Assembly (NCBI RefSeq): GCF_044704955.1
Contig: NC_092003.1
Coordinates: forward strand, 4,092,001-4,156,000
Reading direction: 5' to 3'
Length of the DNA stretch: 64,000 nucleotides
Source of the DNA: Pristiophorus japonicus
Taxonomy: Eukaryota
Position numbers and translations under genes: made by a program. Below, one piece after another: positions 1-64,000 of this stretch. The notes under the pieces were generated by a model. That model worked only from the letters and a program-made list of their open reading frames with translations. It was not told where the DNA came from and did not search any database. Every line of letters starts with the position of its first letter. Position 1 is the first letter of the stretch.

Positions 1-362
1 GGAGAGCAAAAATTCAGTGTATGAACGATTATGCAGGCCACTTTTCCGAGGTACAGTGCAATGAAAATTTAACAGTCAAAATAATTCAAGCCCTTCATAA
101 CAGGTATGACACTTTCTCCCCCCTTCTCTTTCAAAGCCCCATCAAGCACAATTCCCAAGAGTGCAGACAAGTGACCTTCTCCAGGGCCACAACACAGACT
201 GGTGCCAGATGGGTCATGACCCCCGATGGGGCCTTCTGATGACCCAGAGGACAAGAATGCATTAAGGATAAGAAAATAAAGCATTGCTACAATGTCCCAC
301 CACTCGTGTGGTCTAGCCGCATTCAACAAAAACAGCTAAATATAATTTACTGCAATCCTCAC

Positions 363-489
363 CTGCTTTGTTGGTTAAATAGGTCATAGTTGTGGGGTCA
401 AATTCTGCTGCCAGATCATAATGCTTCAATGCAGTTTCAAAGTCCTTTTTTTTGTAGGCATCATTACCCAATTCTTTCTCTTTCAATGC
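363..489 (-). CDS. STIP1: STIP1 (HOP) coding exon 6; gene continues beyond window start
   Basis: cag|GCATTG...GCAG|gtgagg; 127 nt; translates [42 protein letters not shown], the start of the TPR2A domain; phase 0 in, phase 1 out. Confidence 0.96.
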
Positions 490-588
490 CTGAGGATTAA
501 TTTAAAATTACATATTTAGGACAATAGTGGGAATGAGTGAGGTAAATGAATCAGGATAGCCCGAGGGCCCCTTTAGATGGTACGGTAC

Positions 589-751
589 CTTCTTTTTATT
601 TTCAGGGAGGTCCTCCTCCATTGGCTCTGGTTTACTTTCCGTTTTGCTTCGAGGTGGGGGTGGAGACGGAATGTCCTCATCCTCAGTGCCTTGCAGATCA
701 ATTCCAAGCAAAACACTTAGAGTGGTCATAACTCTGGGATCTTGTAGTCTC
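589..751 (-). CDS. STIP1: STIP1 coding exon 5 (DP1 end and proline-rich linker)
   Basis: ctcag|G AGA...AAG|gtaccg; 163 nt; RLQDPRVMTTLSVLLGIDLQ...KPEPMEEDLPENKKK; phases join exons 4 and 6. Confidence 0.96.
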
Positions 752-1169
752 CTGAGAAAGCGAAGGACACCAGCTGCTAACTGCACAGTTAACAAACGCG
801 CACTTGGCTCCTCACTGGAAGAGGCAGCCACAGAACGACTGTCTACCGTCATGTATTCCGCAGGGTATTAAACATCTGAAATTCTTCAGGCTATTCCAGT
901 CATAACTTTGATACCATTCAAACTACGCTCACTTAAACAGTACCCATTTATTTGGAAGATTGGTCAAATGCACGTTTTAGTTAGAAAAATGTTAATATAA
1001 ATAGGATTCAATATTATAGGTCAGGTCTTCAGTTTTTAAACAACAAGCCTCGCATTACGATTACAGGTTTTTTTTTTTTAAATGGACCGCATTGAACTTA
1101 CATTTTCCATTCCGCTTAGAAAAGAGACAAGACACATACCTCCCTCAAACACCAGTTAAAAATTGGGAC

Positions 1170-1495
1170 TTAAGAACATAACAAAGGAGCAGGAGTAGGC
1201 CATTCGGCCCCTCGAGCCTGCTCCGCCACTCAATAAGATCGCGGCTGATCTTCTACCTCAATCCCACGATCCCCATATCCCTCGATTCCCTTAATATTCA
1301 AAAATCTATCACTCTCTGTCTTGAAGACTGAGCCTCCACAGCCCTCTGGGTTCGAGAATTCCAAAGATTCACCACCCTCCAAGAGAAGAAATTTCTCCAT
1401 CTCCGTCCTAAATGGCCGACCCCTTATTCTGAGACGGTGACCTCTGGTTCTCGACTCCACAGCCAGAGTAAACATCCTCCCTGCATCTACCCTGA
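1170..1495 (-). mobile_element. CR1 LINE 3' fragment
   Basis: ORF piece SRTRGHRLRIRGRPFRTEM and the CR1 3' UTR tail shared with the other CR1 copies in the window. Confidence 0.88.
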
Positions 1496-2048
1496 AAGAA
1501 TGTTACTTCCCCAATGGTTCAGCCATATATAATCCATAGTCTGTGCAGTGTTACCCAATTCAGCCTGGGCAGTGATATGGATGGGTTAGGAAAACAAAGA
1601 AGAGTTTCCCTTCCCAATTGCTAATGAACGATCCCTGATGGCAGTGCATGCGAATCGATGAACCCTCCCCTGTAAATCAATGGCTTGCCAACATGACTCC
1701 TTGGTGACACATGAAGCACTACCAGAGTACAACTAACATGTGGAATTGTACTGTTGAAAGTCAGCATCTTCAGGAGAGGGGCAACAGAGGATAGAGGATT
1801 GGTAAAGAAATTGAAACTTGCCACATTGGTGAAAAGGCATAAGCTGGGGATCATTTCATTCAAAATCCACTGAATTGAACTCACCACCAGATCTTGGATT
1901 GATATCCCAAAGCTATGGATTTATATCTAGAGTTGGAATTAGACATTAGCCAGTATTCTGGATGACGGAGATCAATCTTCGACCGAACTAACTAAACATT
2001 CTCCCGAATGATAATGGAATACCCCGAAGTGGAAGGGACTGCACGTAC

Positions 2049-2190
2049 GTGGCTAGGTCAGCTGGTTTGTTTTTTAACTGTTCAATCATTTCTTTGTAGC
2101 TCGGATCACTCAGCAGTGCCCTTGTCCTGGAGTCGCTCTCCAGCTTCTGGTACAGGTTGGGAGAAGCGAACGGGTTCATGAATTTCTTTT
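2049..2190 (-). CDS. STIP1: STIP1 coding exon 4 (DP1 domain)
   Basis: ttgcag|AA AAG AAA TTC ATG...GCC AC|gtacgt; 142 nt; (E)[46 protein letters not shown](T). Confidence 0.96.
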
Positions 2191-2354
2191 CTGCAAGGAA
2201 AGCAAATCAAATCATATTATTACCATGTCCAATAATAGAACTATTTGGCATTTACAGCATATTTTTGCAGTGAAAATAGGAACCATTCAGTAGTGTGAAT
2301 TAAGCAAAACAGCACTTTTGAAGAGTACAAAAACAAACTTTGAATAGTCTACAG

Positions 2355-2838
2355 ACGCACCAACGTTAGCGTCCTCCATCAGACCAACATCCCCAGCATC
2401 GAAGCACTGACCACACTCGACCAGCTCCACTGGGTGGGCCACATTGTTCGCACGTCTGACACAAGACTCTCAAAGCAAGCGCTCTACTCGGAACTCCTGC
2501 ATGGCAAGCAAGCCAAAGGTGGGCAGAGGAAACGTTACAGGGACACCCTCAAAGCCTCCCTGATAGAGTGCAACATCCTCACCGACACCTGGGAGTCCAT
2601 GGCCAAAGACCAGTCCACCTCAGTGGAGGAAGTGCATCCGGGAGGGTGCTGAGCACCTCTACACTTGTCGCCAAGAGCATGCAGAAATCAAGTGCAGGCA
2701 GCGGAAGAAGCGTGCGGTAAACCTCTCCCACCCTCCCCTTCCCTCAATGACTATCTGTCCCACCTGTGACAGGGACTGTGGTACCTGTATTGGAATGTTC
2801 CGTCACCTAAGAACTCATTTTTAGAGTGGAAACAAGTC
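2355..2838 (+). mobile_element. RTE-clade LINE 3' fragment; its tail resumes at ~4642-4672 after a CR1 insertion
   Basis: Translates WVGHIVRTSDTRLSKQALYSELLHGKQAKGGQRKRYRDTLKASL, then a CPTC zinc-finger remnant typical of RTE ORF C-termini; tail GTGGAAACAAGTC...TTCGATTTCAAGGGACTTCCTATGATGA matches the minus-strand copy at 14.2 kb. Confidence 0.75.
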
Positions 2839-4641
2839 TAGGTCCTCTGTAGGTTCCCTACAGTCAGAATCAGGGGAAGTCATAACGGGGAACAAAGAAA
2901 TGGCAGACCAATTGAACAAGTACTTTGGTTCGGTATTCACTAAGGAGGACACAAACAACCTTCCGGATATAAAAGGGGTCAGAGGGTCTAGTAAGAAGGA
3001 GGAACTGAGAGAAATCTTTGTTAGTCGGGAAATTGTGTTGGGGAAATTGATGGGATTGAAGGCCGATAAATCCCCAGGGCCTGATGGACTGCATCCCAGA
3101 GGACTTAAGGAGGTGGCCTTGGAAATAGCGGAAATGCATTGACAGTCATTTTCCAACATTCCATAGACTCTGGATCAGTTCCTATGGAGTGGAGGGTAGC
3201 CAATGTAACCCCACTTTTTAAAAAAGGAGGGAGAGAGAAAGCAGGGAATTATAGACCGGTCAGCCTGACATCGGTAGTGGGTAAAATGATGGAATCAATT
3301 ATTAAGGATGTCATAGCAGCGCATTTGGACAGAGGTGACATGATAGGTCCAAGTCAGCATGGATTTGTGAAAGGAAAATCATGCTTGACAAATCTTCTGG
3401 AATTTTTTGAGGATGTTTCCAGTAGAGTGGACAAGGGAGAACCAGTTGATGTGGTATATTTGGACTTTCAGAAGGCTTTCGACAAGGTCCCACACAAGAG
3501 ATTAATGTGCAAAGTTAAAGCACATGGAATTGGGGGTAGTGAGCTGACGTGGATTGAGAACTGGTTGGCAGACAGGAAGCAAAGAGTAGGAGTAAATGGG
3601 GACTTTTCAGAATGGCAGGCAGTGACTAGTGGGGCATCGCAAGGTTCTGTGCTGGGGCCCCAGCTGTTTACATTGTACATTAATGATTTAGACGAGGGGA
3701 TTAAATGTAGTATCTCCAAATTTGCGGATGACACTAAGTTGGGTGGCAGTGTGAGCTGCGCGGAGGATGCTATGAGGCTGCAGAGTGACTTGGATAGGTT
3801 AGATGAGTCGGCAAATGCATGGCAGATGAAGTATAATGTGGATGAATGCGAGGTTCTCCACTTTGGTGGTAAAAACAGAGACAGATTATTATCTGAATGG
3901 TGACAGATTAGGAAAAGGGGAGGTACAACGAGACCTGGGTGTCATGGTACATCAGTCATTGAAGGTTGGCATGCAGGTACAGCAGGCGATTAAGAAAGCA
4001 AATGGCATGTTGGCCTTCATAGCGAGGGGATTTGAGTACAGGGACAGGGAGGTGTTACTACAGTTGTACAAGGCCTTGATGAGGCCACACCTGGAGTATT
4101 GCGTACAGTTTTGGTCTCCTAATTTGAGGAAGGACATTCTTGCTATTGAGAGAGTGCAGCGAAGGTTCACCAGACTGATTCCCGGGATGGCAGGACTGAC
4201 ATATCAAGAAAGACTGGATCAACTGGGCTTGTATTCACTGGAGTTCAGAAGAATGAGAGGGGATCTCATAGAAACATTTAAAATTCTGACAGATTTAGAC
4301 AGGTTAGATGCAGGAAGAATGTTCCCAATATTGGGGAAGCCCAGAACCAGGGGTCACAGTCTAAGGATAAGGGGTAAGCCATTTAGGACCGAGATGAGGA
4401 GAAACTTCTTTACCCAGAGAGTGGTGAACCTGTGGAATTCTCTACCACAGAAAGTTGAGGCCAATTCACGAAATATATTCAAAAAGGAGTTAGATGTAGA
4501 CCTTACTACTAGGGGGATCAAGGGGTATGGCGAGAAAGCAGGAATGGGGAACTGAAGTTAGATGTTCAGCCATGAACTCAGTGAATGGCGGTGCAGGCTC
4601 GAAGGGCCGAATGGCCTACACCCGCACCTATTTTCTATGTT
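2839..4641 (+). mobile_element. CR1 LINE, 5'-truncated, frameshifted ORF2 (RT)
   Basis: RT motifs YLDFQKAFDKV, QGSVLGP, FADD across ORFs 2900-4555; CR1 3' tail ending ctattttctatgttt. Confidence 0.96.
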
Positions 4642-5198
4642 TTCTTCGATTTCAAGGGACTTCCTATGATGAATTATAAATCGAGAGACTGCATCATCAG
4701 GAATGGATTGTAACTCGCAACATAGCAGGTTTCTCTCTTCGCCGTCGAGGCAGCAATGAGCTGGAGTGGATCGCTCGCCTGCTTTTCATTCCATTTATTA
4801 CGATGGAATGAAAATCAGGTGCTTCTGTAAAAAGTCTTCCCTGCCAGGGTACTACCCAAACATTGAAGGCAAAAAAAATCTCCCCAGTTCGGTCTAAACA
4901 CCTTAAAAAGCTCTTCATATAACGAAATGCTCCAGTCTGTTGCAAATCCCCTTTTGAGATGGTCGGCCGACTCCCAGGCACTCGAGAGCAACTTGGATTT
5001 TCTTTGCTCGCCAAGCCAAGACTAGCACTGCAGAAATTGCACATGCAAATCTTGTCCTGCTGGGCAGTGCAGCAGCCCTTCACCCCACTTGCTCGGTTGT
5101 TACAATATTTTACTCTGAACCGGAAGGAATCCAATAGAAAGACAAACTGCCAACTCCACCAGACAGACACCGAGAAGCTTCGAAAGCTGGCTTCTTAC

Positions 5199-5340
5199 CT
5201 GCGAGCCTAGCATCCACGTTCTGCATTCCATCCTTCAGCTGCTGGTTTCCGGGTTCGTGTTTTAGTCCCTCCTCGTACGTTTTCTTTGCCTCCTCAAAGC
5301 GATTTAGGAACTCCAAGGCTGCAGCCTTCCTGGAGTAACC
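5199..5340 (-). CDS. STIP1: STIP1 coding exon 3 (TPR1 end)
   Basis: ctttag|GGT TAC TCC...GCA G|gtaaga; 142 nt; [47 protein letters not shown]. Confidence 0.97.
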
Positions 5341-5669
5341 CTAAAGGTGGCACAATTATTAAAACAAATAGTTTCAGGCAGAAGGACTAGAATGCAAGCT
5401 ATAAAGTTAGTGTACAAGTTCAAGGTAATTTGGGTCTTTGCAGAAGAGCTTGTTGATCTTTCAACTGCTCCATCCACTTTTGTCGTTCATGGTTTCAAAA
5501 TGAAGACTGGAGAATCAGGAACCCAGTGGCACAACGTGGTGATTTACAAACACCCAACACAATACTCAGGTAGAAGCTAAAAGTGAAAAGGAGCACAAAT
5601 AGAAAGATTGTTTTTTAAAAACAAGTTTAAAAATTGGGGGTGGGGTAGGAAAGAATTTTTCGTTATACA

Positions 5670-5975
5670 AGGCATTTATGCCCTCAGTACAGCCCTAAAG
5701 AAGCAACACACAATGAACTGCTTTTGAAACAAAGTCACTTTAAATAAAAAGCATACACAGCAACCATTTTCTTTTCACAGAGCAAGGTTTCATAAGTAGC
5801 AATGAGATAAATGCAAGTGTTGGTTGGTGGATGAATGTTGGCCAGGACAATGGAAGAACGGCCTGATTTTCTACCAAAAAGTGCCACAGAATATTTTACA
5901 TTCATCTGGAAAGGCAGCTAGGGCTCATCATCTCATCTGAAATACAGCAGCTCCAACAATGTACCGTTCCTTCAG
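5670..5975 (-). mobile_element. Old, diverged Deu-domain SINE (SacSINE1/AmnSINE1-like)
   Basis: Degenerate match to the Deu core (gttggccaggaca...gtgcca...tctcatctgaaa...agcagctccaaca) seen intact in younger copies at 55.7, 61.4 and 63.2 kb. Confidence 0.6.
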
Positions 5976-6079
5976 TAACCTCGGCTGATATTCCATGGCA
6001 GTGGTGCTCAATCCTGGAGCGAGACTACCACCAGCCAAGCTGATATCTTTATTGTCAACTGTCCATTGTGAACTTTGCT

Positions 6080-6310
6080 CAGTTAGTAGCATGTTCACCA
6101 GAGTTAGAAGTTGTGGGTTCAAGCCCCAATTTAGGTTAAACGCATCAGTGAAGCGCTAACCAAGTGCTGCACTATCAGAGAACATCTCCTTCGATCGAGA
6201 CGTTAACGGTTTGCCTGATCTGGTGGGCCAGGAAAATTTCAAAGACCCGACGGCATTATTTAAGAGGATCTTGGAGTTCCAGTGTCCAGCTGGCAATCCT
6301 CCCTCAACCA
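6080..6310 (+). mobile_element. Old Deu-domain SINE 5' part
   Basis: B-box-like gggttcaagcccc, then gtgctgcactatcaga...gagacgttaac...aaagacccgacggcattattt resembling the Deu core. Confidence 0.55.
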
Positions 6311-6489
6311 ACCAAAGGCATCAAAAACAGAATCGGCTTGCATTCATGGAGCACCTGATCAGATCTCTCAAACATTTTCCAAAGTGCGACAGGTACAACA
6401 AATTACCCGGGAGGTGCACGGACTTATGTAGGCAACCGCGACAACCATTTTGTGCAGAGGTTAAACGCTTTTCCCGAGGGGTAGCCTAC

Positions 6490-6699
6490 CTTGCCCCAGT
6501 CTGGTTTAATTTCAACAGTTTTGCAGCCATCCTCATAGGCTTTCTGATACTCTGACTTTTTGGCATAGGCAGCAGACCGGTTGCTGTACAGTACATGGTT
6601 CTTGGGGTCCAGCTTAATGGCTTCACTGTAACAGATGATGGCATCATCTATCTTCCTGGCACTCAGGGCTTGATTGCCCTTCTCCTTCAGTTCATTCAC
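6490..6699 (-). CDS. STIP1: STIP1 coding exon 2 (TPR1)
   Basis: ctcttag|GTG AAT GAA...GGC AAG|gtaggc; 210 nt; [70 protein letters not shown]. Confidence 0.98.
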
Positions 6700-7719
6700 C
6701 TAAGAGAAAAAGAAAGAGTTACTGTATTCGAACAAGATCCTGGTCTCATCTTGTGTTGCTGCACGAGTCGACCATCCATTACTATTCAACCATATTGGCA
6801 GCTTTAGACCGGAAACTGCACACAGCTGTTTTAACATTACTTTTTGTATTCTCAACATTTCTTCCTTTCATAAAAGATAATCTATGCCTATTTTAGGGTT
6901 AGGGTTAGGGAATATTCAAGCCCAGTTTAATAAAACCTGGTTGTGGGCCTTCCATCAATGAACTGCAGCTGAATAGCAGTAAACAATGTCGCCCAATGGC
7001 AGCTTCTGAACCTGTTGACAACACCAAATCAACCAGCATCACAGCAAGTCCTCTATCCAACAATTCCCCAACCCCAGTCTGGGAATTCACCAGAGAGTCC
7101 TGGACACATACACACCATGGCAGATGCATGTCCTCACCCTATTGGTGAAACATCGAACTTTGGTTCCTCTGGGACAAGCAGATCATAGACATTTACAGCA
7201 CAGGAGGCGGCCATTCGGCCCATCGTGTCCATGTGATGAATGTGGATGCTGGACTTGTACAGGATGCCATTTTTACACACGGAGGTAAAGAGGCATGCCG
7301 GCCGCTTACACCAAACTGCAGCTGTTATAAAGATTCCAGAAAGGCCTCGACATCAACATGTGCAGGATTTAAAAAAAACTTTCATAAGCTATTTGGTCGA
7401 CAATGAATTGGAACAGGATTGAAACAATGTCATTCATTCATTATTGGCTGAAGCTCAACAGAAGTCTTAAGCTGCTGGCCCACTAGATTACACCATTAAT
7501 CCAGTATAGACAGAGCAAAACTTCTCCACATCAACCAGAAACACTATCAATGAAAAGCACCATATTCCGATAAACGCTATAGGAAATTTAACTATTGCTC
7601 CAGTGTCAAGACTTGCTTCATGTACCAAAACCTACGAGCACAGAAAAAGACAACTATAAATTCTAAACATACATTATAAATGTTGCCGATCGTCAGGATT
7701 GACGAAGATTATTTATTCT

Positions 7720-7960
7720 TGGAATGTCAGTATCTATTGTCAATACCTAGTTGACCTGAGGATATTGAGTGTTAACCACATACCGTGGGACGAGAACAAT
7801 TATGTAGGCCAGGCTGGGCAGTTCTCTTCTCTGAAGGACATTAGTGAACTAGTTAGGTTATTACAATAATCCAGCAACTTTCATGTTAATTTCGGAATCC
7901 AGTTTCACACTCCAGCTCAAGGTTACTGGCCCAGTACCAGAACACTAGGCTACTGTACTT
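7720..7960 (-). mobile_element. Old SINE remnant (probably a tRNA-derived shark SINE)
   Basis: Segment gtaggccagg...ttctctgaaggacattagtgaac...tacaataatcc resembles a common chondrichthyan SINE body as recalled; family not confirmed. Confidence 0.45.
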
Positions 7961-10226
7961 GTATCGCTCGAATGGGATGAAATTTAGAAGTCACTTGAAT
8001 TTCATGCCCAAATTTATTAAAACCAACAAGTTTCAAACTCAAACATGTCCCTCTTTCTAAAACCATAGGAACCTTGTTCTCAGGCCGAGATAATGGTTAC
8101 CCAACCTTTTCCATTATAGAAGTGCTGTTTCAAAGCCGACTCCTCTTCAGCCCAAGAGCAAACAAGTTTCCTTAGCAACTACGCTGCTACCAGTGAACAG
8201 GAGATCTAAACCAGGCCGTTAAAATAGTTTCTGTACTCAGAACCATGACAACAAAACCAAACTTTAGCTGCTTGAAGACACCAAATTTGTTACATTACCT
8301 TAATCCACTGCATAGCTTTATTCTAAACTTGTAAACTAAATATACTGGTTACATCCCTGGCACAAACAGAACATAATATGAATCCAGTAGATACATTCAC
8401 CTAATTAAACAGACTCAGCAGGCAACTCATCATTGCTCATGGATATTGGGTTAGGACAGGCCCCTGGATATGTGGCTCCAGCAAACAAGTTGAAAAGCTT
8501 TTGCACTTTTCCTAAAGAGCATTTCCTGCTGATCCTGTGTGGTAAGTCAATTTGGTTGTGTAGTGCTTTCAAATGAACAATTAAATCTGCAAATGTGTAA
8601 CAGACTGGATACACAGACAGATTTGCCATTTGTTTAGGTTAGAGGAGTTGTTCTCCGTATGCCCACTCGCACATTTTCACTGCTAAAACTAGCACCCTTG
8701 CCCTGGCAGCAAAATTGTATATTTGGTTTCTCAAGTGTCTACAATTTTAGTCAAGGTAAGAAAGATGGTCTTTGCAGTGTAAACAGAGAGCCACTCACTC
8801 ACGCTCTGAATAATGTAACAGTGGCAGAGTAATTCAAAAGAAAATATTGACTATTCCACGTTTCCAAAAAAACCATGAGGACATCAAACATGGTTCGTAC
8901 AGATCTAAACAGGAGGGAACGAGGCAGTTCAGCTGGTAAGATACAGAGCAGTCACCTCCAGAACACAGTTTCAAATCCACACCACAAAGTCACGTCTGTC
9001 TACTGACTGCAAGATTTCTGTGTGAAGTGATGGTGGGACGGACAGACATTATTTTTGTCATACTTGCCATGAGCAGCTAATAATTCTACAGCGCAACACT
9101 AACAGCAATTCGAACTGGAGTTTCTCTTGTGGTCAGAGACATCCAACCAGAAAGAGATTTTAAATCAGTAGTGGAGCTAAATTTGGATGGGGACCAAACT
9201 TCGACTCCAAAGTCAACAATCTAATCACCTGTAAAGTAATGACCAGCAACGGTTCAACAAGCCAGAGGATTGAGATTCACATTCAAAATAGAAAAAAGAT
9301 TAACTACTCAAATTTATACACAAATTGTTTAACCAACATTGATCGAAAGAAAATAGAAATAGGAAAACGGATTTATAGCTAAGACACCAACTCTAAAGAC
9401 AAGACCACCAGCTTTCCTTTAAATATATCGCTATTTCGGGTCAGTCTATACTGCAGGGAAAAAACTAGTCTCTCTCTAAAAGTGAGTGTTTGCCTGGTGT
9501 CCAGTTAAATCCATCTGGTTATCGAGTGCAAGCAGAGTGGTCTGATATCCATTATTACATTCAGCACCAACAGTGATACAAGGCCCTACCATATCGCAGC
9601 ATGCTAAAGACAACACCTGTACTGAACAAAGCTGGAGGTTTCCGCTTGCCATTTGTGATGTCAACAAACAACTGCTTTGTAACACAATGGCACTTTGTGG
9701 CCCTATTCTGTATTCACTGACAGGTACAGAGTATTTTACTCTGACCCTCAGCTATCACACCAGATGAATGACCATAATTACATCAATAAGTAACAGCATC
9801 AGAGACATCTGCACAACTTGTCAATTTGATAATCCATTTGATGTTCAACAGCAACTGTGATCCCTGGATCATGAAAAGCTGTAGCAATGTTCAAAATGAA
9901 CTGTCTGCATTTTAGAGATACACATTCAGCAAGAAACAGCTGAAGTGGTGCGAAGGGCCAGTGAACACGTGTGTTCTGTTCTACAGCAAGTCTTGGAGGA
10001 AATCCTGGTGTACAGACACAGCAGACTGGAGACTTGACAGCTCGAAAACCTCTCTGTGGAACAGGAGTGGGAAAAACAGTAATTGGGGCTGTATCTAGTT
10101 AAATCATCCTCTAATTGAAGTAAGCAGGCGCACAGTAAAAATCCGTTGTATGGTTGAGTGCATGCAATGGATGAACTTCCCTCTTCCATAACACATGTCC
10201 TTTGGCTGTGAAGGTGCGTTGGTGTT

Positions 10227-10510
10227 CACTGCCCCCATGTCCTCACTCGCACCCAGTCCCGCTCACCCATCACCCCCCTGTGCTCGCTGCCCCCATGTCC
10301 TAACTCGCACCCAGTCCCGCTCATCCATCACCCCCAAGGCTCGCTGCCCCGTGTCCTAACTCGCACCAAGTCCCGCTCACCCATCACCCCTGTGCTCGCT
10401 GCTCCCATGTCCTAACTCGCACCCAGTCCCGCTCACCCATCACCCCCTGTGCTCGCTGCCCCCATGTCCTAACTCGCACCCAGTCCCGCTCACCCATCAT
10501 CCCCTGTGCT
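10227..10510 (+). repeat. Five tandem copies of a ~56-bp unit derived from L2 ORF2
   Basis: Unit cgctgcccccatgtcctaactcgcacccagtcccgctcacccatcaccccctgtgct; corresponds to the L2 peptide segment VLTRTKSRSPITPVLA just before the LHWLP-type motif. Confidence 0.85.
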
Positions 10511-10918
10511 CACTGGCCTACAATGGCTCCCAGTTAAGCAACGCCTGGATTTCAAAATTCTCATTTTCAAATCCCTTCATGGTCCTCGCCCCTCCCTATC
10601 TATGTAATCTCCTCCAGCCCCACAAGCCCCCCACCTCCCTCCTCTCTAATTTTGCCCTCTTGAGCATCCCTGATTATAAAATCGCTCAACCACTGGTGAC
10701 TGTGCCTTCTGTTGCCTGGGCTCCAAACTCTGGAACTCCCACCCCTCTCCTCCTTTAAGATGCTCCTTAAAACGTACCTCTTTGACCAAAGCTTTGGGTC
10801 ATGTGCTGTAACTTTTTATGAGGCTTGGTGTCAAATTTATTTGTTTTGTCTTAAAACACTCCTGTAAAGCGCCTTGGGACGTTTTACGATGAAGGCGCTA
10901 TATAAATACAAATTGTTG
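10227..10918 (+). mobile_element. L2 LINE 3' fragment
   Basis: WLPVKQRLDFKIL...SLHG..PPYL-like C-terminus, ctctggaactccc, and tail gtaaagcgccttgggacg...aaggcgctatataaat. Confidence 0.8.
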
Positions 10919-11689
10919 AATATACAGTGGTGCAGCATTCTAGAGGAAATGAATAGAAACTACAACTTGGGGGGGGGAGGGGGGGAAAGATCTTCTGGAG
11001 ATTTTCTGGTTATGATTACAGTCGGCAAGAGTGGGACTGACCAACCGGGGGCAATCTCACTCCGCTGGATAGATAACGGAAGAGTCCAGGTTTCAGCCTC
11101 TGCTACTTTTAATAGAGCAATTCTGGAATGCGTGGGGCTGCTTTCCAGTGGTGACGTCACTGGAGATCCCCTTGCAACAAGAAACCTCCGTTTGGTGAGT
11201 CTCTGATGTCAAAAATGATGTAGTTACAACTTTGCAAAAGAGGTTGCAAAAGGCAAGTAAAGCAATTTGAACCAAAAATACTGTCCCTCGAGATTTTCCT
11301 TTCTCTTTGAAGCCAGCAACACTGACACAGACTATCAATAGACCATTAGTGAGGATTGTTGGGGCTACTGCAGGATTACCACCCAAAACACCAACCTACC
11401 TTTCGGTCTTTCAATCATTTTCTATTTCTTTGGAACTACACTTACTAGATTCAATACAAAGAAAATCCAACCATTTGGATAAAGTGGTCAAGATCTAAAA
11501 CCATAATGGAGGGGAAGGTTTTCTTTTTAATGTGAAATGCATGAAAGTGCGCAAAACCTAATGGAGGTCACAAAGCCGAGAGATCACAGCCTCATTCATG
11601 AAGGTGGCAGCTGGGCGATCATTAAAAAAATAATGAAAAAACCCACTGCCGATATTTATTAAAAACACAAAGAATTTTTAAAAGCCTGT

Positions 11690-12025
11690 TGAAAAATACA
11701 AAATCAAAGACTGTTAAAGAAACATTAATGTTAGAATTTAACTCAAAATTATGTAAAAAGAATCAAAATTAAGACTCTTGGAAAAAAAACAAAATTAATC
11801 TAAAAACTCAGAACCAAGATACAGAATTAAGAATTAAGATTCAACATTAGGATTCAAAATTAAAAATTATAAAAAGATTCAAAATTAACTCATACAAAAA
11901 AGCAAATTTAAAAACTCATAATTTAAAAAATATTCAAAATTAAAAGAAGTGTAAAAGCAAAATTAATGTTATAAAAGATTCAAAATTAAGACTTTACCAG
12001 ACTCAAAATTGTGATTTTTAAAAAA
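11690..12025. repeat. A-rich degenerate repeat (tcaaaattaa motif) in STIP1 intron 1
   Basis: About eight near-copies of (at)tcaaaatt(aa) in a very AT-rich tract. Confidence 0.6.
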
Positions 12026-12301
12026 GAGAGAAATGTACATTTTAAAGAAAGACACGAGTTTGGCCTGTGAGCTGGAGGATTGAGTGAAGGGGATGAGCGG
12101 GACTGGGGAAATGGAAGGTGCTGCCCATTCTGGGTGTTGGGATGGAGCAGATTATTGGAGGCTGCGGCCGGCCCATGGATAACCCGCCATCAGCCGGGCC
12201 CAGGACCCCAGCCACAGGGTCCCCTCCTCCTCCCACCCACACCACATTATTACACATTAAATCGCTGTAAGATGTCGAGATGCCGCGGGGTGGCCTCTCA
12301 C

Positions 12302-12316
12302 CTTCACTTGATCCAT
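12302..12316 (-). CDS. STIP1: STIP1 coding exon 1 (MDQ or MDQVK, depending on donor)
   Basis: ATG GAT CAA GTG AAG gtgaga in a CpG island; mammalian STIP1 has a 3-codon first coding exon (MEQ) as recalled; both donors are phase 0 to exon 2. Confidence 0.8.
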
Positions 12317-12650
12317 CAGCACTCCAGCCGCCTTACCATGCGCCTTCTCGAACTTACCACAACTCTCCCCGGAACTCCCGCCCCCTCATTCGCCGCGCCA
12401 CTTCCCCCCTCCCCGCCCGTTGGTCCACGCAATTGTCTATCAGCATCTGCAAGGCGGCACCTTCCCTCCGCCCACCCCGCCGGCCGCAGCCGCTCATTCG
12501 TTTAGACGCCCGTCAATCAAAAGGCGTTGTGACGTCTTTGTCGGCATGCCCTGCTGATTGGTGGCCGGCCGTCCGCCCGCACCGGCACGCAAACACCCGC
12601 CCCCCGCCCCCTGCTGATTGGTCCCGCCGGGCTGTCGATCACATTGCAGG
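12317..12650 (-). promoter_or_regulatory. STIP1 CpG-island promoter/5' UTR
   Basis: HSE-like TTCtcGAA at 12345-12352, several GC boxes (ccccgccc), CRE-like TGACGTC at 12530, two CCAAT boxes in a duplicated ccctgctgattggt (ATTGG at 12557 and 12617). Confidence 0.8.
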
Positions 12651-12759
12651 GTCAAAGATTGACAACTTGAGTTTGTAAATCAGACTTTCTGCAGTTGTGG
12701 CAAGGACCAGCTCAGATTTACAGTTTTACAGTGGAAAATCACAACAATTGTCCTCATCA

Positions 12760-14023
12760 AAGGGAAATCAGGCTTGACAAATCTTCTGGCATTTTTTGAG
12801 GATGTAACTAGCAGAGTGGACAAGGGAGAACCAGTGGATGTGGTGTATTTGGACTTTCAAAAGGCTTTTGACAAGGTCCCACACAAGAGATTAGTTTGCA
12901 AAATTGAAGCACATGGTTTTGGGGTTAATGTACTGACGTGGATAGAGAACTGGTTGGCAGACAGGAAGCAGAGAGTCGGGATAAACGGGTCCTTTTCAGA
13001 ATGGCAGGCAGTGACTAGTGGGGTGCCGCAGGGCTCAGTGCTGGGACCCCAGCTCTTTACAATATACATTAATGATTTTGATGAAGGAATTGAGTGTAAT
13101 ATATCCAAGTTTGCAGATGACACTAAGCTGGGTGGCGGTGTGAGCTGTGAGGAGGATGCTAGGAGGCTGCAGGGTGACTTGGACAGGTTAAGTGAGTGGG
13201 CAAATGCATGGCAGATGCAGTATAATGTGGATAAGTGTGAGGTTATCCATTTTGATGGCAAAAACAGGAAGGCAGATTATTATCTGAATGTTGTCAGATT
13301 AGTAAAAGGGGTGGTGCCACGAGACCTGGGTACATCAGTCATTGAAAGTAGGCATGCAGGTACAGCAGGCAGTAAAGAAAGCAAATGGCATATTGGCCTT
13401 CATAGCGAGGGAATTTGAGTATAGGAGCAGGGAGGTCTTACTGCAGTTGTACAGGGCCTTAGTGAGGCCTCACCTGGAATATTGTGTACCGTTTTGGTCT
13501 CACAATCTGAGGAAGGACATTCTTGCTATTGAGGGAGTGCAGCGAAGGTTCACCAGACTGATTCCCGGGATGGTTGGATTGACATATGAGGAGAGACTGG
13601 ATCGACTAGGCTTACATTCACTGGAATTTAGAAGAATGAGAGGGGATCTCATAGAAACATATAAAATTCTGATAGGATTCGACAGGTTAGATGTAGGAAG
13701 AATGTCCCCGATGTTGGGGAAGTCCAGAACCAGGGGTCACAGTCTAAGGATAAGGGGTAAGCCATTTAGGACCGAGATGAGGAGAAACTTCTTCACTCAG
13801 AGAATTGTGAACCTGTGGAATTCTATACCACAAAAAGTTGTTGAGGCCAGTTCGTTAGATATATTCAAAAGGGAGTTAGATGTGGCCCTTACGGCTAAAG
13901 GGATCAAGGGGTACGGAGAGAAAGCAGGAATGGGGTATTGAAGTTGCATGATCATAATGAATGGTGGTGCAGGCTCGAACGGCCGAGTGGTTTACTCCTG
14001 CGCCTACTTTCTATGTTTCTATG
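12760..14023 (+). mobile_element. CR1 LINE, 5'-truncated
   Basis: RT ORFs 12774-13941 with one frameshift; CR1 3' tail ending ctatgtttctatg. Confidence 0.96.
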
Positions 14024-14213
14024 ACTAAGTGTGCACCTTTGCAAATTTGAAAATGCATGCAAGAATCAGAACTTTTTTTAGCTTTCAATGAACCTCAGGC
14101 TCCATTTGCAATTAGTTTTCAGATTGCTGTCACGTTGAATAAATAATGTTGCACATTGCATGGGGCCTTTCAAATCCTTACAGCCAATGGAGTACTTCTG
14201 GAGTGCAGTTGCT

Positions 14214-14600
14214 GTCTCCTCTGAGGCAGTCCCTCGGAGCCGAGGATGACTTGCTCCCACACTGACGAAGGGTCGTCGACTCAAAACGTTAACTCTGCTT
14301 CTCTCTCCACAGATGCTGCCTGACCCGCTGAGATTTCCAGCATTCTCTGTTTTTATTTTGCTTCCACACTAATATGAGTACTCAGGTGACTGATGAGACC
14401 AATGCAGGATCTCCTGACGTTCCAGGTCCTGAACTTCATTTTAAAGGGGTGGAAGATGCCTGTGCGTGGATTCTTTTAACGTGGGGTGGCCGTTGCACAC
14501 CAGCCACCACACGGGCTTAACAGAGCAACGCCTTGGCCCAATGGCAAAGGGATCCAAGACAATCGGAGACCAGGCTCTGCTGCATAGGCATAGCACACAC
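14214..14600 (-). mobile_element. RTE-tail-bearing element, interrupted by a Penelope fragment
   Basis: Minus strand reads GTGGGAGCAAGTCATCCTCGGCTCCGAGGGACTGCCT, the same tail as the RTE at 2.8/4.65 kb. Confidence 0.6.
14264..14357 (+). mobile_element. Penelope-like element terminal fragment with degenerate hammerhead core
   Basis: CTGACGA-A-GGGTC-GTC-GACTC-AAAA-CGTT-AACTCTG...agatgctgcctgacccgctgagatttccagcattctctgtttttatt; flanked by a 13-bp duplication ttgctcccacact (14251-14263)/ttgcttccacact (14358-14370). Confidence 0.7.
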
Positions 14601-15579
14601 ACACATATTCTCTCCTGAAGATCCCTGTTCCCAGTGGGACATGATGAAGCTGCAAAGCTGCTTCCCTGACTATGAAGTGACAGTCCTTAAAACCTGCTGC
14701 GACAGTGTGACGGAGATTTCAACAGGCTGACCCAGCTGCTGCAATGAAGAAGTGCCAATCGATCAGAATGATTTGGACGAGAGGACTTTTTCTGTCATAA
14801 AGACAGAAAGCTCAGCAGTCAGTGCCATCATCTGTGTGTCCCCTCCGCCAGAACTCTTTTGATTTGTACTAGATTCCATTAGCTGTTGACAGAGTTCATC
14901 TTTTAATTCTGTTATTGAGTTGAGACAATAATGCGCATCTTCTGTGTCATAGGAAAGGGTGCAGGCCATTCAGCCCCTCAAGTCTGCTCCGCCATTCGTT
15001 GAGGTCACGGCTGATCTCTACCTCAACTCCTTTGTTCCATACTCTTTACCCAACAGTAAGCTGTCGATCAGGGATGCAAGTGGGTATGGGAAAACCATGG
15101 CATGCAGCGTGCCTGTAGATCTTTTAATGTCCATTGGCTCAATTTGCAATACAAAGTTAACATTTACCTTTAAGTGGCCACATCCAACGTTCCCTCGAAG
15201 CCTCGTGGCCGTGCAGCTCTCTGCCGCTCCTGTACAACCTTGGACCAGCTTTTCCAATGTTGAATTTTGCACATGTGCGAAATTGTGAATGGGCCACGCA
15301 CCCGAAAAACAAATTGGGGGACCGTTGGCCACATCCCTTTACTTTTCCCAAGCTTTATTTGGCTGAGCGCTTGACTGCATTTTCAATTTCAGCTGACACC
15401 ATGGCAAATCCTGGGAGACTGGATGAGGTGGAAAGTAGCAAGCACAAAGCTCCATTACATTGAAGGTTTTTATCAACCCATGGAAAAGTTACACGTTACG
15501 GAGAAACCCTTTAAAAGTAAAATCACCCTTAAAAGCATGATCAATGTGCTAATGTGTTTTATGCCTGTTTAGCCTCCGG

Positions 15580-16243
15580 GAGAGACCTTGGAGTGCAGGT
15601 CCACAGATCTCTGAAGGTAGCAGGCCAGGTAGATAAGGTGATTTAGAAGGCATTTAGCCGAGGTATAGAATATAAATGCATGGAGGTGATGCTTGAACTG
15701 TATAAAACACTGGTTAGGCCACAGCTAGAGTACTGCGTGCAGGAAATGTGTGATTGCACTGGAGAGGGTGCAGAGGAGATTTATTAGGATGTTGCCGGGA
15801 GTAGAGAATTTTAGCTATGAGGACAGATTGGATACATTGTTGTCCTTGGAACAGAGGAGACTGAGGGATGACCTTATTGAGGTGTATGAAATTATCAGGG
15901 GCCTAGATAGAATGGATGGGACCTATTTCCCTTAGCAGCGGGGTCAACAACCAGGGGGTATAGATTTAAAGTAATTGGTAGAAGGTTGAGAGGGGATTTG
16001 AGGGGAAATTTCTTCACACAGAGGGTGGTGGGGATCTGGAACTCACTGCCTGAAAAGGTGGTAGAGGCAGAAACTCTCATCACATTTAACAAGTACTTGG
16101 ATATGCACGTGAAGTGCCGTAACTTACAGGGCTACGGACCGAGAGCTGGAAAGTGAGATTAGGTTGGATAGCCTCTTGTTGGCCGGCATGGACACGATGG
16201 GCCGAAATGGCCTCCTTCCGTGCTGTAAATTTCTTTGATTCTA
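15580..16243 (+). mobile_element. CR1 LINE 3' fragment (different subfamily)
   Basis: IALERVQRRFIRMLPG...SLEQRRLRDDLIEVY; distinct 3' tail ending ctttgattctat. Confidence 0.9.
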
Positions 16244-16319
16244 TTCCTGCTGTCCCCCTCCCTCCTTCCCACAGGTCCTCTCTCCCGGGGTTTCACAGAA
16301 CGCAGTGTAGGCCTCCCGA

Positions 16320-19300
16320 CCTCTCTCCACTCTCCCATCCTGTGACAGTGGGAACTGTTGCTCTCCACTCTCTGTCCTGTGACAGTGGGAACTGGTGCTC
16401 TCCACTCTCCCATCCTGTGACAGTGGGAACTGGTGCTCTCCACTCTCTGTCCTGTGACAGTTGGAACTGGTGCTCTCCACTCTCCCGTCCTGTGACAGTG
16501 GGAACTGGTGCTCTCCACTCTCCCGTCCTGCGACAGTGGGAACTGGTGCTCTCCACTCTCTGTCCTGCGACAGTGGGAACTGGTGCTCTCCACTCTCCCG
16601 TCCTGTTACAGTGGGAACTGGTGCTCTCCACTCTCTGTCCTGTGACAGTGGGAACTGGTGCTCTCCACTCTCTCTCCTCTGACAGTTTGAACTGGTGCTC
16701 TCCACTCTCTGTCCTGCGACAGTCTGAACTGATGCTCTCCACTCTCTCTCCTGTGACAGTGGGAACTGGTGCTCTTCATTCTCCCGTCCTGTGACAGTTT
16801 GAACTGGTGCTCTCCACTCTCCCGTCCTGTGACAGATTGAACTGGTGCTCTCCACTCTCCCGTCCTGTGACAGTTTGAACTGGTGCTCTCCACTTTCCCG
16901 TCCTGTGACAGTGGGAACTGGTGCTCTCCAGTCTCTTTCCTGTGACAGCTGTACTTGTGCTCTCCACTCTCTGTCCTGTGACAGTGGGAATTGGTGCTCT
17001 CCACTCTCCTGTCCTGTGACAGTTTGAACTGATGCTCTCCACTCTCTGTCCTGTGACAGTGGGAACTGGTGCTCTCCACTCTCTCTCCTGTGACAGTTTG
17101 AACTGGTGCTCTCCACTCTCTGTCCTGCGACAGTCTGAACTGATGCTATCCACTCTCTCTCCTGTGACAGTGGGAACTGGTGCTCTCCATTCTCCCGTCC
17201 TGTGACAGTTTGAACTGGTGCTCTCCACTCTCCCGTCCTGTGACAGATTGAACTGGTGCTCTCCACTCTCCCGTCCTGTGACAGTTTGAACTGGTGCTCT
17301 CCAGTCTCTCTCCTGTGACAGCTGTACTTGTGCTCTCCACTCTCTGTCCTGTGACAGTGGGAACTGGTGCTCTCCACTCTCTCTCCTGTGACAGTTGGAA
17401 CTGGTGCTCTCCACTCTCTATCCTGTGACAGTGGGAATTGGTGCTCTCCACTCTCTCTCCCGTAACAGTTGGAACTGGTGCTCTCCACTCTCCCTGTCCT
17501 GCGACAGTGGGAATTGGTGCTCTCCACTCTCTCTCCCGTGACAGTGGGAACTGGTGCTCTCCACTCTCTATCCTGTGACAGTGGGAACTGGTGCTCTCCA
17601 CTCTCTGTCCTGTGACAGTTGGAACTGGTGCTCTCCACTCTCTGTCCTGTGACAGTTTGAACTGGTGCTCTCCACTCTCTGTCCTGTGACAGTGGGAACT
17701 GGTGCTCTCCACTCTCTATCCTGTGACAGCGGGAACTGGTGCTCTCCACTCTCTGTCCTGTGACAGTGGGAACTGGTGCTCTCCACTCTCTGTCCTGTGA
17801 CAGTGGGAACTGGTGCTCTCCACTCTCTGTCCTGTGACAGTTTGAACTGGTGCTCTCCACTCTCCCGTCCTGCGACAGTGGGAACTGGTGCTCTCCACTC
17901 TCTGTCCTGTGACAGTGGGAACTGGTGTTCTCCACTCTGTCTCCTGTGACAGTGGGAACTCGTGCTCTCCACTCTCCCGTCCTGTGACAGTGGGAACTGG
18001 TGCTCTCCACTCTCTGTCCTGTGACAGTGGGAACTGGTGCTCTCCACTCTCTGTCCTGTGACAGTTTGAACTGGTGCTCTCCACTCTCTGTCCTGTGACA
18101 GTGGGAACTGGTGTTCTCTACTCTCCCGTCCTGTGACAGTGGGACCTGGTGCTCTCCACTCTCTCTCCTGTGGCAGTTTGAACTGGTGCTCTCCACTTTC
18201 CCGTCCTGTGACAGTGGGAACTGGTGCTCTCTACTCTCCCGTTCTGTGACAGTGGGAACTGGTGCTCGCCACTCTCTCTCTTGTGACAGTGGGAATTGGT
18301 GCTCTCCACTCTCCCGTCCTGTGACAGTTGAAACTGGTGCTCTCCACTCTCCCATCCTGTGACAGTGGGAACTGGTGCTCTCCACTCTCCCATCCTGTGA
18401 CAGTTGAAACTGGTGCTCTCCACTCTCCCGTCCTGTGACAGTGGGAACTGGTGCTCTCCACTCTCTCTCCTGTGACAGTTTGAACTGGTGCTCTCCACTC
18501 TCCCGTCCTGTGACAGTGGGAACTGGTGCTCTCCACTCTCTCTCCTGTGACAGTGGGAACTGGTGCTCTCCACTCTCTCTCCTGTGACAGTGGGAACTGG
18601 TGCTCTCCACTCTCCCGTCCTGTGACAGTTGAAACTGGTGCTCTCCACTCTCCCGTCCTGTGACAGTTGAAACTGGTGCTCTCCACTCTCCCGTCCTGTA
18701 ACAGTGGGAACTGGTGCTCTCCACTCTCTCTCCTGTGACAGTGGGAACTGGTGCTCTCCACTCTCCCGTCCTGTGACAGTTGAAACTGGTGCTCTCCACT
18801 CTCCCGTCCTGTAACAGTGGGAACTGGTGCTCTCCACTCTCTGTCCTGTGACAGTTTGAACTGGTGCTCTCCACTCTCTCTCCTGTGACAGTTGGAACTG
18901 GTGCTCTCCACTCTCCCGTCCTGTAACAGTGGGAACTGGTGCTCTCCACTCTCTCTCCTGTGACAGTTTGAACTGGTGCTCTCCACTCTCCCGTCCTGTG
19001 ACAATGGGAACTGGTGCTCTCCAGTCTCTCTCCTGTGACAGTGGGAACTGGTGCTCTCCACTCTCTGTCCTGTGACAGTTTGAACTGGTGCTCTCCACTC
19101 TCCCGTGCTGTGACAGTTTGAACTGGTGCTCTCCACTCTCTGTCCTGTGACAGTGGGAACTGGTGCTCTCCACTCTCTGTCCTGTGACAGTGGGAACTGG
19201 TGCTCTCCACTCTCTGTCCTGTGCCAATGGGAACTGGTGCTCTCCACTCTCTGTCCTGTGACAGTGGGAACTGGTGCTCTCCACTCTCCTGTCCTGTGAC

Positions 19301-22300
19301 AGTTGTAACTGGTGCTCTCCACTCTCTGTCCTGTGACAGTGGGAACTGGTGCTCTCCACTCTCTGTCCTGTGACAGTTTGAACTGGTGCTCTCCACTCTC
19401 CCATCCTGTGACAGTGGGAACTGGTGCTCTCCACTCTCCCATCCTGTGACAGTGGGAACTGGTGCTCTCCACTCTCTGTCCTGTGACAGTGGGAACTGGT
19501 GCTCTCCACTCTCCCATCCTGTGACAGTGGGAACTGGTGCTCTCCACTCTCTGTCCGGTGACAGTTGGAACTGGTGCTCTCCACTCTCTGTCCTGTGACA
19601 GTGGGAACTGGTGCTCTCCACTCTCTGTCCTGTGACAGTGGGAACTGATGCTCTCCACTCTCCTGTCCTGTGACAGTTTGAACTGATGCTCTCCACTCTC
19701 TGTCCTGTGACAGTGGGAACTGGTGCTCTCCACTCTCCCGTCCTGTGACAGTTTGAACTGGTGCTCTCCACTCTCTGTCCTGCGACAGTCTGAACTTATG
19801 CTCTCCACTCTCCTGTCCTGTGACAGTTTGAACTGATACTCTCCACTCTCTGTCCTGTGACAATGGGAACTGGTGCTCTCCACTCTCTCTCCTGTGACAG
19901 TGGGAACTGGTGCTCTCCATTCACCCGTCCTGTGACAGTTTGAACTGGTGCTCTCCACTCTCCCATCCTGTGACAGTGGAAACTGGTGCTCTCCACTCTC
20001 CCGTCCTGTGACAGTGGAAACTGGTGCTCTCCACTCTCTGTCCTGTGACAGTTTGAACTGGTGCTCTCCACTCTCCCATCCTGTGACAGTGGGAACTGGT
20101 GCTCTCCACTCTCCCATCCTGTGACAGTGGGAACTGGTGCTCTCCACTCTCTGTCCTGTGACAGTGGGAACTGGTGCTCTCCACTCTCCCATCCTGTGAC
20201 AGTGGGAACTGGTGCTCTCCACTCTCTGTCCTGTGACAGTTGGAACTGGTGCTCTCCACTCTCCCGTCCTGTGACATTGGGAACTGGTGCTCTCCACTCT
20301 CCCGTCCTGCGACAGTGGGAACTGGTGCTCTCCACTCTCTGTCCTGTGACAGTGGGAACTGGTGCTCTCCACTCTCCCGTCCTGTGACAGTGGGAACTGG
20401 TGCTCTCCACTCTCTGTCCTGTGACAGTGGGAACTGGTGCTCTCCACTCTCTCTCCTGTGACAGTTTGAACTGGTGCTCTCCACTCTCTCTCCTGCGACA
20501 GTGGGAACTGGTGCTCTCCACTCTCCCGTCCTGCGACAGTGGGAACTGGTGCTCTCCACTCTCTGTCCTGTGACAGTGGGAACTGGTGCTCTCCAATCTC
20601 TGTCCTGTGACAGTGGGAACTGGTGCTCTCTACTCTCCCGTCCTGTGACAGTGGGAACTGGTGCTCTCCACTCTCTCTCCTGTGGCAGTTTGAACTGGTG
20701 CTCTCCACTTTCCCGTCCTGTGACAGTGGGAACTGGTGCTCTCTACTCTCCCGTCCTGTGACAGTGGGAACTGGTGCTCTCCACTCTCTCTCCTGTGACA
20801 GTGGGAACTGGTGCTCTCCACTCTCTCTCTTGCGACAGTGGGAATTGGTGCTCTCCACTCTCCCGTCCTGTGACAGTTGAAACTGGTGCTCTCCACTCTC
20901 CCATCCTGTGACAGTGGGAACTGGTGCTCTCCACTCTCCCATCCTGTGACAGTTGAAACTGGTGCTCTCCACTCTCCCGTCCTGTGACAGTGGGAACTGG
21001 TGCTCTCCACTCTCTCTCCTGTGACAGTGGGAACTGGTGCTCTCCACTCTCTCTCCTGTGACAGTTTGAACTGGTGCTCTCCACTCTCCCGTCCTGTGAC
21101 AGTTGAAACTGGTGCTCTCCACTCTCCCGTCCTGTAACAGTGGGAACTGGTGCTCTCCACTCTCTGTCCTGTGACAGTGGGAACTGGTGCTCTCCACTCT
21201 CTGTCCTGTGACAGTGGGAACTGGTGCTCTCCACTCGCTGTCCTGTGACAGTGGGAACTGATGCTCTCCACTCTCCTGTCCTGTGACAGTTTGAACTGAT
21301 GCTCTCCACTCTCTGTCCTGTGACAGTGGGAACTGGTGCTCTCCACTCTCTCTCCTGTGACAGTGGGAACTGGTGCTCTCCACTCTCTCTCTTGTGACAG
21401 TGGGAATTGGTGCTCTCCACTCTCCCGTCCTGTGACAGTTTGAACTGGTGCTCTCCACTCTCCCGTCCTGTGACAGTTGAAACTGGTGCTCTCCACTCTC
21501 CCGTCCTGTAACAGTGGGAACTGGTGCTCTCCACTCTCTGTCCTGTGACAGTGGGAACTGGTGCTCTCCACTCTCTGTCCTGTGACAGTGGGAACTGGTG
21601 CTCTCCACTCGCTGTCCTGTGACAGTGGGAACTGATGCTCTCCACTCTCCTGTCCTGTGACAGTTTGAACTGATGCTCTCCACTCTCTGTCCTGTGACAG
21701 TGGGAACTGGTGCTCTCCACTCTCTGTCCTGCGACAGTCTGAACTGATGCTCTCCACTCTCTCTCCTGTGACAGTGGGAACTGGTGCTCTCCATTCACCT
21801 GTCCTGTGACAGTTTGAACTGGTGCTCTCCACTCTCCCGTCCTGTGACAGTTTGAACTGGTGCTCTCCACTCTCCCGTCCTGTGACAGTGGGAACTGGTG
21901 CTCTCCAGTCTCTCTCCTGTGACAGCTGTACTTGTGCTCTCCACTCTCTGTCCTGTGACAGTGGGAACTGGTGCTCTCCACTCTCTGTCCTGTGACAGTG
22001 GGAACTGGTGCTCTCCACTCTCTGTCCTGTGACAGTTGGAACTGGTGCTCTCCACTCTCCCGTCCTGTGACAGTGGGAACTTGTGCTCTCCACTCTCCCG
22101 TCCTGCGACAGTGGGAACTGGTGCTCTCGACTCTCTGTCCTGTGACAGTGGGAACTGGTGCTCTCCACTCTCCCGTCCTGTGACAGTTTGAACTGGTGCT
22201 CTCCACTCTCCCGTCCTGTGACAGTTTGAACTGTGCTCTCCACTCTCTGTCCTGCGACAGTCTGAACTTATGCTCTCCACTCTCTCTCCTGTGACAGTGG

Positions 22301-25300
22301 GAACTGGTGCTCTCCATTCTCCCGTCCTGTGACAGTTTGAACTGGTGCTCTCCACTCTCCCGTCCTGTGACAGTTTGAACTGGTGCTCTCCACTCTCCCG
22401 TGCTGTGACAGTTTGAACTGGTGCTCTCCAGTCTCCCGTCCTGTGACAGTGGGAACTGGTGCTCTCCACTCTCTGTCCTGTGACAGTGGGAACTGGTGCT
22501 CTCCACTCTCTGTCCTGTGACAGTGGGAACTCGTGCTCTCCACTCTCTGTCCTGTGACAGTTGGAACTGGTGCTCTCCACTCTCTCTCCTGTGACAGTGG
22601 GAAGTGGTGCTCTCCACTCTCTCTCCTGTGACAGTGGGAACTGGTGCGCTCCACTCTCCCGTCCGGCGACAGTGGGAACTGGTGCTCTCCACTCTCTGTC
22701 CTGTGACAGTGGGAACTGGTGCTCTCCACTCTCCCGTCCTGTGACAGTGGGAACTGGTGCTCTCCACTGTCTGTCCTGTGACAGTGGGAACTGGTGCTCT
22801 CCATTCTTCCGTCCTGTGACAGTGGGAACTGGTGCTCTCCACTCTCTCTCCTGTGACAGTTTGAACTGGTGCTCTCCACTCTCCCGTCCTGTGACAGTTG
22901 AAACTGGTGCTCTCCACTCTCCCGTCCTGTAACAGTGGGAACTGGTGCTCTCCACTCTCTGTCCTGTGACAGTTTGAACTGGTGCTCTCCACTCTCTCTC
23001 CTGTGACAGTTTGAACTGGTGCTCTCCATTCTCTGTCCTGTGACAGTGGGAACTGGTGCTCTCCACTCTCTGTCCTGTGACAGTTGAACTGGTGCTCTCC
23101 ACTCTCTCTCCTGTGACAGTTTGAACTGGTGCTCTCCACTCTCCCGTGCTGTGACAGTTTGAACTGGTGCTCTCCACTCTCCCGTGCTGTGACAGTGGGA
23201 ACTGGTGCTCTCCACTCTCTGTCCTGTGACAATGGGAACTGGTGCTCTCCACTCTCTGTCCTGTGACAGTGGGAACTGGTGCTCTCCACTCTGTCCTGTG
23301 ACAGTTGGAACTGGTGCTCTCCACTCTCCTGTCCTGTGACAGTTGTAACTGGTGCTCTCCACTCTCCCATCCTGTGACAGTGGGAACTGGTGCTCTCCAC
23401 TCTCTGTCCTGTGACAGTTTGAACTGGTGCTGTCCACTCTCCCATCCTGTGACAGTGGGAACTGGTGCTCTCCACTCTCCCATCCTGTGACAGTGGGAAC
23501 TGGTGCTCTCCACTCTCTGTCCTGTGACAGTGGGAACTGGTGCTCTCCACTCTCCCATCCTGTGACAGTGGGAACTTGTGCTCTCCACTCTCTGTCCTGT
23601 GACAGTTGGAACTGGTGCTCTCCACTCTCTGTCCTGTGACAGTGGGAACTGGTGCTCTCCACTCTCTGTCCTGTGACAGTGGGAACTGATGCTCTCCACT
23701 CTCCTGTCCTGTGACAGTTTGAACTGATGCTCTCCACTCTCTGTCCTGTGACAGTGGGAACTGGTGCTCTCCACTCTCCCGTCCTGTGACAGTTTGAACT
23801 GGTGCGCTCCACTCTCTGTCCTGCGACAGTCTGAACTTATGCTCTCCACTCTCCTGTCCTGTGACAGTTTGAACTGATGCTCTCCACTCTCTGTCCTGTG
23901 ACAATGGGAACTGGTGCTCTCCACTCTCTCTCCTGTGACAGTGGGAACTGGTGCTCTCCATTCACCCGTCCTGTGACAGTTTGAACTGGTGCTCTCCACT
24001 CTCCCATCCTGTGACAGTGGAAACTGGTGCTCTCCACTCTCCCGTCCTGTGACAGTGGAAACTGGTGCTCTCCACTCTCTGTCCTGTGACAGTTTGAACT
24101 GGTGCTCTCCACTCTCCCATCCTGTGACAGTGGGAACTGGTGCTCTCCACTCTCCCATCCTGTGACAGTGGGAACTGGTGCTCTCCACTCTCTGTCCTGT
24201 GACAGTGGGAACTGGTGCTCTCCACTCTCCCATCCTGTGACAATGGGAACTGGTGCTCTCCACTCTCTCTCCTGTGACAGTGGGAACTGGTGCTCTCCAT
24301 TCACCCGTCCTGTGACAGTTTGAACTGGTGCTCTCCACTCTCCCATCCTGTGACAGTGGAAACTGGTGCTCTCCACTCTCCCGTCCTGTGACAGTGGAAA
24401 CTGGTGCTCTCCACTCTCTGTCCTGTGACAGTTTGAACTGGTGCTCTCCACTCTCCCATCCTGTGACAGTGGGAACTGGTGCTCTCCACTCTCCCATCCT
24501 GTGACAGTGGGAACTGGTGCTCTCCACTCTCTGTCCTGTGACAGTGGGAACTGGTGCTCTCCACTCTCCCATCCTGTGACAGTGGGAACTGGTGCTCTCC
24601 ACTCTCTGTCCTGTGACAGTTGGAACTGGTGCTCTCCACTCTCTGTCCTGTGACAGTTGGAACTGGTGCTCTCCACTCTCCCGTCCTGTGACATTGGGAA
24701 CTGGTGCTCTCCACTCTCCCGTCCTGCGACAGTGGGAACTGGTGCTCTCCACTCTCTGTCCTGTGACAGTGGGAACTGGTGCTCTCCACTCTCCCGTCCT
24801 GTGACAGTGGGAACTGGTGCTCTCCACTCTCTGTCCTGTGACAGTGGGAACTGGTGCTCTCCACTCTCTCTCCTGTGACAGTTTGAACTGGTGCTCTCCA
24901 CTCTCTCTCCTGTGACAGTGGGAACTGGTGCTCTCCACTCTCCGTCCTGTGACAGTGGGAACTGGTGCTCTCCACTCTCTATCCTGTGACAGTGGGAACT
25001 GGTGCTCTCTACTCTCCCGTCCTGTGACAGTGGGAACTGGTGCTCTCCACTCTCTCTCCTGTGGCAGTTTGAACTGGTGCTCTCCACTTTCCCGTCCTGT
25101 GACAGTGGGAACTGGTGCTCTCTACTCTCCCGTCCTGTGACAGTGGGAACTGGTGCTCTCCACTCTCTCTCCTGTGACAGTGGGAACTGGTGCTCTCCAC
25201 TCTCTCTCTTGTGACAGTGGGAATTGGTGCTCTCCACTCTCCCGTCCTGTGACAGTTGAAACTGGTGCTCTCCACTCTCCCATCCTGTGACAGTGAGAAC

Positions 25301-28300
25301 TGGTGCTCTCCACTCTCCCATCCTGTGACAGTTGAAACTGGTGCTCTCCACTCTCCCGTCCTGTGACAGTGGGAACTGGTGCTCTCCACTCTCTCTCCTG
25401 TGACAGTGGGAACTGGTGCTCTCCACTCTCTCTCCTGTGACAGTTTGAACTGGTGCTCTCCACTCTCCGTCCTGTAACAGTTTGAACTGGTGCTCTCCAC
25501 TCTCTCTCCTGTGACAGTGGGAACTGGTGCTCTCCATTCACCTGTCCTGTGACAGTTTGAACTGGTGCTCTCCACTCTCCCGTCCTGTGACAGTTTGAAC
25601 TGGTGCTCTCCACTCTCCCGTCCTGTGACAGTGGGAACTGGTGCTCTCCAGTCTCTCTCCTGTGACAGCTGTACTTGTGCTCTCCACTCTCTGTCCTGTG
25701 ACAGTGGGAACTGGTGCTCTCCACTCTCTGTCCTGTGACAGTGGGAACTGGTGCTCTCCACTCTCTGTCCTGTGACAGTTGGAACTGGTGCTCTCCACTC
25801 TCCCGTCCTGTGACAGTGGGAACTGGTGCTCTCCACTCTCCCGTCCTGCGACAGTGGGAACTGGTGCTCTCGACTCTCTGTCCTGTGACAGTGGGAACTG
25901 GTGCTCTCCACTCTCCCGTCCTGTGACAGTTTGAACTGGTGCTCTCCACTCTCCCGTCCTGTGACAGTTTGAACTGGTGCTCTCCACTCTCTGTCCTGCG
26001 ACAGTCTGAACTTATGCTCTCCACTCTCTCTCCTGTGACAGTGGGAACTGGTGCTCTCCATTCTCCCGTCCTGTGACAGTTTGAACTGGTGCTCTCCACT
26101 CTCCCGTCCTGTGACAGTGGGAACTGGTGCTCTCCACTCTCTGTCCTGTGACAGTGGGAACTGGTGCTCTCCACTCTCTGTCCTGTGACAGTGGGAACTC
26201 GTGCTCTCCACTCTCTTTCCTGTGACAGTTGGAACTGGTGCTCTCCACTCTCTCTCCTGTGACAGTGGGAACTGGTGCTCTCCACTCTCTCTCCTGTGAC
26301 AGTGGGAACTGGTGCGCTCCACTCTCCCGTCCGGCGACAGTGGTAACTGGTGCTCTCCACTCTCTGTCCTGTGACAGTGGGAACTGGTGCTCTCCACTCT
26401 CCCGTCCTGTGACAGTGGGAACTGGTGCTCTCCATTCTTCCGTCCTGTGACAGTTGGAACTGGTGCTCTCCACTCTCTGTCCTGTGACAGTGGGAACTGG
26501 TGCTCTCCACTCTCCCATCATGCGACAGTGGGAACTGGTGCTGTCCACTCTCTTATCTGTGACAGTGGGAACTGGTGCTCTCCACTCTCCCATCCTGTGA
26601 CAGTGGGAACTGGTGCTGTCCACTCTCTGTCCTGCGACAGTGGGAATTGGTGCTCTCCACTCTCCCGTCCTGTGACAGTGGGAACTGGTGCTCTCCACTC
26701 TCTCTCCTGCGACAGTGGGAACTGGTGCTCTCCACTCTCTGTCCTGTGACAGTGGGAACTGGTGCTCTCCACTCTCTGTCCTGTGACAGTTTGAACTGGT
26801 GCTCTCCACTCTCTGTCCTGTGACAGTGGGAACTGGTGTTCTCTACTCTCCCGTCCTGTGACAGTGGGAACTGGTGCTCTCCACTCTCTCTCCTGTGGCA
26901 GTTTGAACTGGTGCTCTCCACTTTCCCGTCCTGTGACAGTGAGAACTGGTGGTCTCTACTCTCCCGTCCTGTGACAGTGGGAACTGGTGCTCTCCACTCT
27001 CTCTCCTGTGACAGTGGGAACTGGTGCTCTCCACTCTCTCTCTTGTGACAGTGGGAATTGGTGCTCTCCACTCTCCCGTCCTGTGACAGTTGAAACTGGT
27101 GCTCTCCACTCTCCCATCCTGTGACAGTGGGAACTGGTGCTCTCCACTCTCCCGTCCTGTGACAGTTGAAACTGGTGCTCTCCACTCTCCCGTCCTGTGA
27201 CAGTGGGAACTGGTGCTCTCCACTCTCTCTCCTGTGACAGTTTGAACTGGTGCTCTCCACTCTCCCGTTCTGTGACAGTGGGAACTGGTGCTCTCCACTC
27301 TCTCTCCTGTGACAGTGGGAACTGGTGCTCTCCACTCTCTCTCCTGTGACAGTTTGAACTGGTGCTCTCCACTCTCCCGTCCTGTGACAGTTGAAACTGG
27401 TGCTCTCCACTCTCCCGTCCTGTAACAGTGGGAACTGGTGCTCTCCACTCTCTGTCCTGTGACAGTTTGAACTGGTGCTCTCCACTCTCTCTCCTGTGAC
27501 AGTTTGAACTGGTGCTCTCCATTCTCTGTCCTGTGACAGTGGGAACTGGTGCTCTCCACTCTCTCTCCTGTGACAGTGGGAACTGGTGCTCTCCACTCTC
27601 TGTCCTGTGACAGTTGGAACTGGTACTCTCCACTCTCTCTCCTGTGACAGTTTGAACTGGTGCTCTCCACTCTCCCGTGCTGTGACAGTTTGAACTGGTG
27701 CTCTCCACTCTCCCGTCCTGTGACAATGGGAACTGGTGCTCTCCACTCTCTGTCCTGTGACAGTGGGAACTGGTGCTCTCCACTCTCTGTCCTGTGACAG
27801 TTGGAACTGGTGCCCTCCACTCTCCTGTCCTGTGACAGTTGTAACTGGTGCTCTCCACTCTCTGTCCTGTGACAGTGGGAACTGGTGCTCTCCACTCTCT
27901 GTCCTGTGACAGTTTGAACTGGTGCTCTCCACTCTCCCATCCTGTGACAGTGGGAACTGGTGCTCTCCACTCTCTGTCCTGTGACAGTGGGAACTGGTGC
28001 TCTCCACTCTCCCATCCTGTGACAGTGGGAACTGGTGCTCTCCACTCTCTGTCCTGTGACAGTTGGAACTGGTGCTCTCCACTCTCTGTCCTGTGACAGT
28101 GGGAACTGGTGCTCTCCACTCTCTGTCCTGTGACAGTGGGAACTGATGCTCTCCACTCTCCTGTCCTGTGACAGTTTGAACTGATGCTCTCCACTCTCTG
28201 TCCTGTGACAGTGGGAACTGGTGCTCTCCACTCTCCCGTCTTGTGACAGTTTGAACTGGTGCTCTCCACTCTCTGTCCTGCGACAGTCTGAACTGATGCT

Positions 28301-31300
28301 CTCCACTCTCCTGTCCTGTGACAGTTTGAACTGATGCTCTCCACTCTCTGTCCTGTGACAATGGGAACTGGTGCTCTCCACTCTCTCTCCTGTGACAGTT
28401 TGAACTGGTGCTCTCCACTCTCCCATCCTGTGACAGTTGAAACTGGTGCTCTCCACTCTCCCGTCCTGTGACAGTGGAAACTGGTGCTCTCCACTCTCTG
28501 TCCTGTGACAGTTTGAACTGGTGCTCTCCACTCTCCCATCCTGTGACAGTGGGAACTGGTGCTCTCCACTCTTTGTCCTGTGACAGTGGGAACTGGTGCT
28601 CTCCACTCTCCCATCCTGTGACAGTGGGAATTGGTGCTCTCCACTCTCTGTCCTGAGACAGTTGGAACTGGTGCTCTCCACTCTCCCGTCCTGTGACATT
28701 GGGAACTGGTGCTCTCCACTCTCCCGTCCTGCGACAGTGGGAACTGGTGCTCTCCACTCTCTGTCCTGTGACAGTGGGAACTGGTGCTCTCCACTCTCCC
28801 GTCCTGTGACAGTGGGAACTGGTGCTCTCCACTCTCTGTCCTGTGACAGTGGGAACTGGTGCTCTCCACTCTCTCTCCTGTGACAGTTTGAACTGGTACT
28901 CTCCACTCTCTCTCCTGTGACAGTGGGAACTGGTGCTCTCCACTCTCCCGTCCTGTGACAGTGGGAACTGGTGCTCTCCACTCTCTCTCCTGTGGCAGTT
29001 TGAACTGGTGCTCTCCACTTTCCCGTCCTGTGACAGTGGGAACTGGTGCTCTCTACTCTCCCGTCCTGTGACAGTGGGAACTGGTGCTCTGCACTCTCTC
29101 TCCTGTGACAGTGGGAACTGGTGCTCTCCACTCTCTCTCTTGTGACAGTGGGAATTGGTGCTCTCCACTCTCCCGTCCTGTGACAGTTGAAACTGGTGCT
29201 CTCCACTCTCCCATCCTGTGACAGTGGGAACTGGTGCTCTCCACTCTCCCGTCCTGTGACAGTTGAAACTGGTGCTCTCCACTCTCCCGTCCTGCGACAG
29301 TGGGAACTGGTGCTCTCCACTCTCTGTCCTGTGACAGTGGGAACTGGTGCTCTCCACTCTGTCTCCTGTGACAGTAGGAACTCGTGCTCTCCACTCTCCC
29401 GTCCTGTGACAGTGGGAACTGGTGCTCTCCACTCTCTGTCCTGTGACAGTGGGAACTGGTGCTCTCCACTCTCTGTCCTGTGACAGTTTGAACTGGTGCT
29501 CTCCACTCTCTGTCCTGTGACAGTGGGAACTGGTGCTCTCTACTCTCCCGTCCTGTGACAGTGGGAACTGGTGCTCTCCACTCTCTCTCCTGTGGCAGTT
29601 TGAACTGGTGCTCTCCACTTTCCCGTCCTGTGACAGTGGGAACTGGTGCTCTCTACTCTCCCGTCCTGTGACAGTGGGAACTGGTGCTCTCCACTCTCTC
29701 TCCTGTGACAGTGGGAACTGGTGCTCTCCACTCTCTCTCTTGTGACAGTGGGAATTGGTGCTCTCCACTCTCCCGTCCTGTGACAGTTGAAACTGGTGCT
29801 CTCCACTCTCCCATCCTGTGACAGTGGGAACTGGTGCTCTCCACTCTCCCGTCCTGTGACAGTTGAAACTGGTGCTCTCCACTCTCCCGTCCTGTGACAG
29901 TGGGAACTGGTGCTCTCCACTCTCTCTCCTGTGACAGTTTGAACTGGTGCTCTCCACTCTCCCGTCCTGTGACAGTGGGAACTGGTGCTCTCCACTCTCT
30001 CTCCTGTGACAGTGGGAACTGGTGCTCTCCACTTTCTCTCCTGTGACAGTTTGAACTGGTGCTCTCCACTCTCCCGTCCTGTGACAGTTGAAACTGGTGC
30101 TCTCCACTCTCTGTCCTGTGACAGTTTGAACTGGTGCGCTCCACTCTCCCGTGCTGTGACAGTTTGAACTGGTGCTCTCCACTCTCCCGTCCTGTGACAG
30201 TGGGAACTGGTGCTCTCCACTCTCTCTCCTGTGACAGTGGGAACTGGTGCTCTCCACTTTCTCTCCTGTGACAGTTTGAACTGGTGCTCTCCACTCTCCC
30301 GTCCTGTGACAGTTGAAACTGGTGCTCTCCACTCACTGTCCTGTGACAGTTTGAACTGGTGCGCTCCACTCTCCCGTGCTGTGACAGTTTGAACTGGTGC
30401 TCTCCACTCTCCCGTCCTGTGACAGTGGGAACTGGTGCTCTCCACTCTCTGTCCTGTGACAGTTTGAACTGGTGCTCTCCACTCTCTGTCCTGTGACAGT
30501 TGGAACTGGTGCTCTCCACTCTCTGTCCTGTGACAATTGTAACTGGTGCTCTCCACTCTCTGTCCTGTGACAGTGGGAACTGGTGCTCTCCACTCTCTGT
30601 CCTGTGACAGTGGGAACTGGTGCTCTCCACTCGCTGTCCTGTGACAGTGGGAACTGTTGCTCTCCACTCTCCTGTCCTGTGACAGTTTGAACTGATGCTC
30701 TCCACTCTCTGTCCTGTGACAGTGGGAACTGGTGCTCTCCACTCTCTGTCCTGCGACAGTCTGAACTGATGCTCTCCACTCTCTCTCCTGTGACAGTGGG
30801 AACTGGTGCTCTCCATTCACTTGTCCTGTGACAGTTTGAACTGGTGCTCTCCACTCTCCCGTCCTGTGACAGTTTGAACTGGTGCTCTCCACTCTCCCGT
30901 CCTGTGACAGTGGGTACTGGTGCTCTCCAGTCTCTCTCCTGTGACAGCTGTACTTGTGCTCTCCACTCTCTGTCCTGTGACAGTGGGAACTGGTGCTCTC
31001 CACTCTCTGTCCTGTGACAGTGGGAACTGGTGCTCTCCACTCTCTGTCCTGTGACAGTTGGAACTGGTGCTCTCCACTCTCCCGTCCTGCGACAGTGGGA
31101 ACTGGTGCTCTCCACTCTCTGTCCTGTGACAGTGGGAACTGGTGCTCTCCACTCTCCCGTCCTGTGACAGTGGGAACTGGTGCTCTCCACTCTCTGTCCT
31201 GTGACAGTGGGAACTGGTGCTCTCCACTCTCTCTCCTGTGACAGTTTGAACTGGTACTCTCCACTCTCTCTCCTGTGACAGTGGGAACTGGTGCTCTCCA

Positions 31301-34300
31301 CTCTCCCGTCCTGCGACAGTGGGAACTGGTGCTCTCCACTCTCTGTCCTGTGACAGTGGGAACTGGTGCTCTCCACTCTGTCTCCTGTGACAGTAGGAAC
31401 TCGTGCTCTCCACTCTCCCGTCCTGTGACAGTGGGAACTGGTGCTCTCCACTCTCTGTCCTGTGACAGTGGGAACTGGTGCTCTCCACTCTCTGTCCTGT
31501 GACAGTTTGAACTGGTGCTCTCCACTCTCTGTCCTGTGACAGTGGGAACTGGTGCTCTCCACTCTGTCTCCTGTGACAGTAGGAACTCGTGCTCTCCACT
31601 CTCCCGTCCTGTGACAGTGGGAACTGGTGCTCTCTACTCTCCCGTCCTGTGACAGTGGGAACTGGTGCTCTCCACTCTCTCTCCTGTGGCAGTTTGAACT
31701 GGTGCTCTCCACTTTCCCGTCCTGTGACAGTGGGAACTGGTGCTCTCTACTCTCCCGTCCTGTGATAGTGGGAACTGGTGCTCTCCACTCTCTCTCCTGT
31801 GACAGTGGGAACTGGTGCTCTCCACTCTCTCTCTTGTGACAGTGGGAATTGGTGCTCTCCACTCTCCCGTCCTGTGACAGTTGAAACTGGTGCTCTCCAC
31901 TCTCCCATCCTGTGACAGTGGGAACTGGTGCTCTCCACTCTCCCGTCCTGTGACAGTTGAAACTGGTGCTCTCCACTCTCCCGTCCTGCGACAGTGGGAA
32001 CTGGTGCTCTCCACTCTCTGTCCTGTGACAGTGGGAACTGGTGCTCTCCACTCTGTCTCCTGTGACAGTAGGAACTCGTGCTCTCCACTCTCCCGTCCTG
32101 TGACAGTGGGAACTGGTGCTCTCCACTCTCTGTCCTGTGACAGTGGGAACTGGTGCTCTCCACTCTCTGTCCTGTGACAGTTTGAACTGGTGCTCTCCAC
32201 TCTCTGTCCTGTGACAGTGGGAACTGGTGCTCTCTACTCTCCCGTCCTGTGACAGTGGGAACTGGTGCTCTCCACTCTCTCTCCTGTGGCAGTTTGAACT
32301 GGTGCTCTCCACTTTCCCGTCCTGTGACAGTGGGAACTGGTGCTCTCTACTCTCCCGTCCTGTGACAGTGGGAACTGGTGCTCTCCACTCTCTCTCCTGT
32401 GACAGTGGGAACTGGTGCTCTCCACTTTCTCTCCTGTGACAGTTTGAACTGGTGCTCTCCACTCTCCCGTCCTGTGACAGTTGAAACTGGTGCTCTCCAC
32501 TCTCCCGTCCTGTGACAGTGGGAACTGGTGCTCTCCACTCTCTGTCCTGTGACAGTTTGAACTGGTGCTCTCTACTCTCTCTCCTGTGACAGTTTGAACT
32601 GGTGCGCTCCACTCTCCCGTGCTGTGACAGTTTGAACTGGTGCTCTCCACTCTCCCGTCCTGTGACAGTGGGAACTGGTGCTCTCCACTCTCTGTCCTGT
32701 GACAGTTTGAACTGGTGCTCTCCACTCTCTGTCCTGTGACAGTTGGAACTGGTGCTCTCCACTCTCTGTCCTGTGACAATTGTAACTGGTGCTCTCCACT
32801 CTCTGTCCTGTGACAGTGGGAACTGGTGCTCTCCACTCTCTGTCCTGTGACAGTGGGAACTGGTGCTCTCCACTCGCTGTCCTCTGACAGTGGGAACTGA
32901 TGCTCTCCACTCTCCTGTCCTGTGACAGTTTGAACTGATGCTCTCCACTCTCTGTCCTGTGACAGTGGGAACTGGTGCTCTCCACTCTCTGTCCTGCGAC
33001 AGTCTGAACTGATGCTCTCCACTCTCTCTCCTGTGACAGTGGGAACTGGTGCTCTCCATTCACCTGTCCTGTGACAGTTTGAACTGGTGCTCTCCACTCT
33101 CCCGTCCTGTGACAGTTTGAACTGGTGCTCTCCACTCTCCCGTCCTGTGACAGTGGGAACTGGTGCTCTCCAGTCTCTCTCCTGTGACAGCTGTACTTGT
33201 GCTCTCCACTCTCTGTCCTGTGACAGTGGGAACTGGTGCTCTCCACTCTCTGTCCTGTGACAGTGGGAACTGGTGCTCTCCACTCTCTGTCCTGTGACAG
33301 TTAGAACTGGTGCTCTCCACTCTCCCGTCCTGTGACAGTTTGAACTGGTGCTCTCCACTCTCTCTCCTGTGACAGTGGGAACTGGTGCTCTCCATTCTCC
33401 CGTCCTGTGACAGTTTGAACTGGTGCTCTCCACTCTCCCGTCCTGTGACAGTTTGAACTGGTGCTCTCCACTCTCCCGTGCTGTGACAGTTTGAACTGGT
33501 GCTCTCCACTCTCCCGTCCTGTGACAGTGGGAACTGGTGCTCTCCACTCTCTGTCCTGTGACAGTGGGAACTGGTGCTCTCCACTCTCTCTCCTGTGACA
33601 GTTTGAACTGGTACTCTCCACTCTCTCTCCTGTGACAGTGGGAACTGGTGCTCTCCACCCTCCCGTCCTGCGACAGTGGGAACTGGTGCTCTCCACTCTC
33701 TGTCCTGTGACAGTGGGAACTGGTGCTCTCCACTCTGTCTCCTGTGACAGTAGGAACTCGTGCTCTCCACTCTCCCGTCCTGTGACAGTGGGAACTGGTG
33801 CTCTCCACTCTCTGTCCTGTGACAGTGGGAACTGGTGCTCTCCACTCTCTGTCCTGTGACAGTTTGAACTGGTGCTCTCCACTCTCTGTCCTGTGACAGT
33901 GGGAACTGGTGCTCTCTACTCTCCCGTCCTGTGACAGTGGGAACTGGTGCTCTCCACTCTCTCTCCTGTGGCAGTTTGAACTGGTGCTCTCCACTTTCCC
34001 GTCCTGTGACAGTGGGAACTGGTGCTCTCTACTCTCCCGTCCTGTGACAGTGGGAACTGGTGCTCTCCACTCTCTCTCCTGTGACAGTGGGAACTGGTGC
34101 TCTCCACTCTCTCTCTTGTGACAGTGGGAATTGGTGCTCTCCATTCTCCCGTCCTGTGACAGTTGAAACTGGTGCTCTCCACTCTCCCATCCTGTGACAG
34201 TGGGAACTGGTGCTCTCCACTCTCCCGTCCTGTGACAGTTGAAACTGGTGCTCTCCACTCTCCCGTCCTGCGACAGTGGGAACTGGTGCTCTCCACTCTC

Positions 34301-37300
34301 TGTCCTGTGACAGTGGGAACTGGTGCTCTCCACTCTCTGTCCTGTGACAGTTTGAACTGGTGCTCTCCACTCTCTGTCCTGTGACAGTGGGAACTGGTGC
34401 TCTCTACTCTCCCGTCCTGTGACAGTGGGAACTGGTGCTCTCCACTCTCTCTCCTGTGGCAGTTTGAACTGGTGCTCTCCACTTTCCCGTCCTGTGACAG
34501 TGGGAACTGGTGCTCTCTACTCTCCCGTCCTGTGACAGTGGGAACTGGTGCTCTCCACTCTCTCTCCTGTGACAGTGGGAACTGGTGCTCTCCACTTTCT
34601 CTCCTGTGACAGTTTGAACTGGTGCTCTCCACTCTCCCGTCCTGTGACAGTTGAAACTGGTGCTCTCCACTCTCTGTCCTGTGACAGTTTGAACTGGTGC
34701 TCTCTACTCTCTCTCCTGTGACAGTTTGAACTGGTGCGCTCCACTCTCCCGTGCTGTGACAGTTTGAACTGGTGCTCTCCACTCTCCCGTCCTGTGACAG
34801 TGGGAACTGGTGCTCTCCACTCTCTGTCCTGTGACAGTTTGAACTGGTGCTCTCCACTCTCTGTCCTGTGACAGTTGGAACTGGTGCTCTCCACTCTCTG
34901 TCCTGTGACAATTGTAACTGGTGCTCTCCACTCTCTGTCCTGTGACAGTGGGAACTGGTGCTCTCCACTCTCTGTCCTGTGACAGTGGGAACTGGTGCTC
35001 TCCACTCGCTGTCCTCTGACAGTGGGAACTGATGCTCTCCACTCTCCTGTCCTGTGACAGTTTGAACTGATGCTCTCCACTCTCTGTCCTGTGACAGTGG
35101 GAACTGGTGCTCTCCACTCTCTGTCCTGCGACAGTCTGAACTGATGCTCTCCACTCTCTCTCCTGTGACAGTGGGAACTGGTGCTCTCCATTCACCTGTC
35201 CTGTGACAGTTTGAACTGGTGCTCTCCACTCTCCCGTCCTGTGACAGTTTGAACTGGTGCTCTCCACTCTCCCGTCCTGTGACAGTGGGAACTGGTGCTC
35301 TCCAGTCTCTCTCCTGTGCCAGCTGTACTTGTGCTCTCCACTCTCTGTCCTGTGACAGTGGGAACTGGTGCTCTCCACTCTCTGTCCTGTGACAGTGGGA
35401 ACTGGTGCTCTCCACTCTCTGTCCTGTGACAGTTAGAACTGGTGCTCTCCACTCTCCCGTCCTGTGACAGTTTGAACTGGTGCTCTCCACTCTCTGTCCT
35501 GCGACAGTCTGAACTTATGCTCTCCACTCTCTCTCCTGTGACAGTGGGAACTGGTGCTCTCCATTCTCCCGTCCTGTGACAGTTTGAACTGGTGCTCTCC
35601 ACTCTCCCGTCCTGTGACAGTTTGAACTGGTGCTCTCCACTCTCCCGTGCTGTGACAGTTTGAACTGGTGCTCTCCAGTCTCCCGTCCTGTGACAGTGGG
35701 AACTGGTGCTCTCCACTCTCTGTCCTGTGACAGTGGGAACTGGTGCTCTCCACTCTCTGTCCTGTGACAGTGGGAACTCGTGCTCTCCACTCTCTTTCCT
35801 GTGACAGTTGGAACTGGTGCTCTCCACTCTCTCTCCTGTGACAGTGGGAACTGGTGCTCTCCACTCTCTCTCCTGTGACAGTGGGAACATGTGCTCTCCA
35901 TTCTCCCGTCCTGTGACAGTGGGAACTGGTGCTCTCCACTGTCTGTCCTGTGACAGTGGGAACTGGTGCTCTCCATTCTTCCGTCCTGTGACAGTTGGAA
36001 CTGGTGCTCTCCACTCTCTGTCCTGTGACAGTGGGAACTGGTGCTCTCCACTCTCCCATCCTGCGACAGTGGGAACTGGTGCTGTCCACTCTCTTATCTG
36101 TGACAGTGGGAACTGGTGCTCTCCACTCTCCCATCCTGTGACAATGGGAACTGGTGCTGTCCACTCTCTGTCCTGCGACAGTGGGAATTGGTGCTCTCCA
36201 CTCTCCCGTCCTGTGACAGTGGGAACTGGTGCTCTCCACTCTCTCTCCTGTGACAGTGGGAACTGGTGCTCTCCACTCTCCCGTCCTGCGACAGTGGGAA
36301 CTGGTGCTCTCCACTCTCTGTCCTGTGACAGTTTGAACTGGTGCTCTCCACTCTCCCATCCTGTGACAGTGGGAACTGGTGCTCTCCACTCTCCCATCCT
36401 GCGACAGTGGGAACTGGTGCTCTCCACTCTCTGTCCTGTGACAGTGGGAACTGGTGCTCTCCACTCTCCCATCCTGTGACAGTGGGAACTGGTGCTCTCC
36501 ACTCTCTGTCCTGTGACAGTTGGAACTGGTGCTCTCCACTCTCCCGTCCTGTGACAGTGGGAACTGGTGCTCTCCACTCTCCCGTCCTGTGACAGTGGGA
36601 ACTGGTGCTCTCCACTCTCCCGTCCTGTGACAGTGTAAACTGATGCTCTCCACTCTCTGTCCTGTGACAGTTTGAACTGGTGCTCTCCACTCTCCCATCC
36701 TGTGACAGTGGGAACTGGTGCTCTCCACTCTCCCATCCTGCGACAGTGGGAACTGGTGCTCTCCACTCTCTGTCCTGTGACAGTGGGAACTGGTGCTCTC
36801 CACTCTCCCATCCTGTGACAGTGGGAACTGGTGCTCTCCACTCTCTGTCCTGTGACAGTTGGAACTGGTGCTCTCCAATCTCCCGTCCTGTGACAGTGGG
36901 AACTGGTGCTCTCCACTCTCCCATCCTGTGACAGTGGGAACTGGTGCTCTCCACTCTCTGTCCTGTGACAGTGGGAACTGGTGCTCTCCACTCTCCCGTC
37001 CTGTGACAGTGGGAACTGGTGCTCTCCACTCTCTGTCCTGTGACAGTGGGAACTGGTGCTCTCCACTCTCTCTCCTGTGACAGTTTGAACTGGTGCTCTC
37101 CACTCTCTGTCCTGTGACAGTGGGAACTGGTGCTCTCCACTCTCCCATCCTGTGACAGTGGGAACTGGTGGTCTCCACTCTCTGTCCTGTGACAGTTGGA
37201 ACTGGTGCTCTCCACTCTCCCGTCCTGTGACAGTGGGAACTGGTGCTCTCCACTCTCCCGTCCTGCGACAGTGGGAACTGGTGCTCTCCACTCTCTGTCC

Positions 37301-37735
37301 TGTGACAGTGGGAACTGGTGCTCTCCACTCTCCCATCCTGTGACAGTGGGAACTGGTGCTCTCCACTCTCTGTCCTGTGACAGTGGGAACTGGTGCTCTC
37401 CACTCTCTCTCCTGTGACAGTTTGAACTGGTGCTCTCCACTCTCTGTCCTGTGACAGTGGGAACTGGTGCTCTCCACTCTCTGTCCTGTGACAATTTGAA
37501 CTGGTGCTCTCCACTCTCTGTCCTGTGACAGTGGGAACTGGTGCTCTCTACTCTCCCGTCCTGTGACAGTGGGAACTGGTGCTCTCCACTCTCTCTCCTG
37601 TGGCAGTTTGAACTGGTGCTCTCCACTCTACCGTCCTGTGACAGTGGGAACTGGTGCTCTCTGCTCTCCCGTCCTGTGACAGTGGGAACTGGTGCTCTCC
37701 ACTCTCTCTCCTGTGGCAGTTTGAACTGGTTCTCT
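16320..37735. repeat. Giant minisatellite, 37/38-bp unit, roughly 570 copies
   Basis: Consensus ctctccactctctgtcctgtgacagtgggaactggtg repeated without interruption for ~21.4 kb; copy number is length divided by unit size. Confidence 0.99.
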
Positions 37736-39771
37736 CGGATATTAAAAGCTTTTACCGATATATAAAACGGAAAAGAGTGACTAAAGTAAATGTTGGTCCC
37801 TTAGAAGATGAGAAGGGGGATTTAATAATGGGAAATGTGGAAATGGCTGCGACCTTAAACAATTATTTTGCTTCGGTCTTCACAGTGGAAGACACAAAAA
37901 CCATGCCAAAAATTGCTGGTCACAGGAATGTGGGAAGGGAGGACCTTGAGACAATCACTATCTCTCGTGGGGTAGTGCTGGACAGACTAATGGGACTGAA
38001 GGTAGACAAGTCCCCTGGTCCTGATGAAATGCATCCCAGGGTATTAAAAGAGATGGCGGAAGTTATAGCAGATGCATTCGTTATAATCTACCAAAATTCT
38101 CTGGACTCTGGGGAGGTACCAACGGATTGGAAGCTGCTCATGTAACGCCTCTGTTTAAAAAAGGGGGCAGACAAAAGGCAGGTAACTATAGTCCGGTTAG
38201 TTTAACATCTGTAGTGGGGAAAATGCTTGAAGCTATCATTAAGGAAGAAATATTGGGACATCTAGATAGGAATAGTGCAATCAAGCAGACTCAACATGGA
38301 TTCATGAAAGGGAAATCATGTTTAACTAATTTACTAGAATTCTTTGAGGATATAACGAGCATGGTGGATAGAGGTGTACCGATGGATGTGATGTATTTAG
38401 ATTTCCAAAAGGCATTCGATAAGGTGCCACACAAAAGATTACTGCAGAAGATAGAGGTACGCGGAGTGAGAGGAAATGTATTAGCATGGATAGAGAATTA
38501 GCTGGCGAACAGAAAGCAGAGAGTCGGGATAAATGGGTCTTTTTTGGGTTGGAAATCGGTGGTTAGTGGTGTGCCACAGGGATCGGTGCTGGGACCACAA
38601 CTGTTTACAATATACATAGATGAACTGGAAGAGGGGACAGAGTGTAGTGTAACAAAATTTGCAGATGACACAAAGATTAGTGGGAAAGCGGGTTGTGTAG
38701 AGGACACAGAGAGGCTGCAAAGAGATTTAGATAGGTTAAACGAATGGGCTAAGGTTTGGCAGATGGAATACAATGTTGGAAAATGTGAGGTCATCCACCT
38801 TGGAAAAAAAACAGTAAAAGGGAATATTATTTGAATGGGGAGAAATTACAACATGCTGCGTTGCAGAGGGACCTGGGGGTCCTTGTGCATGAAACTCTGT
38901 TAGGAGTAAACAAAAAACATTAAACCGTTACCCCCAATCTGGGGGAAACACCAACATTTAGAAGGCCCTTTTTTATATTTTTTTTGTGGGTTTTTTTGGG
39001 GCACAGAATCAAATTTTTCTCCAAGTGCCCCCTATAAAAGGGGAGGGGGACACTAAAAGCACCGGCAATTAAAACAAATTAACTTAAAAACATAAAATCA
39101 AATAAGTTAGTTTGCAGGTGCAGCAGGTAATCAGGAAGGCGAATGGAATGGAGTACAAAAGCAGGGAGGTCCTGCTGCAACTGTATAAGGCAGTGGTGAG
39201 GCCGCACCTGGAGCACTGCGTGCAGTTTTGGTCACCTTACTTAAGGAAGGATATACTGGCTTTGGACGGGGTACAGAGACGATTCACCAGGCTGATTCCG
39301 GAGATGAGGGGGTTACCTTATGATGATAGATTGAGTAGACTGGGTCTTTACTCGTTGGAGTTCAGAAGGATGAGGGGGGATCTTATAGAAACATTTAAAA
39401 TAATGAAAGGGACAGACAAGATAGAGGCAGAGAGGTTGTTTCCACTGGTTGGGTAGACTAGAACTCGGGGGCACAGCCTCAAAATACGGGGGAGCCAATT
39501 TAAAACCAAGTTGAGAAGGAATTTCTTCTCCCAGAGGGTTGTGAATCTGTGGAATTCTCTGCCCAAGGAATCAGTTGAGGCTGGCTCATTGAATGTATTC
39601 AAATTACAGATGGATAGATTTTTAACCAATAAGGGAATTAAGGGTTATGGGGAGCGGGCGGGTAAGTGGAGCTGAGTCCACGGCCAAATCAGCCATGATC
39701 TTGTTGAATGGCGGAGCAGGCACGAGGGGCTAGATGGCCTACTCCTGTTCCTAATTCTTATGTTCTTATGT
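37736..39771 (+). mobile_element. CR1 LINE, 5'-truncated, inserted in the last minisatellite unit
   Basis: ORF2 fragments 37740-39456 with stops and frameshifts; tail cttatgttcttatgtt followed by the array remnant ctccactctctc. Confidence 0.94.
38898..39105. mobile_element. ~210-bp non-CR1 insertion within a CR1
   Basis: Interrupts CR1 between gtgcatgaaactc and gttagtttgcaggtg; gttag occurs at both ends; contains G/C hairpins and A/T runs. Confidence 0.6.
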
Positions 39772-39785
39772 TCTCCACTCTCTCT

Positions 39786-40292
39786 TATAACCTTATCCCC
39801 TTATCGTTTAAGAAACTGTCTATTTCTGTCTTAAATTTATTCAATGACCCAGCTTCCACAGCTCTCTGAGACAGCGAATTCCACAGATTTACAACCCTCT
39901 GAGAGAAGAAATTTCTCCTCATCTCAGTTTTAAATGGGCGGCCCCTTATTCTAAGATTATGCCCCCGAGTTCTAGCATCCCCCATCAGTGGAAACATCCT
40001 CTCTGCATCCACCTTGTCAAGCCCCCTTATAATCTTATACGTTTCGATAAAATCACCTCTCATTTTTCTGAATTCCAATGAGTAGAGGCCGAACCTACTC
40101 AACCTTTCCTCATAAGTCAACCCCCTCATCCCCGGAATCAACCGAGTGAACCTTCTCTGAACTGCCTCCAAAGCAAGTATATCCTTTTGTAAATATGGAA
40201 ACCAAAACTGCACGCAGTATTCCAGGTGTGGCCTCACCAATACCCTGTATAACTGGAGCAAGACTTCCCTGCTTTTATACTCCATCCCCATT
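39786..40292 (-). mobile_element. CR1 LINE fragment
   Basis: ORF MEYKSREVLLQLYRVLVRPHLEYCVQFW...VVNLWNSL. Confidence 0.93.
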
Positions 40293-40470
40293 GCCTTTGT
40301 CGATGATCAGCCATGATCTTATTGAATGGCGGAGCAGGCACGAGAGGTCAATGGCCGACTCCTGCTCCTAATTAGAAACATAGAAACATGGAAAATAGGT
40401 GCAGGAGCAGGCCATTCAGCCCTTCTAGCCTGCACCGCCATTCAATGAGTGCATGGCTGAACATGAAACT

Positions 40471-43449
40471 TCAGTACCCCGTTCCTGCTTTCACGCCATA
40501 CCCCTTGATCCCCCGAGTAGTAAGGACTTCATCTAACTCCCTTTTGAATATATTTAGTGAATTGGCCTCAACTACTTTCTGTGGTAGAGAATTCCACAGG
40601 TTCACCACTCTCTGGTTGAAGAAGTTTCTCCTTATCTCGGTCCTAAATGGCTTACCCCTTATCCTTAGACTGTGACCCCTGGTTCTGGACTTCCCCAACA
40701 TTGGGAACATTCTTCCTGCATCCAACCTGTCCAAACCCGTCAGAATTTTAAATGTTTCTATGAGGTCCCCTCTCACTCTTCTGAACTCCAGTGAATACAA
40801 GCCCAGTTGATCCAGTCTTTCTTGATAGGTCAGTCCCACCATCCCGGGAATCAGTCTGGTGAATCTTCGCTGCACTCCCTCAATAGCAAGAATGTCCTTC
40901 CTCAAGTTAGGAGACCAAAACTGTACACAATACTCCAGGTGTGGCCTCACCAAGGCCCTGTACAACTGTAGCAACACCTCCCTGCCCCTGTACTCAAATC
41001 CCCTCGCGATGAAGGAAAACATGCCATTTGCTTTCTTAACCGCCTGCTGTACCTGCATGCCAACCTTCAATGACTGATGTACCATGACACCCAGGTCTCG
41101 TTGTACCTCCCCTTTTCCTAATCTGTCACCATTCAGATAATAGTCTGTCTCTCTGTTTTTACCACCAAAGTGGATAACCTCACATTTATCCACATTATAC
41201 TTCATCTGCCATGCATTTGCCCACTCACCTAACCTATCCAAGTCACTCTGCAGCCTCATAGCATCCTCCTCGCAGCTCACACTGCCACCCAACTTAGTGT
41301 CATCCGCAAATTTGGAGATACTACATTTAATCCCCTCGTCTAAATCATTAATGTACAATGTAAACAACTGGGGCCCCATCACAGAACGGTACCCCACTAG
41401 TCACTGCCTGCCATTCCGAAAAGTACCCATTTACTCCTACTCTTTGCTTCCTGTCTGACAACCAGTTCTCAATCCACGTCAGCACACTACCCCCAATCCC
41501 ATGTGCTTTAACTTTGCACATTAATCTCCTGTGTGGGACCTTGTCGAAAGCCTTCTGAAAGTCCAAATATACCACATCAACTGGTACTCCTTTGTCCACT
41601 TTATTGGAAACATCCTCAAAAAATTCCAGAAGATTTGTCAAGCATGATCTCCCTTTCACAAATCCATGCTGACTTGGACCTATCATGTCACCATTTTCCA
41701 AATGCGCTGCTATGACATCCTTAATAATTGATTCCATCATTTTACCCACTACTGAGGTCAGGCTGACTGGTCTATAATTCCCTGCTTTCTCTCTTCCTCC
41801 TTTTTTAAAAAGTGGGGTTACATTGGCTACCCTCCACTCGATAGGAACTGATCCAGAGTCAATGGAAAATGTTGGAAAATGACTGTCAATGCATCCGCTA
41901 TTTCCAAGGCCACCTCCTTCAGTACTCTGAGATGCAGTCCATCAGGCCCTGGGGATTTATCGGCCTTCAATCCCATCAATTTCCCCAACACAATTTCCCG
42001 ACTAATAAAGATTTCCCTCAGTTCCTCCTCCTTACTAGACCCTCTGACCACTTTTATATCCGGAAGGTTGTTTGTGTCCTCCTTAGTGAATACTGAACCA
42101 AAGTACTTGTTCAATTGATCTGCCATTTCTTTGTTCCCCGTTATGACTTCCCCTGATTCTGACTGCAGGGGACCTACGTTTGTCTTTACTAACCTTTTTC
42201 TCTTTACATACCTATTGAAATTTTTGCAATCCACCTTAATGTTCCCTGCAAGCTTCTTCTCGTACTCCATTTTCCCTGCCCTAATCAAACCCTTTGTCCT
42301 CTTCTGCTGAGTTCTAAATTTCTCCCAGTCCCCAGGTTCGCTGCTATTTCTGGCCAATTTGTATGCCATTTCCTTGGCTTTAATACTATCCCTGATTTCC
42401 CTAGATAGCCACGGTTGAGCCACCTTCCCTTTTTTATTTTTACGCCAGACAGGAATGTACAATTGTTGTAATTCATCCATGCGGTCTCTAAATGTCTGCC
42501 ATTGCCCATCCACAGTCAACCCCTTAAGTATCATTAGCCAATCTATCTTAGCCAATTCATGCCTCATACCTTCAAAGTTACCCTTCTTCAAGTTCTGGAC
42601 CATGGTCTCTGAATTAACTGTTTCATTCTCCATCCTAATGCAGAATTCCACCATATTATGGTCACTCTTCCCCAAGGGGCCTCGCACAATGAGATTGCTA
42701 ATTAATCCTCTCTCATTACACAACACCCAGTCTAAGATGGCCTCCCCCCTAGTTGGTTCCTCGACATATTGGTCTAGAAAACTATCCCTTATGCACTCCA
42801 GGAAATCCTCCTCCACCGTATTGTTTCCAGTTTGGCTAGCCCAATCTTTGTGCATATTAAAGTCACCCATTATAACTGCTGCACCTTTATTGCATGCACT
42901 CCTAATTTCCTGTTTGATGCCCTCCCCAACATCACTACTACTGTTTGGAGGTCTGTACACAACTCCCACTAACGATTTTTGCCCTTTAGTGTTCTGCAGC
43001 TCTACCCATATAGATTCCACATCATCCAAGCTAATGTCTTTCCTAACTATTGCATTAATCTCCTCTTTAACCAGCAATGCTACCCCACCTCCTTTTCCTT
43101 TTATTCTATCCTTCCTGAATGTTGAATACCCCTGGATGTTGAATTCCCAGCCCTGATCATCCTGGAGCCACGTCTCCGTAATCCCAATCACATCATATTT
43201 GTTAACATCTATTTGCACAGTTAATTCATCCACCTTATTGCGGATACTCCTTGCATTAAGACACAAAGCCTTCAGGCTTGCTTTTTTAACACCCTTTGTC
43301 CTTCTAGAATTTTGCTGTACAGTGGCCCTTTTTGTTCTTTGCCTTGGGTTTCTCTGCCCTCCACTTTTCCTCATCTCCTTTCTGTCTTTTGCTTTTGCCT
43401 CATTTTTGTCTCCCTCTGTCTCCCTGCATAGGTTCCCATCCCCCTGCAA
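40471..43449 (-). pseudogene. CR1 ORF2 (APE endonuclease plus reverse transcriptase), two frameshifts
   Basis: LNARSIRNK, GITETW, GDFN, SDHN endonuclease motifs; RT FQKAFDKV and FADD; frame breaks near 41865 and 41385. Confidence 0.93.
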
Positions 43450-43451
43450 TA

Positions 43452-44388
43452 TTAGTTTAACTCCTCCCCAACAGCACTAGCAAACACTCCCCCTAGGACA
43501 TTGGTTCCGGTCCTGCCCAGGTGCAGACCGTCCGGTTTGTACTGGTCCCACCTCCCCCAGAACCGGTTCCAATGCCCCAAGAATTTGAATCCCTCCCTGC
43601 TGCACCACTGCTCAAGCCATGTATTCATCTGCGCTATCCTGCGATTCCTACTCTGACTAGCACGTGGCACTGGTAGTAATCCCGAGATTACTACTTTTGA
43701 GGTCATACTTTTTAATTTAGCTCCTAGCTCCTTAAATTCTTTTCGTAGGACCTCATCCCTTTTTTTACCTATGTCGTTGGTACCAATGTGCACCACGACA
43801 ACTGGCTGTTCTCCCTCCCATTTCAGAATGTCCTGCACCCGCTCCGAGACATCCTTGACCCTTGCACCAGGGAGGCAACATACCATCCTGGAGTCTCGGT
43901 TGCGTCCGCAGAAACGCCTATCTATTCCCCTCACCATCGAATCCCCTATCACTATTGCGCTCCCAATCTTTTTCCTGCCCTCCTTTGCAGCAGAGCCACC
44001 TACGGTGCCATGAACTTGGCTGCTGCTGCCCTCCCCTGATGAGTCATCCTCCCCAACAGTACTCAAAGCAGTGTATCTGTTTTGCAGGGGGATGACCACA
44101 GGGGACCCCTGCACTATCTTTCTTGCTGCTGGTCTTCCATTCCCTATCTGGCTGTGGACCCTTCTCCTGCGGTAAGACCAACTCACTACACGTGATACTC
44201 ACGTCATTCTCAGCATCGTGGATGCTCCAGAGTGAATCCACCCTCAGCTCCAATTCCGCAACGCGGACCGTCAAGAGCTCGAGGCGGATACACTTCTCAC
44301 ACACGTAGTCCTCAGGGACACCGGAAGTGTCCCCGAGTTCCCACATGGTACAGGAGGAGCATATCACGTGGCCGAGCTCTCCTGCCAT
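43452..44388 (-). pseudogene. CR1 ORF1 (zinc finger/leucine zipper plus SGNH-esterase-like domain), one frameshift
   Basis: CSSC...CEKC and a Leu-rich helix, then IVIGDS, CCLPGA, HIGTND, DGLH blocks; frame changes near 44125. Confidence 0.92.
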
Positions 44389-44574
44389 GTCTTAACCTTA
44401 GATACCCTTAAATTGGTAATAACAATGTTACAGTTCACTTACTGATATAAAAAAGAAAAGAAAAGCTACTCACCAATCACCAGCCAATCACTTACCCCAT
44501 TGGCTGTGACGTCACTTTTTGATTACTTTCTACTTCTATTTTGCTTTCTCTCCCGCTGTAGCTGCACCGGTCGC

Positions 44575-45030
44575 CTTTTATAGGCTGCTCCGACACTGCT
44601 CCCGCCTCTCACCCACTGCCGCTGGCTCTCGATCTCCCGCTGGGCCTTTGATAGGTCGCTCCCGCGTCTCACCAACTGCCGCTGGCTCTCGATCTCCCGC
44701 TGGGCCTTTGATAGGTCGCTCCCGCCTCTCACCCACTGCCGCTGGCTCTCGATCTCCCGCTGGGCCTTTTATAGGCTGCTCCGACACTGCTCCCGCCTCT
44801 CACCCACTGCCGCTGGCTCTCGATCTCCCGCTGGGCTTTTGATAGGTCGCTCCCGCCTCTCACCCACTGCCGCTGGCTCTCGATCTCCCGCTGGGCCTTT
44901 GATAGGTCGCTCCCGCCTCTCACCCACTGCCGCTGGCTCTCGATTTCCCGCTGGGCCTTTGATAGGTCGCTCCCGCGTCTCACCAACTGCCGCTGGCTCT
45001 CGATCTCCCGCTGGGCTTTTGATAGGTCGC
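44575..45030 (-). repeat. Seven tandem 60/71-bp monomers at the CR1 5' end
   Basis: Plus-strand unit ctcccgcctctcacccactgccgctggctctcgatctcccgctgggcctttgataggtcg; variants carry CCTATAAAAGG on the element strand. Confidence 0.9.
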
Positions 45031-45267
45031 TCCTTATGTTCTTATGGATAAAAACTTAAAGGGAGAAAATTTGTGAGCGAGCGGGGGAGTGGGACGAATT
45101 GGATAACTGTACCAAAGAGCTGGCACAGGCACGATGGGTCGGATGGCCACCTTCTGTGCGCTGAGATTCTACAAGCTCTCTTAAACACGCAGTTACTGTT
45201 TGGTGATATTTGGTGCCTGTGGGAAGGAACCCAGTGAAATACAGCAGAGAACCAACGGGAGGGAGGG

Positions 45268-45289
45268 GAACTACAAGTCCCAGGGGCCC
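45268..45289 (+). promoter_or_regulatory. ZNF143/THAP11-type ACTACAnnTCCCA promoter motif
   Basis: GAACTACAAGTCCCAGGGGCCC about 650 bp upstream of the MACROD1 ATG. Confidence 0.7.
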
Positions 45290-45304
45290 GTGCGCTGGGT
45301 ATTG

Positions 45305-45850
45305 TCCTCGTCTAAGCTGATTGGCCCCCATTTCCTCGTCTAATTTTGATTGGCCCCCATTTCCTCGTCTAATTTTGATTGGTCCCCCTACCCCCTCGTC
45401 TAATCTGATTGGCCCCATTTCCTCGTCTAAGCTGATTGGTCTCCCTATCCCCATCTCTCAGCTCTGATTGACCCTCTAATCTGATTGGTCTGCCTATCGC
45501 CTCCTCTAATCTGATTGGTCCCTTCCCTGTCACCTCCTCGAATTTCTGATTGAACCTCCCTTTATTGTCTTGATTGGTCCTGCAAACCCCCCCCTTTTCT
45601 AATTTGATTGGGCCGCCCAATGGCTTCTTCTAATCTGATTGGTCTTGCTGTCAACTCGTCTGATCTCTGATTGGGCCGCCTATAATTTCTGATTTGAGTC
45701 TCCCTTTGATTGGTTTTGCAGCAAACCCCCCCCCACCTTCTCTAAATTGATTGGGCCGCCCCTCTCGCCTCCTTTAATCTGATTCGTCCTCTATTCCCCG
45801 TCCCTAAATTGATTGGGCCGCCCTATGTCCCCTGCTCTAATTGGTTCCCC
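45305..45850 (+). promoter_or_regulatory. MACROD1 promoter: tandem array of CCAAT (NF-Y) boxes
   Basis: 15 ATTGG (45320, 45349, 45378, 45408, 45435, 45484, 45514, 45573, 45607, 45638, 45670, 45709, 45750, 45812, 45840) plus one forward CCAAT (45617), directly upstream of a CpG island. Confidence 0.75.
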
Positions 45851-45941
45851 CTCACCCCTCGTCTCCTCTCCGCCGCCCTCGCAGCTGAAATATAAAATAT
45901 ATCACCATTGCAAGACTCGACGACGGAAACCATCGACCAAA

Positions 45942-46239
45942 ATGTGGTTCCGAATCGAGCGGGCGGCGGCGAAGGCGAAGCTGGTGTGTCGCGGCGGGCG
46001 GCAGTTGGCCGTTTCGAACGCCGGCGCATCCCAACCGCCGCCGCCGCTGCACGCGCGCCCATCACGTGCCCCTCCCGCCGCGCGACCGCGGCTGTCCGCC
46101 GGCTTCCCGCCTCCTGCACCTGTCGCCGCTCGTCACTCGCTGCCGGCCAGCGCAGCGGTCGGTCGCCTCCTCTCCATGTCCGCCGCCGCCATGAGCGGCT
46201 GCCAGCTGGGCTCCGCCGCCGACTGGAGAGTGGCTAAAA
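45942..46239 (+). CDS. MACROD1: MACROD1 (ADP-ribose glycohydrolase) coding exon 1
   Basis: 298 nt in a CpG island ending AAA A|gtaagt; Arg/Ala-rich, acid-poor N-terminus resembling a mitochondrial presequence; ends AMSGCQLGSAADWRVAK versus recalled human AMAAKVDLSTSTDWKEAK; divergent neighbour of STIP1 as in human. Confidence 0.82.
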
Positions 46240-46324
46240 GTAAGTATTGCTGCCTCCCCATGGGTGTCCAGAAATAGCCCACCACACACATACAAAAAAA
46301 AAAGCAAGCTATTGTTTTTTCACA

Positions 46325-47220
46325 TGTAGCCAAAAATACGTTTTTAATTCACCCACACACAAAAAGTGGCCAAAAGTAAGTATTTATTTTCCCCACACAC
46401 ACAAAAAGTGGCCAAAAGTAGATATTTATTTTCCCATACACACAAAAAGTGGCCAAACACACAAAAATGGTCAAAAGTAACTCTTTATTTCCCTCCCCCA
46501 CACACAAAAAGTGACCAAGCACACACACACACACACTTGGTCAAAAGTAAATATTTAATTCCCCATTCACACAAAAAGTGGCCAAAAATATATATTTTTA
46601 TTAACCCCACACAAAAAAAATGACAAAAGTATGTATTTATTTCCCCATACACACAAAAAGTGGCCAAAATTACATATTTTTATTAACCCCTCACAAAAAA
46701 ATGACCACAAGTAAGTATTTATTTCACCCCACGTGCAAAGAGTGGCCAAAAATACGTTATTTTTATTAACCCACACACACAAAAATGGGCAAAAGTATTT
46801 ATTTTTCCCCCACACACATACAAAGTGGCCAAACACACACAGAAAATGGTCAAAAGTAAGTATTTCTTTCCCCATTCACACAAAAAGTGGCCAAAAATAT
46901 ATATTTTTACTAACCCCACACAAAAAAATGGTCAAAAGTATTTATTCCCCCCCCCCCCCCCCACATGCAGACTAAGTGGCCAAAATAAGTTATTTTTTAA
47001 CCCGCACAAAAAAATGGCCACAAGTAAGTATTTATTTCACCCCCACACGCAAAAAGTGGCCAAAAATATGTTTTTTTTTATTAACCCACACACAAAAATA
47101 GCCCAAAGTATTTATTTCTCCCCCCCCCGCCCCCCCCCCCCACACACACACACACACACACACACAAAGTGGCCAAACACAAAAAAAAGTCAAAAGTATT
47201 TCTTTCTCCTTCCCCACACA
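46325..47220 (+). repeat. Degenerate ~40-45-bp tandem repeat at the start of MACROD1 intron 1
   Basis: About 20 variants of cacacaaaaagtggccaaaagta(ag)tattt...cccc. Confidence 0.85.
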
Positions 47221-47227
47221 CAAGAAA

Positions 47228-47625
47228 GATTTGCAATTGTACAACCACCTCAGGATGTCCCAAAGCGCTTCACGGCCAATGAAGTACGTTTTTTTTTCCG
47301 TGAACATAAGAGTCGTCAATTTGCGCACAGCAAGCTCCCACAAACAGCAACATCGTCTGTAGTGATGTTGGTTGAGGGACAAAAATTGGGCTCCCTCAGT
47401 ACCGCCCCTCCGACAGTGCGGCGCTCCCTCAGTACTGCCCCTCCGACAGTGCGGCGCTCCCTCAGTTCCGCCCCTCCGACGGTGCGGCGCTCCCTCAGTA
47501 CTGCCCCTCCGACAGTGCGGCGCTCCCTCAGTTCCGCCCCTCCGACGGTGCGGCGCTCCCTCAGTACTGCCCCTCCGACAGTGCGGCGCTCCCTCAGTAC
47601 CGCCCCTCCGACAGTGCTGCGCTGA
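47228..47625 (-). mobile_element. Deu-domain SINE with ~7 internal 33-bp repeats
   Basis: Tail gtcccaaagcgcttcacggccaatgaagtac...ttgcgcacagcaagctcccacaaacagcaa; tandem cagtactgcccctccgacagtgcggcgctccct at 47390-47620. Confidence 0.85.
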
Positions 47626-47979
47626 CACTTTCACACAAGCACCATCCTTCCCCAACGCAAAGCGGGGGAAATAAATCTTCCTTTTAATGTTTATAAACAT
47701 ATATTTGCACTGGGGGGAATCCAAGAATATTTCAAATGCATTATGCAAAAGGACCAATAATACACACGGTCTGCCTTAAGAAAATCACTGAGTACCTTAC
47801 GAAAAGTAATGAGTGCCTCCCAACTTTCAAATTTATTTTTCAGTTATTATAAAATAACCTTTTTGAATACGTAGTCAGTCTTTTTTAATATGTAGGGATT
47901 AAGAATAAAAAAAATGCATCTAGCATTCCAATATATTAAGTATTCCTCACAACAAATATTACTTGCCCATGTCACACTA

Positions 47980-48390
47980 ACTTGCATTTATCTAGCACCT
48001 TTAATCTAGTAAAATGTCCCAAGGCGATTGACAGGAGCATTCAAATCACAGAAATCTTACAGCACAGAAGGAGGCCATTCGGCCCATCGTGCCTGTGCCG
48101 GCTCTTAGAAAGGTCTGTCTAATTGAGTCGTGCACCCCAGCTTTTTCTCCCATAGCCCTGCCAATTAGCCCACTTCAAGTACAGGTACATGTCTAATTAT
48201 CTTTTGGACATCAAAATTTGATGCCAAGTCACATAAAAGAAATACCTGGACAGTTGACCAGAGGTAGGTTTTAAGGAGCGTCTTAAAGGAGGAAAGAGAG
48301 GTTTAGGGAAGGAATTTCAGAGTTTCGGGCTTAGACGGCTGAAGGCAGTGGTTAAGTAATGGAAATCAGGGATGCACAAGGGGCAAGAGG
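47980..48390 (-). mobile_element. L2 3' fragment with a CR1 tail piece (~48045-48210) inside
   Basis: Reverse complement matches the L2 end at 10.6-10.9 kb; inner piece has gaggccattcggccc of CR1 tails. Confidence 0.7.
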
Positions 48391-49059
48391 TCATGATTAT
48401 TGGACACCATTCTCGATCAACATTTAAGTTTTGCTGTTTAAATTATCGCCATCTGGTTACAGGCTGAAGCCAATCGATAGTTCTGGAGAACAAATCTCTG
48501 AAGTCTCCCATTGTTTTCTTGCATATTTAAAAAAAAACTTGTATTCAGCAATTAACTGTGGGCAACATCATGGACTATTTGCTAGTTTACTGCAAAATAT
48601 CAAAACCTGACTTGAACTCATATACCCTAAATTCAACAATAGGCTTGAAATAAATGTGCACACCGAACCCTTCACCTTCAACCTGTTAACCTCCTTCCTT
48701 CCTATTTGTTTCCCTCAGAGACTTTTTTAAGCTTATGGGTCACAATACAATCTACAACAGAACACTCCCACCCCCTGCCCCCTCACATCGCCATACACAA
48801 GGTATCTGCGTTGAAAAATAAATTATACATTTCATCTCAATAAAGCTTGATGAATTGGTTATCTTGTTCTCTAAAATTATTGGAAGAAAAGTTACTGAAT
48901 AGATAGTGCTTGAAGCCAAAGGAAAATATTCCACGAGTGCAATTGTCGGGTACTGCTGCGTTCTAGGAAGTTAGGCACACTGCACCTGCTCAGACGAAAA
49001 TATCCAAATCATTACAAGATCCACAGCACTGGGTGAATCGTATGAAGTTTTGGATTGCA

Positions 49060-49665
49060 AGGGGGATAGAGTATAAAAGCAGACAAGTCCTGCTACAACT
49101 GTACAGGGTGTTGGTGAGACCACACCTGGAGTACTGCGTACAGTTTTGGTCTCATTTAAGGAAGGATATACTTGCATTGGAGGCAGTTCAGAGAAGGTTC
49201 ACTAGGTTGATTCCTGCGATGAAAGGATTGTCTTTTGATGAAAGGTTGGGTCTATATTCATTGGAGTTTAGAAGAATGAGAGGTGATGTTATTGAAACAT
49301 GTAAGATTATGAGGGGGCTCGACAAGGTGGATGCTGAGAGAATGTTTCTCCTCGTGGGGGAATCAAGAACGAGGGGGCACATTCTCAGAATAAGGGGTCG
49401 CCTATTTAAGATGGAGATGAGGATTTTTTTCTCTCCGAGGATCGTGAATCTGTGGAATTCTCCGCCCCATAGAGCTGTGGAGGCTGAGTCATTGAATATA
49501 TTTAAGGTGGCGATAGACAGATTTTTGAACGAAAAGGGAGTAAAGGGTTAGGAGAGCAGGTGGGGAAGTGGAGCTGAGTCCATGATCAAATTGGCCATGA
49601 TTGTATTAAATGGCAGAGCAGGCTCAAAAGGCCAAATGGCCTACTCCTGCTCCTGTTTTGTTCTT
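49060..49665 (+). mobile_element. CR1 LINE 3' fragment
   Basis: IARGIEYKSRQVLLQLYRVLVRPHLEYC...; CR1 tail. Confidence 0.93.
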
Positions 49666-49704
49666 ACAACATGAAGAAAAGCTTTTTTAACGCAGTGAGT
49701 GGTT

Positions 49705-51827
49705 AACATAGAACATAGAAACATAAAGATAGAAAATAGGTGCAGGAATAGGCCATTCGGCCCTTCGAGCCTGCACCACCATTCAATATGGTCATGGCTG
49801 ATCATGCAACTTCAGTACCCCATTCCTGCTTTCTCTGCATACCCCTTGATCCCTTTAGCCGTAAGGACCACATCTAACTCCCTTTTGAATATATCTAACG
49901 AACTGAACTCAACTTTTTGTGGGAGGGAATTCCACAGGTTCACAATTCTCTGAGTGAAGAAGTTTCCCCTCATCTCGATCCTAAATGGCTTACCCCTTAT
50001 CCTTAGACTGTGACCCCTGGTTCTGGACTTCCCCAACATCGGGAACATTCTTCCTGCATCTAACCTGTCCAATCCCATCGGAATTTTATATGTTTCCATG
50101 AGATCCCCTCTCATTCTTCTAAATTCCAGTGAATATAAGCCTAGTCGCTCCAATATTTCTTCATATGTCAATCCTGCCATCCCGGGAATCAGTCTGGTGA
50201 ACCTTCGCTGCACTCCTTCAGTAGCAAGAATGGCCTTCCTCAGATTAGGAGACCAAAACTGTACACAATATTCCAGGTGAGGCCTCACTAAGGCCCTGTA
50301 CAACTGCAGTAAGACCTCCCTACTCCTATACTCAAATCCCCTAGCTATGAAGGCCAACATGCCATTTGCCTTCTTCACAGTCTGCTGTACCTGCATGCCA
50401 ACTTTCAGTGACTGATATATCATGACACCCAGATCTCATTGCACCTCCCCTTTTCCTAATCTGTCACCATTCAGATAATATTCTGCCTTCCTGTTTTTGC
50501 CACCAATGTGGATAACCTCACATTTATCTACATTATACTGCATCTGCCATGCATTTGCCCACTCACCTAACATTTCCAAGTCACCCTGCAGCCTCTTAGC
50601 ATCTTCCTCACAGCTCATACTGCCACCCAGCTGCAAACTTGGAGATATTATATTCAATTCCTTCGTCTAAATCATTAATGTATATTGTAACTAGCTGGGG
50701 TCCAAGCACTGAACTTTGCGGTACCCCACTAGTCACTAAATGCCATTCTGAAAAGGACCTGTTTATTCCCAGTCTTTCCTTCCTGTCTACCAACCAGTTC
50801 TCTATCCATGTCAATACATTACCCCCAATACTATGCTTTAATTTGGCACATCAATCTCTTGTGTGGGACCTTGTCAAAAGCATTTTAAAAGTCCAAATAC
50901 ACCACATCCATTGGTTCTCCCTTGTCCACTCTACTCGTTATATCCTCAAAAAAATTCTCGAAGATTTGTCATAAATCCATGCTGACTTGGACCGATACTA
51001 TCACTGCTTTCCAAATGCGCTGCTATTCCATCTTTAATAATTGATTCCCCACTTCCGATGTCAGGCTAACCGGTCTATAATTCCCTGTTTTCTCTCTCCC
51101 TCCTTTTTTAAAAAGTGGGGTTACATTAGCTACCCTCCAATCCATAGGAACTGATCCAGAGTCTATAGAATGTTGGAAAATGACCACCAATGCATCCACT
51201 ATTTCGAGGGCCACCTTCCTTCAGTACTCTGGGATGCAGCTATCAGGCCCCGGGGATTTATCGGCCTTCAATCCCATCAATTTCCTTAACACAATTTCCT
51301 GACGAATAACTTCAGTTCCTCCTTCTCGCTAGACCCTCGGTCCCCTAGTATTTCCGGAAGGTTATTTGCGTCTTCCTTATTGAAGACAGAACCAAAGGAT
51401 TTGTTCAGTTGGTCTGCCATTTCTTTGTTCCCCATTATAAATTCACCTGATTCTGACATTTGTCTTCACTAATCTTTTACTCTTCACATATCTATAGAAG
51501 CTTTTGCAATCAGTTTTTATGTTCCTTGCAAGTTCCTCGTACTCTATTTTCCCCCTTAATTAAACCCTTTGTCGTCTTCTGCAGAATTTTAAATTTTTCC
51601 CACTCCTCAGGTTTGCTGCTTTTTCTGGCCAATTTATATGCCTCTTCCTTGGATTTGACACTGTCCTTAATTTCTCTTGTTAGCCACGGTTGAGCCACCT
51701 TCTCTGTTTTATTTTTACGTCAGACAGGGATGTACAATTGTTGAAGTTCATCCATGTGATCTTTAAATGTCTGCCATTGTCTATCTACCGTCAATCCTTT
51801 AAATATAATTTGCCAGTCTATCCTAGC
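49705..51827 (-). mobile_element. CR1 LINE, 5'-truncated, decayed ORF2
   Basis: Consecutive minus-strand ORF2 fragments 51698-49812; tail repeats at 49705. Confidence 0.95.
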
Positions 51828-51968
51828 CTTGGAATAGGTGGACTGGCTATTTAGGGAGGGAGGAGGAGGTGTGGCGTGGCAAGAGGATCTAAAGTAGAAT
51901 GAAAAATTCCTGAGGAAAAACAGGACCAGAGATACAGACCCTTTTTGTTTGTCTTTTTTCTCATAAAG

Positions 51969-52070
51969 AGCATCTGGAGGAAATTGATAGAACAGAAAGG
52001 CGAATGTACTACAAAGCCGAAAGGTTTGTTATGCTGGATGAGATTCAAACATGGAAAGACTTGGCTGAAG
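51969..52070 (+). CDS. MACROD1: MACROD1 coding exon 2
   Basis: T-rich tract, aag|AG CAT...GAA G|gtgagt; 102 nt, phase 1-1; (K)HLEEIDRTERRMYYKAERFVMLDEIQTWKDLAE aligns without gaps to recalled human SFLKGLSDKQREEHYFCKDFVRLKKIPTWKEMAK. Confidence 0.85.
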
Positions 52071-52286
52071 GTGAGTAATATATTTTGAAAATAAACTTTA
52101 AAGAGAAAATACCTCAAGAAGTTAGCACTGTAAATGGTTCGTACTCAAATGTGTTCCCTTTTATCCTGAAAATCTTTCTTTTTAAAAAAAATCACATTTT
52201 ACAGCTCGTTAGTTTTTAGTGGTCATTAAGTCTGTAGAGTTAAGAGATCAGCCTGGAGAGAAGTGGGAGGAGGGGCTCTACAATTA

Positions 52287-52655
52287 TGAACATAAGAATG
52301 AAGAGCAGGAGTAGGCCATGCAGCCTCTCGAGCCTGCTCTGCCATTCAATAAGATCATGGCTGATCTTTGACTTCAACTCCACTTTCCCGCCGATCTCCA
52401 TAACCATTGATTCCCTTAGAGTCCAAAAATCTATCGATCTCAGCCTTGAATATACCCAACGACTGAGCATCCACAGTCCTCTGGGGTAGAGAATTCCAAA
52501 GATTCACCACCCTCATGAGTGAAGAAATTCCTCATCTCAGTCTAAAATGGCTGACCCCTTATCCTGAGGGGTCCCTAGTTCTAGACTCTCTAGCCCGTGG
52601 AAACATCCTCTCAGGATCGACCCTGTCAACCCCTCCTCAGTATCTTCTATGTTTC
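52287..52655 (-). mobile_element. CR1 LINE 3' fragment
   Basis: CR1 tail and ORF2 end in reverse orientation. Confidence 0.88.
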
Positions 52656-52744
52656 AACTTCAATTCGTCTCCGTGTCCCTGAATCAGGAAAGGAAACAGT
52701 AAGAAATAAAAACAAAAATACTGGAACAAGCAGGTCAGGGTGGT

Positions 52745-53707
52745 GATACATTAATGATTTAGATGAAGGAATTGAGTGTCATATCTCCAAGTTTGCAGAT
52801 GACACTAAACTGGGTGGCGGTGTGAGCTGCGAGGAGAACGCTAAAAGGCTGCAGGGTGACTTGGACAGGTTAGGCGAGTGGGCAAATACATGGCAGATGC
52901 AGTATAATGTGGATAAATGTGAGGTTATCCACTTTGGGGGCAAAAACACGAAGGTAAAATATTATCTGAATGGCGGCAGATTAGGAAAGGGGGAGGTGCA
53001 ATGAGACCTGGGTGTCATGGTTCATCAGTCATTGAAAGTTGGCATGCAGGTACAGCAAGTGGTGAAGAAGGCAAATGGTATGTTGGCCTTCATAGCTAGG
53101 GGATTTGTGTATAGGAGCAGGGAGGTCTTACTGCAGTTGTACAGGGCCTTTGTGTGGCCTCACCTGGAATATTGTGTTCAGTTTTGGTCTCCTAATCTGA
53201 GGAAGGACGTTCTTGCTATTGAGGGAGTGCAGCGAAGGTTCACCAGACTGATTCCCGGGATGGCGGGACTGACGTATGAGGAAAGACTGGATCAACTGGG
53301 CCTTCATTCGCTGGAGTTTAGAAGGATGAGAGGGGATCTCATAGAAACTTAAAGATTCTGACGGGACTGGACAGGTTAGATGAAGGAAGAATGTTCCCGA
53401 TGTTGGGGAAGTCCAGAACCAGGGGACACAGTCTAAGGATAAGGGGTAAGCCATTTAGGACTGAGATGAGGAGAAACTTCTTCACTCAGAGTTGTTATTC
53501 TCTACCGCAGAGAGTTGTTGATGCCAGTTCATTGGATATATTCAAGAGGGAGTTAGATATGGCCCTTACGGCGAAAGGGATCAAGGGCTGTGGAGAGAAA
53601 GCAGGAAAGGGGTTCTGAGGGAATGATCACTCATGATCTTATTGAATGGTGGTGCAGGCTCGAAGGGCCGAATGGCCTACTCCTGCACCTATTTTCTATG
53701 TTTGTAT
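52745..53707 (+). mobile_element. CR1 LINE 3' part
   Basis: From [19 protein letters not shown] to the CR1 tail; stops and frameshifts present. Confidence 0.95.
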
Positions 53708-53948
53708 GAGAGAAACAGAGTTAACATTTCAGGTCGATGACTTTTCATCAGCACTGGACGAAGTTAGAGAGAGAGAAAGCAGGAAAGGGGTACTGAGGGA
53801 ATGATCTCTCATGATCTTATTGAAGGGTGGTGCAGGCTTGAAGGGCCGAATGGCCTACACCTTCACCTATTTTCTATGTTTGTATGAGAGAAACAGAGTT
53901 AACATTTCAGGTCGATGACTTTTCATCAGCACTGGACGAAGTTAGAGC
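53593..53948 (+). repeat. 178-bp tandem duplication spanning the CR1 tail/Penelope junction
   Basis: gagagaaagcaggaaagggg...cactggacgaagttagag occurs twice, offset 178. Confidence 0.9.
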
Positions 53949-54328
53949 GTTAACAGTTTATAAGCAAGTACAGAGCTGTGGAAAGAAGTGGGGGGGGGGG
54001 GTGGCAGGGGGTATGGTCGTGGAGGAGACGATCAGCACAGGTTCCCGGTCTTGGTTATAATCCGGTGGCCCTTGCTGGAAATGTGAATGTGTGGAAGTTG
54101 CGTGACCATAGGATTGGACTTGGCTGTGGTGTTCTCCAAATAGCCTGATGATTTGCATCTGCTCGGTGTGCAGATAGAGTGGCCATTTCGTTGCCGTGCT
54201 GAAACCTTTTCCCGATGCCTTCCTCAAGAGAGGATGCAAGAAAGTTAGCAAGGGTGGGTGAAATAAAACTCAATTTTATCAGTGAACTTAACATTTCAGA
54301 GTCCATTGAAAGTGCTAAAAAGTAAATA

Positions 54329-55020
54329 GGGGAGAAATTCGGTTGAGTCTCTGTTGCGGCGTTAACCCAGGCGGAGTGGTACTTTTAGTGCCTTGAAAAA
54401 GTTTGTGCCTCCCGCCCAAAAATTCATCAGAATTGGTTCAAGAGCTAACGGGGGCGATAACTCAGCCGATACACACTGGAGCTGGTGGGGACCGTGATAA
54501 TGAAAGTTTGGTCGGTACATTTTGTGGGCCCATTGTGCATGCACGGAACTCCAAATCAGATCCTGGGAAATGCTGAGTCTTAAAAGCATGGCATAGTAAT
54601 GCCCCCAATAAAGTTGTCAAAATCACTTGTTTTCAACCTGCACTGTTATGTCTGTCTGCTGCTGTAAACTCAGAGGCTCACGCACCGTGCTGTGTGTAAA
54701 CGTTGCACTGATTGTGACCTCCGAGGGAAGCGCTTCCTCATCTCTAAGTAGCCACCAGTTACCGACTCTGTACCCACTGTACCTAACACACGCACCTAAT
54801 TTTCCGACTGGTGTGCAAGTGTGGGCGTTGCATCAGGAACACGTCCGGATCGGAGCGAATATCAGCAGCCAGGCACTATTGGTTTGTGCCCCCGGTGAGC
54901 CTCTAATGAATTTTCAGTTGGGGCGCTAAAAGCTGAGCTCCCAGTCGGTAATCTCCAACACTCCCATTAACGCCCCCTCTGGCCGCTAACTGAGGCATCA
55001 GACAACCGAAAATCCAGCCC
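54329..55020. mobile_element. Non-autonomous DNA transposon (MITE, possibly PIF/Harbinger-like)
   Basis: Imperfect terminal inverted repeats ggggagaaattcggttg ... caaccgaaaatccagccc; internal inverted blocks aaaattcatcag/ctaatgaatttt; CpG-rich, no ORF. Confidence 0.6.
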
Positions 55021-55694
55021 GATGCGTTTGGTATCAGGGAAGAAATATGATTAAATTATTTAAAAACATCAACGATATCAGTTCTGGCAGCTGATTCAGA
55101 AATGAGTGCCAATTCTCTCTCATACATATTATAGACACGAGAAACCGTTGAATAATAAATGTATTTAATAATCAATACCAAAGGTGGTAGCAATATTTGA
55201 CACCAAAATGTATCAGACAAGACTCTACCAGGGCTTGAAAACTGCCGAGCCAGTAACTGACAAAATTCAGTGCTTTATATATTCTTTCTCAACAACCTAG
55301 CCCGTCAATATCCAAAACACTGTACTTACTTCATGTTAACTGTGCAGTAGCTCGAGGCACTTTGTAAAGATTGTATTTTTCAGCATGTGGGAATGATACA
55401 TAAAGACCATAGGTCCTATAGGACCATAGGAAATTACCAATCCCTGGCACACGTTGACTGCCTTGAGCTAATATTACACAGCTTGCATTGATTTCAAGTT
55501 GTTTCAGCTTTTCATTGACTCAAAATGTCGTGCAATTGAGATGTGAAGTCACTCACCCGAAGCTGATTTGGGAAAGTGGTCCAGGAGGTAGTTGCACATT
55601 GCGTTGGCTTCACACCAGCCACAGTATAACTGCAATTGGCATTAAGAAAGAAATACAAAAATCTAGGCTGACACTCCAGTGCAATGCGAAGGGA

Positions 55695-56280
55695 GCGCCT
55701 TTCACGACCACCGGACGTCGCAAAGTGCTTTACAGCCAATGAAGTACTTTTGGAGTGTAGTCACTGTTGTAATGTAGGAAACGCGGCAGCCAATTTGCGA
55801 ACAGCAAGCTCCAACAAGCAGGAATGTGATAATGACCCAGATAATTTATTTTTGTTATGATGCTTGAGGGATAAATATTGGCCAGGATGCCCACCTGAGA
55901 GAACAGACGGAGCTTCGGTTTAACGTCTCATCTGAAAGACTGCCCCTCCGACAGTGCATTGCTCCCTCAATACCGCCCCTCCGACAGTGCATTGCTCCCT
56001 CAATACCGCCCCACCGACAGTGCGGCGCTCCCTCAATACCGCCCCTCCGACAGTGCGGCGCTCCCTCAGTACTGCCCCTCCGACAGTGCGGCGCTCCCTC
56101 AGTACTGCCCCTCCGACAGTGCGGCGCTCCCTCAGTACCGCCCCTCTCCACCGCACTGGAGTGTCAGCCTAGATTTTTGTGCCCGCCTAGATTTTTGTGC
56201 CCAAGTCCCTGGAGTGGAACTTGAACCCACAACCTTCTGACTCAGAGGCGAGAGTGCTGCTCACTGAGCCGTGGCTGACA
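55695..56280 (-). mobile_element. Near-complete Deu-domain SINE with ~6 internal 33-bp repeats
   Basis: tRNA-like head (A box GGCTCAGTGAG, B box GGTTCAAGTTCC), Deu core and L2-like tail. Confidence 0.9.
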
Positions 56281-56337
56281 CTATTATGTAAATTAAGTAA
56301 AGTTTAAAAAACTTTCCAGGTGGTTTGACTTTTCAAA

Positions 56338-56890
56338 CTTTTGAAATGCTGACGAGAGATGGCTTTGCTTGCTCCTCATCAGTGCAGGGAGGATCCTGTC
56401 TCAAACTGGTACAAGCAATAAAACCATGTCACCACAGTCATTGCTCCATTACCAAATGCGGTCACCTCACTCTGGGAGATCTGTTAATTTTAAGTCCACT
56501 TTATAAGTTGGCAGCATTATGGAATCGTGCGGAGGATAAACGCCAAAACGGACTGGTTGAACCGAACGGCCCTTTTCTGTTACAATTTCTACGTAATATA
56601 TAGCCACATTTTCTGGAATTATAATGGTGGTTCAGAGCTTTTACTTAACTAAAAGTGGCCTGTTAGAAATTAAATCCACTTTAATTTCTTTATATGCTAA
56701 TCTACTTTAATTTCTGTTTGCCACTCCATTTATTTCTGCTCCAATTAGAAAAAAGAAACACATCTCGTTATTTTACACGTAGAAAAATTAATCTTTCGGT
56801 TTGTGTAAAAAAAGTAAAGGTTGAAAATTAATGTTGGAGTTCAGAAGGATGAGGAGCAAGCAAAGCCATCTCTCGTCAGCATTTCAAAAG
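56338..56890. repeat. Perfect 43-bp inverted repeat (56338-56380 and 56848-56890)
   Basis: cttttgaaatgctgacgagagatggctttgcttgctcctcatc and its exact reverse complement, 467 bp apart. Confidence 0.97.
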
Positions 56891-59800
56891 AGGGAAACAA
56901 AAAGGAGGCAAAAACAAAAGACAGAAAGGAGATGAGGAAAAGTGGAGGGCAGAGAAACCCAAGGCAAAGAACAAAAAGGGCCATTGTACAGCAAAATTCT
57001 AAAAGGACAGAGGGTGTTAAAAAAACAAGCCTAAAGGCTTTGTGTCTTAATGCAAGGAGTATCCGCAATAAGGTGGATGAATTAACTGTGCAAATAGATG
57101 TTAACAAATATGATGTGATTGGGATTACGGAGACGTGGCTCCAGGATGAGCAGGGCTGGGAACTCAACATCCAGGGGTATTCAACATTCAGGAAGGAAAG
57201 AATAAAAGGAAAAGGAGGTGGGGTAGCATTGCTGGTTAAGGAGGAGATTAAGGCAATAGTTAGGAAGGACATTAGCTTGGATGATGTGGAATCTATATGG
57301 GTAGAGCTGCAGAACACCAAAGGGCAAAAAACGTTAGTGGGAGTTGTGTACAGACCTCCAAACAGTAGTAGTGATGTTGGGGAGGGCATCAAACAGGAAA
57401 TTAGGGGTGCGTGCAATAAAGGTGCAGCAGTTATAATGGGTGACTTTAATATGCACATAGATTGGGCTAACCAAACTGGAAGCAATACGGTGGAGGAGGA
57501 TTTTCTGGAGTGCATAAGGGATGGTTTTTTAGACCAATATGTCGAGGAACCAACTAGGGGGGAGGCCATCTTAGACTGGGTGTTATGTAATGAGAAAGGA
57601 TTAATTAGCAATCTCGTTGTGCGAGGCCCCTTGGGGAAGAGTGACCATAATATGGTGGAATTCTGCATTAGGATGGAGAATGAAACAGTTAATTCAGAGA
57701 CCATGGTCCAGAACTTAAAGAAGGCTAACTTTGAAGGTATGAGGCGTGAATTGGCTGAGATGGATTGGCGAATGATACTTAAGGGGTTGACTGTGGATGG
57801 GCAATGGCAGACATTTAGAGACCGCATGGATGAACTACAACAATTGTACATTCCTGTCTGGCATAGAAATAAAAAAGGGAAGGTGGCTCAACCGTGGCTA
57901 TCAAGGGAAATCAGGGATAGTATTAAAGCCAAGGAAATGGCATACAAATTGGCCAGAAATAGCAGCGAACCTGGGGACTGGGAGAAATTTAGAACTCAGC
58001 AGAGGAGGACAAAGGGTTTGATTAGGGCAGGGAAAATGGAGTATGAGAAGAAGCTTGCAGGGAACATTAAGACGGATTGCAAAAGTTTCTATAGATATGT
58101 AAAGAGAAAAAGGTTAGTAAAGACAAATGTAGGTCCCCTGCAGTCAGAATCAGGGGAAGTCATAACGGGGAACAAAGAAATGGCGGACCAATTGAACAAG
58201 TACTTTGGTTCGGTATTCACGAAGGAGGACACGAACAACCTTCCGGTTATAAAAGGGGTCGGGGGGTCTAGTAAGGAGGAGGAACTGAGGGAAATCCTTA
58301 TTAGCCGGGAAATTGTGTTGGGGAAATTGATGGGATTGAAGGCCGATAAATCCCCAGGGCCTGATGGACTGCATCCCAGAGTACTTAAGGAGGTGGCCTT
58401 GGAAATAGTGGATGCGTTGACAGTCATTTTCCAACATTCCATTGACTCTGGATCAGTTCCTATGGAGTGGAGGGTAGCCAATGTAACCCCACTTTTTAAA
58501 AAAGGAGGGAGAGAGAAAACAGGGAATTATAGACCGGTCAGCCTGACATCGGTAGTGGGTAAAATGATGGAATCAATTATGAAGGATGTCACAGCAGTGC
58601 ATTTGGAAAGAGGTGACATGATAGGTCCAAGTCAGCATGGATTTGTGAAAGGGAAATCATGCTTGACAAATCTTCTGGAATTTTTTGAGGATGTTTCCAG
58701 TAGAGTGGATAAGGGAGAACCAGTTGATGTGGTATATTTGGACTTTCAGAAGGCGTTCGACAAGGTCCCACACAAGAGATTAATGGGCAAAGTTAGAGCA
58801 CATGGGATTGGGGGTAGTGTACTGACATGGATTGAGAACTGGTTGTCAGACAGGAAGCAAAGAGTAGGAGTAAATGGGTACTTTTCAGAATGGCAGGCAG
58901 TGACTAGTGGGGTACCGCAAGGTTCTGTGCTGGGGCCCCAGCTGTTTACACTGTACATTAATGATTTAGATGAGGGGATTAAATGTAGTATCTCCAAATT
59001 TGCGGATGACACTAAGTTGGGTGGCAGTGTGAGCTGCGAGGAGGATGCTGTGAGGCTGCAGAGCGACTTGGATAGGTTAGGTGAGTGGGCAAATGCATGG
59101 CAGATGAAGTATAATGTGGATAAATGTGAGGTTATCCACTTTGGTGGTAAAAACAGAGAGACAGACTATTATCTGAATGGTGACAGATTAGGAAAAGGGG
59201 AGGTGCAAAGAGACCTGGGTGTCATGGTACATCAGTCATTGAAGGTTGGCATGCAGGTGCAGCAGGCGGTTAAGAAAGCAAATGGCATGTTGGCCTTCAT
59301 AGCAAGGGGATTTGAGTACAGGGGCAGGGAGGTGTTGCTACAGTTGTACAGGGCATTGGTGAGGCCACACCTGGAGTATTGTGTACAGTTTTGGTCTCCT
59401 AACCTGAGGAAGGACATTCTTGCTATTGAGGGAGTGCAGCGAAGGTTCACCAGACTGATTCCCGGGATGGCGGGACTGACCTATCAAGAAAGACTGGATC
59501 AACTGGGCTTGTATTCACTGGAGTTCAGAAGAATGAGAGGGGACCTCATAGAAACATAAAATTCTGACGGGGTTAGACAGGTTAGATGCAGGAAGAATGT
59601 TCCCAATGTTGGGGAAGTCCAGAACCAGGGGTCACAGTCTAAGGATAAGGGGTAAGCCATTTCGGACCGAGATGCGGAGGAACTTCTTCACCCAGAGAGT
59701 GGTGAACCTGTGGAATTCTCTACCACAGAAAGTTGTTGAGGCCAATTCACTAAATATATTCAAAAAGGAGTTAGATGAGGTCCTTACTGCTAGGGGGATC

Positions 59801-59942
59801 AAGGGGTATGGCGAGAAAGCAGGAATGGGGTACTGAAGTTGAATGTTCAGCCATGAACTCATTGAATGGCGGTGCAGGCTAGAAGGGCCGAATGGCCTAC
59901 TCCTGCACCTATTTTCTATGTTTCTATGTTTCTATGTTTCTA
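56891..59942 (+). mobile_element. Young CR1 LINE, ORF2 nearly intact, lacking ORF1
   Basis: Open APE plus RT frame to 59559; a 2-nt deletion relative to sibling copies (gaaacataaaa vs gaaacatttaaaa) truncates the C-terminus; tail (ctatgttt)3. Confidence 0.97.
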
Positions 59943-60034
59943 TTATACAGTGGTTCCAAAGTACTGTCATTCTGTTCAACAAAACAATGAGTAATGCCCA
60001 TGGAACCTGTTGGAGATCAGAATCTCCCTGGAGT

Positions 60035-60598
60035 TTAAGGATGTTTCCTGTGTTTGAGAGAGAACAGTTTTTTAATCATGGTCTGTTCACGACCAGCTCT
60101 CGCACTCGACTCACTGGTTTCCAGGATAGGAGATTTGTTTGCGGTGATTAATCCGCTTTTGTAACACTCCAGCTCCTCTTGTGCAACCAGCAGCTGAGCC
60201 TTCAACTTGTTGCGTTCTTGCAACACATCCCTCAGTTCCTGGAGCGTGAAACGGGGGCGATCTGGGTCATTGACATCGACTGCAAGTTTGTCCGGCCCCG
60301 CGCTTTGCTGCAGCTGCGAATCACTTTCCGCCTGTCGAAGCCTTTCCGTTTCGACTCGCAGGCTGTCCCGTTCAATTCTCAGCGTCTCCACCGTCAGGTT
60401 GTGCTTGTTCACTAGAGCCTCGAACATTTCCAGCACCCGGATGATTTTGTACTGCAGCTCTGACACGATGTGGCAGCCGTCCGGGCCGCTGAGCTTCATC
60501 AAGTCCCGGCCGATGATGTAAGATATATCATAGACGTCTTCAGCCGCCAGCTCGAATGGATCTTTGTCAAACGCTGATGTCGGGTTGAGTTCCTCCAT
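60035..60598 (-). CDS. RILPL2: RILP-like protein 2-like, intronless 187-aa ORF nested antisense in MACROD1 intron 2
   Basis: RH1 (PFELAAEDVYDISYIIGRDL...IIRVLEMFEALV) and RH2 (DPDRPRFTLQELRDVLQERNKLKAQLLVAQEEL) domains plus C-terminal TMIKKLF, matching recalled RILPL2; no stop or frameshift. Confidence 0.92.
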   Translation of the reverse strand: MEELNPTSAFDKDPFELAAEDVYDISYIIGRDLMKLSGPDGCHIVSELQYKIIRVLEMFEALVNKHNLTVETLRIERDSLRVETERLRQAESDSQLQQSAGPDKLAVDVNDPDRPRFTLQELRDVLQERNKLKAQLLVAQEELECYKSGLITANKSPILETSESSARAGREQTMIKKLFSLKHRKHP

Positions 60599-60672
60599 TG
60601 ACTTGACTCACCGGCCGGGCCAATCTGCCTCCTTGCTCTCCTGCTAGAACTGAAACTGAAAAAGACTTGCAT

Positions 60673-61397
60673 AAGAATATAAGAAATAGGAGCAGGAGTA
60701 GGCCATACGGGCCCTCGAGCCTGGTCCGCCATTCAATAAGATCATGGCTGATCTGATCATGGACTCAGCTCCACTTCCCTGCCCGTTCCCCAAAACCCCA
60801 TATCGGTTAAGAAACTGTCAATCTGTGTCTTAAATTTATTCAATGTCTCAGCTTCCACAGCTCTCTGAGGCAGCGAATTCCACAGATTTACAACCCTCCG
60901 AGAGAAGAAATTCCTTCTCAGCTCAGTTTTAAATGGGCGGCCCCTTATTCTAAGATTATGCCCCCTAGTTCTAGTCTCCCCCATCAGTGGAAACATCCTC
61001 TCTGCATCCACCTTGTCAAGCCCCCTCATAATCTTATATGTTTCGATAAGATCACCTCTCATTCAGTGAGTTTAGGCCCAACCTACTCAACCTTTCCTCA
61101 TAAGTCAACCCCCTCATCCCCGGAATCAACCGAGTGAACCTTCTCTGAACTGCCTCCAAAGCAAGTATATCCTTTCGTAAATATGGAAACCAAAACTGCA
61201 TGCAGTATTCCAGATGTGGTCTCACCAATATCCTGTATAACTGTAGCAAGACTTTCCTGCTTTTATACTCCATCCCCTTTGCAATAAAGGCCAAGGTACC
61301 ATTGGCCTTCCTGATCACTTGCTGTACTTGCATACTATCCTTTTGTGTTTCATGCACAAGTACCCCCAGGTCCCGCTGCACTGCGCCACTTTGCAAT
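60673..61397 (-). mobile_element. CR1 3' fragment inserted into the tail of a Deu SINE
   Basis: ORF2 C-terminal fragments; duplication cttgcat at 60666-60672 and 61398-61404. Confidence 0.92.
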
Positions 61398-62432
61398 CTT
61401 GCATTTATATAGAGCCTTTTACAACCACTGGAAGTCCTTTACAGCCAATGAAGTACTTTTGAAGTGTAGTTACTGTAGACACGCGGCACCCAATTTACGC
61501 ACAGCAAGCTCCCACAAACAGCAATGTGATAATGACCCAGATAATCTGTTTTTTTGTTGTGTTGGAGGGATAAATATTGGCCCAGGACACCCGGGAAGAA
61601 TTCCCCTACTCTTCTTCGAAATAATGCCATGGGATCTTTTATGTCCACCTGAGAAACCGAGGCCCCGTCTGCACTAACGTCTCATCCGAAAGACGGCACC
61701 TCCGACAGTGCGGCGCTCCCTCAACACTGCCCCTCCGACAGTGCGGCGCTCCCTCAGCACTGCCCCTCCGACAGTACGGCGCTCTCTCAGCACTGCCCCT
61801 CCGACAGTGCGGCGCTCCCTCAGCACTGCCCCTCCGACAGTGCGGCGCTCCCTCAGCACTGCCCCTCCGACAGTGCGGCGCTCCCACAGCACTGCCCCTC
61901 CGACAGTGCGGCGCTCCCTCAGCACTGCCCCTCCGACAGTGCGGCGCTCCCTCAGCACTGCCCCTCCGACAGTGCGGCGCTCCCTCAGCACTGCCCCTCC
62001 GACAGTGCGGCGCTCCCTCAGCACTGCCCCTCCGACAGTGCGGCGCTCCCTCAGCACTGCCCCTCCGACAGTGCGGCGCTCCCTCAGCACTGCCCCTCCG
62101 ACAGTGCGGCGCTCCCTCAGCACTGCCCCTCCGACAGTGCGGCGCTCCTACAGCACTGCCCCTCCGACAGTGCGGCGCTCCCTCAGCACTGCCCCTCCGA
62201 CAGTGCGGCGCTCCCTCAGCACTGCCCCTCCGACAGTGCGGCGCTCCTTCAGCACTGCCCCTCCGACTGTGCGGCGCTCCTTCAGCACTGCCCCTCCGAC
62301 AGTGCGGCGCTCCCTCAGCACTGCACGAGAGTGTTAGCTTAGATTTATGTGCTCAAGTTTCCAGAGTGAGATTTGAACCCACGGCCTTCTGACTCCGAGG
62401 CGAAAGTGCTGCCCACTGAGCCACGGCTGACA
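61398..62432 (-). mobile_element. Full-length Deu-domain SINE with ~19 internal 33-bp repeats
   Basis: Head TGTCAGCCGTGGCTCAGTGGG...GGTTCAAATCTC, array at 61696-62325, Deu core, tail ending TATATAAATGCAAG. Confidence 0.92.
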
Positions 62433-62568
62433 CAACTCAAAATTAAACCAGCTGATCACTCAAGATAAATAATCACTGTTTTACAAATGGCATGCTTAAG
62501 AAAAGCTTCACTTCTTTCACCCCCTCAAATAATAAACCGACAAAATGGGTAGCTTCATATTTGATTAC

Positions 62569-62720
62569 CTGCTTCAGCAGAATGACCGTTCTCCTCACTT
62601 CCTTTATGCACAGCCAGGTTTTCACATGACAGGAAGTAGGAGGGTTGTTTTGATTGACATGTTGTTTTCAACCAATCCAATGCTTTATTTGGCAATTCCT
62701 AGTTGCTGAGCAACACGAGC
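62569..62720 (-). promoter_or_regulatory. Candidate promoter and untranslated first exon of the RILPL2-like gene
   Basis: Donor CAG|gtaatc at 62569/62568; ETS cores (cacttcc 62596, aggaagt 62631), TCACATGA at 62622, CCAAT at ~62672, X-box-like GTTGCTGAGCAAC at 62702-62714; unique sequence. Confidence 0.45.
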
Positions 62721-62977
62721 AGAGAAATAGGATTTGTTCCTGCTTTTTTTTCCTCCAGAAGAACTTATCTGCTTTCGTTTAAAGTGTGAAAACTCCTAGA
62801 ATCAACATTTTTCACCCGCTTTCTTCATAGTTTTTCTATTTTCATTTTCTTTTCATGAATTATTCTCCCCTCCGCTCTGATGGCGCTGACTTATGTTGGG
62901 GTACAGTTTCAAGAGTGCCAACTGGATGCTAGCATCTCAACCCAGTGCCCTTGGCAGTGAGTCCTGATGGGCTGTTT

Positions 62978-63460
62978 CACAAAAAATTTAGGCTGACACT
63001 CCAGTGCAGTACTGATGAGAGGGGGTGGGGCAGTACTGAGGGAGCGCTGCACTCGGAGGGGCAGTACTGAGGGAGCGCTGCACTGTCGGAGGGGTAGTAA
63101 TGAGGAGCGCTGCACTGTTGGTGGGGCAGTACTGAGGGAACACCGCACTGTTGGAGGGCAGTACTGAGGGAGTGCTGCACTGTTGGAGGTGCCGTCTTTT
63201 GGATGAGACGTTAAACTGAGGCCCTGTCTGCTCTCTCAGGTGGACATAAAAGATGGCAATAATGGCAATATTTGAAGGAAGAGCAAGGGGTTATCCCTGG
63301 TGTCCTGGGACCAATATTTATGCTCAATCAACGTAACAAAAAAACAGATTATCTGTCATTATCACATTGCTGTTTGTGAGAGTTTGCAGTGCGCAAATTT
63401 GCTGCCGCGCTTCCCACATTCAAAAATACTTTCATTGCTGTTAAAGCGCTTGGGAAGTCC
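62978..63460 (+). mobile_element. Deu-domain SINE, 5'-truncated, ~5 internal repeats
   Basis: ggctgacactccagtgcagtactga, repeated gcagtactgagggagcgctgcactg, core gccgtcttttggatgagacgttaaac... Confidence 0.88.
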
Positions 63461-63464
63461 GTCT

Positions 63465-64000
63465 CGAACCCCCTCACCTCTCTCACCCCTCTCCACTCCC
63501 CCCCCTCTCAATCCCCCCCCTCCATGCCCCTTCCTCACTCCCCCCCTCTCTATTCCCTCTTCTCACTCCCCATCTGCCTCTCTCCCCCCTGCCTCCTCCC
63601 CCCACCCTCATTGCCCTTCTCTCGCAACTCATTCTCTCCCCCCCCTCTCCTCATGCCCTCTCTCTCTCTCTCTCTACCCCCCCTCTCTCTACCCCCCTCT
63701 CTCTCTACCCCCCTCTCTCTCTTCCCCCTCTCTCTCTTCCCCCCTCTCTCTTCCCCCCTCTCTCTTCCCCCCTCTCTCTTCCCCCCTATCTCTTCCCCCC
63801 TCTCTCTCTTCCCCCCTCTCTCTCTTCCCCCNNNNNNNNNNNNNNNNNNNNNNNNNNNNNNNNNNNNNNNNNNNNNNNNNNNNNNNNNNNNNNNNNNNNN
63901 NNNNNNNNNNNNNNNNNNNNNNNNNNNNNNNNNNNNNNNNNNNNNNNNNNNNNNNNNNNNNNNNNNNNNNNNCTCTTCCGCCCTCTCTCTCTCTTCCCGC
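63465..64000. repeat. CT-rich low-complexity repeat around an assembly gap
   Basis: (ctct)n-cccccc units on both sides of the N run. Confidence 0.9.
63832..63972. other. Assembly gap (141 N)
   Basis: Run of N. Confidence 1.

Follow-up and report, generated by a model that had tools for sequence, protein, structure and literature searches.

The initial annotation of this DNA described an intact, intronless RILPL2-like gene nested antisense inside MACROD1, and proposed that it was a retroposed copy retained under selection. The locus raises the question of whether a second RILPL2 gene, derived from a processed message, works beside its parent or in place of it. The window, by which we mean the whole 64,000-nucleotide stretch analysed, is C29:4092001-4156000 of the 5.9-Gb genome of the sawshark Pristiophorus japonicus (genome label G000); a UniRef protein labelled with this species name agrees at 100% with three exons of the genome. 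The coding sequence in question, here called the copy, occupies window positions 60035..60598 on the minus strand and runs from ATG to stop in an unbroken frame of 187 aa, with no coding introns. The protein has an RH1 domain (Pfam PF09744, E 4.9e-13, residues 21-80), a RILP/RH2 domain (Pfam PF11461, E 3.9e-21, residues 118-178), and a C-terminus carrying TMIKKLF. RILPL2 proteins are recognized by RH1 and RH2 joined by a short linker in about 190-210 aa; the copy has this organization, and its top PDB matches are RILPL2 chains (4KP3, 6RIR, 7LWB). The open frame and the Pfam and PDB matches bear out the first description of a complete 187-aa frame with RH1, RH2 and IKKLF and no stop or frameshift. 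The word intronless holds for the coding sequence and not for the gene, which has an intron in its 5'UTR.

Plus-strand MACROD1-type exons lie on both sides of the copy. MACROD1 exon 1 is at 45942..46239 (plus strand, 298 coding nt, GTAAGT donor; a contig of sequencing run X9 matches up to 46239 and continues with another 750 nt of different sequence), and exon 2 is at 51969..52070 (plus strand, 102 nt). Intron 2 extends from there past the window end to exon 3, which was found 6 kb beyond the window at C29:4162154-4162270 (plus strand, 117 nt). The phases of the three exons are compatible, and a Macro-domain exon lies 510 kb further along, at C29:4672145. The gene names MACROD1 and STIP1 are our assignments, and we take the host exon sizes to equal those of human MACROD1. 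The copy, its first exon and its inferred 3'UTR are entirely within MACROD1 intron 2, so that MACROD1 does span this position, and the nested antisense arrangement first described stands. Also as first described, MACROD1 hosts antisense FLRT1, whose coding exon (C29:4199864-4201810, minus strand) lies between exon 3 and the Macro-domain exon. FLRT1 resembles the copy in host, in antisense orientation and in having a single coding exon, but it sits past exon 3 and occurs throughout the jawed vertebrates, whereas the copy sits in intron 2, starts from a first exon of its own and has been found only in cartilaginous fishes. A first exon shared with FLRT1 was considered and is unneeded, as the copy's own first exon lies 1.9 kb upstream. 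At the other end of the window, exons of a STIP1-like gene (511-6699, minus strand) are arranged head-to-head with MACROD1, and between the starts of the two genes is a 21-kb satellite (16323-37736) of about 572 copies of a 37-bp unit.

Transcript structure was studied with contigs from 11 sequencing runs, none of which is on record as RNA; we take them to be RNA because contigs break at splice sites. Over 20 kb, only contig pieces were used; repeats swamped placement and depth was unusable. Runs X1 and X5 represent organisms A and B (about 87% identical), and the contigs of organism C (X9 and X11) match the window almost exactly. On the minus strand, the coding exon includes 57 nt of 5'UTR at 60599..60655, beginning at a pyrimidine-tract/CAG acceptor (60656-60658). 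The X1 and X5 contigs agree up to this CAG and then diverge, X5 carrying on with the pyrimidine tract. A 24-nt loose end of the X1 contig matches in 19 of 24 letters at 62569, beside a GT donor; this is the sole match at ≤5 mismatches in 164 kb, and the stretch 62445-62960 is essentially single copy. X1 was therefore spliced across a 5'UTR intron (60656..62568, minus strand, GT-AG, 1913 nt, mostly repeats), joining a non-coding first exon at 62569..62631 (minus strand) whose upstream limit is approximate, being set by a 69-nt loose end of the X1 contig. In organism C, an X11 contig match ends at 60658 and an X9 contig match at the MACROD1 exon 1 donor. The spliced 5'UTR junction in X1, together with the breaks of X9 and X11 contigs at splice sites, argues that the copy is transcribed.

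The inferred 3'UTR (55150..60034, minus strand) is about 4.9 kb long here, with ATTAAA at 55164-55169. It contains a 3.1-kb LINE (56830..59941, plus strand) with an 875-aa endonuclease-reverse transcriptase frame, of a class that we take to be CR1. An X1 contig joins 59942-60648 to 56306-56829 and 55192-55646, and an X5 contig is joined in the same way with 56311-56829 and 55300-55646. Single contigs of both organisms thus skip the LINE, which is absent there, and a shorter repeat between the downstream unique stretches. Organism C contigs span both LINE junctions by 25-47 nt, and the mRNA of this species may carry the LINE. An X9 contig of organism C ends at 55188, near the ATTAAA signal, and the common 3' end across contigs is a weak hint of transcript structure. 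The decayed repeats amid which the gene was first said to lie are to be read in this light: the LINE beside the stop codon is likely inside the gene's own 3'UTR.

A palindromic RFX-type X-box (62702..62714), a predicted promoter element, lies some 70-80 nt upstream of the first exon. With what we take to be the X-box consensus, it was the only match in the window, against 0.02 expected and a result of 2 in 100 shuffles; no X-box was found within 3.2 kb upstream of the parent gene described below. RFX factors control ciliary genes. The X-box suggests that the copy is likely RFX-driven and ciliary, and RILPL2 has a role in ciliary membrane content according to PMC3571868. A literature search for a link between RILPL2 and RFX gave none among the matches listed.

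A search of the same genome with the copy gave six matches: the copy itself, four on C8 (two exons each of RILPL2 and RILPL1), and a single RILP exon on C16. The multi-exon RILPL2 whose existence the initial annotation had left to be checked is the C8 gene, which is intact, lies beside RILPL1 and is split into four exons by introns that follow nt 309, 461 and 554. Its third intron has a GC donor and its fourth exon is small (C8:240945233-240946994); in database protein P0016 this intron is translated instead of being spliced out. At each of the three aligned parent intron positions the copy's sequence runs on unbroken, an intron-free state seen directly in this genome only. Two of these positions carry introns in related genes, phase-2 ones at the second and third in RILPL1 and one at the second in RILP, so the introns are ancestral and the copy's lack of them is derived. 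Identity between copy and parent is 57.8% in amino acids and 63.6% in nucleotides, with pN 0.25 and pS 0.75, and GC3 is 0.62 for the copy versus 0.41 for the parent. The near-identity expected of a young pseudogene does not hold at this distance (58% aa, 64% nt), and dN/dS between the two was not computable, the synonymous sites being saturated (pS 0.753).

The surroundings of the two genes are also different. CDK2AP and PITPNM matches lie near the parent on C8, a neighbourhood that is presumably that of human 12q24. Neither parent flanks nor any parent neighbour was found at the copy's locus, making MACROD1 an unrelated insertion site. DNA comparison of the copy's promoter and 3'UTR with the parent locus gave short or repeat matches only and nothing informative; a promoter shared with the parent was ruled out, the matches being short chance ones. 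The positional orthologue of RILPL2 would be a multi-exon gene beside RILPL1, and that gene is the separate C8 locus; the window gene is a paralogue of C8 RILPL2, not its positional orthologue. A block paralogous to the parent's neighbourhood, with PITPNM, CDK2AP and RAD9 family matches, is on an unplaced scaffold (C1328:54795-395606). The own-genome search matched no RILPL gene in this block, evidence against a copy that stayed where genome duplication had put it; a search for ANKRD13 gave no match on C29 or C1328 and is uninformative on this point. Elsewhere, on the minus strand of C4 (265396190-265396942), a whole phosphatidylinositol-transfer domain occupies one 355-aa open frame, where other family members match exon by exon, and this frame is probably another intron-free copy.

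Copy-type proteins were found in 22 other cartilaginous fishes, chimaera included (62-81% identity among those listed), and the frame is open in all 23 species. Public databases annotate these orthologues as RILP-like protein 2, the name of the chimaera entries in three records, and do not mark them as a separate paralogue. In 21 of the 22 other species, the copy and FLRT1 are on a contig of equal size, the exception being the whale-shark copy, which is on a 5.9-kb contig. Further, copy and FLRT1 accessions are within 10 numbers of each other in 14 of the 17 species with both accessions. Shared contig size is a weak test of synteny on large contigs and a strong one on small contigs, as in chimaera (0.70 Mb, with consecutive accessions), little skate (1.7 Mb) and Mustelus (3.1 Mb). 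Synteny across sharks, rays and chimaera is supported to this extent, and the copy is not the novelty of one lineage that it had been supposed to be: it is common to all three groups, and older. An out-of-X origin found no support, a shark sex-chromosome paper giving no match to RILPL, FLRT1 or MACROD1.

Differences to organisms A and B came to 38 among the 40 rows listed of 81. Third codon positions account for 23 of the 38 listed differences (p 5e-4), and for 7 of 8 in the RH2 core. The open frame in 23 species, this third-position excess, and pN of 0.25 against pS of 0.75 to the parent all argue that the frame is under purifying selection. Selected residues agree in part with those of known RILPL2. 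The residues with which RILPL2 binds phospho-Rab include, according to PMC7139218, R130, R132, F133 and K149 of the X-cap, and R139. Equivalents of the first four are present in 23/23 copy-type proteins, and that of R139 is retained in 17, with T in another five. The myosin-Va pocket includes F56 and V59 in mouse numbering (PMC9284427). At these positions all 23 copy-type proteins have Y and I, all three parent-type proteins have F and L, and, among 191 bony-vertebrate RILPL2 proteins, 186 have F at 56 and 184 have V at 59. The Y and I substitutions are conservative, and neither is the proline of dynein-binding RILP and RILPL1; myosin binding by the copy may differ. The C-terminal motif is present in 23/23 copy-type and 167/191 bony-vertebrate proteins and in none of five parent-type isoforms. 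Many of the bony-vertebrate misses are isoforms ending at the splice point, and among the literature matches listed, no role for the motif was found.

How old the copy is depends on the trees. The unrooted tree, built on 43 rows, has a branch (100/97) that sets all 16 copy-type rows, the chimaera's among them, apart from the rest. In the rooted tree, which had eight outgroup rows and left out RILP-like row P0478, all 23 RILPL2 rows form one clade (100/100) apart from RILPL1 and RILP. Its root lies within the copy clade, where the chimaera row branches first (80/71), and the shark parent groups with bony vertebrates (91/95), leaving the copy outside. Such a topology would be expected if the retrogene arose earlier, on the jawed-vertebrate stem, possibly from a lost genome-duplication paralogue, and bony vertebrates then lost it; the PITPNM/CDK2AP/RAD9 block on C1328, with no RILPL gene, would fit as well. 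We regard this earlier origin as a serious but rather doubtful alternative. The outgroup branch is long, at 1.5 changes per column, and a clade uniting parent and copy could not be rejected (p-AU 0.31); the rooted tree breaks up the copy clade although the chimaera gene is syntenic; and among the retrieved bony-vertebrate proteins, none grouped with the copy at high score. On these data the copy appears to go back at least as far as the cartilaginous fishes, and perhaps further; PMC12318234 dates the chimaera-elasmobranch split to about 400 million years ago.

The initial annotation had the copy either extra to or replacing its parent. Here it is additional: copy and parent are both intact, and the parent is also in X1, X5 and X9 contigs, so the parent was not replaced in this species. 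The picture in relatives is different. A parent-type query gave parent-type proteins for three of the 23 species (this one, Heterodontus francisci and Heptranchias perlo) in the best 120 of 706 matches, and all five parent-type proteins among 377 classified came from these three. The search covered protein databases at lengths of 106-338 aa, so that shorter or unannotated parents could be missed. For the other 20 copy carriers there was no parent-type protein within the same scope (protein databases, best 120 of 706 matches). On the species tree that we assumed for counting losses, absence of the parent from these 20 species points to at least three independent losses, in chimaera, in rays and in other galeomorph sharks. 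The term orphan retrogene, which requires that the parent be absent from the same genome, does not apply here, given the intact four-exon parent, and probably does apply in most relatives.

On another reading nothing was replaced, and the multi-exon parent persists in most cartilaginous fishes, unannotated, truncated or missed, with the work divided between two genes. This is consistent with the presence of both genes, intact and in the same runs, for this species and organisms A and B, with the differences between copy and parent at fixed RH1 pocket residues, and with a parent search resting on the best 120 of 706 matches. But a full-length parent would rank at the top, at near 79-83% identity, and none did for 20 of 23 species, most of which have NCBI annotations that yielded both the copy and FLRT1. 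We think division of labor throughout the group possible, if unlikely. A DNA-level duplicate, whether segmental or a genome-duplication paralogue, that moved into MACROD1 and later lost three introns seems improbable. The age of the copy may approach that of the vertebrate genome duplications, and C1328, being unplaced, could share a chromosome with C29; this route nevertheless demands that three introns be lost exactly and that the gene move into an unrelated intron, with no parent neighbour brought along and with a promoter and 3'UTR showing no informative similarity to the parent. As for a young or dead processed pseudogene, an idea suggested by an intron-free coding sequence in a repeat-rich intron, conservation refutes it almost beyond doubt, given a frame open in 23/23 species at 58% identity to the parent with pS 0.75, the third-position excess, a 5'UTR that is spliced, and the name RILP-like protein 2 on the chimaera entries.

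We are left, with good confidence, with an intact and conserved RILPL2 paralogue in MACROD1 intron 2, free of coding introns, that would have come from spliced RILPL2 mRNA before the chimaera-elasmobranch split, is predicted to be a phospho-Rab/myosin-V adaptor, and likely took over its parent's role. With three introns lost, an unrelated locus, an open frame and transcription, the copy qualifies as a functional retrogene, and the initial proposal of a retroposed copy retained under selection gains support from the intron loss, the third-position excess and the orthologues in 22 species. After so long a time a poly(A) remnant or target-site duplication would not be expected to survive, and neither was noticed on reading the sequence. 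The following course of events is envisaged. A spliced RILPL2 mRNA would have been reverse-transcribed and inserted in MACROD1 intron 2 some 400 million years ago, and the copy would then have gained its own promoter with the X-box, a non-coding first exon and a 5'UTR intron. Transcribed from that promoter antisense to MACROD1, it would yield a protein that dimerises, binds phosphorylated Rab8/Rab10 via the RH2 X-cap, and couples them through RH1 to myosin V. The copy would in time have assumed the role of the parent, a gene still present, though its C-terminal motif has decayed, in this genome and in Heterodontus and Heptranchias. We also favor, somewhat less firmly, the fuller account in which a retrogene at least as old as the cartilaginous fishes gained an RFX-type ciliary promoter in MACROD1 and displaced its parent at least three times independently (in chimaera, rays and most galeomorph sharks), while a parent with a decaying C-terminus is retained in sawshark, horn shark and sevengill shark, so that the replacement would be visible at several stages; the RILPL2 of most sharks and rays in the databases would then be the retrogene, with a lineage-wide change in the myosin pocket.

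The copy is like vertebrate RILPL2 in domain order and size, in X-cap residues R130/R132/F133/K149 and in its IKKLF-type C-terminal motif. It is unlike vertebrate RILPL2 in lacking coding introns, in lying in MACROD1 intron 2 rather than beside RILPL1, in having its own promoter and 5'UTR intron, and in the fixed Y and I at the F56/V59 positions. Long-retained retrogenes have mostly been described in mammals. Orphan retrogenes are defined as retrogenes that replaced their parents (PMC3548309; PMC4772013). As described there, these resemble the copy in being processed copies under purifying selection, with new regulatory elements and a parent missing in many lineages. The copy differs from those cases in that replacement is incomplete across the clade, the parent surviving in 3/23 species and presumably lost at least three times, and in being a cartilaginous-fish case of about 400 million years with an X-box in its promoter. 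According to PMC13320880, retrocopies outside mammals, birds and turtles are for the most part confined to single species; three of its supplements gave no RILPL2 or RILP match, and its full retrocopy tables or shark genome supplements could list the locus. A literature search for RILPL2 with shark or cartilaginous fish found no paper, and among the matches listed for retrogenes or retrocopies in chondrichthyans, elasmobranchs or sharks, none was on this gene by title or abstract start.

In sum, the copy is likely a very old functional retrogene, the product of a known kind of event whose uncommon feature is the likely repeated loss of the parent. With two-gene and apparently copy-only species both alive, expression and protein function could be compared before and after parent loss. 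The finding also exposes hidden paralogy, in that the RILPL2 entries of most sharks and rays would be the copy, a point to be heeded when orthology sets are built and when the LRRK2-Rab-RILPL ciliary pathway is compared between species.
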